From Phyllobates terribilis (lineage: Eukaryota), in the NCBI RefSeq assembly GCF_046119375.1, contig NW_027362765.1, positions 174,344,001 through 174,408,000 on the forward strand: a stretch of 64,000 nt of DNA, read 5' to 3'. Positions 1-64,000 of this stretch are shown one piece after another. Below the pieces are notes generated by a model. That model saw only the letters and a program-made list of their open reading frames with translations. It was not told where the DNA came from and ran no database searches. The translations under genes and the position numbers were made by a program. Positions within the stretch are counted from its first letter, which is position 1, and each line of letters opens with the position of its first letter.

Positions 1-1575
1 TTTTCATGGCTATGAAAATTGTACATTCACACTGAAGGCATCAAAACTATGAATTAACACATGTGGAATTATATACTTAACAAAAAAGTGTTAAACAACT
101 GAAAATATGTCTTATATTCTAGGTTCTTCAAAGTAGCCACCTTTTGCTTTGATGACTGCTTTGCACACTCTTGGCATTCTCTTGATGAGCTTCAAGAGGT
201 AGTCAACGGAAATGGTCTTCCAACAATCTTGAAGGAGTTCCCAGAGATGCATAGCACTTGTTGGCCCTTTTGCCTTCACTCTGCGGTCCAGCTCACCCCA
301 AACCATCTCGATTGGGTTCAGGTCTGGTGACTGTGGAGGCCAGGTCATCTAGCGTAGCACCCCATCACTCTCCTTCTTGGTCAAATAGCCCTTACACAGC
401 CTGGAGGTCTGTTTGGGGTTATTGTCCTGTTGAAAAATAAATGATGGTCCAACTAAACGCAAACCGGATGGAATAGCATGCCGCTGCAAGATGCTGTGGT
501 AGCCATGCTGGTTCAGTATGCCTTCAATTTTGAATAAATCCCCAACAGTGTCACCAGCAAAGCACCCCCACACCATCACACCTCCTCCTCCATGCTTCAC
601 GGTGGGAACCAGGCATGTAGAGTCCATCCGTTCACCTTTTCTGCGTCGCTCAAAGACGCAGTGGTTGGAACCAAAGATCTCAAATTTGGACTCATCAGAC
701 CAAAGCACAGATTTCCACTGGTCTAATGTCCATTCCTTGTGTTCTTTAGCCCAAACAAGTCTCTTCTGCTTGTTGCCTGTCCTTAGCAGTGGTTTCCTAG
801 CAGCTATTTTACCATGAAGGCCTGCTGCACAAAGTCTCCTCTTAACAGTTGTTGAAGAGATGTGTCTGCTGCTAGAACTCTGTGTGGCATTGACCTGGTC
901 TCTAATCTGAGCTGCTGTTAACCTGCGATTTCTGAGGCTGGTGACTCGGATAAACATCCTCAGAAGCAGAGGTGACTCTTGGTCTTCCTTTCCTGGGGCG
1001 GTCCTCATGTGAGCCAGTTTCTTTGTAGCGCTTGATGGTTTTTGCAACTGCACTTGGGGACACTTTCAAAGTTTGCCCAATTTTTCACACTGACTGACAT
1101 TCATTTCTTAAAGTAATGATGGCCACTCGTTTTTCTTTACTTAGCTGCTTTTTTCTAGCCATAATACAAATGCTAACAGTCTGTTCAGTAGGACCATCAG
1201 CTGTGTATCCACCAGACTTCTGCACAACACAACTGATGGTCCCAACCCCATTTATAAGGCAAGAAATCCCACTTATTAAACCTGACAGGGCACACCTGTG
1301 AAGTGAAAACCATTTCCGGTGACTACCTCTTGAAGCTCATCAAGAGAATGCCAAGAGTGTGCAAAGCAGTCATCAAAACAAAAGGTGGCCACTTTGAAGA
1401 ACCTAGAATATAACACATATTTTCAGTTGTTTCACTTTTTTTGTTAAGTATATAATTCCACATGTGTTAATTCATAGTTTTGATGCCTTCAGTATGAATG
1501 TACAATTTTCATAGTCATGAAAATACAGAAAAATCTTTAAATGAGAAGGTGTGTCCAAACTTTTGGTCTGTACTG
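1..1575 (-). mobile_element. Tc1/mariner DNA transposon, DD38E type; left end runs off the window
   Basis: About 270-bp TIR (1305-1575) is the reverse complement of 1-~220; the element ends ...tactg|TA at 1575; transposase remnants lie on the minus strand. Confidence 0.92.
112..1162 (-). pseudogene. Disrupted Tc1-family transposase
   Basis: Starts MARKKQLSKEKRVAIITLRN at 1162, then a stop and a frameshift. WSDE, QQDN and NPIE motifs are present; an in-frame stop at 349-351 joins ORFs 349-1053 and 112-348. Confidence 0.9.
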
Positions 1576-2223
1576 TATGTTTTCATGGGATTGCTCACTC
1601 ACATCGGCAATACTGGGAAATTGTGACAACGTGGCCATTCAGAAGTCTGAATTAAAAATCTGTAAACGTTGCTCTCAAACCAGGACAACCCTTTAAAGTG
1701 TAACCGTTGTTTTAATTCATACATTAGTATGAAAATAAGCAACTTTGCAATATATCTTATCAGATAAATCTGCTTCTTTCTCCTCCTTGACTGATCTTTC
1801 AATCTCAATTCGTGGGTAAAATTTATATTCAATGAAGATAGATTTTCCCATTACAGAGATAGGAGATGGAAGTTGGTGCTTATAAGATTCTATGGAGGAG
1901 GAAGGAGCAAGAGGCAGAGACACAGACATCCTGCTGCACGTTTTCCTGAAATAATAATTACATTATAAAGCACAATATTTTTAAAGGAGTTTTCCGAAAA
2001 ACAAAGTTTATACTCTTTTACTCCCTGCCCTCACCCAGGAGCTGTGGTATGATCAGATCATGTCCCTGTACGGTCAGACACAGCCATTACACAGTACACA
2101 GCAGGGACACATTTATAAGATTATCTCAGCACAGGAACAATTTATTTAAACACATCCAAGTGTGGAATTTATTATTATTCCAAGGTCTATTAATTAAAAT
2201 GTAATTTATTTGTGGGAAAACCC

Positions 2224-3518
2224 AACCCCTTAATGACCAGGCCATTTTACATTTTTGTGTTTTTGTTTTTTGCTCCTCTTCTTCCTAGAGCCATAACTTT
2301 TTTAGTTTTTGGTCAATATGGCCATGTCAGGGCTTTGTTTTGGGGAGACAAGTTGTACTGTTGAACGACACCATTGGTTTTACCATTTCGTGTACTGGAA
2401 AACGGGAAAAAAATTCAAGTCAAGTAAAATTGCAAAAAAAGTGCAATACCACAGTTTTTTGGTTTTCTTTTTTACCATGTTCACTAAATGCTAAAACTAA
2501 CCTATCATTATGATTCTCCAGGTCATAGAATCATAGAATCATAGAATGGTAGAGTTGGAAGGGACCTCCTGGGTCATCTGGTCCAACCCCCTGCTCAAAG
2601 CAGGTCATTACGAGTTCGCAGATACCAAACATGTATAGGTTCTTTTTATTTAAGTGGTGAAAAAAATATCCAAAGTTTGTTAAAAAAAAAAAAAATGGCG
2701 CCATTTTCCGAGATCAGTATCGTCTCCATTTTTTGAGATCTGGGGCCGGGTTAGGGATCATTTTTTGCACACCGAGCTGACGTTTTTATTGATACCATTT
2801 TGGGGTAGATCCGATGTTTTGATCGCCCGTTATTGCACTTTATTGCAATGTTGCGGCAACCAAAAAAACTTAATTCTGGTGTTTTTAATTTTTTTATCAT
2901 TATGCCGTTTACCGATCAAATTACTTATTTTTTTATATTGATAGATCGGGCGATTCTGAATGCGGCGATACCAAATATGTGTATATTCGATTTTTTTTAT
3001 TGTTTTATTTTGAATGGGGTGAAAGGGGGGTGATTTCAACTTTTATATTTTTTTGATATTTTTACAAACTCTTTTTTTTACTTTTTGCATGCTTCAATAG
3101 TCTCCATGGGAGACTAGAAGCTGCGATTGTTTGATAGCATTTGTGTAGCAGAAATGCTGACATGCTATGAGTGCATCCCAGCAATGACAACCGCAGGGGT
3201 CTCCTGCACATCCTGAGTTGTCATACCAACCCATCGGCAATCCGCAATTATGTGACGGGGTCGTCGATGGGCGGAGCCAACGACGCGCTTCCGGTAAGCG
3301 TGAGTTAAATGCCGCTGTCAGAGATTGACAGCGGCATTTATCTAGTTAACAGCCACTGGTGGACAGCAATTCCACCCAGGGTTGTTGCGGGCACATGTCA
3401 GTGGTATAGATCAGCTGACATGTGCCCAGAAAGGTGCGGGCTCAGTGCCGGAGCCTGCACCAAACACGGGGATTGGACATGTGTCGTACTATTACGGCAC
3501 ACGTCATAAAGGGGTTAA
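2224..3518. mobile_element. Non-autonomous TTAA-flanked DNA transposon (Kolobok/T2-like), same family as 58492-61825
   Basis: Ends aacccct-taatgacc ... aaaggggTTAA; interior is reverse-complement homologous to parts of 59100-59820 and 4150-4843. Confidence 0.7.
2523..2605 (-). mobile_element. 5'-truncated CR1 LINE 3' tail
   Basis: (CATAGAAT)x3 is the reverse complement of the CR1 terminal (ATTCTATG)n; followed by ttggaagggacc...tccaacccc; caggtcat is duplicated on both sides. Confidence 0.8.
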
Positions 3519-4149
3519 GGATACCTCCACATTACAGCATCCAGTGGTAAATAGCATGATTTTTAAAACATTAAAACAATCCTATAAAGAAAGAGTGGGA
3601 TCTCGTAGACATCTATGGATATAGTTTTACTTCTCTATAAACGGCAATGCTGTACAGTGTCTTAGTACAGCCATTTCCATGTGTAAAAAAAAAAGACAGA
3701 ATTCGACCTGGACTACAGTGTTTCATGAGGTTTTTGCGCCTCCTAGTGGCTATTTTATGATGTCATTTAATCCAGATGCAAAATAACAAACTCAAAAAAC
3801 AAATGCCAGATGTTCTATATGTTATAATTTAAGAAAACATGAGCAATATTCTGGTAAGTTAAACTGTAATCAGCCTAAGGCTTTGTTCAAATTGCATTTT
3901 AGCATACATTCAGTGGCTTCGTCGGGTTTACCTTTGAAGACCGACAGAATAGGATTCAGGCATAGGCGTCGATGAGCCATTGACTATAATGATACAGAGG
4001 GACCCACAGTATGCTCTGTTAGACATCATTTTTGGCCATAGGTCTTTTAAAAACATGTTATTATCTATCTGCAGGATAGTCGATTAGTTACTGATCAGAG
4101 GAGGTCAGATTGCTGGGACCCGCACTGATTAGCGAACAGAAAAATATTT

Positions 4150-4843
4150 AAATGTTCAAATCACCCCCTTTTCTCCTATTATAAATAAAGATATTAAAAA
4201 ATGCACATATGTGGATCATAATGTCCATAAATTTTTGATCTATTAAAATCTAAAATGAATTAACTGGATCGAAAAATGGCATAATGAGAAATAACTTAAA
4301 TGCCAAAATTACATTTTTTCAGCCGCCCAAACACTGCAAAAAATGCAATAAGAGGCGATTAAAACATCATATGTACACCAAAATGTTATCAATAAAAACG
4401 CCGCCTCAGGGCACAAAAAAAAAACATGCCCTCAACCCATTGACCAAAAAATGAAAACATTACAGGTCTCGGAAAATGTCAACATAAGCAAAAAAATGTT
4501 TTCTTACAAATTTCAGCCATTTATAATAAAAAAAAACTATACATGTTTTGTATCTTCGTAATTGTACTGACCTGGAGAGTCATATTGCCAGGCCACTTAC
4601 CATATAGTGAAAATGTCAATTTAAAAAAAAAAAGTGGATTTGTGCTTTTTGTTGCATTTTTGCCACACTTGGAATCATTTTCACGCTTTCCAGTGCATCA
4701 CATGATAAAAGGTATGGTGTCATTCAAAAGTACAACTCGTCCCGCAAAAAAACAAGCACTCATATGGCTATGCCGACGGAAAAATAAAAAATGTATAGCT
4801 CTTGGAAGAAAAATGTAAAGTTGCCATGTTGAGAAGAGGTTAA
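4150..4843. mobile_element. 3' fragment of the large TTAA-flanked element family
   Basis: Colinear similarity to about 59030-59820; ends gagaagaggTTAA. Confidence 0.6.
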
Positions 4844-5215
4844 AAGGGGTGGTCCACTACTAGGACAACCCCTTCTCGTTCCTCGTTTGGCCCCATTATG
4901 TTACGTGAGCCCTGCGCCCGATCAGCGCTGGCGTTACTGTCCCTGTCTTCTGAGAAATCGAACATCAAGAGGAAGTCAGAAAGCAGCCACCGCCCTGACT
5001 TCCTGTGGATGTTTGATACGGTGGGGACAGTGACGCCAGCGCTGATTGGGCACGTTGCTCTTGTGACATAACAACCTCACGTGAGCCCTGGGAACGCGAG
5101 TGCCGACACCGCTGAAACAGCGTCGCACCAGAGATGAGTATAGGTGTTTTTATTTTAACGGGAGCAAACATTCAGATTAAGAAGGAGTTGTCCTGGTAGT
5201 GGATAACCCCTGTAA
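4840..5215. mobile_element. TTAA-type MITE
   Basis: TIRs ttaaaaggggtggtccactactaggacaac / gttgtcctggtagtggataacccctgtaa and a palindromic interior. Confidence 0.7.
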
Positions 5216-5699
5216 AGATGCTGTCATTGTCTCATGTTTGTTCTTCAGGAGCGCACCGCTCCTCTGCCTCTAAGCTTCCTGCTTGCTGAGGAACTTTGCG
5301 CTCCTAAAGATTGACAGTGCAGATCAACAGTATTGGAGAAGATCAAGAGGAATGAGGCTGCTCGGATCTTAAAACTTAGGGAGGTGGTCTCATTCATGGA
5401 GACCCTAACTGGTCGATCCAGCCCCTTGAATGTATTAGCTTCAGTCATTTATTTGAATGACCGGCATGTAACACTACATGTATGGTGGAGCAACCTGGCA
5501 ATTTGAGTTGATTGCTTTGGAGTTGTCTCTAATCCCAGCCATTTTAAACCTTAGATGCAGCCGGCAAATGGGCATCTAAGTGGTTTGACGAAGGGAGAGG
5601 GCTCCCTCTGTAACCCCACTGGCAAACTGATGGGTTGCTATGGCAGTCAGTGACCTAACAGTGGCAGCCATGTTAGTACACCTATTAGGCAGGGGCTAA

Positions 5700-5900
5700 T
5701 AGGATGCTTGTTGTCCATGGCCCCACTATCAGCATTTTTCTCAGGAATGGGAGCCAAAACCAGGTGAGGAACAATCAGAGAAAAGGTATAATAGAAACAA
5801 GTCACCAATTCTGCATTTATCACCCACTCCTGGTTTTGGCTCCCACTCCTGAGAAAAAATACTGACCGAATACTGACCAAATACTGATAATGGGGCCATT
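5700..5900. mobile_element. Palindromic MITE family (atcagtatttggtcagt...); other copies near 6540-6715, 11725-11912, 22965-23245, 30440-30570 and 34575-34752
   Basis: Six recognisable copies of a ~190-bp fold-back unit with ccaaaaccaggagtgg / ccactcctggttttgg arms. Confidence 0.75.
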
Positions 5901-7074
5901 ATGCTGACAGGTACAATTACCTGCTATAGAGAAATATTGAGTAGTCTAATCCCTTCTGGGACAAAAAAAAGTGGACTAAATATTTAACTCCTCTGTGACA
6001 GCTGCCCTTCATATACGGTGGTTGTGTGCCATCACAATATGGAGCGGGCTCAGGAGTTGCGTTTTCACCTTTAGTGTCCAAATCTATTGCTCAGTTTTCC
6101 AGAAATGGTTCTTTATTCAAATATGCTATTGAAGCGCTGTGTGCACGCTGGGCGTGGCTGGGCAGTGCAGTGCACCTTCCCACCTACTTGTTTTGCATCT
6201 AGAAATAGCAGTGAATTCATACCCTGCAGATTTTGCTGCTGAAATTCCTTAGACAGAAAAAAAAGGCTCCATTCATCTGAATAGGATGACTGCATAACTT
6301 TCGGCAACAAAATCTGCCCCATTCTTCCGCTATGCTCCATCCTATGTCCGGCTGTCTCGCTCTTGTTCCTGTGTCTTGTTCTACTGTCTATACGCTAGAG
6401 GGGGCAGGCACAGCTAGTGAAATAAACCATCTACAGCCAAGTGTCTGGTCACGTGCCAACACAAGAACTGCTGTCCTGTGTCAATCATGACCCCACGACA
6501 ATGGCGCCCAGAACTCGGGGTGAGAGGTGGAACATGGCCGAAGGCCCCGTTCAGTATTTGGTCTGTATTTTACCTCAGCATTTGTAAGACAAAACCAGGA
6601 GTGGGTAATAAATACAGAAGTGGTGATGTGTTTCTATTATACTTTTCCTCTGATTGTTCCACTCCTGGTTTTGGTTTATAAATACTGATGTAAAATACTG
6701 ACCAAATACTGATCGTAACAGTACGGCTACCAGCAGCTACAAATCACGCCTCCTAATGGTCAGCCATGTAATGTACATTATATATGGGAATATCCCTGCT
6801 CCTGGGTCACTCCACAACTAGGCAGGTCTGCAATACAGGATTCTGGGTGACAACATCTAGGCTACATCTAGTGTAATGGAGGTCACGACCTCTGACAGCT
6901 GGGTAAGATGCAACTAAGTATCTATGAATCCTAAAGCAGCCAGTGTTCAGGGCTTATAGACTGGAGCGTTTTCTTAGGTACAATTTCTCCAGCAGTGAAC
7001 TGGCCATAAATATCCCTTAACATGTACAACTTGCAAAATCCATAATCCTCTAGCCCTCGCTCGTCTCAGTCTCC

Positions 7075-7740
7075 AAAAACATGGCGGCGCGGCGCGGCCC
7101 TCTCCATGGAGTCAGCGAGAAAACATAGTGAGCGCTCTAGTGGATATCATGAGGTAACGCCCCTAAGCGCTACAGCCAATCACGTAGTGTTGCCGGAGCT
7201 TTCCTATTGGCTGCTCGTAGAAATTGGTGTTAGTGAACTGCACAAAAGCTGCACTTCCCAGAGACTCGGCACAACTTTACGTGACATGTAGGTGCAAGGA
7301 CAACTAGAAACATAGCGTAGGGAACCAAAAAGCATGTGATGGTTAAGAGCCTATTTCTGATTGGTTACTGGTAATGCCCATCAGGGTACTAATCAGCATG
7401 CTCATTGTTGATTGGCCCAATCGCTTGTCCATCTTCCAACGACCTATTGGCGATTGGTGGCTAACTGCGTCACTCCGTTGGGGGAAGCGGATGGTTGGCT
7501 ACGTCGCCGCAGGTTGGGGTAGGCGGAACACTGTGAGTTTCGGTGCGGGCTCGGTAACAGGATATGTGCTGGTAGATAACCGGTGAGTTTTGTGGCTTCC
7601 GGTATGTACGTGGGGATGGGACGGAAGCCGGGATTTGTTTTTTTTTCTTTCTCTTACCGGAGCAGGGTGGGGCTGATACAGGGTGGGCGCTTCCGGGGTG
7701 GGGCGGGACTGGTGTAAACAGGATGTTTTATATTGGGACA
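7075..7740 (+). promoter_or_regulatory. sp2: sp2 CpG-rich promoter and probable first exon
   Basis: CpG-dense. CCAAT/ATTGG at 7176, 7206, 7360, 7411, 7417, 7446 and 7453; YY1-like AACATGGCGGC at 7078; GC box GGGGCGGGA at 7700; candidate donors gtgagt at 7533 and 7583. Confidence 0.75.
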
Positions 7741-10139
7741 CTACAAGGGGAGAAGTGTGGGCCCAAGAGCTGACTATCAAACTTACCGGGGCAGAGACAC
7801 TGTCCTGCGCGGAGCAGCCGGGACCCGCATAATAACCCTCCACTTACACCCACAGCTGCACTGTGCAGTCCCATGTAACAGCTGCAGACGGCTCCAGGCC
7901 ATGGGGTCCTCTCAGCTGTGCAGCTGCCTGTCCTTATAGAGGGTCCAGTCACATCTGAGACCCCCAGAGAGGCGTCACTGTTAGTGGGGAGAGCAGAGTC
8001 TGTATGTGCTGCGCTGTTTTCGCCACCAAGACAGTAGGGACTATGGTGGAACCCTGTTGAGCGACATTAAAAGACAGTGGTGCCCGTCTTGCAGATCTGG
8101 AGCGGCGTAGGCTGAAGTTGTCCCTTTAACGAGCACCTATTGACCATACCTACACGTACTGTTTAAATTTACATATAGCTTGTATGGCAGCCGGCTCGGA
8201 CTGGCCCATAGGGGGCAGGTGAATCTCCCAGTGGGCCCTTCTGCATGCGTGAGCTCCCCATCCGCTATATGAACAAGTAGTTGGCACCTGTTTAACTATG
8301 TACTGACATAGAAAAACCAAAGACAAGCAAAATACGCAAGTAACTGGAAGTAAATGGGTACATCGCACGTGCAAAAATAATAAATAATGAAGGGTATTAA
8401 GTTAATTTTGATCAAAATAATGTAAAAGCTATCCCGCCACGTCACGGCAACCCTTATGGGACAGTCCTAACTCTAATATTAAAACCTTACTATTTGTCAA
8501 GTGACCTACATATGGATAAGGGCAGAGAGACTGAACCCCTAGTAGAAACATAGACCTGAAGCAGAACGAAAATTTCAGCTCAGACAAAGGGCGGCCACTT
8601 TTTTTTTTATGTACTGACATAGCCGTGTCTCATCATTGAACAGACTACCCAGTGCATTTTTATATAGAAGCAGAATTAGATTTGTGAATGAGCGTAAGGT
8701 AATATTTGCATGTAGCTGAACAGTGGCCCCCATTACCAATGCTACTGGGGGTCCCTTGACAGCCCTGTCCAACACAGTGTAGTAACATAAACAATCTGAT
8801 CACCCGACGAACATATTGGTCACCTGTGTATTCCTCTACAACATGTCTACAGCGACACCTCTACCTGGACCCTTAGTTATATTTTTTCCAGGACAACTGG
8901 GTGGTAATGAATATGGCCATCATGTCCTCCATGGGTTGTTATACAGCTCCCTAGACTGCAGACCTAACTAGTAGAGTTTGTTTGAATCGACCAGTAATCT
9001 GTGGCTGCTGGATGGGAGCCCTAAGAATCACCTACTGAAAAGCAGCAGTAGCTCTTCTTTTGATTAGCCGGCCTGGTATGATGGCGTGTCCCACATGTGA
9101 CATTGCGGCAGAAGAGCCACATATACTGTGAGATAGGAAACTGTTCTCAGGGTCACATCCTGCAGCCACGGATGAGACGTGATTGATGGACCAGATCCTG
9201 TGAATCGATTCACATCAACTCCACATAGGTATACAGGGACATAATCGCAATCGATTGCTACTAGGATTTCATAGAACTGCACTAGAGTTCAATCACCAGT
9301 ATGACATCTACTGATGAGGAATGAAATGGGGAAGGGAGGTTCTGCTCCTCCATACTCTGTGTTGTGCTGGGCTCATCATCCAGAGGGCCACTGTGAGCTG
9401 ATTGGCTGCAGCGTTCACATTTTGTCCAAGAGCAAGAAACACGATCACTGAATATCCTTTTTTTCCACTTTATGGGCCCATTAATAAAAGGTTGTTTAGT
9501 ACTGCACAATCCCTTTAAGCTGTGTCTAGCAAAGCTGGGTAGCAACCAATAAGGCTACAACAACCCCTCTTAGAGCAAAAGCATACAGGGTGGATTTTCC
9601 GTGCAGAAAATCTGCATATGACAGTAGAAACGTTCTGTGTGAGAGTTCACAAAATCTCATTCACATGCTGCATAAAAATGTCGACATCTAAGCATTTTCA
9701 ATTTGCAGCATGTCACTTATCCTGCGGATTCAATCTATTGCAGTGTATTTCCACCACAACATCTGCACAATCTATTGCAGATTTTGCCACTGTAGCCTTG
9801 CCAGGCTGCCGTCTGATTTCTACCTTCTAAATACCCATGTACAGGGGTGCTGTTTTTTTTTTATTATTTTAGTATTATTGATGCTATTTTTTTTCTGAAA
9901 GTTTTTTTTTTTTAATAGAAACAAAATAAAAAGAGAACTCTTCTCAGATTGTAAAAACAAATAAAACTTTATTTGTAATCTGCAAGTGTGGAGTTCCTGC
10001 AAATCTGTTTAGATTTTTTTTTAGATTTGTGACAATGAGACCAGATGAAGACAAATTAAAAGGTTGTCACCGGAAAGCAATTCTTTCTCTAAAGGCCGCT
10101 GCCCAGTCTAGCACCTGATTATTGCTAATCCATCTATAG

Positions 10140-10660
10140 CAGGGTTGTCAAACTCAAACACACAGAGGGCCAAAATGAAAAACTTTGACAAAGTCACGGG
10201 CCAACCAGTATACAGTATAATGGGCCCCACATAGTCCACCATACAGAATAATGGCCCCACATAGTCCTCCATACAGAATAATGGGCCCACACAGTAGTCC
10301 GTACAAAATGATGGGCACCACACGGTCCTCCGTACAAAATGATGGGCACCACACGGTCCTCCGTACAAAATGATGGGCACCACACGGTCCTCCGTACAAA
10401 ATGATGGGCACCACACTGTCTTCCGTACAAAATAAAGGTCCCCACACAGTCCTCCATACAGTATAATGGGCTCCATACAGTATAATGGCCCCACATAGTC
10501 CTCCATACGGTATAATGGGTCCCACATAGTCCTCCATACAGTACAATAGGCCTCACAAAGTCCTCCATACAGAATAATGGCCCCTCATAGGGGTGATGGT
10601 TCTGGTGTCGCGGGCCAAATATAATCATGCTGCTGGCCAGATTTGGCCCACGGGTCAGAG
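10140..10660. mobile_element. hAT-like non-autonomous element with an internal 31-bp minisatellite (10210-10580)
   Basis: Starts cagggttgtcaaact...gggcc; unit gtcctccgtacaaaatgatgggcaccacacg; right end degenerate. Confidence 0.6.
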
Positions 10661-13133
10661 GACTCCCGATCAGCTGGTATTGCTGGATGTTACACTATGT
10701 GGTCATACATTACAATGGCTGCTTCATGGGAATTTTAGGGTATGTCCACCTACGCTGGAAATGCTACAGATTTTTAAAAGTAGATTACAGTAGCAGACAT
10801 GTAGGAGAGATCTGAACAAATGTCATCTACATGTTGTAGGGGTTTTTTTTTGCATGGAAATGACCTATAGTGTGGATTTGTATATCCATGACATGTTAAT
10901 TTCGGTTGTGGATTAATAAATCTGATTTCAGCTATTCAATTTGCCACAAATCTGCAGCTATTTTTTTGCCATTGGTGGGCCAGATCTTCGTATCACAGGA
11001 TGATCTTGGCTTTCCATGGTTTTTCAAGGAGCATGCTCAGTGGAGGACCATCCCTTTAATTGTCCATGTGCTCTAACAGAGTATGGGTCCTCTTTGAGAC
11101 GACTTCTTTTGACAGCAGAAGTATTCAGATATGCACAGGTTGGATAAGGCTACATTCCCACATAGTGTGTCAGTGTCCTAACCTGTCTCGGCAACCTTAC
11201 ATATGTTTATGAGGCTGTTAAAGGCGGTCCTCCAGGCTTGTTGATCAAGTCTGCAGTCACTCAAGTGACTACAGACTTGTGAATCCTTACAGCGCGCAGT
11301 CAGGATTCTCCGTGTGATTTGCTTACTTCCGGCTACATTCCGATTCTAGATGTGTGCAGCCTCGCTCAATTCACTTGTATTGAGTGAGACCACTGGATGT
11401 CTAGTCTACACGTGAACCCATGTATGGATATCGCATACTTGCGATTACTCGCCCCTCCACGCCTGGAACAGGAGAATTCTGACAGCGTGCCCTGTGCGCA
11501 CTGTGAGGATTCACCAGTCTGCAGTTACATAGAGTAACTAGAGCCCCAAGCCTGGAGAACCCCTTTAAGTTTTGGTTTGAAGACAAGCCGCCAGTTCGTG
11601 CATCGGACCGTGACACTAATGTGTGAATGTATCCTAAGACTAGATTTTATCTATGCATCCAGTGGCCTGAAATGCAAGATCACCAGCAGTTTAGCTTATG
11701 TTCGCTTGTAACAAGTAAGTCTCCGTTCACACTATCAGTATTTGGTCAGTATTTTCCCTCAGTATTTGTAAGCCAAAACCAGGAGAGGAACAATCAGAGG
11801 AGAAGTATAATAGAAACTCGTCACCACTTCTGTATTTATCACCCACTCCTGGTTTTGGCTTACAAATACTGAGGTAAAATACTGACCCAATACTGAACGT
11901 GTGAACGTGGCCTAGTACAGAAAATGTCACCACAACCTGCATGATAATACATATGGCTTTGTCTGTCTAATCAGCTTTATATAAGGGGGAGTTATAGCAG
12001 AAACCTGGAGCTCTCCCTATGAAGTGGGATGTAATATCACATATAAACGGCTGCCGTGGTTCCCATTGTGCAGGCTTCCTCACTTATTTATATGAGTTAA
12101 TAAATGTCTTATATTTTAGGTTTCTGATTTTGCTTGTTCTTCAGTAAGAGGAGAAATTCTGGAATGTCAGTATTTAGCTCACGAATAGATTTATTATATG
12201 AGAAGACCTTGTGAAGAAAACCCAGCCTTTGAGATGATCCAGCTCCATTGCATCTACTAGACTCTTGTTGTGTAGCGTAAAGGTCAGTATCACAGCCGTA
12301 CCATATCTGTGTGTCCCTTTATACTTAGTCCTGGACTTCCTGCTCCAGTAATCTTTGTTTTGCTGTACTTCTTATGTCAGGTAGTGTTGTACAGTCCTTG
12401 CTGTACCCGGCGCGTACACTCTGTACAGTTTTGTGCTGTACTCTTGTACTCCCTGCAGACTTGTCAGTGCAGCTTTAGGACCGGATATAAGAAATTGGTA
12501 ATTGTGGTCTGATACTGGACAAATATCGCAATATATTTATAAAGTTTCTCAATTTTTTTAATGGAAATTATTTCTGTATTGAAATTGTAAGATTGTGTTT
12601 AAAGGATCAATTAAAGGGGACCGGTCATGTCCAGAAACTATGTATCTGCAGATAGATATAGGGGTAATCTGCAGGTTAATAGTTTTTATATCCACTTTGT
12701 CCGGGTACTGGAGCAGCGGTGAAAGTAAGTGTTATTCTCCCTGCAGCCACTCGTTTCCAGTCATCAGGGCAGTGAACCCCTGTATTTTGATTGACAGCGT
12801 GCTCCACACACATACCCTGCAGATCAGGCTGTCAAACTGCCGGGGAGTGATTACAGAGCTTACCGATCCCTGCACCGCCCTGGTGACTGGAAGCGAGCTA
12901 CTGCAGGGAGAATAAAACGTCATTTTCTCCCTGTAACCAAGCTTCCAGTATGTTGGCTACACAGGATTTAAATGTGATTTACCTACAGATTACCCCTATA
13001 TAAGGTTGAAGATGAGATTTATAATAGATATTTCTCTGCTCCAGTTTATATAAGCACAAACTGGCAACATAGAAATGCCTATTTGCTATTTGTGTAATTA
13101 ATAACCTATTTCTGCCATTCTGTATAGTTCATT

Positions 13134-13196
13134 ATGACTGCCACTGCTGCAGTGAGTCCCAGTGAGTACCTGCAACCTGCTGTCTCCGCTGCTCAG
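13134..13196 (+). CDS. sp2: Sp2 coding exon (N-terminus MTATAAVSPSEYLQPAVSAAQ)
   Basis: Matches the SP2 N-terminal MAATAAVSPSDYLQPAASTTQ; acceptor tag|13128, donor cag|gtaagt, phase 0. Not in the ORF track because it is short. Confidence 0.9.
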
Positions 13197-13668
13197 GTAA
13201 GTCTGCTTTTATAGATGTGATTGTAGAAAAATGACAGAACCCATGGTTGTCTATGTCAATGGGCTGTAGACAAGTTGTACAAAAGTCTTAAATCACATTC
13301 TCGAGTGTGTATATACCGGTACGCATATGTATGTGTATGGATACATGATCCAGTTTTCCCCATCAAAGTTAATCTATCACTCCTGATCCCAATTGTCCAT
13401 CCACTGCACCAAACATTCTGAGAATTTTACGCATTTACATAATTATTTGTTATTTTATGCTAAAAATGCATCTAAGCCCTTTTTGAAACAATCAATGGTT
13501 ACCACTGTGACCAGCTCCTTAGGTGGAGTATTCTTATGGTAAAGAAGCCTTGTCTCCTTAGGAGGTTGAACCTTTCTCCAGATGGAGGGAGGGAGTGCTC
13601 CTTCATCTCTTTACGGGGTTTAACATGATACAGATTTAGATAATTTCTTTATATGGATCATTTTTATA

Positions 13669-15263
13669 CAGTGGCTACGGAAAGTATTCAGACCCCTTTA
13701 AATTTTTCACTCTTTGTTTCATTGCAGCCATTTGGTAAATTCTAAAAAGTTCATTTTTTTTCTTATTAAAGTACACTCTGCACCCCATCTTGACTGAAAA
13801 AAACAGAAATATAGAAATGTTTGCAAATTTATTAAAAAAGAAAAACTGAAATATCACATGGTCATAAGTATTCAGACCCTTTGCTCAGGCACTCATATTT
13901 AAGTCACATGCTGCCCATTTCCCTGTGATCCTCCTTGAGATGGTTCTACTCCTTCATTGAAATCCAGCTGTGTTTAATTAAACTGATAGGACTTGATTTG
14001 GAAAGGCACACACCTGTCTATATAAGACCTCACAGCTCACAGTGCATCTCACACCAAATGAGAATCATGAGCTGAAAAGGAACTGCCCAAGGAGCTCAGA
14101 GACAGAATTGTGGCAAGGCACAGATCTGGCCAAGGTTACAAAAGAATTTATGCATTACTCAAGGCTCCTAAGAGCACAGTGCACTCCATAATCCTTTAAA
14201 TAGATGAAGTTTGGACCACCAGAAGTCTTCCTAGACCTGGCTGTCCAACCAAACCGAGCAATCGTGGGAGAAGAGCCTTGGTGAGAGAGGTAAAGAAGAA
14301 CCCCAAGATCACTGTGGCTGAGCTCCAAAGATGCAGTAGGGAGATGGGAGAAAGTTCCACAAAGTCAACTATCACTGCAGCCCTCTATCAGTCGGGTCTG
14401 TATGGCAGAGTGGCCCGATGGAAGCCTTTCCTCAGCGCAAGACATATGAAAGCCCACTTGGCGTTTGCTCAAAAACACATGAAGGACTCCCAGACTATGA
14501 GAAATAAGATTCTCTGGTCTGATGAGACGAACATAGAACTTTTTGGTGATAATTCTAAGCGGTATGTGTGGAGAAAACCAGGCACTGCTCATCACCTGCC
14601 CAATACAATCCCAACAGTGAAACATAGTGGTGGCAGCATTATGCTATGGGGTGTTTTTCAGCTGCAGGGACAGGACGACTGGTTGCAATTGAAGGAAACA
14701 TGAATGCGGCCAAGTACAGAGGTATCCTGGATGAAAACCTTCCAGAGTGCTCTGGACCTCAGACTTGGCCGAAGGTTCACCTTCCAACAAGACAATGACC
14801 CTAAGCACACAGCTAAAATAACAAAGGCGTGGCTTCAGAATTGACCATTCTTGATTGACCAACCAGAGCCCTGACCTAAACCCAATTGAGCATCTCTGGA
14901 GAGACCTGAAAATGGCTGTACACCAACGTTCACCATCCAACCTGATGGAACTGGAGAGGATCTGCAAGGAAGAATGGCAGAGGATCCCCAAATCCAGGTG
15001 TGAAAAACTTGTTGCATCATTCTCAAGAAGACTCATGGCTATACTAGCTCAAAAGGGTCTGAATACTTATGACCATGTGATATTTCAGTTTTTCTTTTTT
15101 AATAAATTTGCAAAAATGTCTACATTTCTGTATTTTTCAGTCAAGATGGGGTGCAGAGTGTACTTTAATGAGAAAAAAAAAGAACTTTTTAGAATTTACC
15201 AAATGGCTGCAATGAAACAGCGTGAAAAATTTAAAGGGGTCTGAATACTTTCCGTACCCACTG
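13669..15263 (+). mobile_element. Tc1 element (DD34E type), degenerate, in the sp2 intron before the large exon
   Basis: TA|cagtggctacggaaagtattcagacc ... tccgtacccactg|TA; ~200-bp TIRs; frameshifted transposase (WSDE, NPIE). Confidence 0.93.
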
Positions 15264-15401
15264 TACTTGTACAAGTTGTTCATTTTTTCCCCTTAGACAT
15301 ATCTTCTCAAGACTAAATAAATGTAATTATTTTAACCTTCCCTCATAACCAAGAGCCTTCATGCCCCTTATCAGTTTTGTGGCTCTTTGTACCTTTTCTA
15401 A

Positions 15402-16025
15402 AGGCCCCGTCACACTAAGCGATGCAGCAGCGATCCCGACAACGATACGACCTGTCAGGGATCGTTGCTGCATTGCTAATACATCGCTGGTGAGCTGTCA
15501 AACAGGCAGGCTCACCAGCGATGAGGGGAGCAGCGATATCGTGGAAAGAATCGTTCCACGATGTCCTGCTCCCGTTACCAGCCTGCTGCAAGCAGGAGCA
15601 GGCTGGTAACTATGGTAAACATCGGGTTACTAAGTGCGCGTGTGCCCCTAGTAACCCGCTGTTTACCATGGATACCACTCTGCTACGGTGCGCGGGAGCC
15701 TCTGCGCACCGTAGCAGAGTGGTATCCATGGTAAACAGCGGGTTACTAAGTGCGCGCGTGCCCCTAGTAACCCGATGTTTACCATAGTTACCAGCCAGAT
15801 CGTTGGTCCCGCTGGTCACACACAGCGATGTGTGCTGGCCAGCGGGAGGCCAACGACCAAAAAATGGTCCAGGACACTTTGCAACGATCAGCGACCTCAC
15901 AGCAGGGGCCTGATCGTTGCAAAGTGTCACACACAGCGACATCGCTGGTGAGGTCGCTGGTGAGTCACCAAAACCGTGACTCAGCAGCGATATCGCTAGC
16001 GATATCGCTATGTGAGACGGGGGCT
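15402..16025. mobile_element. PIF/Harbinger-like MITE with long internal inverted repeats
   Basis: TIRs ggccccgtcacac / tgtgagacgggggc flanked by TAA-like sites; fold-back interior. Confidence 0.7.
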
Positions 16026-16149
16026 TAACTCTAGGCCATCCTTTCTATGAACTGATGCACAGAATGGAACTGCATATTCTAGATGAGGTCGAACTAATGC
16101 TTTGTAAAGTGGTAGTATTACATCCCTGTCTCTCAAGTTCATACTTCTT

Positions 16150-16785
16150 TTAAAGGGGTTGTGCCACCATAAAGAATACATTTAACCAAGCAGAAAAGGA
16201 GTAAATAAATGTTTTTGTAATTTACAGTTATTAAAAATTCAAAAAATACCAAGCTTTTATCTTTTGTAGTATGCCCTCTGACGTTATGCTACCTCACAGA
16301 TTTGACAGTGCAGGGAGCGTATTGCTGAAAGTCTTCCCACCCCCCCTTACTCCCCTGACCTCTGGGTGAGATCGTTCGGCTTCATAGAGCTGTGTGTGTG
16401 AGCACGGGAAGCCTCTCTCTGCAATTGCACTCACACAGGTCTGTGGTGATCTCACCCGGGAGGGGGGGGGTCACTGACATGTATCCATGCTTCCTCAGCA
16501 ATATGCTCCCTGCACTGTCAGACTTGTGAGGGAGAATACGTTGTGCCCACTGGGGGTGGGGAGTTGGGGGAACCTCTTATGTTGACAGGAACTGTGCAAA
16601 CTGGCCAGCTGATTGGCCACTGGGAGGACGGAATGGAATAACGCCAGGGAGCATACTTCAGAAGATAAAAGCTTGGTATTTTTTGAATGGAGCATATTTT
16701 TTAATAACTGTAAATTGCAAAAACATTTATTTCCACCTTTTCTGCTTGGTTAAATGTATTCTTTATAGTGGCACAACCCCTTTAA
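16150..16785. mobile_element. TTAA-type (Kolobok/T2-like) MITE
   Basis: TTAAaggggttgtgccac ... gtggcacaacccctTTAA, with TIRs of about 110 bp. Confidence 0.8.
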
Positions 16786-17691
16786 TACATCACAGTACCC
16801 TGCTGGCCTTAGAAGCCACGGATTGACTTTTCATACTGTTATTTAGTCTGTGGTCTACAAGTACACCCTGATCCTTCTATACAAGTGACTCTCCTAGTTT
16901 TACTACACTAGAACATATGGCGCTCGAATGTTATTAGTGCCCATGTGCATAACTTTAAAGAGAACCTGTCACTAGGTTTTTCTCATATAACGTATGGCCA
17001 CCACCATTAGGGCCCTTTTAACAGCATACTGGAATGCTGTAAAAAAAAAAAATTAAATAAAAAAAATAATCCCCAATATAGTCTGCAGATCCCAAAAAAT
17101 ATTGCATTATACGTTACCACCTGTTTTGGACACTGTCTGTTTCTCTCATGCTTATAGTGCTGTACATAGTCCCTTACAGGCGCCTTGAACGGCTTTTCCA
17201 CAATGCATTAACCAGCTTACTGGGCTATAATTACCTGGGAAAGACCTGAAAATGGGCACCACATAGGTTTTGAGCCATTTGCTTGGTACAATATCATATC
17301 AAAAATTATGCATAGGGGCCCAGCAGGACTGAGCAATATTTGTAGTATGATATAATGAAGGGTATTTCCTTGGGGCAGTATATGGAAGTAAGGACTTTCT
17401 GTGACTCCGTACTCCAAAGCTATAAGCATTCTATGTACCACCATATTAATCATGTATACTCAGCTAGAGTCTAGGGGAAAATATCTCTAGAACATATGAC
17501 TTTTTTATAATATGTAAGAACCTGACATAAAGGTCTTGAATAAAATCTGTGGCATAGGCAGTGGAGGTGTGCTTTATATAACTCGGGCTGCAGAGTGTAG
17601 TGTATTGGCATACATGAGCCTGTCAGGGTTGTTCTTGTGTCCTGTCTCTTTACCATGTAACAAGGCATCTGTGTTTTATTCACCCATCTAG

Positions 17692-18555
17692 GACACACAG
17701 CCTTCTCCTCTGGCTCTCCTGGCAGCCACATGCAGTAAAATTGGTCCTCCTGCTATTGAAACAGCTGTGACTACCCCTGTACCACAACGACCAAGTCGCA
17801 AAAGGTTGATACCTATAAAGCCTGCACCATTACCAGTGAGTCCCGGAAAAACAAGTATAGGACTTTTAAATGCCAAAGGGAATGTGATCCAAATTCCACA
17901 ATTGGGGACAGGAAACGGGCAGCTCTTCTTCACCATACAGAACCCAGGGGGTAAGGCCGGACGCTATCAAGCTTTGCAGACTTCTCCTCAGGCAGTTCCA
18001 CAGACTCTGGGCACTCAGTTTCAGATTATTAGTCCTAATGATGGTGGCACGACCCTTCAGCTTACTCCACACTCCAGTTCTACAAAACATGTGCCCATAA
18101 AGCCTGCCCCTCCACAGAAAAACAGCAGTGTTATGAAGTTGACTGGAACTGCTGGCAACAACCTCACTTTGGCACTGCCTCTCAATAATCTGGCAGACAG
18201 CTCATCTGAAATCTGCAGTCAACTTGTTCATAGCAGGCAGAGTAAAAAGCCTCGTAAGAAGCCCCTGCCACCAGGGCCGACACCTGGCTCTCCCACCCAG
18301 GAGCAGGTGGAGACTGTAGTCATTGAAACAACTGCAGACAATATCCTCCAAGCTGGAAACAACCTGCTGATTGTCCAGAGCCCCAATGCAGGTCAGCATG
18401 CTGTATTACAGCTTGTACAGCCCAAAGCGGAGACACAGCTGGTGCAAATACCACAACAGGCACTGAGAGTGGTACAAGCAGCCTCCGCTACACTGCCAAC
18501 AGTGCCACAAAAGCCAGTACAAACTGTCCAGAGCACAGAAGCTTTTCCCACACAG
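17692..18555 (+). CDS. sp2: Sp2 large exon: Sp box and Gln-rich region (288 codons)
   Basis: DTQPSPLALLAATCSKIGPP (Sp box), PIKPAP motifs and EQVETVVIETTADNILQAGNNLLIVQSP; ag|17692 and cag|gtatga; phase 0/0. Confidence 0.97.
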
Positions 18556-18694
18556 GTATGAAGGCATTTTCTCATGTTTAATTCATGTATGATTTTCTGT
18601 GACTTTGTACCAACAAGCTCGTGGAAGTAAGGTGGCATTGCAAGATTTCAACATTAATTTAGTTGATATTTAAAGGCATTGTCCATCCCTGGCT

Positions 18695-19465
18695 TTAGAG
18701 AGGTTGTCCAGTACTTTAGCATTGATGACCTATCCTTAGGATAGGTCATCAATGAATGATCGGCCGGGGTCCGACACCCGGCATTCCCAACGATCAGCTG
18801 TTATCGGCGACGGCCACTGGTCGGAAGTCAGAACGAGGTTTTCATAAACTTGTATTGAAAAGTGACCTCCGTGCAGCTCCATGAAACACTGGAGGTGCGG
18901 GTTAGGTCACTTTTCGCCAGAGACTGATGTCGAAAACGGATGAAAACGCCAGAAGGCGAGTATGAGACAGGGGGCAAGGGACTTACATTTAAAGCACCAC
19001 TTCAGCAGTGCAATAAAAAAAAAGCACTGGAACTGCTCCATCTTCTGATAGTGGCGACGGCAGGGTACTGCACATCTGCCTTCTATTGATTTGAACAGCC
19101 CAAAGCGGAGACACAGCTGGTGCAAATACCACAACAGGCACTGAGAGTGGTACAAGCAGCCTCAGCTACACTGCCAACAGTGCCACAAAAGCCAGTACAA
19201 ACTGTCCAGAGCACAGAAGCTTTTCCCACACAGGTATGAAGGCATTTTCTCATGTTTAATTCATGTATGCTTTTCTGTGACTTTGTACCAACAAGCTCGT
19301 GGAATATATAGTACCCTTTCAGAAGATGTGCAGCTCCGCAAGTGAGTATTTCTGGTCGACACCGATAACAGCTGATCAGCGGTGGTGCTGGGAGTCGAAC
19401 CCCGATCGATCAGACATTGGTGACCTATAGGTCATCAATACTAAAGTACTTGGCAACCTCTTGAA
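18695..19465. mobile_element. Composite TTAA-type MITE carrying a fragment of another MITE and a copy of sp2 exon sequence
   Basis: TIRs agaggttgtccagtactttagcattgatgacctat / ataggtcatcaatactaaagtacttggcaacctct. 18822-19040 matches the MITE at 23659-24034; 19095-19304 duplicates 18417-18626. Confidence 0.8.
19095..19304 (+). repeat. 210-bp duplicate of the sp2 large-exon 3' end with its splice donor
   Basis: Identical to 18417-18626 (offset 678) except for two substitutions seen (TCC>TCA; atgatt>atgctt). Confidence 0.95.
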
Positions 19466-20516
19466 TTTAAAAAAAATGTCCCAGAATCCTGAAAAATAAA
19501 AAAGAAAGATAAAGTCTCAAATTACCCATCCCTCATTGTTTCTCTTGCAGAACTTCTCTGGCCCCCATCTGTCTTTGTGCTTCCTTTTCTGGCTGAACAG
19601 GCATAAGACCACTGTAGCCAAAAGCTGGCCACATCGTTGACCGTGCCAGTAAATGGTTGTAGCGGTCATGTGTTGTTTTTGTCAGAATAGTATGTACTGG
19701 GACTCACAGGGCAACCGGGTGGTGCTGGAAAGGGAACAATGGGATCAGTTAGTTGAGTAAATATTATTTTTTTATTTTCAGCATTTAGTGCTATTTAAAG
19801 GACAACTGATACCAGAAAAACGCTATTAACTTGCAGATGTGGGGTTAATCTGCAGGTTAATAGTGACATTAACCTGCCTGGTGGCTGCACTTAGCCAATC
19901 TCTGCTGGGAGAAAATGAACTTTATTTCCCCGGCAGCGCTAGGCTTTCAGTCATGGGGGGGCGGTGCCAGCGTTGGTTCAGTGATCTCTCTGGGTATACA
20001 GAGCGATGGCTATAACCGCGCGCCCAGCCCTGACTGACCCTCGCTCTGCCAGTCAGAGCCGGGGATGCGGTTACAGCTGCTTCTCTGTATACTCGTAGCT
20101 GTGACTGACCCGGCCCTGCCCTTATGACTAGAAGCCGACTTCTGCTGGGAGGAATTTAAATTTAAAGCAAAACTGAAAGAAATGAACTGGAATATAAGTT
20201 AGTGTGCATGCAACGTGTAGGCGCATGTTCACACTGGCGGCTAAACAGAGGAAAACTAAGATAAAAACAAAATGAGCAAATACCCTGCAGTAAGTAAATA
20301 AATAGCAATAGTGCATGAAAACAATATAGGGTACTTCGTTAACATTGTCTTGATCAAAAAAACTTAAAAGCCATCCCACCACGTCACGGTGACCCTATAT
20401 GGGACAGTCCTAATCTATAGTATTAAAACCTTGCTATATGTCATTACATAAATATGAATAAGGGCCTAGCAGGACCGAAGTCCCGACTATTGAACACCCA
20501 GCATTGGGGAGATATA

Positions 20517-22149
20517 CAGTGGGTACGGAAAGTATTCAGACCCCTTTAAATTTTTCACTCTTTGTTTCATTGCAGCCATTTGCTAAACTCTAAAAAGTTC
20601 ATGTTTATCTCATTAAAGTACACTCTGCACCCCATGTTGACTGAAAAAAAAACAGAAATGTAGAAATGTTTGCAAATTTATTTAAAAAGAAAAACTGAAA
20701 TATCACATGGTCATAAGTATTCAGACCCTTTGCTCAGACACTCATATTTAAGTCACATGCTGTCCATTTCCTTGTGATCCTCCTTGAGATGGTTCTACTC
20801 CTTCATTGGAGTCCAGCTGTGTTTAATTAAACTGATAGGACTTGATTTGGAAAGGCACACACCTGTCTATATAAGACCTCACAGCTCACAGTGCATGTCA
20901 GACCAAATGAGAATCATGAGCTCAAAGGAACTGCCCAAGGAGCTCAGAGACAGAATTGTGGCAAGGCACAGATCTGGCCAAGGTTATAATAGAATTTCTG
21001 CATTACTCAAGGTTCCTAAGAGCACAGTGGCCTCCATAATCCTTATATGGAAGAAGCTTGGGGCCACCAGAAGTCTTCCTAGGCCTTGGCGTCCAGCCAA
21101 ACTGAGCAATCGTGGGAAAAGGGCCTTGGTGAGAGAGGTAAAGAAGAACCCCAAGATCACTGTGGCTGAGCTTCAGAGATGCAGTAGGGAGATGGGAGAA
21201 AGTTCCACAAAGTCAACTATCACTGCAGCCCTCCACCAGTCGGGCCTTTATGGCACACTGGCCCAACGGAGACCTCTTCTCAGTGCAAGACATATGAAAG
21301 CCCGCATAGAGTTTGCTCAAAAACACATGAAGGACTCCCAGACTATGAGAAATAAGATTCTCTGGTCTGATGAGACGAACATAGAACTTTTTGGTGATAA
21401 TTCTAAGCGGTATGTGTGGAGAAAACCAGGCACTGCTCATCACCTGCCCAATACAATCCCAACAGTGAAACATGGTGGAGGCAGGATCATGCTATGGGGG
21501 TGTTTTTCAGCTGCAGGGGAAGGAAGACTGGTTGCAATTGAAGGAAACATGAATGCAGTCAGTACAGAGATATCCTGGATGAGAACCTCTTCCAGAGTGC
21601 TCTAGACCTCAGACTTGGCCGAAGGTTCACCTTCCAACAAGACAATGACCCTATGCACACAGCTAAAATAACAAAGGAGTGGCTTCAGAACAACTCTGAC
21701 CATTCTTGACTGGCCCAGCCAGAGCCCTGACCTAAACCCAATTGAGCATCTCTGGAGAGACCTGAAAATGGCTGTCCACCAACGTTCACCATCCAACCTG
21801 ACGGAACTAGAGAGGATCTGCAAGGAAGAATGGCAGAGGATCCCCAAATCCAGGTGTGAAAAACTTGTTGCATCATTCCCAAGAAGACTCATGGCTATAC
21901 TAGCTCAAAAGGGTGCTTCTACTCAATACTGAGAAAAGGTTCTGAATACTTATCACCATGTGATATTTCAGTTTTTCTTTTTTAAATAAATTTGCAAAAA
22001 TTTCTACATTTCTGTTTTTTTTCAGTCAAGATGGGGTGCAGCGTGTACTTTAATGAGAAAAAAATGAACTTTTTAGAATTTACCAAACGGCTGCAATGAA
22101 ACAAAGAGTAAAAAATTTAAAGGGCTCTGAATACTTTCTGTACCCACTG
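20517..22149 (+). mobile_element. Tc1 element, same family as 13669-15263, in the sp2 intron after the large exon
   Basis: TA|cagtgggtacggaaagtattcagacc ... tacccactg|TA. Transposase starts MSSKELPKELRDRIV at 20916, with frameshifts near 21560 and 21695. Confidence 0.95.
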
Positions 22150-23658
22150 TACAAGGGTAATGTCCAGCTCAAAGAAAAGGGAAGCCAAGCCCTTACTTGC
22201 ACTGACTGACTCTGGCTCTGCATTAGGGCCGGCTGACAGTCAGGGGCGCGGTTACGCCTGCTGCTCTCTATACTCAGAGCGGTGACTGAACCCGCGCTAC
22301 CCCATGACTGGAAGTCAAACGCTGCCGGGGGAATAAAGTAAATTTTCTCCATTAGCATTTGGCTAATTGCTGGTGCTGGGCAGCATAATAACACTATTAA
22401 CCTGCAGATTAACCTCATATCTGTAGGTTAATAGCGTTTTTTTCTGTTTACGGGTTCCCTTTAAAAAAATTTATGGGAAGACGAGCTCTGTTTTAATTTT
22501 TTTTAGATGACCTAATAACAATAAGCAAAGGTAATTAGATACTCTGCACTCTAAAATGCGTGATGTATATTTTATTAAGGCAATGCAACAAAAGCAGGGA
22601 CGTTTTGGGACTTAGAAAAGGGCCTTCAGATTGTTATTGTGATGTTAAGACTTCTGAAAGCAGCGCTATGGAGGCGCAACACTAAGCTGTGTAGTGAAAG
22701 CAAAGGGGCGCTATTGCCGCCTCTGACCAACCTTTTTGGCTCCTGATTTGAAAAAGAGTTGTTTAGCGTTTGTCCCGCTCATGTGATTAGATTTGTGACT
22801 CTTTTACCAGAAAGGTAACTAACCACATAGAGAAGAATTTATCATGGCTATCGAAACAATACACCATTCTTGAACCCAACGCTTGCTTGAATAGGGAGCA
22901 CCAAATTTATTAATAGGTTAAGTTTAAGTGACAATGTACACTATTTTGCTTCTGTTCATTAGGCCACAGCCCCACTATCAGTATTTAGTCAAGTCTACTA
23001 TGTGGGGCAGTGCTTTCTCCATTTAAGGTCACGGCCCACTATCAGTATTCCCCACTATCCGTATTTGGTCAGTATTCGATCAGTATTTTTTCCCAGGAGT
23101 GGGAGCCAAAACCAGGTGAGGAGGAACAATCAGAGAAAAGGTATAATAGAAACAAGTCACCAATTCTGCATTTATCACCCACTCCTGGTTTTGGCTCCCA
23201 CTCCTGAGAAAAAATACTGACCCAATACTGATAGTGGGGCCTTGGCCTTTATAGTGAATTTGTTGCTTGGTGGTTGACTGTTACCTTTTGCTAAGTGTCA
23301 GGACCAACACAAAAGGGAAATAAGTTGAAATTGTTTTGCACAAAGACTCAAATTTTGCAACGTTTTGGCATAGAGGGAATGATAAAGCACTGTAACAATC
23401 AGCACCTCATAACGTGATCACAGGCGAGCTATGGCTGACTGCAGAAACTGTGGTTTAGTTGAATAGAATCTGACAGCACGATTTTGTGATGTAAAGACGT
23501 GACAGTAATAATGATTATATTGATACCTTTGGTGAAGAAATCCGCTTTGGGATTCTTCTTTAATCACCATTTGAAGTTTTCTGCTAGTTAGATTTCAGTG
23601 CACTGTGTCTTCTCCTCCCTGTCTGTGATACTCTGCCACTCCGCCTGCCCCCTTTATT

Positions 23659-24034
23659 TTAAAGCACCACTCCAGCATTTGTTGGTTTTTTTTCAGCGCT
23701 GGAGTGGCGCTTTAAATCTAAGTCCCCTGCGCCTGTCATATACTCACCCTCCGGCGTCTTCACAGTTTTTTTGTGCCGCTCCGGAAGTCAGAAGCTACGT
23801 TACAAAAGCGCAATGCAAGTCTATGAGAGACAGAACGAGGCTTTCAGAAACTTGTATTGAAAAGTGACCTCTGTGCAGCTCCATGAAACACTGGAGCTGC
23901 GGGGTAGGTCACTTTTCGCCAGAGACTGATGGCGAAAACAGATGAAAACGCCAGAAGGCGAGTATGAGACAGGGCTTACATTTAAAGCACCACTCCATCG
24001 GTGCAATAAAAAAAATATTGGAGTGGTGCTTTAA
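23659..24034. mobile_element. TTAA-type MITE
   Basis: TTAAagcaccactcca ... tggagtggtgctTTAA. Confidence 0.8.
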
Positions 24035-24494
24035 GAGGAGATTTCAAACAGAGGAGGCAGGTCACTGAAAAAGAAGTGACCTGTCATTCACAGACCGGAG
24101 GGGCTGGGAATCGCAGGGAGGAGAAGACCCAGTGCACAGTTCGGCCCCTGTGCACCGAAATATGATTAACAGAAAACTTCAAATGCTGATTACAGAAAAA
24201 CAACAAAGCAGATTACTTCAATTTCATTTGTATTACTGCACCATTACAGCCATGTCTTTACATTACAAAATCGTGCTGACAGGTTCTCTTTGAGTCCCCA
24301 TTTTTGTACATTTGATTCTGCTAGTGGTCTAATGCCTGTCAACATAATGGTCAACACAAGAAATGCTACTTTTTTCCCATTAAGCAGTGTCCTATTATGT
24401 AAGATAAACAAAAACTTTGCACATTTGGGATCCTCACATCTGCAACAACCCATCTGAATCTAACGCTAACTGAATAGAGGTGGGATCTGCATCT

Positions 24495-24945
24495 AAGGCT
24501 ATGTTCACACATCCAGTAGCAATCCATTGACAAAAAAAGTTGTGCAGACACAACTTTTTTGTCCCGTTGAAAAAAAATGATTTCAACTGGATCCTGTTTT
24601 TTAACATTGAAGTCTATGGAATAGAGATCCATTAAACAGCCATCCGTTTTGCTCCCATTTGAAAAGAATCAGTTTTTTGCTTACTGGATCAGTTTCATAT
24701 GAACCATTACTTGAAAGTTAATATGTCCACTAGTACCATATATGATAAATATTTATTTTTACATCTCCAGTAAGCAAAAACAGGTCCTTTTCAAATGAGA
24801 TAACAATGGAAGGCTATATAACGGATCCGTTTTCCATACACTTCAATGTTAAAAAAACGGATCCAGTTGAAATCAGTTTTTTTCAAGCAGACAAAAAACT
24901 GATCCAACAGCAAAGGATGATTACTGGACATGTGAACATAGCCTA
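24495..24945. mobile_element. Harbinger-like MITE; related TWA-flanked MITEs near 25091-25300, 39968-40643, 46393-46763, 47850-48240, 51675-51998 and 55635-56540
   Basis: taaGGCTATGTTCACA ... TGTGAACATAGCCtag TIRs with a palindromic interior. Confidence 0.7.
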
Positions 24946-25830
24946 GTAGACATTATAGACATTTCATCAATGCCTGAGATAAGAATTCCCCTTTGTCTCC
25001 CAGACCTTACCTCATCTAGAATTGTACTCCCTTGCAAAGCACAGGCTGTCATTTCTTTACCTAGGGGAGGGCTGTTTGTTTGGTTACTCATAAGGGTGCT
25101 TTCACATTGTGTTTCTGCTCCCGTTCGGTACACTCCCGAAAATGATGCACGTCACAGCACATGTTCACTCTGCCGTCACCATTACAGTCTGTGGCCCTGT
25201 CCGTGCATACGTCCGAACCCCGTTTTGCTGGGGATTCAGACGTGAACTCTGATAGGGGACACCGAACGGGTGCAGAAACGCAATGTGAAAGTACCCTTAG
25301 GATATGTGCACACAACATCTTTTTCAGGTGCATTCCGTCTGCACTGAAAACCCGCCTCTAGAAATGATCATAGTGCACAGCAATGTAAAAACGACACTGC
25401 TGTGCGTGTTTTTAGTCTTTTAACTGCTTCAGGGTTCAGAAACGCAGTTAAAATAAGCAACCTGTTTATTCTTATCTATTATAATGTAAAACACAAAGAA
25501 AAGATTCCGCCAGCAACATCTCCTCAGGAAAAATACCGCTCGTAGTTTCCTGAAACGGCTTTGCCTAGAGAACCTCGGCAGCTCCGCCGGTGGAACAGAG
25601 ATGTCGTGTGCACATAGCCTCAAGCTGGGATCATGCATGCAGTTTGTGCTGCAGATTTTAGCCAAAGGTAAAAATTGTTCCAGAAGGAAAGAGAAGAAGT
25701 CTCCTTTTTATATTTTCAGGGTTTGCTTTAACCCAATTCTGGTTTTGACTCAAAAAAACTGGCAGAAATTGCACTTGTAGTCAACCCGCATCCAAAGCTT
25801 TGGGGTTCTATGGTAAGTTCATGTCTTTAT

Positions 25831-26498
25831 CAGGGCTGTGGAGTCGGCATAAAATGGACCGACTACAACTCCTAGAATATATAATAAATTGGGTACAGTA
25901 GTTCAATGCAGTTTGTGGGGAATATTTTTTCATAAGAATTTGGGAAAGTTATGAAATGTCCTATAAATGTCTGTCCTATTCCTGATCTAAGGGTCTAGAC
26001 TTTTAGCTGAGATGAATCTGTGCTACTGTACAATTATCACTTAAAGGGGTATTCCTATCTCCAAGATCCTATCCCAATATGTAGTAGGTGTAGTAATGAT
26101 AATAATATTAGCAAATACCTCCAATTAGAAATGTAGTATAGTTTTTCTGATTTGCTACGTCGCTTTCCTCACGTGCAGGCATTGTAGGACCTTAGGAATC
26201 CATGGTTATGACCACTGATACAGTGACCGTTAGTTAGCTAGTTCCTAGTGGTCGTAGCCATGGATACTTAAGGTTCTGCAATGCCCTGCACATGAGGAAA
26301 GAGACGTAGCGAAACAGAAAAACTATACTACATTTCTAATTGGAGATATTTGCTAATATTATTATTATTACACCTACTACATATTGGGATAGGATCTTGG
26401 AGATGGGAATACCCCTTTAAGCATGAGCCATGTATGAGGGAGTCGGTGGCATGGAAATTGAGGAGTCGGAGGTTTGGCTTACCGACTCCACAGCCCTG
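25831..26498. mobile_element. hAT-like MITE containing a nested TTAA MITE (26041-26420; second copy of the latter at 44294-44644)
   Basis: TIRs cagggctgtggagtcgg / ccgactccacagccctg; the nested element runs TTAAaggggtattcc ... ggaataccccTTTAA. Confidence 0.75.
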
Positions 26499-27517
26499 GA
26501 ACTTACTATAATACTTTAATTACAATTTGACTTTGATTTCATAATGAAGTTCTTCTTCGTTTTTTTCGAGAGGGGCCCAGAATCCCCTTCCCTCCCGTGT
26601 CAGCATGTGATAAATAGTGTTGGATATCAGGCACAAATAATTGTAATAATCTAAGCCAGTTTCTCTGCATGTGTTGGAGAAGAGGGCTGGCCTTGCTAGT
26701 GAGCTAGCCTGATAGCCAGCCCCCACATGCTGCTCTCTGAGGGATGGTAGGAGGCGCCTGACATCAGTGCTAATTTAAGTTGTATATTAGTAAGATCAAT
26801 TATTTTCTACTTGCAAAACATCCCCATAACTTTCATGTCTCCAGACATCTCCTTTAACAAATATTGATTCTACTGGATTGTCTCCAAACATGCCATTCTG
26901 TATACAGGACTGTAAAATCCCTGCCACCTTGCAGCCAGTGTACATAGAAATCCCAGGGTTTTTTGTTTTATTAATGTTCAACATGTTCTGCATATTTAAA
27001 TGGTAAACCAATTATAATCTCCTACTAGTGTTCCTTAAAGAAAAATTTGGTGTAGAGGACCTGTCATCACGTCTAAAGTAGCCAGTTTTTGCTCTCATAT
27101 TATTCCCGCTGTTCCCCTGAGTGTTCCGTTTTTCTATTTTGTTTTTAAATCCACCATACGGTTCCAGAGATATGCCCCCTTTACATAGTACTAAGTTTTA
27201 TGTTCTTTACAAGTGGGAGGTGCTCACAGGAAATACTGCAGAGTAGCTTAGACACCCCCAGAGAACCCTGTAAGCCACTCCCCTTTGTAAAGACCATAAC
27301 AATTGACACTGAATAAAAAGGCCTATATCTCTGCAACCATAGGGTGGATTTTAAGAAAAACACAAACCGATGTACTCGAGGAGACAGTGGGAATAGAATA
27401 AGAACAAACACTGAACACTTTTGACCTGCTGACAGGTCCTCTTTAAATGAGGGTCAAGTCCCTATTTTTTGCCTTGTGTGATTTCTACAGTTTTTTGTAA
27501 ACTTCTTTCTTTTACAG

Positions 27518-27803
27518 ATCTACTTTCGTACTTCAGCAGGAGATGTCCAAGCAGTGATGTTGCAGGAGTCTGCTCCTCAGCCATGCACCATGGGAGGCAC
27601 AGGTTCATTATCAACACTATCTGTTACTCCCACTAAGAAGAATGTTAATCGCAAAGAGCGGTCCTTAGCCAAAATTGCCCCAGCAGGGAGCGTCATTAAC
27701 CTGAATACAGCACAGCTTTCAGCCACTGCCCAAGGCATCCAGACTATCAGTATTAATGGCGTCCCAGTGCAAGGAGTACCTGTTACCATCACCAATGCTG
27801 CAG
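27518..27803 (+). CDS. sp2: Sp2 coding exon
   Basis: IYFRTSAGDVQAV...RKERSLAKIAPAGSVINLN...QGVPVTITNAA; tttacag|, gcag|gtgtat; phase 0/1. Confidence 0.95.
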
Positions 27804-27949
27804 GTGTATATCCCAATGTGAATATGTAGCCAAGCAAAAAGCTAAGCTACTGCCCTTGCCTCCCGAACATTTAACACATTAATACAATTTGCTTGATTAT
27901 CCTTCTATTAAATGAATCAACACACCCTTGTGTTTGTGTATCCAATCAG

Positions 27950-28124
27950 GGCAGCAGCAAATCAGTGTGCAGAACGTGTCCAGTAATAACGTTGCCATCA
28001 GTGGCCTCAGCCCTTCCCAGATACAGCTACAGATGGAACAGGCCTTGTCTGGGGATCTACAGCCAGGAGAGAAGAGGAGGAGGGTGGCCTGTACTTGTCC
28101 AAACTGCAAGGACGGGGAGAAGGG
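27950..28124 (+). CDS. sp2: Sp2 coding exon with the buttonhead box
   Basis: GQQQISVQNVSSNN...GEKRRRVACTCPNCKDGEK; phase 1/2. Confidence 0.96.
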
Positions 28125-28246
28125 GTGAGAGTGTTCACTAAGTGCAGATGAAGTTGTGTGAGGCTAGTTAAATAAGGGGCACGGGTGGGAAGGGGTTGAC
28201 GGAGGGATTATTGTGCTGAGGAGAGACACTCTCTCCCTCTCAGCAG

Positions 28247-28440
28247 GTGGGGCCCCCCTGGCAGGAAGAGGCACGTGTGTCACATCCCTGAATGCGGGAG
28301 AACGTTTCGCAAGACTTCACTCTTGAGAGCCCACGTTCGGCTGCACACCGGGGAGAGGCCATTCGTGTGCAACTGGGGATTCTGTACAAAAAGGTTCACC
28401 CGCAGCGATGAGCTGCAAAGGCACGCACGCACTCACACAG
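28247..28440 (+). CDS. sp2: Sp2 coding exon, C2H2 fingers 1-2
   Basis: [23 protein letters not shown] (the SP2-diagnostic TSLLRAH) and [23 protein letters not shown]; alternative acceptor at 28244; donor cag|gtgtgt. Confidence 0.96.
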
Positions 28441-28534
28441 GTGTGTGGCGCATGTATGCACGCATGCACGTGTAAGGCACTCTGTCCCACATGTATGACA
28501 TGTATACTGATTTTACTCTGCTGTCCCTGCACAG

Positions 28535-28635
28535 GTGACAAGCGCTTTGAATGCCCTCACTGTCAGAAGAGGTTCACACGCAGCGACCATGTCAGCAAGC
28601 ACTTCAAGACACACCTCGCGCCAAAGAAGCTGTAA
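28535..28635 (+). CDS. sp2: Sp2 last coding exon, C2H2 finger 3 and stop
   Basis: GDKRFECPHCQKRFTRSDHVSKHFKTHLAPKKL*. The spliced CDS is 1683 nt = 560 aa plus stop. Confidence 0.96.
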
Positions 28636-29294
28636 TGCAAGTGGAAACCAACTTAACTCTGTGGGAACCTAAAAATGATGCCATTGTGTTCTAAGTTGGA
28701 ACTTCTCCAGATACGTTTGGGCTACCCTGAATCATTGTCCTGTGTGTAGGACTCCAAGCCCAATCACGCTAGTAGTAATCGTCACCACTCTGTAGAAGTC
28801 ATCATACTGCTGGTGTGTCCCCAGCAAGCAAATGGTAGAGTTTTCAAGACCACCTAGAGTTCTGTACTGAGAACAAGGTGTCCACGTCTGGACTACACAT
28901 CCGCTTTGTGTATCTCAGCACTTTTCAGCATAGGATTTACTATTGCTGTTGGAACATGAAGGATTTTGCTGGGGGGAGAGCCTGCATACATTACCTGACC
29001 CCATGCTGTTGGGCTTGGCCGAACATTCCCATGTTTGCACTGCTCTCTCCCTATAGGAAGGTGCCTTAATATCTCCCCTCTTCCAATATTCTTAAGTGTA
29101 AGAGCTTCAATTATAGTTGCGCTAGTCTTGCATTCATACCTGTTGCCAGGACAGGAATTTCCACAGCTTTCCATAGTATAGAGCCAGTGTATTTTCTTCT
29201 ATTTATACCAGAAAATCATTGTTCCTTTCTCGTCACAGTCTCTATGACGTATGTTGTATTTGCATTTTTAGCGATCAACCAGATAAATAATTTA

Positions 29295-29300
29295 AATAAA
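29295..29300 (+). terminator. sp2: Probable sp2 polyadenylation signal
   Basis: AATAAA about 660 nt downstream of the stop codon. Confidence 0.45.
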
Positions 29301-31270
29301 AGAGGGGATTTAACATGATCACATTATATAACGGGTGCAAGCTTCGACAACGTCTTTATTTTTCCCTTAAGTCCTTGTCATGAACAGAAAATATATATAT
29401 AACTCACTGACACATGAATGTTCCTTTCTAATTGAAATGTGCAGTTTTACCCCTTAGTAATTGCTGAGTACTACTTTGTTTCTTAAAGTGAACCTATCAT
29501 GGAGTTTATTTTTGGCTAATTGTTACAAAACTATTATATTTGAGGTCCAGACACCATTTCCCTTCTCCTCTTTAGCCGCAGAGCTGCCGTAATCCTGATG
29601 CTTAACTCTTGTTTAGGCTAAATAAAGTAAGAATGCTTTAAATGCAATCCATGGTGGAGTGTTCCTTATCTCTATTACACAGGGATGTGAATGTAAGGCA
29701 GTAGTCCAAAAATCTGAGTAGTATCAGACAAGTTTAAAGCAACACTCCAGGCAAAATGAACCTGTTATGCCTAGTACGCGGCCTGACTGGGGGTGTACTT
29801 ATTATCTTTGAAGCCCTATGTCAGACTCCTTACCTCCTTAGTCCTGAACGAAGTGGAACAATCATATTTAGTCGGGGGTAATCCCTTCTTGTTATGTTCA
29901 CAAGTAGCAGAAATTTCTAAGCCAGTCTCATGCTTACATAGGGACTGCAGAAATCCAAACAAATGCTGCCAAAATGAAGTATGTCAGGAAATGAGCGGCA
30001 GCCTGGGTTCAGAGTTCACCAACGTGATCTTCTCATGTGCAACTATGAAAGAAAAAGGTTTTGATTGATTTTCCTTTCAAACAGAATAATTTGCTTTTTA
30101 CAGAGATATGTTCTTCTCAAGTCCAGGGATCATAGCTGTTCATAACACTAAAAGGTTGGCATAGGGGTAATGTAGGGGGCTGGCTGGCAGTTTGTATATA
30201 TAATGGCAAAAGCCATGCAATTTTATTTATTTTTTTTGTACGGGTCGTGGTTACAGGTAGACAAAATCTTATAAAAAATAAATAATATATCACTAAAAAT
30301 GTATCCACAGTTATACTAGTGATCAAATTCCAAGAAGGATGATTTTGGAGTGATCCAGGAGAGTTTAAGAGTGATTTTTTTTCCCCCGCCACCCCCAGCT
30401 CCACCCCCAAGACTGACTACATTTCTCAAGTATAGTCACCCTAAGGCCAGGAGTGGAACAATTAAAGAAAATGTATAATAACGTGTGCATCACTTCTGCA
30501 TTTTTCACCCACTACTTGTTTTGGCTTACAAATCGAGGTAAAATACTGAACATGTGAACGTGGCCTAAGGCTACGTTCCCCACAATCGGCTTTTGATGTT
30601 GCAGATTTTCTGCACCTATTAAGTAAAATAGGTCACTTGTGTTTTTTTCTAAAATGCTCTCCAAAAACTCATTGTAGGAACGGAGCCTTACTGCTGCCCT
30701 CCATTTGGCTTTCACTGACTCTTCTGCATTCCTTTCCTCCCGTTACCAAGATGCCACTACAGTGGCAGGTCCAAACCACATCTCTGCTTTTTCTGTGCTA
30801 TACCATAGGAAAGGTAGGGAGGAGTGGTTTAGATTTACGATTGAAATCCCCATGCCACTACAGCTGCCATCTTGGAACCAGGAGGAAATAAGAACCAAAC
30901 GAAGGGCAGCAGGTAGGGTGAGTATACATGAGATATATTTCACTCTTCAGTCCCAGGGTGGAGGGTTGCTTTTGACATTTATGCTGAAATTGTTTATGTC
31001 TGCAGATTTCACAATACAGATTTCGCCATACATTATAAAATGGATCTTAGACCTGATGAGCCTGGTGTATATACTTTGTAAACACCAGAGAAAGGCTGTA
31101 TAATCCAAATATTATAATGAGTGTTTATGAGCCAAACTAAAGAGTGAGAGCCCTCAGGAGCTGTCAGTCGGCATCATGGGGGATATTGGGTTTACATTCG
31201 CAAAAGTATTTTAGAGCCATTCTGACACAGACTTCCAAAGCAAGTACGTCAGTCTAGTCAGGTCTGGTTT

Positions 31271-32868
<1,598 letters not shown>

Positions 32869-33033
32869 TATGTAATAATGTTTGCAGTTTGTATTGTAAA
32901 ATCTAGTGACCAATCCAATTGCAGTGTCTTTTTTGCTGCATAAAATGGACAAGGTGTCACTTTGTGCCAAATTCTTTTGTTATACTAAATGCAATTATGT
33001 AGCCATTATAGTCAAACTTACAAATCAACCAAT

Positions 33034-33039
33034 TTTATT
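33034..33039 (-). terminator. Probable polyadenylation signal of the BEN gene
   Basis: AATAAA on the minus strand about 125 nt past the stop codon. Confidence 0.4.
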
Positions 33040-33162
33040 TGTGTTAAATTTACAGACATCAAAGGAACATGCATATTAATGCCTCCAGTCAGTTTGTGTC
33101 ACCTCTGGTCACTGCAGCAAAGGTTGCTTTGGATACCTTTATAATGTCCTTTATCAGGTAGT

Positions 33163-33455
33163 TTAAAACAGCGTTTTACAATTGGTTGTCTGATCATCTG
33201 TAACTTTGTCCTGTGGCACGTCCTCTGTGATTAATCTCTCTGTGGCCTTTGTTCCAGTGACTGTTGCCTTATCATTGGCAGACTGTAGCCTCTGAGCTGC
33301 TGGTTTGGATATAGGTTTGGGGCAGTGTTTAGTGCCTCCTTCAGTCCAGTCGATACGTATGGACATCTTTTTCACGGCCCTTCGAGATGTGCCACATTTA
33401 CTGTTTATAACTGCATTGAAGTTACAGCCACGGCCACAAGCTCTTGTTACATAGG
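33163..33455 (-). CDS. BEN-domain gene, last coding exon (BEN C-terminal helix and tail)
   Basis: Acceptor ttttccag|, phase 1; AYVTRACGRGCNFNAVINSKCGTSRR...CKTLF*. Confidence 0.85.
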
Positions 33456-35206
33456 CTGGAAAAGAAAGAAGGAGAATATAAAAGTACATTTAGCAATGAT
33501 CTAACAGATTTAAATGTACTTTGTGAAGTTGTGTGTTTTATGTTACCGCATTGGATCCAGTTAGATTTTTTCAGAAGCTTAGAAATGTAAAAGCTGAAAA
33601 AGACAAACCCACACCCCACCCCAAAAAAAGGATGTATTGTCCCGTTTTGTTTTTCTCCAATACATGTTGAACCTCTTAAAGACCAGATTTTCTGTTTTTT
33701 TCGTCCTTTTTATTTTCCAAGAACCATAACTTTTTTAGTTTTGTCGACAGTCCTATGAGAGCTTGTTTTCTTGTTGGGACAATTGGTCTTGAATGAGCCT
33801 ATTCATTTTATCTTATGTACTATTAAAAAAATGGAAAGAGTTTAGCTTTTGATACATAGTTTTAAAAAAAAATATTTTGATAGATCGGTATTTTTATGGC
33901 TTTGACCATACCAATTTTTTTTTATGTATTTTTGAACTAGGAAAAAGGGGATTAAACGTTTTTTTGAGTAATTTCTAAACTTATTATTATTTATCTTTTA
34001 GCCCCCTTGAACGTAAACCAATATTACAGTATACAGTGAAATTACGGTTCTATGATGGGCTGGATTTCAAATCAAGACAAAGATGGCACTGACGCAGCCT
34101 TCAGTAAGTTCCTGTCTGCCATGGTGACCCTTCAGTTACCCGTGACCGTGTGCGGATTGCAGCTGGTGCATGCGCACATCATCAGACAATATATTTATTC
34201 AGTGATCACTGCTGTTTAATTAAATGCTGCTGACAATCAGAGCAAGCTTTGGCATCTGCCCGGTATAGAACAAGTGCAATTCCTCAGCCCACTCCATACA
34301 CGACCTGTGGCGAAAATATACAGCACAGGCTAAGTGTGCCAGACCAACAAAAGGCAAATTGTCACCGTACTTTTAGACATCATCACCAATCACAAATTTA
34401 TAAATTATGTTGTCTCACCCCTGAAAAAAAAATCACTTTAGAGTGCTGGCCACTAGGCGTCTTTCGGTCTACCTTGCTGACTTTTGTCAAGTTTTATCCC
34501 TCTCTAGCTGTTGAGACAGATTACAGGTAATGGGGGCAGATCTTCATCTATGCTCCTGCTCTCCTGTCTGTTAGGCCACGGCCCCACTACCAGTATTTGG
34601 TCAGTATCCGTATTTTTTCTCAGGAGTGGGAGCCAAAACCAGGTGAGAAACAATCAGAGAAAAGGTATAATTGAAACAAGTCACCAATTCTGCATTTATC
34701 ACCCACTCCTGAGAAAAAATACTGACCAAATACTGATAGTGGGCCCGTGGCCTTACACTACATATAGACATAACAGAGTGGTGGGCTTTCAAGTGGGAGC
34801 AGGCAAAGACAGACGCAAGCCTGCTAAGAAATGAAGAAAATGAAGTTCCTACACCTGTAGTGCTGGCAGAATACTGAAGAGGATCCACTAGTTAAATAGA
34901 GATGGCGAGTTAAAAAAGCAAGAAAATGTGGACAGTTCCTGGACATGTTAGAATAGAGTATGTATAAAAAGATTTTGAGGGGATGAAGGTAGGAAGACCA
35001 TGTTGTTTTGTAGGTTTTGTGTGAAAGGGCTGGTATGCTGTAACAGTCATAATCAACTGTGTATATGCAAGTATTTAACCGACCATACACAGTTCAAGAT
35101 AGCTCAGTAAATAGCAAACAAATGTACAGTGTTTCACAACTTTAAATACTAAAATAACTACTAAATAATTGCAGAGGACCTCTTTAACATGCGGGGGGCC
35201 CCTCAC

Positions 35207-35453
35207 CTTTGATAGCAGTTACCACTGTATCGGGCAAACGTAGGGGTTTTTCCATGGTGGTATTATTATGTGCAATCCGCTGTCCTGTGGCAGAAGATCG
35301 CGCCAGGGTCTCCCTAGAGAAGAAGTAATCCAGTAGACGCCGGGTCATTAGCTTGGGTTTATCTGGTGGAATGAGAGAGAGGTCCTCTAGCTGCTGGTAT
35401 GTGATATACACGCCAGATGCTGGCACCAGCTCCAGTTTAGGACGTCCATTACT
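35207..35453 (-). CDS. BEN-domain gene, exon encoding the BEN core
   Basis: SNGRPKLELVPASGVYITYQQL...KLMTRRLLDYFFSRETLARSSATGQR...VVTAIK; tttag|, aaag|gtgagg; phase 0/1. Confidence 0.9.
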
Positions 35454-35581
35454 CTAAACATAGAGAAGACACAAATTAAACTCCCACATTATACTTATAA
35501 GAATACATAATTTGGTACGTTTGCAGACCAAGGAGCTAGAGAGTGGGGCTTTACAAATTATATATATATATATATATACAC

Positions 35582-35890
35582 CTCTATTGGCGAAGCCCAT
35601 GCTGGAGTCCCGTCTGGCAATATTTCTTGTAAAGGTTCCTCCCATAACACACAAGATTCAGGTATTGTGTTCTCTCCACCATCATCCATCTTCATCCAGT
35701 ATTGGAAGCCACTTGTCACCCCGGTGACCCGCAGCATGCCATCTGCAGGGGTGCTGGTCACTTCATTTGGTGGATTTGAATGGTCAGGCTCTGGTGTTTG
35801 TGGTGGAATAGGGGATGCCACTCTTTCTGCTGAGGGAAGCTTGCTTTCACTCAACTGAACAGGGGTAGATGAAGCTCGAGGAGGGGAGGG
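35582..35890 (-). CDS. BEN-domain gene, Pro/Ser-rich linker exon
   Basis: ttttttctag|CCC ... gag|gtgtat; 309 nt, open, phase 0/0. Confidence 0.8.
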
Positions 35891-36426
35891 CTAGAAAAAA
35901 GACCATTTTTAAACTGTACCATGTAACAGAGATCTGTCACCAGATTTCACAATACAAACTGTATACGTTCTTAAATAGTTCTATTGGACATGAGGGTGGT
36001 GTACTTACTTTGAAAACCCATGTACGAATGGCTGCATCATCCTCTTTTAAATGTAAACTCATTCTCAACCCACTTAGCCTGATTGGCAATTTCTCATTTT
36101 ATGATCAGATAAGCTTTCAAAAATCTCTGAACAACCATTTTAATGTTGGTATTCAAAGTACTTACCCTAGACCGGATGAGGCTGGTGTAAGCATTTTTAA
36201 TATTGATGTTAAAATGGCTGCATGATCCTTTTTGAAAGATTTCCTGTCTCATCATAACCTGATCAATCAGGCTAGGTGGGCAAAAAAAGATTTAAAAAGA
36301 TTATACAGCCTAAATATGATTTAAAAAAAAAATAATAATAATAATAATAATAATTACACCAGCCTTTATCTAGTAACAGATCCACTTTAACTGGAATGGC
36401 AACTTGGATTTGAGAATTTTAAATAC

Positions 36427-36497
36427 CTGTGATTCTGAATTTGTCTCCAGAAATCCTGCCAAGTTTTTCAAGAAGGAGACATTGCAGTCACTGACCA
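36427..36497 (-). CDS. BEN-domain gene, 71-nt exon (VVSDCNVSFLKNLAGFLETNSESQ)
   Basis: ttttcag| and cag|gtattt; it supplies the phase 1 to phase 0 change that the neighbouring exons need. Confidence 0.75.
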
Positions 36498-37859
36498 CTG
36501 AAAAGTAAACAAATATGTGTTTTTCAATATCTGAATTCTTTTCCAAGCCAAATAAAGGATTAATATGAAGGAAAATCCTATGTTTTTTTTATTTTAGGAG
36601 CAGTGGTTTGTACCCTAGTTCTGCTATTCTCTCTGTGAGTCTGCACTTAACAGCTGTAACGACCATTTTTGTTAGAATCTGCATTACATCTCAGAGACCT
36701 GGACCCCACGTTAGCACAGCGAGTTGAACTGGGTTCATGACATAATTCCCATATAATTCTATAGCACTTCAATTTTCATTTTAACTTAACCCCAGAAGCC
36801 CCAGTGTTCTGACCCTCAAATGGATGGTAAAATGAAGCCTAAATAAGGACACCATAATAATTTTTTACAATTTTCAGGTTTCCCCCCTGCAATTGAGTAA
36901 AAGTTGTCTGTGTTAATCGTGTAATAGTACCTTTTTGTTACTTGAATTGAAACACAAAGGAAACACCCATGTAACCCAAGTGCTAGAAGTGTAAATTCTC
37001 CTCCTTATACCACATTAAAGGAGTTGTCCTGCCTTAGGATACAAGTCTGTAGTCACTATACGACTGCAGACTTGTTAATCCTCACATTGTGCGTACTACG
37101 CGCTGTGAGGATTCTCAAACACCGTGAGTGAGCGGTCATGTGAGCACAAGTATGCAATTTGAATACTTTCAGCAACATTCCGACTAGACGTGTCCAGCCT
37201 GGCTCAATACACTTGCACTGAGCGAGGCCGTGCACATCTAGTTGGCATGTTACCGCATACTTGTGGTCACTCCATCGCCACTAGAGGATCTTTACAGCAC
37301 ATGTGATGTGAGGATTCACAAGTCTGCAGTCACGTTGAGTGACTGCCGACTTGTAGCCTAAAGGCGGACAACTCGTTTAAGACATGGTGGAGTTAATGCA
37401 CATTTTGTGTAGAATAGCAACAAGGTTCAGCTCAATACACATGAATGAGATTTTCACACATACTCTCCATTGACTAATCAACACAAGACAATTAACATTT
37501 TTGGGGAAATTCAAATTCATAGATTACCCTACAATACAGTTTTATTTGCTCTTTTCCATTAATAGAGCAACTACACTTTTTTCTTGTCATACATCAACAG
37601 TATCAGTGAAGCTATAATCCATCTTCAGTGAGGGATCAAATTACAGCTGCTGCCTAGAGAAAGCTATGGAGAGGAGAAAAGGGCAGAGCACCAAAAAGAA
37701 GCTGCTGTGGCTCCTAGTGCCTTAAGGCTGCAGGATACAAGTCATATGTATGGGTATGACCTCACGTACACACACAGGACAACTTACTCTAAAAAGGTGG
37801 TTATACTTTAAGGAGTATGAAATAAATTCATATATTTGCTGATTTTAAAGACCTCTCAC

Positions 37860-38338
37860 CCACAGACTGACCATCTGGTCCCATGAGACGATCACCTTCT
37901 TTTATTGCACAGATTCCTCTACGAGACAAGGCATCATTCTGCTCCTCCAATGTCTGAACATGCCTTCTTAGTTCTTGATTCTCTTTCTCCAGTTCTTGGA
38001 TTCTCCATTCCTGCACTTCAGCAGCTTCATCTCGAGAAGTCAAAATTTGATGCAGTTCTGCAATCTGTGCCTCAAGCTCCCGCGCTAACTCTGAATATAG
38101 CACAGTAACCCGGCTTCCTGACCGTGCACTCCAGTGGTGTCCACTAGGACCTTGGAGACATCCTGCGTCTCTGTTTGAAAGACTCCGATCATGCTCATTA
38201 GTTCTTTGAACGTCATGTAAAGTGGTAGTGTGGTGCCAAGGAATTGTGGTCGAGCACAGAGGTCCATTCAAGGTTCTCTGACGTTTCCTGGTGGAAAAGT
38301 CCTCTTCGGATTTGTGCAATATTGATGAAGACAAACAT
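37860..38338 (-). CDS. BEN-domain gene, coiled-coil exon
   Basis: ttctag|, gtgg|gtgaga; basic RKRQR patch and heptad stretch LARELEAQIAELHQIL...IQELEKENQELRRHVQTLEEQNDAL; phase 2/1. Confidence 0.82.
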
Positions 38339-38418
38339 CTAGAACATCCAGACAGAAGCATTATTACGGTCAAAGGCAACATCTCTAAGATCTACCACAT
38401 TTTATCTTTTCCATTTAC

Positions 38419-38522
38419 CTGCCTGTGTGTGCAGCTCCATCTTGCAGACCCTGTGTAGGCACATTATTGAGCGTGCTGTCTGACTCTTCTTGCCTGTGTT
38501 CAGGTTCTTCACAACGGTTCAT
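38419..38522 (-). CDS. BEN-domain gene, first coding exon (MNRCEEPEHRQEESDS...)
   Basis: Exon acceptor tttcag|38566, in-frame TAA upstream of the ATG at 38522, donor cag|gtaaat, 80-nt intron. The total CDS is 1503 nt = 500 aa plus stop. Confidence 0.7.
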
Positions 38523-41500
38523 CTGTTTTATCTTGAGTGGTCTTCGCAAAGATACACTTTAGTGACCTGAAACAGACAGATGGGAAATGAAAGCTGTGAT
38601 CATATGAAGAAGACAGCCTTGGAAAATGATGTTTGCTACTGACCAATACATGGTTCAAAGAGGAAAAATAAAAATCGCATCTGTAAAAAAGGTTGTTTCA
38701 TGAATTATTTGGATTCCACATGCTGTTAAAGGGAACCTGTTAGGTCTGGATTCCCTATTCGTGATGAGCGAGCATGCTCGTTTAACCCTTTAACTGAGCA
38801 GGCTTGGGTGCTTACCGAGTATCTTCGGCGTGCTCGTATATTATGTTCGAGTCCCTGCGTCTGCATGATTTACGGCTGTAAGACAGGCAATCCTCACATG
38901 TGTTGAGGCTGCCTAACAGCCATAAATCATGCAGACACAGGGACTCGAACATAATATACAAGCACGCCGAAGATACTCGGTAAGCACCCGAGCATGCTTC
39001 TCCCCACAGATGCCGCCTCTTGATTGATGGCAGAGACATGCTCTTCTACACGGCATCACGTTTGGCCTCCACTGTCATCAAAAAGCAAAGTCTGCTCTGG
39101 CAGGTTCAAGTGGCCCAACAAAACCGTTGAGCAGAGTGCTGTTTAAATGTAAACCTAGCCTAAATCTGTTTATAATTATTACAATCCCCCAATGTATATC
39201 TCACATGCACAAATCAGCCAAAATGGCCACCACTAAGGTTTGGTTCAAGAGCTAGCACTCTTACACTATATGCACTATTACAGGCAGATTCCATAAAAAA
39301 CAGCACCCCATAAAATGCACAGCAATGTCAAAAGGGCATTGCTGTGCACACATTCCATCTTGCGTCACATCTTTTAGCAACTTCAGAGTTCTGGAAACCC
39401 TGAAGTGGTTAAAAGAAGTGACATGCTCATCCTTAAGGCATATAGTTGAAAAAAAAAATACATGTGGCAAAGCTGCCTTAAAAATGACACAAAGGGTATG
39501 TGCACACGATCTGAAGCCGCTGCGTGTTATGCAGCGTCAAACCCGCAGCGACCAGATGTTACAGCATAGTGGATGGGAGTTCTAGAAATCCCATGTCCAC
39601 TATGCGTCTCTGTGCACCTGCGGATCACCCGCGGAAACTGACTTGCGGCGTGTCTTCTCAGACTGCAGCATTTCAATTTCTTTTGTGGGTCCGCATGTGG
39701 CTTTCCCCATAGACCTATCCTCTATGATTAAAGTCCGTAGGTGAAAAAAAAAAAATGGTGCCGCCTATATGCATAATGAGTGGAAGCCGTGCGGCTATGC
39801 CGGAAAGTCGGGGGCTAAAGCCAGCTCTGGACAGTGAGCACTTACCCTAAAGACGCCAAAGAAAGTACTTTGGGAAAAACACCGCCGGTTTTCCCTGATC
39901 TGTCTTCTGTATCAAAAATAAGGCGGGTGTGACAGCGTCTAAAAGATGCTGTGTGCACTTAAACTTAGGGCTCTTTCACACGTCAGTATCTCCAGTACGA
40001 GTGGTGACAGTTTCCACAGGTACTGGAGAGACTGACACAAGCAGACCCATTCAAATGAATGGGTCTGTGCACATCTCAGTGTGTTTTCACGGACCGTGGG
40101 TCTGTGTGCTCCACACGGAGACAAGTCAGTTTTTTTGTGGATACATGGTAAGCAAAACATACCACACCCGTGTGTCATGTACCTGCGCCTGGGAATCAAT
40201 GCTACAGTTAGCACTGTTCCCAAGTGCCGGTGCTGAACACTGCCCTCATCATAGTTCCCTGCTGGTGCTGCGTTCAACACCAGCAGGGACAATGATGAGG
40301 GTAGCAGCTTCGGAGCGGCTCATTCTCCCAGGCTCCTCGGCAGCAGTCGTGTGGATTACAGAGGGGGACACCTAGGAGAGGGGAGTACATGGATTTTATT
40401 ACTTTATTCTTATTTTTACACAGGTGGACACTGGGAACAGACACCACTACCCTCATCATTGTCCCTGCTGGTGCTGATCGCAGCGCCGGCAGGGAACCAT
40501 CATGAGAGCAGCGTTCCGCACCGGCGTCTGGGAACAGCGCTAACTGTACCGCTGATTCCCAGGTGTCTGTCCGTTTGATCCTAATGCGGCACACGGGACA
40601 CTGATATCTCCGGTAACAATTTTTCCGGTACAGGAGATATACGGACGTGTGAAACCGGCCTTAGGCTGGTTTCACTCATGAGTTCGTGCTGGAGCCATTT
40701 TTGGTCCGTTTTTACAATCCATGTTATAACTCGTATCATGATATTAGGGCTATCCATTACTTTTCACAAGGCCACTTACTTGCAGTGGCAAGTTTGAACC
40801 GCAACACAAATTAAAGTAGGACCTGTCTCTGTATTTTGTTTTTGCACCCCCACAAAAAAAAGGAAGTGTGAAAAGGCAAATTCATTGTAATGGGTCCATG
40901 ATCTCTCTGTAAAAATAACAGCGCAAGTACAAGAAAAATGACGCGTGAAAGAGCCTGAACTGAAGCCTTCCTGTAAGGGCTCTTTTATACATCAGATTTT
41001 TAGTGCGTGCCAGTTGTTATTTTGACAGATAGATCATGAGCCCATTACAATCAATAAGTGTTTTCATGTCTATTTTGGAGGACCGATTATACGGAAAAAA
41101 ACGGAGACGTGCCAATGCAAGTCAATGGCTGAAAAAAAAAAAAAAACAGCACACTTATGTCATCGGAAAGCTGTCCGTATTTTACTGTTTTATGGGTGTG
41201 AGAAGAATTTTGTTTCATGCAATAAGAGAAAAATTTATGCAACAAGAACTGCAAAAACTGACACATGGACCAAGAACGGGTCTAGCACACAGAAAAAAAA
41301 CAGACATATGAGAACATAAAGACGTCTGAAATCGGCCGTCCTACCTCTCACTTCTTTCCACACAATCAAACTTAGCACATGGATTCGTTTAAGAACTCAA
41401 GACAGAACTTAAGAAATGTAGTTTAATATGATGAAAACAGCCACAATGCTAAATTAATACAAAAAGAAGAAAACAAATGGAAAAGTGCAAACACGTCCCT

Positions 41501-42439
41501 TAAAATAGAACATAAACCAGAAATGTAACACTCACATCTCGTGTATGGGACCCCATGCCTGGGGGAGGCCGAAACCAGGACAAACCTTCAATTCAATTGA
41601 TCCACAAGAAAGGACTGACATCCAATTTTTTAAGCTGCATTTCCACTGACAGATAATGGTGAACAAGCTTTTTTAAAAACGATCGTTTGACAATTATGAA
41701 TCGGTGTAAACAGGCTGCCGGTCACCCGATAAACGAGCAAAATGATAGTTCATCGAGTGAAATCATCTTTTTGCACAGCACAAAAAAAAAAAAAAATCAT
41801 TCTTGGCAGTGTATCATCCTGTGTAAGCAGGACTTACACTGACGAGAACAATGCAGCCTATGTGCACTAAGCATCTAGTGCCACCGCTTGGTCCATATAA
41901 ATGGACTTTTAGGGTCCAATTTACACTGAGAAATTTATGGTTCTCAGCATCGTCCTATGACGGCTCGCACTGCCTAGAACTATGGCAGCCTATGCGCACT
42001 GAGTGATCTACTATACAGTGTTTATCTATTGCAGATTGATCAGTGTAGCATTTTCTTTGGTCTTCCCGTGTAAACAGGCTATTAAACAACCACTGATCAG
42101 GAAAAGCTCACTGATTGGTGGCCGTTTAGTGCCAGTTGGTCTGTATACGGACCCTTATACACATTTTAAGACCAGGTCTTTTTGTGTTCATCTCCATCCT
42201 GTGATGTCCCCTCCTGGCCTGGGTCCGGATAATTGCATGTGTTGATGCCGTCCTCATCAGCTCGGGGTTCTGACGCAATTCCCAGGCCCAATGTGAGAAA
42301 ACAAACAGTTCACAGGGATCATTCTAAAATAATAAACCCTGTTACTTACAAGTATGTTGCATTGTCACCGACACCAAGCAGGCCCAGACTGCAGATATTA
42401 TCCACTACTAAAGGCTATCAGCAGTCACGATACCATCAG

Positions 42440-43280
42440 AGGAGAGAACTACAAGACTCAGCACATCCAGGCTCCAGATATCAGTTGTTATAGGATATCA
42501 GCAGTCAGCATTGTACAAGAAAAGTGAACAACAAGTCTCAGCATGCCCAGGCTCTAACTATTATCAGTTATTTTAGGATATCAGTATTCACAATTCCATA
42601 AGGAGAGAACTACAAGTTACAGCATGCCCAGACTCCGTTATTATCAGTTATAGCATATCGGCAATCAGTACAGTCGTCTTAGTATAGGAGAACTACAAGT
42701 CCAAGCATGTCTGACCTACATGTTTTATCTATTCCTATGGGACATCAGCAGTCAGTACAGTTAGGATAGTAGCGGAGAGAGCTAGAAGTCCCAGCATGTC
42801 TGGGCTGCAGATATTACCCAGTATTATGGTGTAACAGCAGTAGCAGCAGTCAGTATAGTATCTGCGGTGAGAACTACAAGTCTCATCATTTCTGAGCTGA
42901 GGATATTATCAGCAGTCGGTATAGTTAGAAGAGAGAACTAGAAGTCCTAGCATGTCTGAGCTACAGATATTATCCATCATTATGGGATATCAGTTATCAG
43001 CAGTCAGTATAGTATCTGTGGAGAGAACTAGAAGTCCCAGCATGTCTGAGCTACAGATATTATCCATTATTATGGGATATCAGTTATCAGCAGTCAGTAT
43101 AGTATCTGCGGAGAGAACTAGAAGTCCCAGCATGTCTTGGCTACAGATATTACCCAGTATTATGGGATATCAGCAGTCAGTATAGTATTTGCGATGAGAA
43201 CTATAAGTCTCAGCATTTCTGAGCTGAGGGTATTATCAGCAGTCATATAGTTAGGAGGACTACAGGTCCCAGCATGTTCC
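42440..43280 (+). repeat. Degenerate tandem array, units of about 80-90 bp, each with an ACTA(C/G)AnnTCCCAGCATG-like motif
   Basis: About 11 units; the two best-preserved units put the motif at 43026 and 43116 (period 90). Confidence 0.85.
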
Positions 43281-43464
43281 GGCTGCAGATATTATAGTAA
43301 AGGCTAAGTCACCCCTTCTTCTGCAGACACAGCTGGGCTTCTGTCACCAGGGGCGGGTACAGGCTGCTGCGACCCCACTGCTGACAGCACAGCCCTCACT
43401 ACATATGGCGGCGGATGTGCGGACCCCCTCTCCTCTATCCTGCCCTGTGTGCACGGCTCATTAC

Positions 43465-43585
43465 CTGACATCACTGGGAAGTTTAGTAGCGCGGCCATTC
43501 CTGTCCTTCTCCAGCGCTGACTCCTCACGTGACTGATCACATGACCGTGACATCACGCAGGTCCTTTCTCCTACTGGAGCCTAGC
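43465..43585. promoter_or_regulatory. Compact bidirectional promoter region (BEN gene on -, pnpo on +), including a probable non-coding first exon of the BEN gene
   Basis: CpG-rich; minus-strand donor tcag|gtaatg at 43464; TCACGTGA at 43525 and TCACATGA at 43537; pnpo ATG at 43586. Confidence 0.6.
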
Positions 43586-43714
43586 ATGTTAGTGTGTCGT
43601 GGGCTCCTGGCATCTACCTGTGTATCACTCACTGTCCGGGCAGTCAGCGGCAGAGCTGGAAGTGACATCATGGATCTCGGGGCCATGCGGAAGAGTTACC
43701 GAGGTGATAACGAG
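43586..43714 (+). CDS. pnpo: Pyridoxine/pyridoxamine 5'-phosphate oxidase, exon 1
   Basis: MLVCRGLL...MDLGAMRKSYRGDNE|gtaaaa matches PNPO MDLGPMRKSYRGDRE at the end of exon 1; SP2-PNPO synteny is conserved. Confidence 0.9.
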
Positions 43715-44869
43715 GTAAAAGGTCGTGACCCGGGCTGGTGACATCAGCATAAGATTAGGAGGTGTCTGAGGCAACCTGTGGATCCCCGGCTGTTGTGGAA
43801 CTACAGGTCCCAGCAGAGCTAGTACGCTGGTAGCCTCTGTGAGCCACAACTAGGGAAGAACCACGAGATAACTCATGTCTCCGAATAACGTGGACAAATG
43901 AAGATTGTCATTTTGTCCAGGACATACAATATGAATAAAGTTTGTTATCTTACTGCAGGCTGGAAATGAAAGCTGCACCTTGATTGGTTGCCATGGGCAA
44001 CTCTCTGGTAGGTTGCATGTAGTTTGTGTGGTCCTCATGGGTGGAGCTGGTCCTCCAGTGCTCTGGAGACCAGCGGTGCCTGCACTTATCCCCACACTAC
44101 TGACTGAGCGTCAGCAGCATATTAAAGGGGCCGTCCAGCTTTGGGAACTTTTTTTTTTTTACTTAAAGAGGACAGATGAAAGGTGGCCAGTTTTCGCTCT
44201 TATTTTATTCCTGTTGCACCACTTACTTTTGCAGTTTTTGATTTTTTTTTTTGTAAATCCACCATACAGTCCCAGAGATATGGGCCTTTTAAATTAAAGG
44301 GGTATTCCCATCTCCAAGATCCTATCCCAATATGTAGTAGGTGAAATAATAATATTAGTAACTACCTCCAATTAGAAATGTAGTATAGTTCTGATTTTCT
44401 ATGTCGCTTACCCCATGTGCAGGCATTGCAGTAGCTTAGGTATCCATGGTTACAACCACTCATATAGTGACAGTTGTTAGTGGTCGTAACCATGGATATC
44501 TAAGCTACTGCACATAGGGTAAGTGACATAGCAAATCAGAAGAACTATACTACATTTCTAATTGGAGCCATTTGCTAATATTATTATTATTATTACACCT
44601 ACTACATATTGGGATAGGATTTTGGAGATGGGAATACCCCTTTTCTGAGAGGACGTGGCTCACAGGATTCTTTAGGGTCATGTGTTTAGGCTGCTTTGCA
44701 TTCTTACCTTGTGAGCATAAATCATCTGAGAGGAGCTCAGAAAACGAAAGTTAAAAGAATAACAAACTATCCCATGACTGCGGCTGACTGACAGAGTCTC
44801 AGTTAACTCATTCTGCAACCTGCCATACTCTCTAAGACTTATTTTAAGGCGGCAACTGATAAATCAGTG

Positions 44870-45190
44870 ACTGCTGTCCCCTGACTCTGTGTATCTTATG
44901 TGATACAGCAGTCTCAGTGTGTCCTATGTGATGTAGATAGCAGTCTCAGTGTGTCCTACGTGATGTATACAGCAGTCTCAGTGTGTCCTACGTAATGTAT
45001 ACAGCAGTCTCAGTGTATCCTATGTGATGTATATAGCAGTCTCAGTGTATCCTATGTGATGTACAGTAGATAGCAGTCTCAGTGTATCTTATGTGATGTA
45101 TACAGCAGAGACTCAGTGTATCCTGTGTCATGAATATAGCAGAGACGCAGTGTATCCTATGTGAGGTATACAGCAGAATGTCAGTGTGAT
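44870..45190. repeat. Minisatellite with a ~32-bp unit
   Basis: Unit gcagtctcagtgtgtcctacgtgatgtataca, about 9 copies. Confidence 0.9.
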
Positions 45191-48100
45191 GAATCATCAG
45201 ACTGTCTCCCTGCCTTCTGTTTGTGATTGGTTTCTTCCTGTCAGCTCTTACATGCAGGTTGCAGGGAAGCAGCAATGGCAAGGTTTGCTTTGTTGCTGCT
45301 ATAGGATTTTAACTTTTTTTGTGTGTTACAAACTGCTAAAGATAAAATGGCTGTATAGACTTTATTTTCTTTTTTAGCCAGATTACACCCACACCTTAGT
45401 TACTCATGGCCTTCACTATCCATTTTAAACAGAGCAGGCACAACCAAACTATCCCAAACTATTTTTTGGCAAGACCGCTTCAATGGGCACACCTTTAAGT
45501 ATTACATTGCTTTTATCTACAAAAACCTAATTTTCTCAATGCTTTTTGTTTTTACTTTTTTTCTACATGTTGAAAACATTTCCTGTTTCTCAGATAAGAC
45601 TCATTTATTAGCACCTTCCTGCTGCAGCTAATTTTCATATTTTTGCCCTTTTGTTCTTTCCTCAGAATACTACAGGATACACTGTGCTGGATACTATCAT
45701 AGCCAGAGTATTATAACTGTAGCTAATCATTGTATCCCCAGGAGGGATTTCCTAGGTAATAATGTCACCCTGTAATTCAGGGAAGGTGAGGAAATGATCT
45801 ATCCAATCAGTAGAGCATCTACCAGAGCTGTGGTCAGACTGGAGATCACACGACACAGGGGCCTATAGTGAAAGGATGGATGCAACAGAACTCGGCTTGA
45901 ACCAATTTAGAATTCACAAAACTTGTACTGAGGATACGAAAACGTAGAGATATTAAAGCTACATATATAGATATCAATTGTTTAAATGATAATTAAACCA
46001 AGCTATAAAATATTAACCATAACACATTACATGTACCAAATAAAATGTTGGATTACTACTTTAATAGGGAAGGGATGGATGATGATTGACTGATGAACAG
46101 CCATTCTTATGACATAGACAAAAAAACATTGTTTGTGGGGAAATTTGGAATTTTTTGTTCCTTTTCCAGTACATTGAATGTTAAGATGAATGAGTCACTT
46201 GGTACTACAACCCTTCCTGAGAAAAACAAGCCCTGATACGACTGTATTAACGGAAAGATACAAAGATTAGGGTTCTTGGAGAAGGGGAAGAAAAACACAA
46301 AAGTGCAAAAAAAAAAAAAAAATCACCATTTTTAAGGGGTTAAAATAGCCCAATTAAAAGAACAGAAATAAAAGACTGTGTGGAGGAGCCCTAAGGCTAG
46401 GTGCACATGACGTCTTTTTGAAAAAGTGCCCCATAAATGAACATAGTGCACAGCAACATCAAAATGACATTACTGTGCACATCTTCTGTCACTTCTTTTA
46501 ACCGCTTCACTTCTGGGATTGGAAACCTAGAAGTGGGCAGATGAAGTGACATACTCATTCTTTGGGCAGCTTCCGCTCGGTAGATGTCCGCTTCCTATAC
46601 TTTACAGTATAGTGTACAGTGGCGAGGCTTCTGTAAGAACGACAGCAAAACAGCCAACAAAACCGCTTCAGAAAAATGATCGCCAATGTTGTCCAGAAGT
46701 GGCATCGCCTGGGAAAATTGCCGGCTGTGATGACCTCTAAAAGACGCTGTGTGCACATAGCCTAATCGAGCTCTCCATGAAGCTCCGTCTATGAACACGT
46801 ATGTTAATAGCTTCTGCATCTATATAGCTTTCTGGCTGCCAGCAGAGGGCGCAGTATGGGAATGTAAGGCAGGTAAGTGATAGCCTGCTAGATACAGGTT
46901 TCTTACCACCAGCAGAGGGCGCAGCATTTTAAAGTCAAACTTTAAATCTGAGACTATGTTCACACTATAGTTTGGACATTCTTTTTTTGTGTTCCGTTTC
47001 GAGAATCAGACACGTCCAAAAACTGGTGCAAGCAGAAGAAAATAATCCCAATAATTATTATGGGGTCCATCTGGCTTCTGATATAAGTGCATCATGCAGA
47101 ACTTTTTCTGCTTTCCTAAGAACTGACACGTAACAGAACCCAGACTGACCCCATTATAATCAGTGGAGCCCCTCTGCTTCCGTTTGCACCAGTTATAAAA
47201 CGGATCAGGTTTGGACATTAATTCTTTTTGTCTGTTCCTCCGATGAAACAGATTCCCTGTACAGAAGTGTGAGTGCACCCATAGGCTGCTGGAGTGGCTA
47301 TATGGGCACAGGCACATTGTTATAGTATTCACACCATAGAAGTGACACCGTGCTCTTCCCTTGGTTTCGCACATTGTGTTGTCACTGGCTTCTGGGGTTT
47401 CTGTTCTGAATTCTAGACCTGGTACAAATTATGTAGTCATTTACATGTCAGAAGAAGACATGGGGGGGGGGTTCATAACCAGGGCTCCTATGACTCCGTT
47501 TTGTCCAAAAACAGCACCACACTTGACTATATATTACAGTATCAATGGTATTCATTCCCTTCAATAGCGCTGAGCTGTAATACCAGACACAACCTATGAA
47601 AAAGTGTGGCAATGTTTTTATATTCTTGTGTACACCAGTATAAAGGATTAAAGCACTTTAAAAAAAGGCTGCGTGGATGGAAGAAAGTGTCTTGCGGAGA
47701 GATGGTTAGATGGGGGTTCTTTTATTTGGACAACGTGTTTCAGCGCCGCACCGGTGTCTTTTTCAAGTCGCAAAAAAACATCCAAACAGAAGAAACCTTA
47801 TCAAACCGTCTCGCAGCAAGAGACTTTCTTCCATCCAGGCAGCCTATTTTTAAAGGGTGCTTTCACACTGCGCTGTGTTCTACATTCATTGGTTCCGTCG
47901 GGGCTTACAGCTGAACCCCTCCCAAAATGGGATTGGGGCGTATGCACCGACATGGCCATTGAGTATAATGGTGCCAACAGAGTCAATGTGTGCTCTGTCG
48001 TGTATCATTTTCGGGTGTATACGCCTACTAGAGACGTACACTCAGGCGCAGGCTACTACGTCTGGGTGTCCACCACCAGTAGGTGTATACACCCGAAAAT

Positions 48101-48902
48101 GATACACGACAGAGCACACATTGTTGGCACCATTATAGTCAATGAGCGCATACGCCCCAATCCTGTTTTGCTGGGGGCTCGGCCGTAGTCCCCAAGGCGA
48201 CCAACAAACATGGTGAGAAATGCATTGTGTAAGCATCCTTATCCTTTTCACTGAGGTTTTTTGTGGGGGCTCCCTCCCAACCATGAGGTCGCAGCAAGGG
48301 GAAATATAAACCAGGGGCTACTACCAGGGCTGTGGATTCGGTGAGCCAAACCTGCGACTCCGACTCCTCAATTTCCCTTACACCGACTCCACGACTCCGA
48401 CTCCCACATATATTGCTTATATTTAAGTAAAAAATTTATTGTAGTACAATATGAACATCAGACATTTAATCATTTTTATGATACAATAATCAAGATATTT
48501 AGATAGAATATAATGATGGATAGCTGGAGGGATAGATGAATGGATAGATAGAGGGATAGATGGAGGGATAGAGTGTGATAGACAGATGACAGCTACAGAC
48601 AGCAAATAGTACATTGCACATATCGCACATATAGTTCACACACATTGTACAGAGAGCACATAATAATCACCTACAATATTAGCATTAGTTACCTTCCTGT
48701 GACAGAGATGAGCAGTAGTACTTTCACTTTCTCCAGCTCGGGGCCCAGGAATCGGATCCTGTGCAGGGCAGGCACCCCCCCCCCCCTCTCTCTGGCGAAG
48801 ACAGCAGAAGACAGGACAGAGGAGGGGAGATTGCCCCCTGCAGTCTGGAGCCAGTGCAGGACAGGAGCACTACAGCATACAAGTGATTTTTTTATAGGTG
48901 CG

Positions 48903-51617
48903 TGTGATGCGCCCAGGGGATGGGGACGACTCTGCGCCCGGGCCTTGTTGTTGCTTGACTTTGGGGGATGTCACGGTGGCCGGCTCCCGGGCCCATACTC
49001 TGGGGTCACTCTTAAAAGAAAGGGGGAAAGTTGTATGGGATAGGGGAATGTTCGTGACGCCACCTGTAGTGTCTGGTGAAGGTCACCAGCGCTGCAACAG
49101 TCCTCTGAGGCAGGTGTCAGGGCAGCTATAGATGGTTCGGCTCCCCACAGGTGGAGCAGGCCTCAGGGCAGCGTAGAGAGGGTGTAAAATGGAGCGCTGG
49201 CGGGTGCAGAGCCGCGGAGAGAAAGAACAGATAGAGACGGTAGTTGATGTCATCCAAGTCTTTACTCACTTTGGTGCGTGGTCAGCTCAGAGCTTCTCTC
49301 TGCTGTCACACGACGAGCTGCAGCAGCCAGGGTGGGGTTCAGCACACTCCAGGTAGTTCAGGAGCGCTTGACAGGACCCCCGCTCTAAAGTGTTCCTCTC
49401 TTGTTCTACTTCTCCCGCCTTGTGTCCCCCCAGTGAGTCCCGTACGGGTACTGCGAAGTCCCTTGTGGGTAACGTGTAGTTCCCGGACCGACTGGGTGCC
49501 CTTTTTGGTGACTTGTGGTGAGAACTTGGCGTAAGGCCGGGTCCCTCTGGATAAACTCAGATTAGGGCATACAGGTGGCGACTCCGCTCCGTCCGTATCC
49601 CCCTGGGATCCACATAAGCCTCAGGACTTTTCCGACAGAGACATGAAGTGCAAAGTCAGATAATCGGGGACCCGTACCCCCTCTTGCGGCAGGGTCTCTC
49701 TGGCTGGGCCAGAATAAGGTATGCAGGTGGCTACTCCGCTCCGTCCTCACCCCCTGAGATCCTTTCGCCTGTGGAGCCTATCTCCTCTACTCCCCTCCTG
49801 GGCCTTCTTGGTTGGACTCTGACCGGAGACAGAGCCGGTTATAACTCTGCCCCAATCCTCCGTCTCGAGGCCTGAGACCGGGAACCGTGGACCCTGAGCC
49901 GGCTGCAGCCTTGTGCTGACCTGCCATCCCAAAGACCCACGACCAAAGACCCGGTTATTAAAATGGCCTCCAGTTATATAAAATTCTATTAAGTGCCTAG
50001 GTAAAGTGCTTCCTCCACCCTCACTCACTACATGGTTCCTGTGGCACCCCTGAGGGTTCGACCGCCACAGGAATGCTGCACTTCTCTAATGGAGTATAGT
50101 GTTCCTCCTCCGAGGTAAGGCCGGTGTGATAGTTGTGACCTAACCTTTTGCATCCAACACCACACTTCTCCACCAGAGGGAGCTAGTATGCACTAGGTGC
50201 TGCTCCCCTGGTTACAGGGAGACTGGGGAACACAAAGTGGTAGGAACCAGTTAGTGGGTGAGGGTGGAGGACTTACCAGTAAGTTACACTTTAGATTTCA
50301 TATTTAATAGAATGCCATCTTTGATCTTGGTTCTTCTCTGGTCCTTAGTCTAGCCTTTGCTAGTCTGTCGGCTGTCTCTGTGCTGTCAAAATACTGTGTG
50401 TAATGTGACCTCCCTCCGGGAGCGCAGATCCTGTGTGGGCCTGCGCCGGTAAGGGACACAGCCCTCGTACCCTGGCCTTGGGACGAGAGGTAGGTTGTAG
50501 ATAAGGAATGTCTCAACCCGGCCGAGGACCAGGATCAAGAAGGCCCCAGTGTGTGTGGCTCCCCAGCAAATGGGTCCCGGGGAGGATGCAGACGGAGCGG
50601 AGTATGCCACCTGTCCTCGCCTACCTGATCTATTCAGAGGGATTCCGGCTGCAAGAGGGGTACCGGCCCTCCCGACACCCGACCTTATACTTCATGTCCT
50701 GGACGGGAAAGCCCGGATAGGCCGTGAGGATCCCACCGGGCATCGGATGGAGAGGAATTGCCACCCGTGCCCTAGTCCTGAGAGGAGCTCAGAGGGAGAC
50801 CTGGCCTATCTACACACGCACAGACGGGAAAGGGTGAAGTCTGTAGTGCAGGAACACTCTGGTGTAGGGTCACTACCGAACACTGGACTTTCTCGGAGGT
50901 AGTCGGACCCCCGTCCCTGGTGGCCGCAGGACTCCGCGGGGAGCAGGGAGTCGCCTTCCCGCTGTCATCTCTAAGTGAGTAAAGCCTTGGAAGTTCACCC
51001 CTATGGCCTCCGGACTGTTCATTATGCGCCATACCATGCGACGCGGTGCCCGTACTCCCCGCACTACTACTCCCCCTCCATCTTGCCTGCCTGCCCCGAG
51101 GCCTTGCTCCGCCTGTGGGGAGCAGTGAGAACTTTGGCCGCCACGACACCAGGCCTCGGCGGACTGTAGCGGCGCTGGTGGCCCTTCACCAGGCACCACA
51201 GGTGGAGTAGTCGTTAAAACAAGCCACTCAACCCGGACGAGCCCACAACATCTTCCTTTTCATGTGACGGCCCTGAGCACGGGTCGGGTCCGGGCCACGG
51301 CTACATCCCATCTCTCCGTCACAGGGCCCGACACCGAGTCCCCCAACACCCAGGGTAAACTAAACTCAAAACTAAAAGGGCTCCTTCGAGAATTGAGGCG
51401 TCACAGTTCCCCCTAACTTTGGTTCCCCCCATCTCCTCCATCCAGGCCCGGGGCAGCACTATGGTGCTTTAGGCCCCCTTCAGAACTGGAGTGGTGTAGT
51501 GTTGAGTGTGTGGTTGGGGTCCTGTGAGGTACTCCATCCTTACCTGGGAGAGGAGATACCACACCTTATTCTGAGGTGCAGTACCCCTGTGGCGACTGAA
51601 CCCTCAGGGGCGCCACA
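48903..51617 (-). mobile_element. Solo LTR (outer, ~1.34 kb without the insert), Gypsy-like
   Basis: On the minus strand it runs TGTGGCGCCCCTGAGGG ... GGGCGCATCACA (TG...CA); flanks are tgcg / cgtg; no coding capacity. Confidence 0.7.
50040..51405 (+). mobile_element. Solo LTR (inner, 1366 bp)
   Basis: TGTGGCACCCC ... GAGGCGTCACA with a perfect 5-bp TSD GTTCC (50035-50039 and 51406-51410). Confidence 0.85.
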
Positions 51618-53379
51618 CGTGCCCCTGCTTCTAGGGGGGCGGGCAGCTGCCCCCCTGACCCTCGCTGGCTACGGCCATGATTCACACACAGCGTTTTTGC
51701 GGATCCGTTTTTTGCAGTAAAATGCAGTGTCTCTGGGCATCCCAGCAAAGTCAATGGGTTTCAAGATATGACATTCAGACACATTGTTTTGTGAGGATCC
51801 GTTTTTGGGCTCAAAAACGGATCCTCACAAAGAATGAGCACGTCAGTTTGTTCGGCGTTTTTCTAATCTCCTTTTGCTATTGAAAACATTATCTATGAGC
51901 TCAAAAACCTTCCAGGTGATGCGGTTTTTTATAAAGCTGATCTGTTTTTGCAGCTGAAAAACGTATCCTCAAAAAACGCTGTGTGAATGTAGCCTTAGAT
52001 CAGGAATAGAACAGCCATTTATAGGACATTTCATAACTTTCCCAAATTCCTATGAAAAAATATTCCCCACAAACTGCATTGATCTACTGCACCCAATTTA
52101 TTATATATTTTAGGAGTCGTAGTCGGTCCATTTTATACTGACTCCGACTCCACCAAAATGAGCACCGACTCCAACTCCGACTCCACAGCCCTGGCTACCA
52201 CACTATCTCCTAGGTGAGCAATACTAGTTTTATATTTTTTCCATTCTCCTTAAATAGGGTCACCCTATAGAGTGCACTTTCCCCACAGCTTTACTACAAT
52301 TTGTATAGTCAGGACTCACTACTATATATAGGCTATAAAACCCCTGATAAAGTACTATTACATGCAGTCCTGTCTTCTGAATGTTTGGCTAGGTTTACAT
52401 TGCTTAATCATAGTCGCTTGATACTGCAAAAACCTAAGTAAATGCATAACTTGTGTGAAGGGTTTATGACCCTTGTACTTTGATACAGGAAAACATCTGC
52501 CACTCGGTGTCCGCCCTGCGCCTTGTAGCCTGATACATTTTATATGTAGTCAGTTCCAGATCATTATAAAGTAAGGAACAGATAATTGTGTTTTATGATT
52601 GTGTATCCTTAAAGGGGGTATACCATTCTCAGACATCTCTGGCACACCCACATGTGCTCTCGGCTGTTTCCATACTCCCATAGAAGATATGCACAGCCTC
52701 CTTTATTGGCGCTGCCTCATTCTTGAGACAAGTGAAGGTCCCAAAGGTCAGATCCATATCTATCAAACATTTATGGCATGTTCTGCGAAATACCATAAAA
52801 TGCCATAAATGTCTGGGATGGGAATAACTGTTTGCATATGCGGCCTAGTTTTGTACTTAACAAAGCATCGTTTTTTTTATTATTATTTAAACTCCGCATT
52901 TGAAGTTATCAGAACACTTTTACTTTTTCGATCGTTGAGTGTGTATGTATTGCTGCTTCCAATAGGTGGCGCTATAGAGTTCAAGTCCTCTTTTCTATGA
53001 AGAGGCAATTTGAATATGTATATATAAAAACACAATTTTTTTTACATTAATATTTATGGTGTCCACTCTTCCATTGAAATTATATAACCACCATTGGGGC
53101 AATATGAAATATATATATTTGTTGGGTTTTGTTTTTTTAGTTTGTTTTAGGCTTTTTTCCATAAGAATTGCTACTGGAAGAAATTGAAATTTTTTCTTTA
53201 TAAACCTAATCGATCACCTTTTCACAATTGATTTAGTTTCAATATGTTGATCAGGTGACAGAGAGTGTGATCTCACACTGGTCACTCCTGTGCAGTTTAT
53301 CTGAAAGCCCTAAACAGTTACCTCTATTGTAGGGCTTTCCTTACCAGGATATACCGGAGATGAGTGCTATATAAGTATA

Positions 53380-54870
53380 CAGTGGTGTGAAAAAGTGTTT
53401 GTCCCTTCCTGATTTCTTATTCTTTTGTATGTTTTTCACACTTAAATATTAGAGAAAGATAACACAAGTAAACACAAAATGCAGTTTTTAAATGAAGGTC
53501 TTTATTATTAAGGGAAAAAGAAATCCAAACCTACAAGGCCCTGTGTGAAAAAGTGATTGCCCCCTAAACCTAATAACAGGTTGGGCCACCCTTAGTAGCA
53601 ACAACTGCAATCAAGTGTTTGCGATAACTGGCCATGAGTCTTTTACAACGCTCTGGAGGAATTTTGGCCCACTCATCTTTGCAAAATTGTTGTAATTCAG
53701 CCACATTGGAGGGTTTCTGAGCATGAACCGCTTTTTTAAGGTCATGCCACAGCATTTCAATCGGATTAAGGTCACGACTTTGACTAGGCCACTCCAAAGT
53801 CTTCATTTTGTTTTTCTTTCTTCTGGTGTGTTTTGGATAATTGTCCTGCTGCATAACCCAAGTGCGCTTCTGCTTGAGGTCACAAACAGATGGCCGGACA
53901 TTCTCTTTCAGGATTTTTTGGTAGACAGCAGAATTCATGGGTTCATTTACCACAGCAAGTCTTCCAGGTCCTGAAGCAGCAAAACAGCTCCCGACAATCA
54001 CACTACCACCACCATATTTTATTGTTGGTATGATGTTCCTTTTCTGAAATGCTGTGTTACTTCTATGAAAGATTGAATGGGACATACACCTTCCAAAAAG
54101 TTCAACTTTTATCTTGTCAGTCCACAGAGTATTCTCCCAAAAATCTTGGCGATCATCAAGATGTTTTCTGGCAAAACTGAGATGAGCCTTTATTTTGTTT
54201 TTGCTTAGCAGTGTTTTTTGTGTTAGAACTCTGCCATGCATGCCATTTTTTGCTCAGTCTCTTTCTTATGGTGGAGTCATGAACACTCACCTTAACTGAG
54301 GCAAGTGAGGCCTGCAGTTCTTTTGATGTTGTTGTGGGGTCTTTTGTGACCTTTTGGCTGAATCAACACTGTGTTCTTGTAGTAATTTTGGACAGCCGTC
54401 CACTTCTGGGAAGATTCACCACTGTTCCAAGTTTTCACCATTTCTGGATAATGGCTCTCACTGTGGTTAGCTGGAGCTCCAAAGCTTTAGAAATGGCTTT
54501 ATAACCTTTTCCAGAGTGATAGATCTCAATTACTTTGTTTCTCATTTGTTCCTGAATTTCTTTGGATTGCAGCTTGATGTCTAACTTTTGAGGATCTTTT
54601 GGTCTACTTCACTTTGTCAGGCAGGTCCTATTTAAGTGATTTCTTAATTGAGAACAGGTGTGGTGGTAATCAGGCCTGTGTGTGGCTAGGGAAATTGAAC
54701 TCAGCTTCCCAAAGATGTGATAAACCACAGTTAATTTATGTTTTTAGGGAGGATTATCTCTTTTTCACACAGGGCACTGTAGGTTTGGATTATTTTTCCC
54801 TTAATAACAAAGACCTTAATTTAAAAACTGCATTTTGTGTTTACTTGTGTTATCTTTGTCCAATAGTTAA
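53380..54870 (-). mobile_element. Frog Prince-like Tc1 element, degenerate
   Basis: TA|CAGTGGTGTGAAAAAGTGTTTG TIR. ORF 53570-54241 has PTIKYGGGSV, KENVRPSV, KTLEWPSQS, KDEWAKIPP and KGGPT motifs like Frog Prince; the other TIR is truncated. Confidence 0.88.
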
Positions 54871-55129
54871 ATTCATCCTTTCGTTTGTTGAGGTTAAAGG
54901 GGTAACGTTTCTTTTTGTGGAGAGTTACAAGCCAATCCCGGCATGTCGGAGTGAGGAGAGTTATAAGCATGCTGCTTTGGGAAATTAAATATGCAAATTG
55001 TCTCTTCATAGAGGAAGAGGACTAGAACTCTAGTGAAACCTATTGGAAGCAGCGATCCTAAAAGTCAATATAGACTCTTTAACGAGCCTTGCAATATGAC
55101 TTAGGAGAAAAGCCAAACCAGAATCTCAA

Positions 55130-55174
55130 TTTGCAGACACGCTATTTTGGGGTGTTGCCCCTCCTCAGTGAAAA
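55130..55174 (-). ncRNA. Decayed type I hammerhead ribozyme motif inside a repeat
   Basis: Minus strand: TTTTCA CTGAGGA GGGG-CAACA-CCCC AAAA TA-GCG-TG TC TGCAAA. The layout matches stem I / CUGANGA / stem II / GAAA (here AAAA) / stem III / GUC. Confidence 0.7.
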
Positions 55175-57070
55175 GTTTTTGAGATTGAACCATTTGAAGA
55201 GGATTTGAGAGGATCTTCACGTGCAGGCAGGTGTCAGTCAGCTGTTTCCCAAATTTCCACTGCGGTTTCTTTGAATATTGTCCTGGGTGACAGTGAGCCC
55301 TACCTCCCTCTGACTTACCACTGAGATGCCATGATCAGCGTTGACTGCGGCATCCAAGGGAGTTAAACTGCAAGCACTGACAAGTGATGGTGAGAGTAGA
55401 GGTCCTGTGCTCTTGTCATCCCTATATTGAAGGCTATGTGCACCTTTGCACATAATTTTTCTTTTTAATCAACTTTCTAAAAAGATTTCATTAAAATTTT
55501 TTACCATTTTGCTGCTGCAGAACGTCTGTAAACCCTTTATTTCACTGGCTGACTATTCCAAAATGTACAAATCTCTCAGAGCTCCTCCTCCTGGTTCCTA
55601 CAGCTCTATGCTCTTCTCCTCTATTCTCTCAGTGTTAGGCTGCGTTACCACGAAGCATTTTCCAAGCGTTTATGCTGCGGAATTTACGCAGCGGAAACGC
55701 TTGGGAAATGCTTGGTAATCCGCCCCCCATGGTCCCCAATGACAAGCCGCAATGTCAGTGCCCATGCTGCAGATTTTTCCGAAGCATTTATGCTGCCCTC
55801 AAAAATCCGCAGCATGTCCATTAATTTTGCGGAAACGCAGCTTAATCGCCGCCATTGACTTGCATTGGACCGCGTGACATCCGCATCACTACATCTGCAC
55901 AAGCGGATATCACACGGTTCAATGTGCGGATGGTACCCAGGTCTGGAGGAGAGGAGACTCTCGTCCAGATCTGGGTACCATAGAAACTGTAAAAAAAAAA
56001 AAGAATAAAAAATAAAGATTATACTTACCTTCCGATGTCCTCCCTGTGTTTTCTCCGCTGCGTCTGGTGTCTTGCACTGCTCGCGCTGTTGTGAAGGACC
56101 TGCCATGACGTGATTGAGTCATGTGACCTGTCACATGACTCAGTGACGTCAACGCAGGTCCTTCACACCACCGCGAGCAGTGCAAGACACCGGACGCAGC
56201 GGAGAAAACACCGGGAGGACATCGGAAGGTAAGTATAATCTTTATTTTTTATTTTTTACCATTCTTATTCTTTTTTTTTTAACTAACTTGGTCACACTAT
56301 ATAAATCCATGCCGGTTGCATGGATTTATATAGTGTGACCAAGTTGTCAAGCACTTTTCCAAGTGATGCTAAAATCGCTTGGAAAAGCGCTTGATAACCC
56401 GCATGCAGAAATGCATGCAAAAATGCTTGACAAACGCTTCTACCTGGCAGGAAAAACACATGTAAAATCCGCATGCGTTTTTCCTGCCAGGGAGAAGCGG
56501 AAAAAATATGCTGCATTTCTGCATCGTGGGCACATAGCCTTAGGGCTTGTTCAGACAAGCATATTATTGGTCTGAGAGCTCACAGATTTAGTACCTTATA
56601 CTTATGTTTAAAAATGAACCTTTAATATGTATATCCTAAAATCAGACACCATTAAATACCATAAAAACAACAAACCACATTATCAGTGCAAACAAATGAA
56701 AGAAGGGGAGTGTCTTTCCTTATTATGGCACTACCTTACCCTACCTTGCTGCGGAGGTTGGCACCATATATCCTGCGCAATGGCGCCCCCGCTCACTGAC
56801 GACTCACCCTGCTTTCCCTATATCACCATGTAGTGACAAAAATTAAAGTGCAAAAAGTTGAGGTAGAAATGTTTCGGAACCATTAGCAAATGGTAGGGTA
56901 AAAAATAACGGCTGCTCTTATCAGTCCAATTTAGCAGCAGAAAAAAGGAGATTGAAAAATGTATGCTGAGAATACTTCATATCCCTGGCATATAACCAAT
57001 GACAATTTCTTGTTAGAATGTTAAGTACAGATTATCTGAAGAATGATATAAAAAATATGATCATTTAGAC

Positions 57071-58220
57071 CAGGGGCCTCAAACACGCGGGCCGCATGCG
57101 GCCCCTCCGGCTGCTTCTTGCGGCCCGCAGGCACAGACCCCGTAACGATCACGGCTCTCTCCAGCAGCCGCCGACATTAGCGCTGTAATGCAGTGTATTG
57201 CCACGCAGAGACCGGCTCTCTGCACAGCAATACCAGTGTCAGCCGCCGGCCTATCAGAGGTCCGCAGCTGACATCTGCGTCCCAGCGTAGCGGCGTATGA
57301 CGTCACTGCCATGCGCAGATGTCAGCTGCTGGCCTCTGATAGGCCGGCGGCTGGCACTGGTATTGCTGTGCAGAGAGCCGGTCTCTGTGCGGCAATACAC
57401 TGCATTACAGCGCTGATGTCGGCGGCTGCTGGAGAGAGCCACGATCGTTACGGGGTCTATGTGCCTGCGGGTAACAGGTAGAGAAAGGACGCCGAGGGAA
57501 CGGAGGACAGGTGAGAATCTTTTTTTTTTTTTCTCTGTCATGTGAAATACAGCACAGGGGACCTGTGCTCAGTATAGGGGGGAACTGTGCGCAGTATGGG
57601 GGGATGGGGACCCTGAGCGCTGCATGGGGGGTACGGGGACCCTGAGCGCTGTATGGGGGGGACGGGGACCCTGAGCGCAGTATGGAGGGGGCGGGGACCC
57701 TGAGCACAGTATGGGGGGACGGGGACCCTGTGCGCAGTATGGGGGGGGTGGCCCTGTGCGCAGTATGGGGGGGTGGCCCTGTGCGCAGTATGGGGGGGTG
57801 GCCCTGTGCGCAGTATGGGGGGGGTGGCCCTGTGCGCAGTATGGGGGGGGAACTTGGATGGGGGACATGTCTGCAACATAAGGACCAGGATGGGGGACCA
57901 TGTCTGCAATATGGGGGACCTGGATGGGGGACCATGTCTGCAATATGGGGGACCTGGATGGGAGACCATGTCTGCAATATGGGGGACCTGGATGGGGGAC
58001 CATGTCTGCAATATGGGGGACCTGGATGGGAGACCATGTCTGCAATATGGGGGACCTGGATGGGAGACCATGTCTGCAAGATGAGGACCAGTTCAAAAGG
58101 TGTATAGAAAATAAAATGGTATCACTAAAAATGTCACTTTGTCATGCAAATAATGCGGCCCCCCAAATTAAATGTTTTTCCGTGTGCGGCCCGTATTCTC
58201 AGCTGAGTTTGAGACCCCTG
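57071..58220. mobile_element. hAT non-autonomous element with internal minisatellites
   Basis: caggggcctcaaac ... gtttgagacccctg with a perfect 8-bp TSD ATTTAGAC; internal fold-back at 57100-57470; ~21-31-bp repeats at 57590-57850 and 34-bp repeats at 57856-58075. Confidence 0.92.
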
Positions 58221-58491
58221 ATTTAGACTGATAATAGGCATATATATAATGATAATTTCAATGCCAATATATAGTTAAAAATACCACAGATACATTCGTC
58301 TGGACTTAATTTTGTTCCATTCAGCCTCCTCAATCCATAGACAAATTCAATAAATCTCAGGTTAGTGCTAATCTGTACAGCGTCATAACAGATTTGGTTA
58401 AATAGATCCAAACATGATCAGTGTACCCTAATCAATACAAATATCAACTCGACGTGTTTCTCCTTTTACAAGGTTCATCAGGAGTAATCAA

Positions 58492-61400
58492 TTAACCCCT
58501 TTAAAGCCCAAGACATATTAATACGTATCTGCGCCCTGGGCTTTAAGAGCCTGACACGTATTAATACGTCTTTGCGATCGAGCCCGCTCACAAGCTGTGC
58601 GGACGTGATCGCCGCCGGGTGTCACCTGATTGTCACAGCTGATACCCAGTGCTATGTGCTGGGAGTCGAAGTCGATTGCAGCATTGAGGTGGCAAGGGAA
58701 GGTGATCGGAATACTCACCTCTCCTGCCGGCCTCCAGCGCTGTCTGCCGCGGCTTCCCGGATGTTGCCATGACCACCCGATGTCGTCATGACAACATCCG
58801 GGTTACCAGACAGCAGGAAGATATTTTGGTCATGCGCAGTGCATGACCAAAATATTTTCTGCATCTGCAGCACTGACAGCCTGTATAGCACAGGGATGGT
58901 GCTGCATTCCTGTGCTATACAGGCGATCAGAATAAAAAAAGTGAAAGTCCCATAGTGGGACAAATAATAAAAGTAAAAAAGTGTCAGAAAGTGAAAAAAA
59001 AAGTAAAAATATATAAAAAAAAAAAAAAATCCACTAAAAATAAAAATATAATGTACCCATCAATAAATATTATTATGAAAAAAAAAAAATTTAAGTACAC
59101 ATATTTGGTATCGCCGCTTCCGGAACGACCTGACCTATAAAACTGTCCAACTAGTTAACCCCTTTAGTGAACACGGTAAAAATAAAAAACTAAGCAAAAA
59201 CAAATGCTTTATCATCATACCACGAAGCAAAAAATGTAATAACACGCGATCAAAAAGACGAATATAAATAAAAATGGTACCGCTCAAAACGTCATCTGGT
59301 CCTGCAAAAAAACAAGCCACCATACAGTTCCATCAGCCGAAATATAAAAAAGTTATAGCTCTCAGAATAAAGCGATGCAAAAAAATAATTTTTTCTATAA
59401 AATAGCTTTTATTGTGTAAAAGCGCCAAAACATAGAAAAACAATATAAATGTGGTACCCCTGTAAACGTACTGACCCGAAGAATACAGCTACCTGAATTG
59501 TTGGTTTTTGTTTATTCTGCCTCCCAAAAATTGGAATAGAAAGCGATCAAAAAATGTCACGTGCCTGAAAATGGCACTAATAAAAACGTCAACTCATCCC
59601 GCAAAAAACAAGCCATTACATGACTCTGTCGGCCAAAATATGGAAAAATTATAGCTCTCAAAATATGGCGATGCAAAAACTAGATTTTACAAAAAAATGC
59701 GTCTTTTAGTGTGTGACAGCTGTCAATCATAAAAATCAGATATGATTCTGGTATCGCTGTAATCGCACCGACCCGAAGAATAAAGTCGTCTAATCACTTA
59801 TACCGCACGAGGAACGGCGTAAAAAATAAACTCTAGGGTTAGGGTTGGGGTTAAGGTTAGGGTACTCACGGGGATTGTCTGCCATGCATGAGCGATCCCC
59901 GCATGTTTTTTTGGGGTGTATAATAACCGTGAAACATGCGGGCGGGGATTCGAGCATGTCACTCGAGCACCCGCGATACTTGGTGCATACCTGAGTACCT
60001 GATGCAAACTCAAGTGGCGAGCACTTGCGCTCAAGACTAATGACAACTTATTCAATATGATGACCTAATGTTATCAAATTCTGTGTCGTACCTCTGGGTT
60101 CAAAATGTTCACTATACCCCTTGATAAAATCCTTGAGGGGTGTAGTTTCCAAAATGGGGTCATTTGTGGGGGGTTTCCACTATTTAGGCACATCAGGGGC
60201 TCTCCAAATGCGACGTGGCGTCTGCTCTGATTCCAGCCAATTTCACGTTCAAAAAGTCACACAGTGGTCCTTCCCTTCTGAACTCTGCCGTGCGCCCAAA
60301 CACTGTATTTTCCCCACATATGGGGTATTGGCGTACTCAGGAGAAATTGCACAAAAGTTTTTGGGGTCCATTTTCTCCTCTTACCCTTGTGAAAATAAAA
60401 AAGTTGGGGCTAAAACATAATTTTTGTGGAAAAAGTTTGATTTTTTTTATTTACACGGCTCCATGTTATAAACTTCTGTAAAACACTTGGGGATTCAGGG
60501 TGCTCACCACACATCTAGATAAGTTCCCTAAGGGGTCTCGTTTCCAAAATGGTGTCACTTGTGGGGGTTTTCACTGTTTAGGCACATCAGGGGCACATCC
60601 GCTAATTATTCAAGCTAATTTTACATTCAAAAAGTCAAATGGTGCTCCTTCCCTTCCGAACCTTGCCGTGCGCCCAAGCAGTGGTTTTCCCCCACATATG
60701 GGGTATCTGCTTACTCAGGAGAAATTGCACAACAAACTGCATGGTGCAATTTCTCCTGTTACCCTTATGAAAATGCAAAATTGGGGGCTGAAAAACGTTT
60801 TTGTGTGAAAAATGTGAAAATTTTATTTTTACTGCTCAATGTTATAAACTTCTGTGAAGCACCTGGGGGTTAAAGGTGCTCACCACACATCTAGATAAGT
60901 TCCCTGAGGGGTTTAGTTTCCAAAATGGTGTCACTTGTGGGGGGTTTCCACTGTTTAGGCTCTCCAAACACAACATGGCGACCGCTAATTATTCCAGCAA
61001 ATTTTACAATCAAAAAGTCAAATGGCGCTCCTTCCCTTCCGAACCCTGCCGTGCGCCCAAACAGTGTTTTTCCCCACATATGGGGTATCTGCATGCCCGC
61101 AGGAAATTGCACAACAAATTTTGGGGTCCATTTGTTCCTGTTACCCCTGCGAAAATAAAAAAAATTGGGTCTAAAGTAACATTTTTGTCAAAAAAAGTTA
61201 AAATGTTCATTTTTTTCTTCCACATTCCAAAAATTCCTGTGAAGCACCTGAAGGGTTAATAAAGTTCTTGAATGTGGTTTTGAGCTCCTTGAGGGGTGCA
61301 GTTTTTAAAATGGTGTCACTTTTGGGTATTTTCTGTCATAAAGACCCCTCAAAGTGACTTCAAATGTGATGTGGTCCCTAAAAAAATGGTTTTGTAAATT

Positions 61401-61825
61401 TTGTTGGAAAAATGAGAAATCGCTGGTCAACTTTTAACCCTTATAGCTTCCTAATAAAAAAAAAAAATTTGGTTCCAAAATTGTGCTGATGTAAAGTAGA
61501 CATGTGGGAACTGTTATTTATTAACTCTTTTGTGTGACATATCTCTCTGATTTAAGGGCACAAAAAAATCAAATTTTGAAAATTGCAAAATTTTCCAAAT
61601 TTTTGCCAAATTTCCGTTTTTTTCACAAATAAACGCAAGTGATATAGAAGAAATTTTACCACAATCATGAAGTACAATATATCACGAAAAAAACAATCTC
61701 AGAATCAGGGGGATCCGTTGAAGCGTTCCAGAGTAATTACCTCATAAAGTGACAGTGGTCAGAATTGTAAAAATTGGCCTGGTCATTAACGTACTAAAAA
61801 CCACCTTGAGTTGTAAAGGGGTTAA
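58492..61825. mobile_element. Large (3.3 kb) TTAA-flanked non-autonomous DNA transposon with internal ~376-bp tandem repeats
   Basis: TTAAcccctt ... aaggggTTAA; units start near 60120, 60500, 60876 and 61250; a foreign fragment is inserted at about 59830-60050. Confidence 0.75.
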
Positions 61826-62553
61826 GCAAACTTCATAATCAAAAAAATAACTTATCTGGCTCCTTTAGTTTTTCCAAACATGGTTCAGTAAGGACCCAGC
61901 CTCGTCATAGGGCATCTTATTATGTTCGGAGGACAATCCCCCGCAGCCTCCATATCCTGATGATGGGACGTCCCATCATCAGGAATTTGTCTATGGATTG
62001 TGAAAAAGTCCACTAAATTGAACACCTGTTGGTTAAAAAAACCGAGAAGAATACATATGGAAAGCTCAGATGAGCGAATGGAACCTTGCTTTATTTATTC
62101 TTTTCAGTCTATCCCAAGAATGCCATGACTTTCGGCTTAGGAACGAACCTCTATAAATATAGCCAGGATAAAACCTCTGAGCAATTATTGATTGTACTAT
62201 GGAGCTGGAATGAAAACTGCTACCTTGAACATCAGTTATGACTTTTTACAACCTTGTTGATCTTGTTACATGGGCCTAGACTTCCTTAATTTTATATCGA
62301 TGGCCTTTAGCACCAGTCATAAAAAAACACCGACATGATGACATTTATATCTGGCATACAGAATTATCTATAACTGGTTTGTATAGATTATTTCAAGGTT
62401 TCTTTCACATGAATATAAATGCACGGTTTAAAGTGCGGGTTCGCCCTTGTGAATCACTGCAGAGACTGGCACTGAAAAAGGAGCTACATTCAAGTGGTTA
62501 CTGATACCTTGCATGTACATAGGTAAAGCAACATGGACCATGGAGGAAATGTA

Positions 62554-63360
62554 CTGAGAACATAAAAAGTCTACACTCCCCTTTTAAAATGCCAGTCTTT
62601 TGTCATATAAAACAAACATACCAAGAATAATTTCAGACCTTTTTCCACCTTTAATGTCACCCATAATCTGTACAAATCCATTGAGAAGCAAACTGAAATT
62701 ATTTTGAGGGGGGAAAAAAAGCCAACACTGCGCATCACCAAAAGAACACCATACCTACAGTGAAGCGTGGTGGATGCTCTGAGGCTCTTATTTGGTAGCA
62801 TGAATTGGAGCTTTAGTCAAGGTGGAGGGAATTATGACGTTTCAAATATCAGTCCATTCTCCAACAAAACCTTCATGCCTCTGACAAAAAGCTGAAGATG
62901 AATTTCACCTTTCAGCGCGACAACGACCCTAAGCATATCTCCAAATCAACAAAAGAATGGCTTGACCAGAAAAAGATCAACGTGTGACCATGAATAGGGC
63001 GCTTTACACAGAAGATGCCTTCACAATCTGACAGATTTGGAGCGTTACTGCTAGGAAGAGTTGGCAAAGATTGCTAATTCTGGATGTGCCATGCTGATAG
63101 ATACCCAAAAATCTGAATGCTGTGATAAATTCAAAGGGTATTTCAACAAAGAATTTGTTTAAGGTTGTGCATACTTATGCAATTTTTATTATTTTAGTTT
63201 TTTTATTTTGCTTTTCCCACCCGAAAAGATTTCGATTTACTTTTCAATTGGTTTATACAGATATCTGTATAAATTATGGGAGACATTGAAGGTGGAAAAA
63301 GTTCAGAAATGATTCTTCATGGCATTTTAACAGTGGTATGTAGACTTTTTATATCCACTC
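62554..63360 (+). mobile_element. Internally deleted Tc1 element
   Basis: Degenerate TIRs (ataaaaagtctacac...ttaaaatgcc); remnant coding for FTFQRDNDPKH at about 62900. Confidence 0.75.
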
Positions 63361-64000
63361 TATATGTGCTATTTTACAAGGGCATTGTATCTGTCATTTG
63401 TTTGCACATTGCCCTGACTGGCACATTTGCATGAGTGCGGCAGTAGAAACAATATCTATAGGGGCACTGTTGTGTGACTTTAACTAATTCATGGACACTG
63501 CTCCATGACCCAGCACAATATAATGGTGAGCACAAAGGTATGTGTGAAGAAGGTAAAATGCAAGTGCCCGCACTTGCCTCCCTTCATGATAATGTTGTAA
63601 TGTGACGGAGTTGTACAACCTCTGCTTAATCAATTCAGAAAATAAAAACTATCTATACTCACCTCCAGCAATGGCACTATTTCAGTGATATTGGCTCTGC
63701 TGTTCTCGGCTGGTAACATGATATTATTTTATCAGGTGACCACTGCAGCCAATCAGCATTCATCAGATCTGAAGTCCGCTCTGATGATATAGTAAAGGCT
63801 GCAGCAGTTACCTGACACAATGGGTTGACTAATAGTGGAATGAATTATCAGAAAATTACTTAAGCAAGTTTTTATGTTAAATGTTTTTCATGTGTTTTTT
63901 TTCAATATTGTTTTTTATTTCCATATCACCGTCTATTCTAAAAAAAAAAATCCTGAAATCTTGTAATTTTCACTTTGGCCACTAAGCTTAAAGAGGTCGT

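What the first reader, a model, noticed from the sequence alone, without database searches (positions are those of the whole stretch)
18695..19465. A MITE has captured the end of the neighbouring sp2 exon and may form a new in-frame cassette exon
Seen in sequence: a MITE begins about 70 bp after the duplicated source segment (18417-18626). Between its TIRs lie a fragment of a different MITE family (as at 23659-24034, with a deletion between two cagaa microhomologies) and a 210-bp copy of the sp2 exon end with its gtatga donor. The junction with MITE sequence reads ccttctattgatttgaacag|CCC, a possible acceptor. That defines a 135-nt phase 0/0 exon at 19099-19233 encoding PKAETQLVQ...EAFPTQ (45 aa), and the only coding change is silent. 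Inference: local template-switch or gap-repair capture, analogous to Pack-MULEs. Inclusion would duplicate 45 aa of the Gln-rich region. Use of the copy instead of the large exon would give a short Sp2 lacking the Sp box.
Basis: partly seen in the sequence, partly recalled or inferred. Interest (0 to 1): 0.72.

Follow-up and report, generated by a model that had tools for sequence, protein, structure and literature searches.

The report
Exon-end copy pasted into a frog MITE
A 210-base copy of the end of an sp2 exon, with its splice donor, was pasted a few million years ago into the tip of an old hairpin transposon 0.7 kb downstream in the same intron of the golden poison frog; this kind of local capture is already known in animals, and nothing yet shows that the copy is used as an exon.

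Summary
Window 19095-19304 copies 18417-18626 (the last 139 nt of the large sp2 exon plus 71 nt of intron) with 208/210 identity. One change is a silent TCC>TCA and the other is intronic. The copy lies at the apex of a roughly 770-nt hairpin-forming MITE (18697-19463) that also carries a truncated element of a second family. Contigs of public runs show the right junction at single-copy depth and the 210-mer at about twice unique depth, and two other samples show traces of the left junction, so this is not an assembly artefact. The genome is Phyllobates terribilis (exon 100% identical to RefSeq Sp2).

The best reading is a single-copy "Pack-TIR" as described for animals by Tan et al. 2021 (PMC8277862). 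A break or stalled fork at the hairpin tip was repaired by copying a nearby template, long after the MITE had inserted. Transposition was not involved, and the 210-mer has only two copies.

The cassette-exon idea holds on paper: phase 0/0, 45 codons, a donor identical to the real one and a weak but plausible acceptor. It has no support from transcripts. All three RefSeq Sp2 isoforms join 18555 directly to 27518, and the read tool left sp2 mRNA contigs out, so junctions could not be counted. This is a new member of a known kind, of modest interest. This scan has noted other host pieces inside hairpin MITEs of this genome.

The parts
13134..13196 (+). sp2 first coding exon (MTATAAVS...AAQ), donor at 13196
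   Evidence: tblastn 100% to RefSeq Sp2 residues 1-21
17692..18555 (+). large sp2 exon, 288 codons, carries the Sp box (SPLALLAATCSKIG) and the Gln-rich region; phase 0 at both ends
   Evidence: (288/288 identical to P. terribilis Sp2 XP_073539597)
18417..18626 (+). source segment: last 139 nt of the exon plus the first 71 nt of the intron, including donor CAG|GTATGA
18697..18815 (+). left arm of the outer MITE; palindromic core 18721-18753 is present at about 10^4 copies in the genome
   Evidence: (depth about 1.6e5 against 14.7 for unique sequence)
18816..19037 (+). nested, 5'-truncated element of a second repeat family (about 90% to 23828-24015), with an internal deletion between two CAGAA; boundaries are +/-10 nt
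19038..19094 (+). central part of the outer MITE left of the insertion; supplies the polypyrimidine stretch and, possibly with the source, the AG of the would-be acceptor
   Evidence: (family joints 18805>19038, 19081>19360)
19095..19304 (+). captured copy of the sp2 exon end plus intron start, 208/210 identical to the source
   Evidence: (210-nt contig at depth 27, contig 19275-19845 across the right junction, X6 contig 18958-19108 across the left one)
19099..19233 (+). hypothetical 135-nt phase 0/0 cassette exon (45 codons); use not shown
   Evidence: absent from RefSeq isoforms
19305..19463 (+). right half of the outer MITE: mirror image of the left arm plus about 50 nt of the central region; core has a 9-nt deletion
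23659..24034 (+). full-length copy of the second family (25-nt TIRs), itself nested in another inverted-repeat element at 23533-24220; reference for the fragment at 18816-19037
27518..27803 (+). next sp2 exon (IYFRTSAGD...), phase-0 acceptor; the authentic partner of donor 18555

Best explanation
This is a single-copy Pack-TIR. An old, immobile MITE that folds into a long hairpin sat in the intron 142 nt downstream of the large sp2 exon of Phyllobates terribilis. Much later a double-strand break or a stalled replication fork arose at or near the hairpin tip. The free 3' end switched to a template 0.47-0.68 kb upstream (sister chromatid or the replicated strand), copied 210 nt (exon end plus intron start) in direct orientation, and switched back. 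This left a templated insertion between 19094 and 19305. Short microhomologies are possible at both joints: ACAG or TTG.A on the left, and A or GAA on the right. The event did not need transposase, and the composite has not moved or multiplied. Because the copied piece kept the reading frame and the authentic donor, and landed behind a pyrimidine-rich MITE stretch ending in AG, it looks like an in-frame exon. Most likely it is an intronic pseudo-exon that is spliced out with the intron, or included only at trace level. Shown: the duplicate, its position, its copy number, the junctions in reads, the hairpin, and the relative ages. Inferred: the break, the template switches, and the lack of exon use.
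For: Identity 208/210 and exact boundaries. Only two places in the window hold the segment.

In run X1 the unique flanks have depth 14.7-15.6 and the collapsed 210-nt contig has 27, so there are two copies per haplotype and no further copies. Contigs stop or start exactly 30 nt inside the duplicate (18446, 18597, 19275), as a k=31 graph does at a repeat. Contig 19275-19845 carries the right junction at depth 15.6, which points to a homozygous copy.

In another individual (X9) contigs break at 18417/18446. In X6 a 151-nt contig, 18958-19108, matches with no mismatch across the left joint.

The element folds as a hairpin: DNA MFE -163 kcal/mol against -99.6 +/- 4.7 for shuffles, z -13.5. In the RNA fold 134 pairs enclose the copy, the innermost being 19077-19324. 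The right half is collinear in mirror image with the left arm plus the family's central sequence.

Age contrast: the arms are about 76% alike, whereas the copy is 99% like its source.

The profile matches the published class: single copy, parent closer than 5 kb, microhomology, internal breakpoints, and capture after insertion (PMC8277862).

RefSeq Sp2 isoforms X1 (561 aa), X2 (560) and X3 (463) all read ...EAFPTQ|IYFRTS. No +45-aa isoform or short isoform was among the best 120 hits to that region.
Against: The pre-insertion sequence of this MITE copy is unknown, so the microhomologies and the statement that no MITE sequence was lost are inferences. No family consensus or empty-site allele could be fetched.

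Family joints are heterogeneous. One variant joins 19081 to 19360 through 13 nt. So the ancestral copy may have been less symmetric than assumed, and the apex position is then less exact.

Evidence from the second individual (X9) covers the left boundary only, and its contig runs through the right boundary of the source without a break.

Absence from RefSeq models and from contigs does not exclude low-level or tissue-specific inclusion. The rough acceptor score (2.1) lies within the range of the gene's real acceptors, 0.9-8.4. sp2 mRNA contigs were missing from the laid RNA-like runs, apparently removed by the tool's filter.
Confidence: 0.75

Rival explanations
1. The copy is a working alternative cassette exon. 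Donor 18555 splices to 19099 and 19233 to 27518, which adds a second copy of 45 residues of the Gln-rich region to Sp2. Alternatively 13196>19099 gives a short Sp2 without the Sp box.
For: Phase 0/0, 135 nt, no stop, and a donor identical over 71 nt of downstream intron. The acceptor is in the top 5% of 900 intronic AGs by a rough matrix and scores better than the real exon-4 acceptor. The first 120 nt of the intron, part of which was copied, remain weakly alignable (66%) with a distant hyloid frog, which may reflect splicing signals.
Against: None of the three RefSeq isoforms of this species has it, and no isoform of matching length appears in the protein collection. Purines at -4 to -6 and C at +1 weaken the acceptor. 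The predicted stem reaches to 19077, about 20 nt before the AG, and covers the region where a branch point would lie. With only two substitutions, one of them silent, there is no power to show selection.
Confidence: 0.12
2. Transposition-linked capture in the manner of Pack-MULEs. The MITE picked up the flanking piece during excision and abortive gap repair, and the composite is or was a mobile Pack-MITE.
For: The source lies only 70 nt from the element's end, as filler DNA often does in abortive gap repair of Ac/Ds and P elements (established knowledge; discussed in PMC8277862).
Against: There are only two copies of the 210-mer in the genome by depth. The breakpoints are at the centre of the element and not near its ends, and little or no MITE sequence was lost. 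The MITE copy is old and degenerate, with arms about 76% alike, a 9-nt deletion in one core and no recognisable target-site duplication, so it was probably immobile when a 99%-identical copy arose.
Confidence: 0.08
3. Assembly artefact: a spurious duplication created when repeat-rich long reads were assembled.
For: Large, repeat-rich frog genomes are hard to assemble (PMC12208295, abstract seen). The best DNA holder may be the same sample as the assembly.
Against: The junction k-mers exist in read-derived contigs, the 210-mer has about twice the unique depth, and traces of the left junction occur in samples from two other studies.
Confidence: 0.03
4. Two separate, truncated MITE copies inserted head to head, with the duplicate lying between them and not inside one element.
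For: The right half mirrors the left arm plus the central region, whereas one family variant seen in reads joins the central region directly to a short right arm.
Against: It needs two independent insertions and two truncations ending exactly at the two ends of a young 210-nt insert. A single long-hairpin element with an apical break is simpler.
Confidence: 0.06

Closest known systems
Single-copy Pack-TIRs of animals (Tan et al. 2021, Nat Commun 12:4280, PMC8277862)
   Same: A host fragment flanked by the two parts of one TIR element. It is single copy, the parent lies on the same chromosome within 5 kb, microhomology at the breakpoints is possible, the breakpoints are internal to the element, and the capture came long after insertion. 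The proposed origin is transposition-independent gap filling at a fragile site. Frogs (Xenopus tropicalis, 25 cases) are among the richer genomes.
   Different: The parent lies only 70 nt from the capturing element. The paper's pipeline discarded parents with a TE within 100 bp, so cases like this were not counted. The captured piece is an exon end with its donor, placed in the same intron and orientation as its source, which creates an in-frame pseudo-exon. The transcribed cases in the paper were retained introns and UTR extensions. The recipient here is an unclassified long-hairpin MITE of a dendrobatid frog.
Pack-MULEs of plants
   Same: Gene fragments sit between terminal inverted repeats of a non-autonomous DNA transposon.
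   Different: Pack-MULEs have Mutator-type TIRs and 9-10-bp target duplications, usually capture unlinked genes, and are often mobilised and amplified. None of this is seen here.
Filler DNA / abortive gap repair and MMBIR/FoSTeS template switching
   Same: A nearby sequence is copied in direct orientation into a break, with short microhomology at the switches. Hairpin-forming inverted repeats are known break and stall sites (established knowledge; PMC2621351 was listed but not read).
   Different: These are mechanisms, not families. A single clean 210-nt insert is longer than typical polymerase-theta inserts and simpler than typical MMBIR rearrangements.
Exon duplication as a source of alternative exons; exonisation of transposon sequence (for example Alu)
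   Same: An intronic duplicate of exon sequence in frame, and an acceptor supplied at least partly by transposon sequence.
   Different: Only the 3' part of an exon was duplicated, and no transcript shows its use.

Membership tests
MITE | Terminal inverted repeats | tested here: met
   18699-18733 against 19427-19461 is 91% complementary, and the arms extend to about 118 nt at about 76%.
MITE | Small, non-coding, high copy number | tested here: met
   About 300 nt once the two inserts are removed. No ORF of 60 aa or more of its own. Core depth is about 1.6e5 against 14.7 for unique sequence, so about 10^4 copies.
MITE | Target-site duplication that names the superfamily | tested here: inconclusive
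   The flanks ...CTGGCTTT and AATTTAAA... share no clear direct repeat at any plausible end (TTA against TGA at best). The superfamily is left open.
Pack-TIR (Tan et al. 2021) | Non-TE host sequence flanked on both sides by parts of one TIR element | tested here: met
Pack-TIR (Tan et al. 2021) | Identifiable parental copy that is not itself part of a TE or a segmental duplication (the paper requires no TE within 100 bp of the parent) | tested here: inconclusive
   The parent is a conserved Sp2 exon end, and only 210 nt are duplicated, so this is not a segmental duplication. However, the capturing MITE lies 70 nt from the parent, so the paper's filter would have removed it.
Pack-TIR, gap-filling (transposition-independent) class | Single copy, parent in cis and close, breakpoints internal | tested here: met
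   The 210-mer is at twice the unique depth. The copies start 678 nt apart. The insert is at the hairpin apex.
Pack-TIR, gap-filling (transposition-independent) class | Microhomology at breakpoints | tested here: inconclusive
   ACAG or TTG.A is possible on the left and A or GAA on the right, but the pre-insertion sequence is unknown.
Pack-TIR, gap-filling (transposition-independent) class | Orthologous TE without the insert in outgroup species | not testable with these tools
A distant hyloid contig (L001) aligns only to about 18676 and shows no MITE.
Pack-MULE | Mutator-like TIRs with a 9-10-bp target duplication | tested here: not met
   No 9-10-bp direct repeat flanks the element. Similarity of the TIRs to Mutator elements was not tested.
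Cassette (alternative) exon | Presence in some mature transcripts with both junctions | tested here: inconclusive
   Absent from RefSeq isoforms X1-X3 and from database hits. The RNA-like runs gave no sp2 mRNA contigs after filtering. Raw-read junction counts were not available.

The most novel reading that the evidence does not exclude
The pseudo-exon is processed after all. It may be included at low or tissue-specific level, giving an Sp2 with a tandem repeat of 45 residues of its Gln-rich region. Alternatively, because long inverted MITE arms flank it as inverted Alus flank circular-RNA exons, it may be back-spliced (19233>19099) into a 135-nt circular RNA. That would make it a very young exon born from repair of a transposon hairpin, seen close to its origin.
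Probability: 0.12. Interest if true: 0.55.

Novelty: new member of a known kind. Interest (0 to 1): 0.3.

Why it matters
This is a clean, datable example from a large poison-frog genome of how hairpin transposons act as break sites that pick up neighbouring DNA. It also shows a blind spot in the published survey, because captures from within 100 bp of the element were filtered out there. Because the copied piece carries a frame-preserving exon end and its donor, it shows how such repair events can lay down raw material for new alternative exons. Its value as a case of exon birth depends on transcript evidence that is still missing. Other first-stage notes on this genome describe host DNA inside hairpin MITEs, so a genome-wide count of such captures may be worth more than this single locus.

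Tried and rejected
**Splice junctions from public runs**
- Only contig-level runs were available. The two RNA-like runs (X5, X6) showed zero depth over the sp2 exon although the index says they hold 0.67 of the words. Their mRNA contigs were evidently left out by the tool's filter, so no junction could be read.

**Orthologous introns**
- The only relative with DNA is a Logan contig at 88% protein identity. It loses alignment about 20 nt before the MITE site.

**Other copies of the MITE family**
- No second copy lies in the 64-kb window.
- An exact-pattern scan of metagenome contigs for the core gave 0 hits.
- A protein search with an open frame through the MITE arm, meant to fish out spurious ORFs on frog contigs, found nothing.
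- A literal sequence search of papers gave one irrelevant hit.
- The family consensus, target-site duplication and superfamily therefore stay open.

**Other checks**
- Rfam found no known RNA family in 17000-25000.
- Simple tandem duplication was rejected: only 210 of the 678 nt between the copy starts are repeated.
- I considered that the right half arose in the same repair event, by copying the left arm. This was rejected because it differs from the left central part by mismatches and a 12-nt gap, so it is much older than the 99%-identical sp2 copy.
Exons were searched by reference only.
- MaxEntScan is not installed.

Full report
**What is there**

The region was read directly and compared with itself. 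Window 19095-19304 repeats 18417-18626 over 210 nt with two differences, 18486C/19164A and 18592A/19270C. No third copy exists in the 64-kb window.

The source is the last 139 nt of a large exon plus the first 71 nt of the following intron. The exon is 17692-18555, which is 288 codons in phase 0 at both ends. It is preceded by a first coding exon at 13134-13196 and followed by an exon starting at 27518.

The exon's translation is 288/288 identical to transcription factor Sp2 of Phyllobates terribilis (XP_073539597) and 92-95% identical to Sp2 of other dendrobatoid frogs. The window is therefore golden poison frog DNA and the gene is sp2.

Within the copy, 19099-19233 is 135 nt, or 45 codons, in the authentic frame. 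The one coding difference is TCC>TCA (Ser), and the donor CAG|GTATGA is unchanged.

**The element around it**

The copy lies inside an inverted-repeat element, 18697-19463.
- The terminal 35 nt of the two ends are 91% complementary, and the arms continue to about 118 nt at about 76%.
- The left arm holds a 33-nt perfect palindrome, 18721-18753. When contigs of whole-genome runs were laid on the region, its summed depth was about 1.6e5 against 14.7 for unique flanks. The family therefore has on the order of 10^4 copies, it is small and it has no coding capacity. This makes it a MITE, although I could not find a target-site duplication or assign a superfamily.
- Between the arms, 18816-19037 is a 5'-truncated member of a second repeat family. 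It is about 90% identical to 23828-24015, inside the full-length copy at 23659-24034.

The right half, 19305-19463, mirrors not just the terminal arm but also about 50 nt of the element's central region. Reads from other family members show that region to follow the left arm (family joint 18805>19038 with 37 nt between).

As single-stranded DNA the whole element folds into one long hairpin. The MFE is -163 kcal/mol against -99.6 +/- 4.7 for shuffles, z -13.5. In an RNA fold 134 base pairs enclose the sp2 copy, the innermost being 19077-19324. The copy therefore sits at the tip of the hairpin.

**Is it real DNA?**

Contigs of four public runs were laid on 16200-20500.
- **X1, the best holder (possibly the assembly's own individual).** Contigs end or start exactly 30 nt inside the duplicate (17071-18446, 18597-18728, 19275-19845). 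This is what a k=31 graph does at a two-copy repeat. The collapsed 210-nt contig has depth 27 against 14.7-15.6 for the flanks. The contig carrying the right junction has full single-copy depth. This argues for two copies per haplotype, a homozygous insert and no further copies elsewhere.
- **X9, an individual from another study.** Contigs break at 18417/18446, the exact left boundary. The right boundary of the source is not broken there, so support from this sample is partial.
- **X6, a third study.** A 151-nt contig, 18958-19108, matches without mismatch from the nested fragment into the first 14 nt of the copy.

An assembly artefact is very unlikely.

**How it most likely arose**

Four features fit the single-copy Pack-TIRs that Tan et al. 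(2021, PMC8277862) catalogued in 100 animal genomes and ascribed to transposition-independent gap filling at fragile sites inside old elements:
- The insert is 99% identical to its source, while the MITE's arms differ by about 24% and one core has a 9-nt deletion. The capture is therefore far younger than the insertion of the MITE.
- The insert is single copy.
- Its parent lies 0.47-0.68 kb upstream in the same orientation.
- The breakpoints are at the centre of the element.

I therefore read the event as follows. A break or fork stall occurred at the hairpin tip. The 3' end switched to the nearby upstream template, 210 nt were synthesised, and the end switched back.

Short microhomologies are possible at both joints (ACAG or TTG.A on the left, A or GAA on the right). 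They cannot be fixed without the pre-insertion sequence.

Two differences in 210 nt suggest an age of a few million years, with a very wide error. This rests on general vertebrate neutral rates of about 1-3e-9 per site per year, taken from my own knowledge and not measured here.

A capture linked to transposition, as in Pack-MULEs, is disfavoured by the copy number, the central breakpoints and the decayed state of the element. The paper's pipeline discarded parents with a TE within 100 bp. A case like this one, with the parent 70 nt from the element, would have been missed.

**Is it an exon?**

On sequence alone it could be. That places it in the top 5% of 900 intronic AGs. The gene's real acceptors score 0.9-8.4. 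The donor and 71 nt of downstream intron are the authentic ones.

Against use:
- There are purines at -4 to -6 and a C at +1.
- The predicted stem ends about 20 nt upstream of the AG.
- All three RefSeq isoforms of this species (561, 560 and 463 aa) join ...EAFPTQ to IYFRTS.
- No isoform 45 residues longer, or short and lacking the Sp box, appeared among the best hits to this part of the protein.

Direct junction counting was not possible. Only contigs were available, and the two RNA-like runs showed no depth on the sp2 exon, apparently because their mRNA contigs were filtered out. What these runs do show is sparse unspliced sequence from the MITE, consistent with pre-mRNA. I put appreciable use as an exon at roughly one in eight.

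**Relatives**

Genomic DNA of other dendrobatids could not be fetched. A Logan contig from a more distant hyloid frog (L001, 88% protein identity) aligns through the exon end and about 120 nt of intron (66% identity). It then loses similarity about 20 nt before the MITE site and shows no MITE-like sequence in its last 170 nt. This is compatible with a later MITE insertion but proves nothing.

**Known or new**

Host fragments inside TIR elements of animals, including frogs, and their origin by local gap filling, are published. This is a new member of that kind. Its particular feature is that the fragment recreates an in-frame exon-like unit in the intron of its own gene.

Other first-stage notes on this genome (for example s1-217979 and s1-230056; not checked by me) describe further host pieces inside hairpin MITEs. 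That fits the idea that such hairpins are recurrent break sites here.

Noticed in passing
window 28244-28247 and 28124-28128: sp2 has a NAGNAG acceptor (cag|cag) that explains RefSeq isoforms X1/X2 (561 and 560 aa). A read-through of the donor at 28124 runs straight into a stop and gives a 463-aa isoform without the zinc fingers. The same 462/463-aa zinc-finger-less isoform is annotated in at least eight other frogs: Dendrobates, two Ranitomeya, Anomaloglossus, Hyla, Eleutherodactylus, Rhinoderma and Leptodactylus.
   Followed up: partly
window 20515-22151 and 14278-15244: Two decayed Tc1/Sleeping-Beauty-type transposon copies lie in sp2 introns. The one at 20515-22151 has 137-nt terminal inverted repeats (93%). 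Its 273-aa ORF matches the Sleeping Beauty HTH and Tc3 transposase domains.
   Followed up: partly
window 23533-24220: A nested pair of inverted-repeat elements. The full-length second-family element (23659-24034, 25-nt TIRs) sits inside another element with arms 23533-23621 and 24114-24220.
   Followed up: no
window 19375-19615: Both RNA-like runs, from two different studies, have multi-read contigs over the right MITE end and about 150 nt of unique intron behind it (depth 3-7, 1-2 mismatches), while neighbouring unique intron has none. The stretch begins with A-rich runs, so internal oligo-dT priming on pre-mRNA is one possibility. This is unexplained.
   Followed up: no
window 19800-19943 and 20232-20375: Two further very high-copy repeats (summed contig depth about 8e4 against 15 for unique sequence). 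Family members join 16971-16975 to 19816, so a related element also ends near 16975.
   Followed up: no
window 18556-18676 and L001:1020-1125: The first 120 nt or so of the intron after the large sp2 exon remain alignable (about 66% identity, with a conserved TTCTGTGACTT block) between P. terribilis and a hyloid frog with 88% Sp2 identity. Similarity then vanishes.
   Followed up: partly

Follow-up and report, generated by a model that had tools for sequence, protein, structure and literature searches.

A conserved gene for an unnamed coiled-coil and BEN-domain protein between pnpo and sp2

Human BEN-domain proteins are counted as nine (BANP, BEND2-7, NACC1, and NACC2) and are treated as the vertebrate set. 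NACC1 and NACC2 (BEND8/BEND9) are transcriptional co-regulators in which the BEN domain is combined with a BTB/POZ domain. In BEND5 and BEND6, a coiled coil at the N terminus is combined with a single BEN domain at the C terminus, and no further domain is known. The Drosophila proteins Insensitive, Elba1 (Bsg25A), and Elba2 are BEN-solo repressors or insulators that have a single BEN domain and for which sequence-specific DNA binding has been published. The roles of the DNA-contacting residues of NACC1 have been described, and the R469A substitution nearly abolishes binding (PMC11472053); BD1 of BEND3 is a BEN domain without specific DNA binding (PMC8887127).

A further BEN gene is located on the minus strand between pnpo and sp2 in the window analyzed here, a 64,000-nt stretch of the Phyllobates terribilis genome (contig NW_027362765.1, positions 174,344,001 to 174,408,000). 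The gene is real, expressed, and strongly conserved. When the six minus-strand coding segments (104 + 479 + 71 + 309 + 247 + 293 = 1503 nt) were spliced and translated, a 500–amino acid open reading frame with a single terminal stop was obtained; AG and GT bound all of the introns. The translation is identical to XP_073539600.1, an "uncharacterized protein isoform X1" of the same species (GCA_046119375.1). The first-pass annotation, made from the sequence alone, had proposed an intact six-exon gene of this length between sp2 and pnpo; the model was reproduced exactly, and the location holds. At 38566, the upper limit of that call, lies the acceptor of the first coding exon; one more, noncoding exon lies upstream. 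The exons are as follows:

about 43465..43517 (upstream end is a minimum), minus strand: noncoding exon 1 (5′ UTR), placed by alignment of the frog cDNA L001 and by the X1 RNA contig
38419..38566, minus strand: exon 2, the remaining 5′ UTR and the start ATG (38522-38520), with 104 coding nt (38522-38419)
37860..38338, minus strand: exon 3 (479 nt), RKRQR basic patch and coiled coil (residues 108-182)
36427..36497, minus strand: exon 4 (71 nt), conserved short helix N-x-x-F-L-K-x-L-x-G-F-L-E (residues 198-216)
35582..35890, minus strand: exon 5 (309 nt), Pro/Ser linker followed by the pre-BEN segment
35207..35453, minus strand: exon 6 (247 nt), N-terminal strands of BEN, α1-α3, and the α3-α4 loop with Arg380
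33024..33455, minus strand: exon 7, α4-α5 of BEN, C-terminal tail, stop (33165-33163), and 3′ UTR; coding part 33455-33163

Exon 1 is arranged head-to-head with pnpo, whose start codon is at 43541 on the plus strand according to the called genes, and its donor GT is at 43464-43463 (GTCAG/GTAATG on the minus strand). Alternative exon 3 donors at 37872 and 37896 give rise to NCBI isoforms X2 and X3. Exon 7 encodes the recognition helix, INSKCGTSRRAVKK, and its 3′ UTR contains AATAAA at 33039-33034. The introns contain MITE-like palindromes, at which RNA word depth is very high.

Four predicted coding junctions (33455/35207, 35890/36427, 36497/37860, and 38338/38419) were found in spliced RNA contigs of four species, P. 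terribilis and three relatives. The first of them was joined in 4 of 4 RNA runs and the last in three, with the fourth run showing the same joint offset by a few letters. The fifth junction, between coding exons 4 and 5 (35582/35453), is absent from the joint table, where the (TA)n tract at 35550-35589 is skipped; contig coordinates fit this junction. The X1 RNA contig extends 67 nt past 38570 and ends at 33024. The cDNA contig L001, which comes from another frog, aligns collinearly to all exons, its 5′ UTR matching 43517-43464 and then resuming at 38570. Spliced mRNA was detected in five frog species.

The dN/dS ratio was estimated against L001 (dS of 0.39), a frog more distant than Ranitomeya and Dendrobates. 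The ratio was 0.21 overall, not near 1, and fell to 0.014 in the BEN domain, 0.02 in the pre-BEN segment, 0.026 in residues 176-218 (the exon 4 helix region), and 0.09 in the coiled coil; near-neutral values were obtained for the linker (0.84) and the tail (1.04). The gene is thus under purifying selection. The order PNPO-BEN-SP2 is common to frog, loon, and opossum (read with isoform X1 in the latter), and in loon and opossum it extends to CDK5RAP3-PRR15L-PNPO-BEN-SP2. The loon gene has the same six-exon structure, with intron positions common to frog and loon. These observations bear on the possibility of a lineage-specific transposon- or virus-derived BEN ORF, or of a decaying gene that appears intact. 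BEN domains are found in viruses and mobile elements (PMC11472053), and the MITE-like intron palindromes with their RNA word depth would be in line with such an origin. However, a single-copy gene that is syntenic across frog, bird, and marsupial, shares introns between frog and loon, has orthologues as far as sharks, and yields spliced mRNA in five frogs is extremely improbable under either version. Both the transposon-derived ORF and the pseudogene were rejected on the grounds of synteny, shared introns, the BEN dN/dS, and spliced mRNA.

The protein contains all the parts that had been read from the sequence at first pass: an RKRQR patch, a coiled coil, a Pro/Ser linker, and, at the C terminus, a BEN domain. 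The Pfam BEN profile (PF10523) matches residues 357-424 with 47.9 bits, above the curated cut-off of 23.2 (E of 1.6e-12, profile positions 2-76 of 76). This is the only BEN domain, no second Pfam domain scores above cut-off, and no BTB/POZ match was found by Pfam in XP_073539600.1 or in the opossum and shark orthologues. By domain content, the protein fits the BEN-solo definition. The RKRQR patch (residues 52-56) is a probable nuclear localization signal. In the AlphaFold model, the coiled coil is a 75-residue helix spanning residues 108-182 (pLDDT of 91-97 over 111-170), with Leu 151, 158, 165, and 172 at heptad position d and invariant Asn155 and Asn169 at position a; Pfam matches to coiled-coil families are weak, all of them below cut-off. 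The pre-BEN segment is conserved (LRV-GVTSGFQYW ... LPDGTPAWASP), and the C-terminal tail encoded by exon 7 is amphibian-specific.

The BEN domain of the full-length model was poor (pLDDT of 44-81), and residues 268-445 were remodeled with a trimmed alignment. The resulting model (pTM of 0.66, core pLDDT of 82-96) has the BEN fold, with low confidence in the α3-α4 loop. Its best 17 PDB structure matches are all BEN domains, mostly in DNA complexes, with TM scores by target of 0.47-0.81; they include Bsg25A (0.81), Insv (0.80), and NACC1 (0.68-0.73 at 31-34% identity), as well as BANP and BEND6. The best superpositions are those with Insensitive, Elba1, and Elba2 (TM of 0.80-0.81, rmsd of 2.6 Å), but identity to these proteins is 21-24% and their N-terminal regions are unlike, so that orthology is not implied. 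Exon 6 by itself matches Pfam BEN (E of 3.7e-9) and the NACC1 BEN domain in the PDB (E of 1.8e-8); an atlas search with exon 6 alone returned generic BEN clusters only.

The two N-terminal strands and five helices of the fold are common to NACC1/2, and DNA would likely be read, as in NACC1/2, by α5 and the α3-α4 loop. Residues Gly419, Arg421, Arg468, and Arg469 of NACC1 correspond to Gly378, Arg380, Arg428, and Arg429, which are invariant across 63 orthologues, and α5 is frozen from coelacanth to marsupial. In contrast, of the NACC1 residues that read CATG (Asp462, Thr465, and Arg469), only Arg469 is kept: Asp462 is replaced by Ser422 and Thr465 by Gly425, both conserved in the family. Because of these two replacements, the target motif is probably not the ACATGT of NACC. 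One phosphate-contacting residue of NACC1, Arg429, has given way to an invariant Glu389, and Ala382 stands where NACC1 has Ser423. A conserved recognition helix that is unlike that of NACC could extend the BEN DNA-recognition code.

As noted at first pass, the BEN domain is nearest to those of NACC1 and NACC2 (E of 1e-11, 31-34% identity), yet the BTB domain is missing and a coiled coil stands in its place, giving the layout of BEND5/BEND6 (helix 108-182, BEN 357-424). For the PDB search, we relied on the single-sequence result, in which NACC1 is the top match, since the profile search leans towards NACC1 because of three NACC2 rows in its alignment. NACC2 and NACC1 are also the top matches of a Swiss-Prot structure search, and in a language-model feature search BEND5 clusters ranked directly after the protein's own cluster (score of 0.93). 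Such similarities would be expected if the gene were an orthologue of a named one or a copy that has diverged from it, be it NACC1/NACC2 minus the BTB exons or BEND5/BEND6, an explanation that we regard as very unlikely. In a BEN tree with NACC2 as the NACC representative, HMMER and Foldseek rankings standing in for BEND2-7 and BANP, a branch 2.55 changes per site long (100/100 support) sets NACC2 apart, compared to 0.01-0.07 for branches between tetrapod members of the family. NACC1 and NACC2 have a chromosomal neighborhood different from the conserved slot beside PNPO and SP2. NACC orthology was rejected given the lack of BTB and the long NACC2 branch. As for BEND5/BEND6, their BEN domains are 13-17% identical to that of the protein in structure alignments, BEND6 was matched by profile only (E of 5.9e-4) and not with the single sequence, and no BEND5/6 protein was found among the exhaustive HMMER matches. 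Xenopus laevis carries its own BEND5 (Q3B8D4), and Xenopus has its own BANP. A gene name is absent from 98 of 98 relatives, the orthologues being labeled "uncharacterized".

Also contrary to an origin from NACC, where the INSKC-type helix is missing, this helix is found in invertebrates. The recognition helix VINSKC-x-T-x-RR and an A-H-N loop are shared with the brachiopod protein Lingula LOC106173933 and the scallop protein Argopecten XP_069137448 (44 and 51% identity over exon 6, respectively), and the Lingula protein also has a coiled coil and an F-L-x-x-L helix. Both proteins are shorter and equally uncharacterized, and the tree groups both with the vertebrate family; in a word-indexed search, the Lingula protein returned only a self-match. 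The family appears separate from the nine human BEN proteins, beside which it would stand as a tenth ancestral vertebrate family, its BEN domain nearly frozen from coelacanth to marsupial and its relatives extending to brachiopod and scallop.

Most likely, the protein is a BEN-solo factor that forms dimers and binds DNA. In the scheme that we consider probable, the RKRQR patch would provide nuclear entry, the roughly 75-residue leucine zipper–like coiled coil would form a parallel dimer, and the BEN domain would bind DNA, as suggested by the conserved Arg380, Arg428, and Arg429; by analogy with other BEN-solo proteins, the conserved, probably nuclear factor would act as a repressor or at chromatin boundaries. 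Alternatively, the BEN domain may be a protein-interaction module of an adaptor or scaffold, bridging to a corepressor via the coiled coil, for example, with no sequence-specific DNA binding. BEN domains have been proposed to recognize protein as well as DNA (PMC8887127), and the title of a paper on PICH and BEND3 also points to protein recognition. The invariant Glu389 at the position of a phosphate-contacting Arg and the two changed base-reading residues are consistent with an adaptor, and the three further conserved modules outside BEN suggest partners. We nevertheless find this alternative rather unlikely: the three arginines most important for DNA binding by NACC1 are invariant, α5 has not changed between coelacanth and marsupial, and every one of the nearest structures is a BEN domain bound to DNA, its helix geometry being the same. 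For the proposed DNA-binding factor, the motif, the targets, and the loss-of-function phenotype are directly testable in Xenopus, where the orthologue is XB5788060 (X. laevis LOC495228, with a cDNA-derived protein record in GenBank).

Orthologues are present in sharks, coelacanth, all amphibian orders, turtles, crocodilians, tuatara, lizards, many birds, and at least nine marsupial species. The first-pass suggestion that amphibians kept the gene and mammals lost it was therefore too narrow. Among the listed relatives, placental mammals, monotremes, and ray-finned fishes yielded no orthologue; none turned up in human, mouse, or zebrafish, and galliform birds (chicken) are absent from the bird matches. 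The description of the gene as uncharacterized stands insofar as no database name and, in the literature searched, no paper describing it were found, but the model itself was already known from the NCBI annotation of this genome and of roughly 60 other species and from the Xenbase entry. The gene apparently remained unnamed because it seems to be missing from placental mammals and ray-finned fishes; with no human, mouse, or zebrafish orthologue and no galliform match, the lack of published studies would be accounted for.

Apparently, the gene was lost in placental mammals, which makes a clean example of such loss at a well-known locus, where an lncRNA is a candidate relic. In a published list of human genes ordered along the chromosomes, the lncRNA SP2-AS1 is the only entry between SP2 and PNPO, in agreement with the first-pass statement that no coding gene lies there. 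Tentatively, SP2-AS1 could be a transcribed relic of the ancestral jawed-vertebrate BEN gene, which would have become a unitary pseudogene in the placental stem and would now give rise to noncoding RNA from the bidirectional PNPO promoter, although we consider such a connection less likely than not. In one study, a differentially methylated region was ascribed jointly to PNPO/SP2-AS1.

When the minus strand of 33000-38800 was read, six coding segments (104 + 479 + 71 + 309 + 247 + 293 = 1503 nt), separated by introns that all start with GT and end with AG, yielded a 500-aa translation with a single, terminal stop; the window contains no N. Every residue is identical to NCBI XP_073539600.1 (P0145 below, whose residue numbering is used throughout), an "uncharacterized protein isoform X1" of Phyllobates terribilis from assembly GCA_046119375.1, whose called gene covers 5360 nt, exactly 38522 to 33163. 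The intact, spliced gene proposed in the first-pass annotation is thus confirmed, and the BEN gene itself is certain. It was rightly described as having no name, but it is not new as a gene model, being already in NCBI and Xenbase. NCBI isoforms X2 and X3, which lack residues 191-194 and 183-194, match alternative GT donors at 37872 and 37896 within the 479-nt coding exon (transcript exon 3); both donors are in-frame, and the 4 or 12 residues removed directly follow the coiled coil. One RNA contig of organism D begins exactly at 37872, which hints that this donor is also used there.

Transcription was assessed by placing Logan contigs on 32900-38700, using one same-species run, which matched exactly, and three related-species runs, which showed scattered exon differences from the window. 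Four splice joints were recovered.

Splice joints in Logan contigs (CT..AC on the plus strand, that is, GT..AG on the minus strand)
33455/35207, minus strand, splice joint
35890/36427, minus strand, splice joint
36497/37860, minus strand, splice joint
38338/38419, minus strand, splice joint

The 35453/35582 joint is missing from this list because the (TA)n run at 35550-35589 was skipped in read placement; the contig coordinates fit it, leaving over exactly the 8-10 letters that it requires. This run adjoins the 309-nt exon at its donor. The next intron upstream of that exon has a (TTA)n/T-rich run (36316-36364), and placement was broken at both runs. In the RNA contig X1, word depth was 256 in exons versus 0-17 in non-repeat intron stretches.

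The X1 contig extends 67 nt past 38570, and the 5′ UTR of L001, a cDNA contig of another frog (84% protein identity), aligns to 43517-43464 and then jumps to 38570. There is therefore a non-coding first exon at ~43465-43517, with the donor sequence GTCAG/GTAATG. Head-to-head with it, ~25 nt away, is the pnpo start codon (plus strand, 43541), and in loon and opossum the BEN and PNPO coding starts are 1.0-1.3 kb apart. This head-to-head closeness in all three animals points to a conserved bidirectional promoter. The transcript ends near 33024, downstream of AATAAA at 33039-33034.

Only one Pfam domain, BEN, scored above cut-off (residues 357-424, E 1.6e-12); all sub-threshold matches were coiled-coil families at residues 118-172. 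In the full-length AlphaFold model, residues 108-182 form one helix (pLDDT 91-97 for 111-170) and residues 198-216 another. With the heptad register set by Leu151 at position d, the d positions are Leu123, Leu130, Leu151, Leu158, Leu165, and Leu172, while the a positions include Ile127, Leu134, Ile148, Asn155, Val162, and Asn169; neither Asn155 nor Asn169 varies across 63 orthologues. In leucine zippers, Asn at a positions favors parallel dimers, and the protein would by this token form a parallel dimer through its coiled coil. A separate model of residues 268-445 (pTM 0.66, core pLDDT 82-96) retrieved BEN domains as all of its top 17 PDB matches.

PDB structure matches to the model of residues 268-445
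Bsg25A 4x0g, TM 0.81
Insv 4ix7, TM 0.80
NACC1 8yzs, TM 0.68-0.73, 31-34% identity
BANP, BEND6, and BEND3, further down

Cys410, Cys414, and Cys424, all invariant, together with His383 surround the alpha4-alpha5 loop (P0145 residues 405-424; window 33385-33453, minus strand). The stretch YVTRACGRGCNF matches PRDM9 zinc fingers (E 2.8e-5), probably by chance, as there is no His pair.

The closest named relatives are the NACC proteins. A phmmer search of all PDB sequences with residues 315-445 recovered NACC1 (E 1e-11) and Insv (E 6.6e-3), and did not return BEND6, BANP, or BEND3 even at E 10. When 1.84 billion representative proteins were scanned exhaustively with HMMER, using the first BEN exon (247 nt, coding) as query, 30 matches reached E <= 1e-3: orthologues, a few invertebrate proteins, unnamed short fragments, a repetitive protein of 797 aa that matched in eight short stretches, and, last, NACC2 proteins (E 4.5e-5 to 3.9e-4). 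These 30 included no BEND2-7 or BANP protein. Foldseek against Swiss-Prot models ranked NACC2/NACC1 at the top (24-28% identity), followed by BEND7 (20%), Insv/Elba (19-21%), BEND5 (13%), and then BEND4, BANP, BEND2, and BEND6. Identity with BEND5 or BANP was ruled out, since Xenopus has its own Swiss-Prot entries for both. A maximum-likelihood tree was built for the BEN core, with NACC2 as the sole representative of the NACC, BEND2-7, and BANP proteins. Its three NACC2 sequences were separated by a branch of 2.55 changes per site (100/100 support) from a group containing all vertebrate members, Lingula, Argopecten, and three unnamed proteins; branch lengths within tetrapods were 0.01-0.07.

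In NACC1, CATG is read by Asp462, Thr465, and Arg469 of alpha5 and, in the minor groove, by Arg421 from the alpha3-alpha4 loop; phosphates are contacted by Arg468, Ser423, Arg429, and the Gly419-Ile420 main chain, and R469A almost abolishes binding (PMC11472053). We derived the corresponding residues from a HMMER alignment to 8yzs_A (offset 338).

NACC1 residues and their counterparts in the BEN gene product
Gly419, Gly378
Arg421, Arg380
Arg468, Arg428
Arg469, Arg429
Asp462, Ser422
Thr465, Gly425
Ser423, Ala382
Arg429, Glu389

All eight positions are invariant or nearly so across the family, and the helix NAVINSKCGTSRRAVKK is identical in coelacanth, frog, bird, and marsupial. Lingula and scallop proteins keep the vertebrate VINSKC-x-T-x-RR, in contrast to IAADMCTNARR in the NACC helix. 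The DNA-binding scaffold is therefore kept, while the base-reading side chains differ. Judging from these residues, the target motif would be conserved and different from ACATGT. The best explanation of molecular function appears to be a dimeric BEN-solo DNA-binding regulator, which would combine an NACC-like scaffold with its own recognition helix.

Selection was estimated by the Nei-Gojobori method between the window coding sequence and L001, giving an overall dS of 0.39 and dN/dS of 0.21.

dN/dS by region
Residues 1-108, N-terminus, 0.45
Residues 109-175, coiled coil, 0.088
Residues 176-218, short-helix region, 0.026
Residues 219-268, Pro/Ser linker, 0.84
Residues 269-321, pre-BEN segment, 0.02
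Residues 322-445, BEN domain, 0.014
Residues 446-500, C-terminal tail, 1.04

The tail (33163-33330) is amphibian-only and lies beyond KKMSIRIDW-x-EGG, after the BEN domain; the MSIRIDW-x-EGG extension is common to frogs, salamanders, and caecilians. Shark, coelacanth, and most amniote proteins end a few residues past the BEN domain, where a short VKME-like tail is typical.

With the caecilian BEN region as query, 98 proteins were retrieved, all unnamed or generically named. They come from six sharks, coelacanth, ~30 frogs, two salamanders, three caecilians, turtles, alligator, tuatara, lizards, ~25 birds, and marsupials, and more marsupials are in the opossum cluster. Among annotated proteins, none was seen in placental mammals, monotremes, snakes, galliform or passerine birds, or ray-finned fishes, which is not proof of loss. 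Retention in amphibians was thus correctly proposed, but the range was understated, since marsupials, birds, reptiles, coelacanth, and sharks carry the gene; apart from this and the overstated newness of the gene model, the original interpretation was largely right. The Rhinatrema bivittatum orthologue (P0035) is named "cyclin-dependent kinase 12-like" by NCBI. Its identity to the Microcaecilia BEN region is 92%, and BEN is its sole Pfam domain; the name therefore looks like an annotation error.

Literature searches by identifier (XB5788060, LOC495228, LOC100494818, LOC103101315, and LOC102361767) found no paper in the library covered, and searches there on BEN-solo factors, BEN evolution, eutherian gene loss, and SP2-AS1 gave none describing the gene or the origin of SP2-AS1. 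Current papers count nine human BEN proteins (PMC11472053).

The frog neighbors are a divergent PNPO-type oxidase gene and a convergent gene for a 561-aa C2H2 zinc-finger protein, the latter a putative SP2 on size, Pfam families, and synteny. Gene order in the loon Gavia runs CDK5RAP3, PRR15L (Pfam ATAD4), PNPO, BEN, and a 595-aa zinc-finger protein; opossum has the same order from PRR15L through a 654-aa zinc-finger protein. The boundaries of the six loon coding exons line up with those in the frog, also where the BEN domain is split after Lys of AIK. The loon and opossum gene order is that of human 17q21.32, where SP2, SP2-AS1 (a lncRNA), PNPO, PRR15L, and CDK5RAP3 are listed (PMC10045734); a methylation study assigned one region jointly to PNPO/SP2-AS1 (PMC10403495). 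Human SP2-AS1 may have descended from the BEN gene; its position fits, and its orientation appears to fit.

Two introns carry palindromes. At 34569-34757, in the last coding intron, is a 189-bp near-perfect hairpin with 39-nt arms (92% complementary) and inner 36-nt arms. In the same-species run, RNA word depth here reached 7,000-17,800 and opposite-strand joints were present; the element resembles a MITE of very high copy number that is transcribed at some site in the genome. The second palindromic element (37015-37380, ~366 bp), which has inverted arms of 48 nt and 26 nt and sits in the 37860-36497 intron, had a word depth of ~1,100 in X1 and is present in the related species' runs too.
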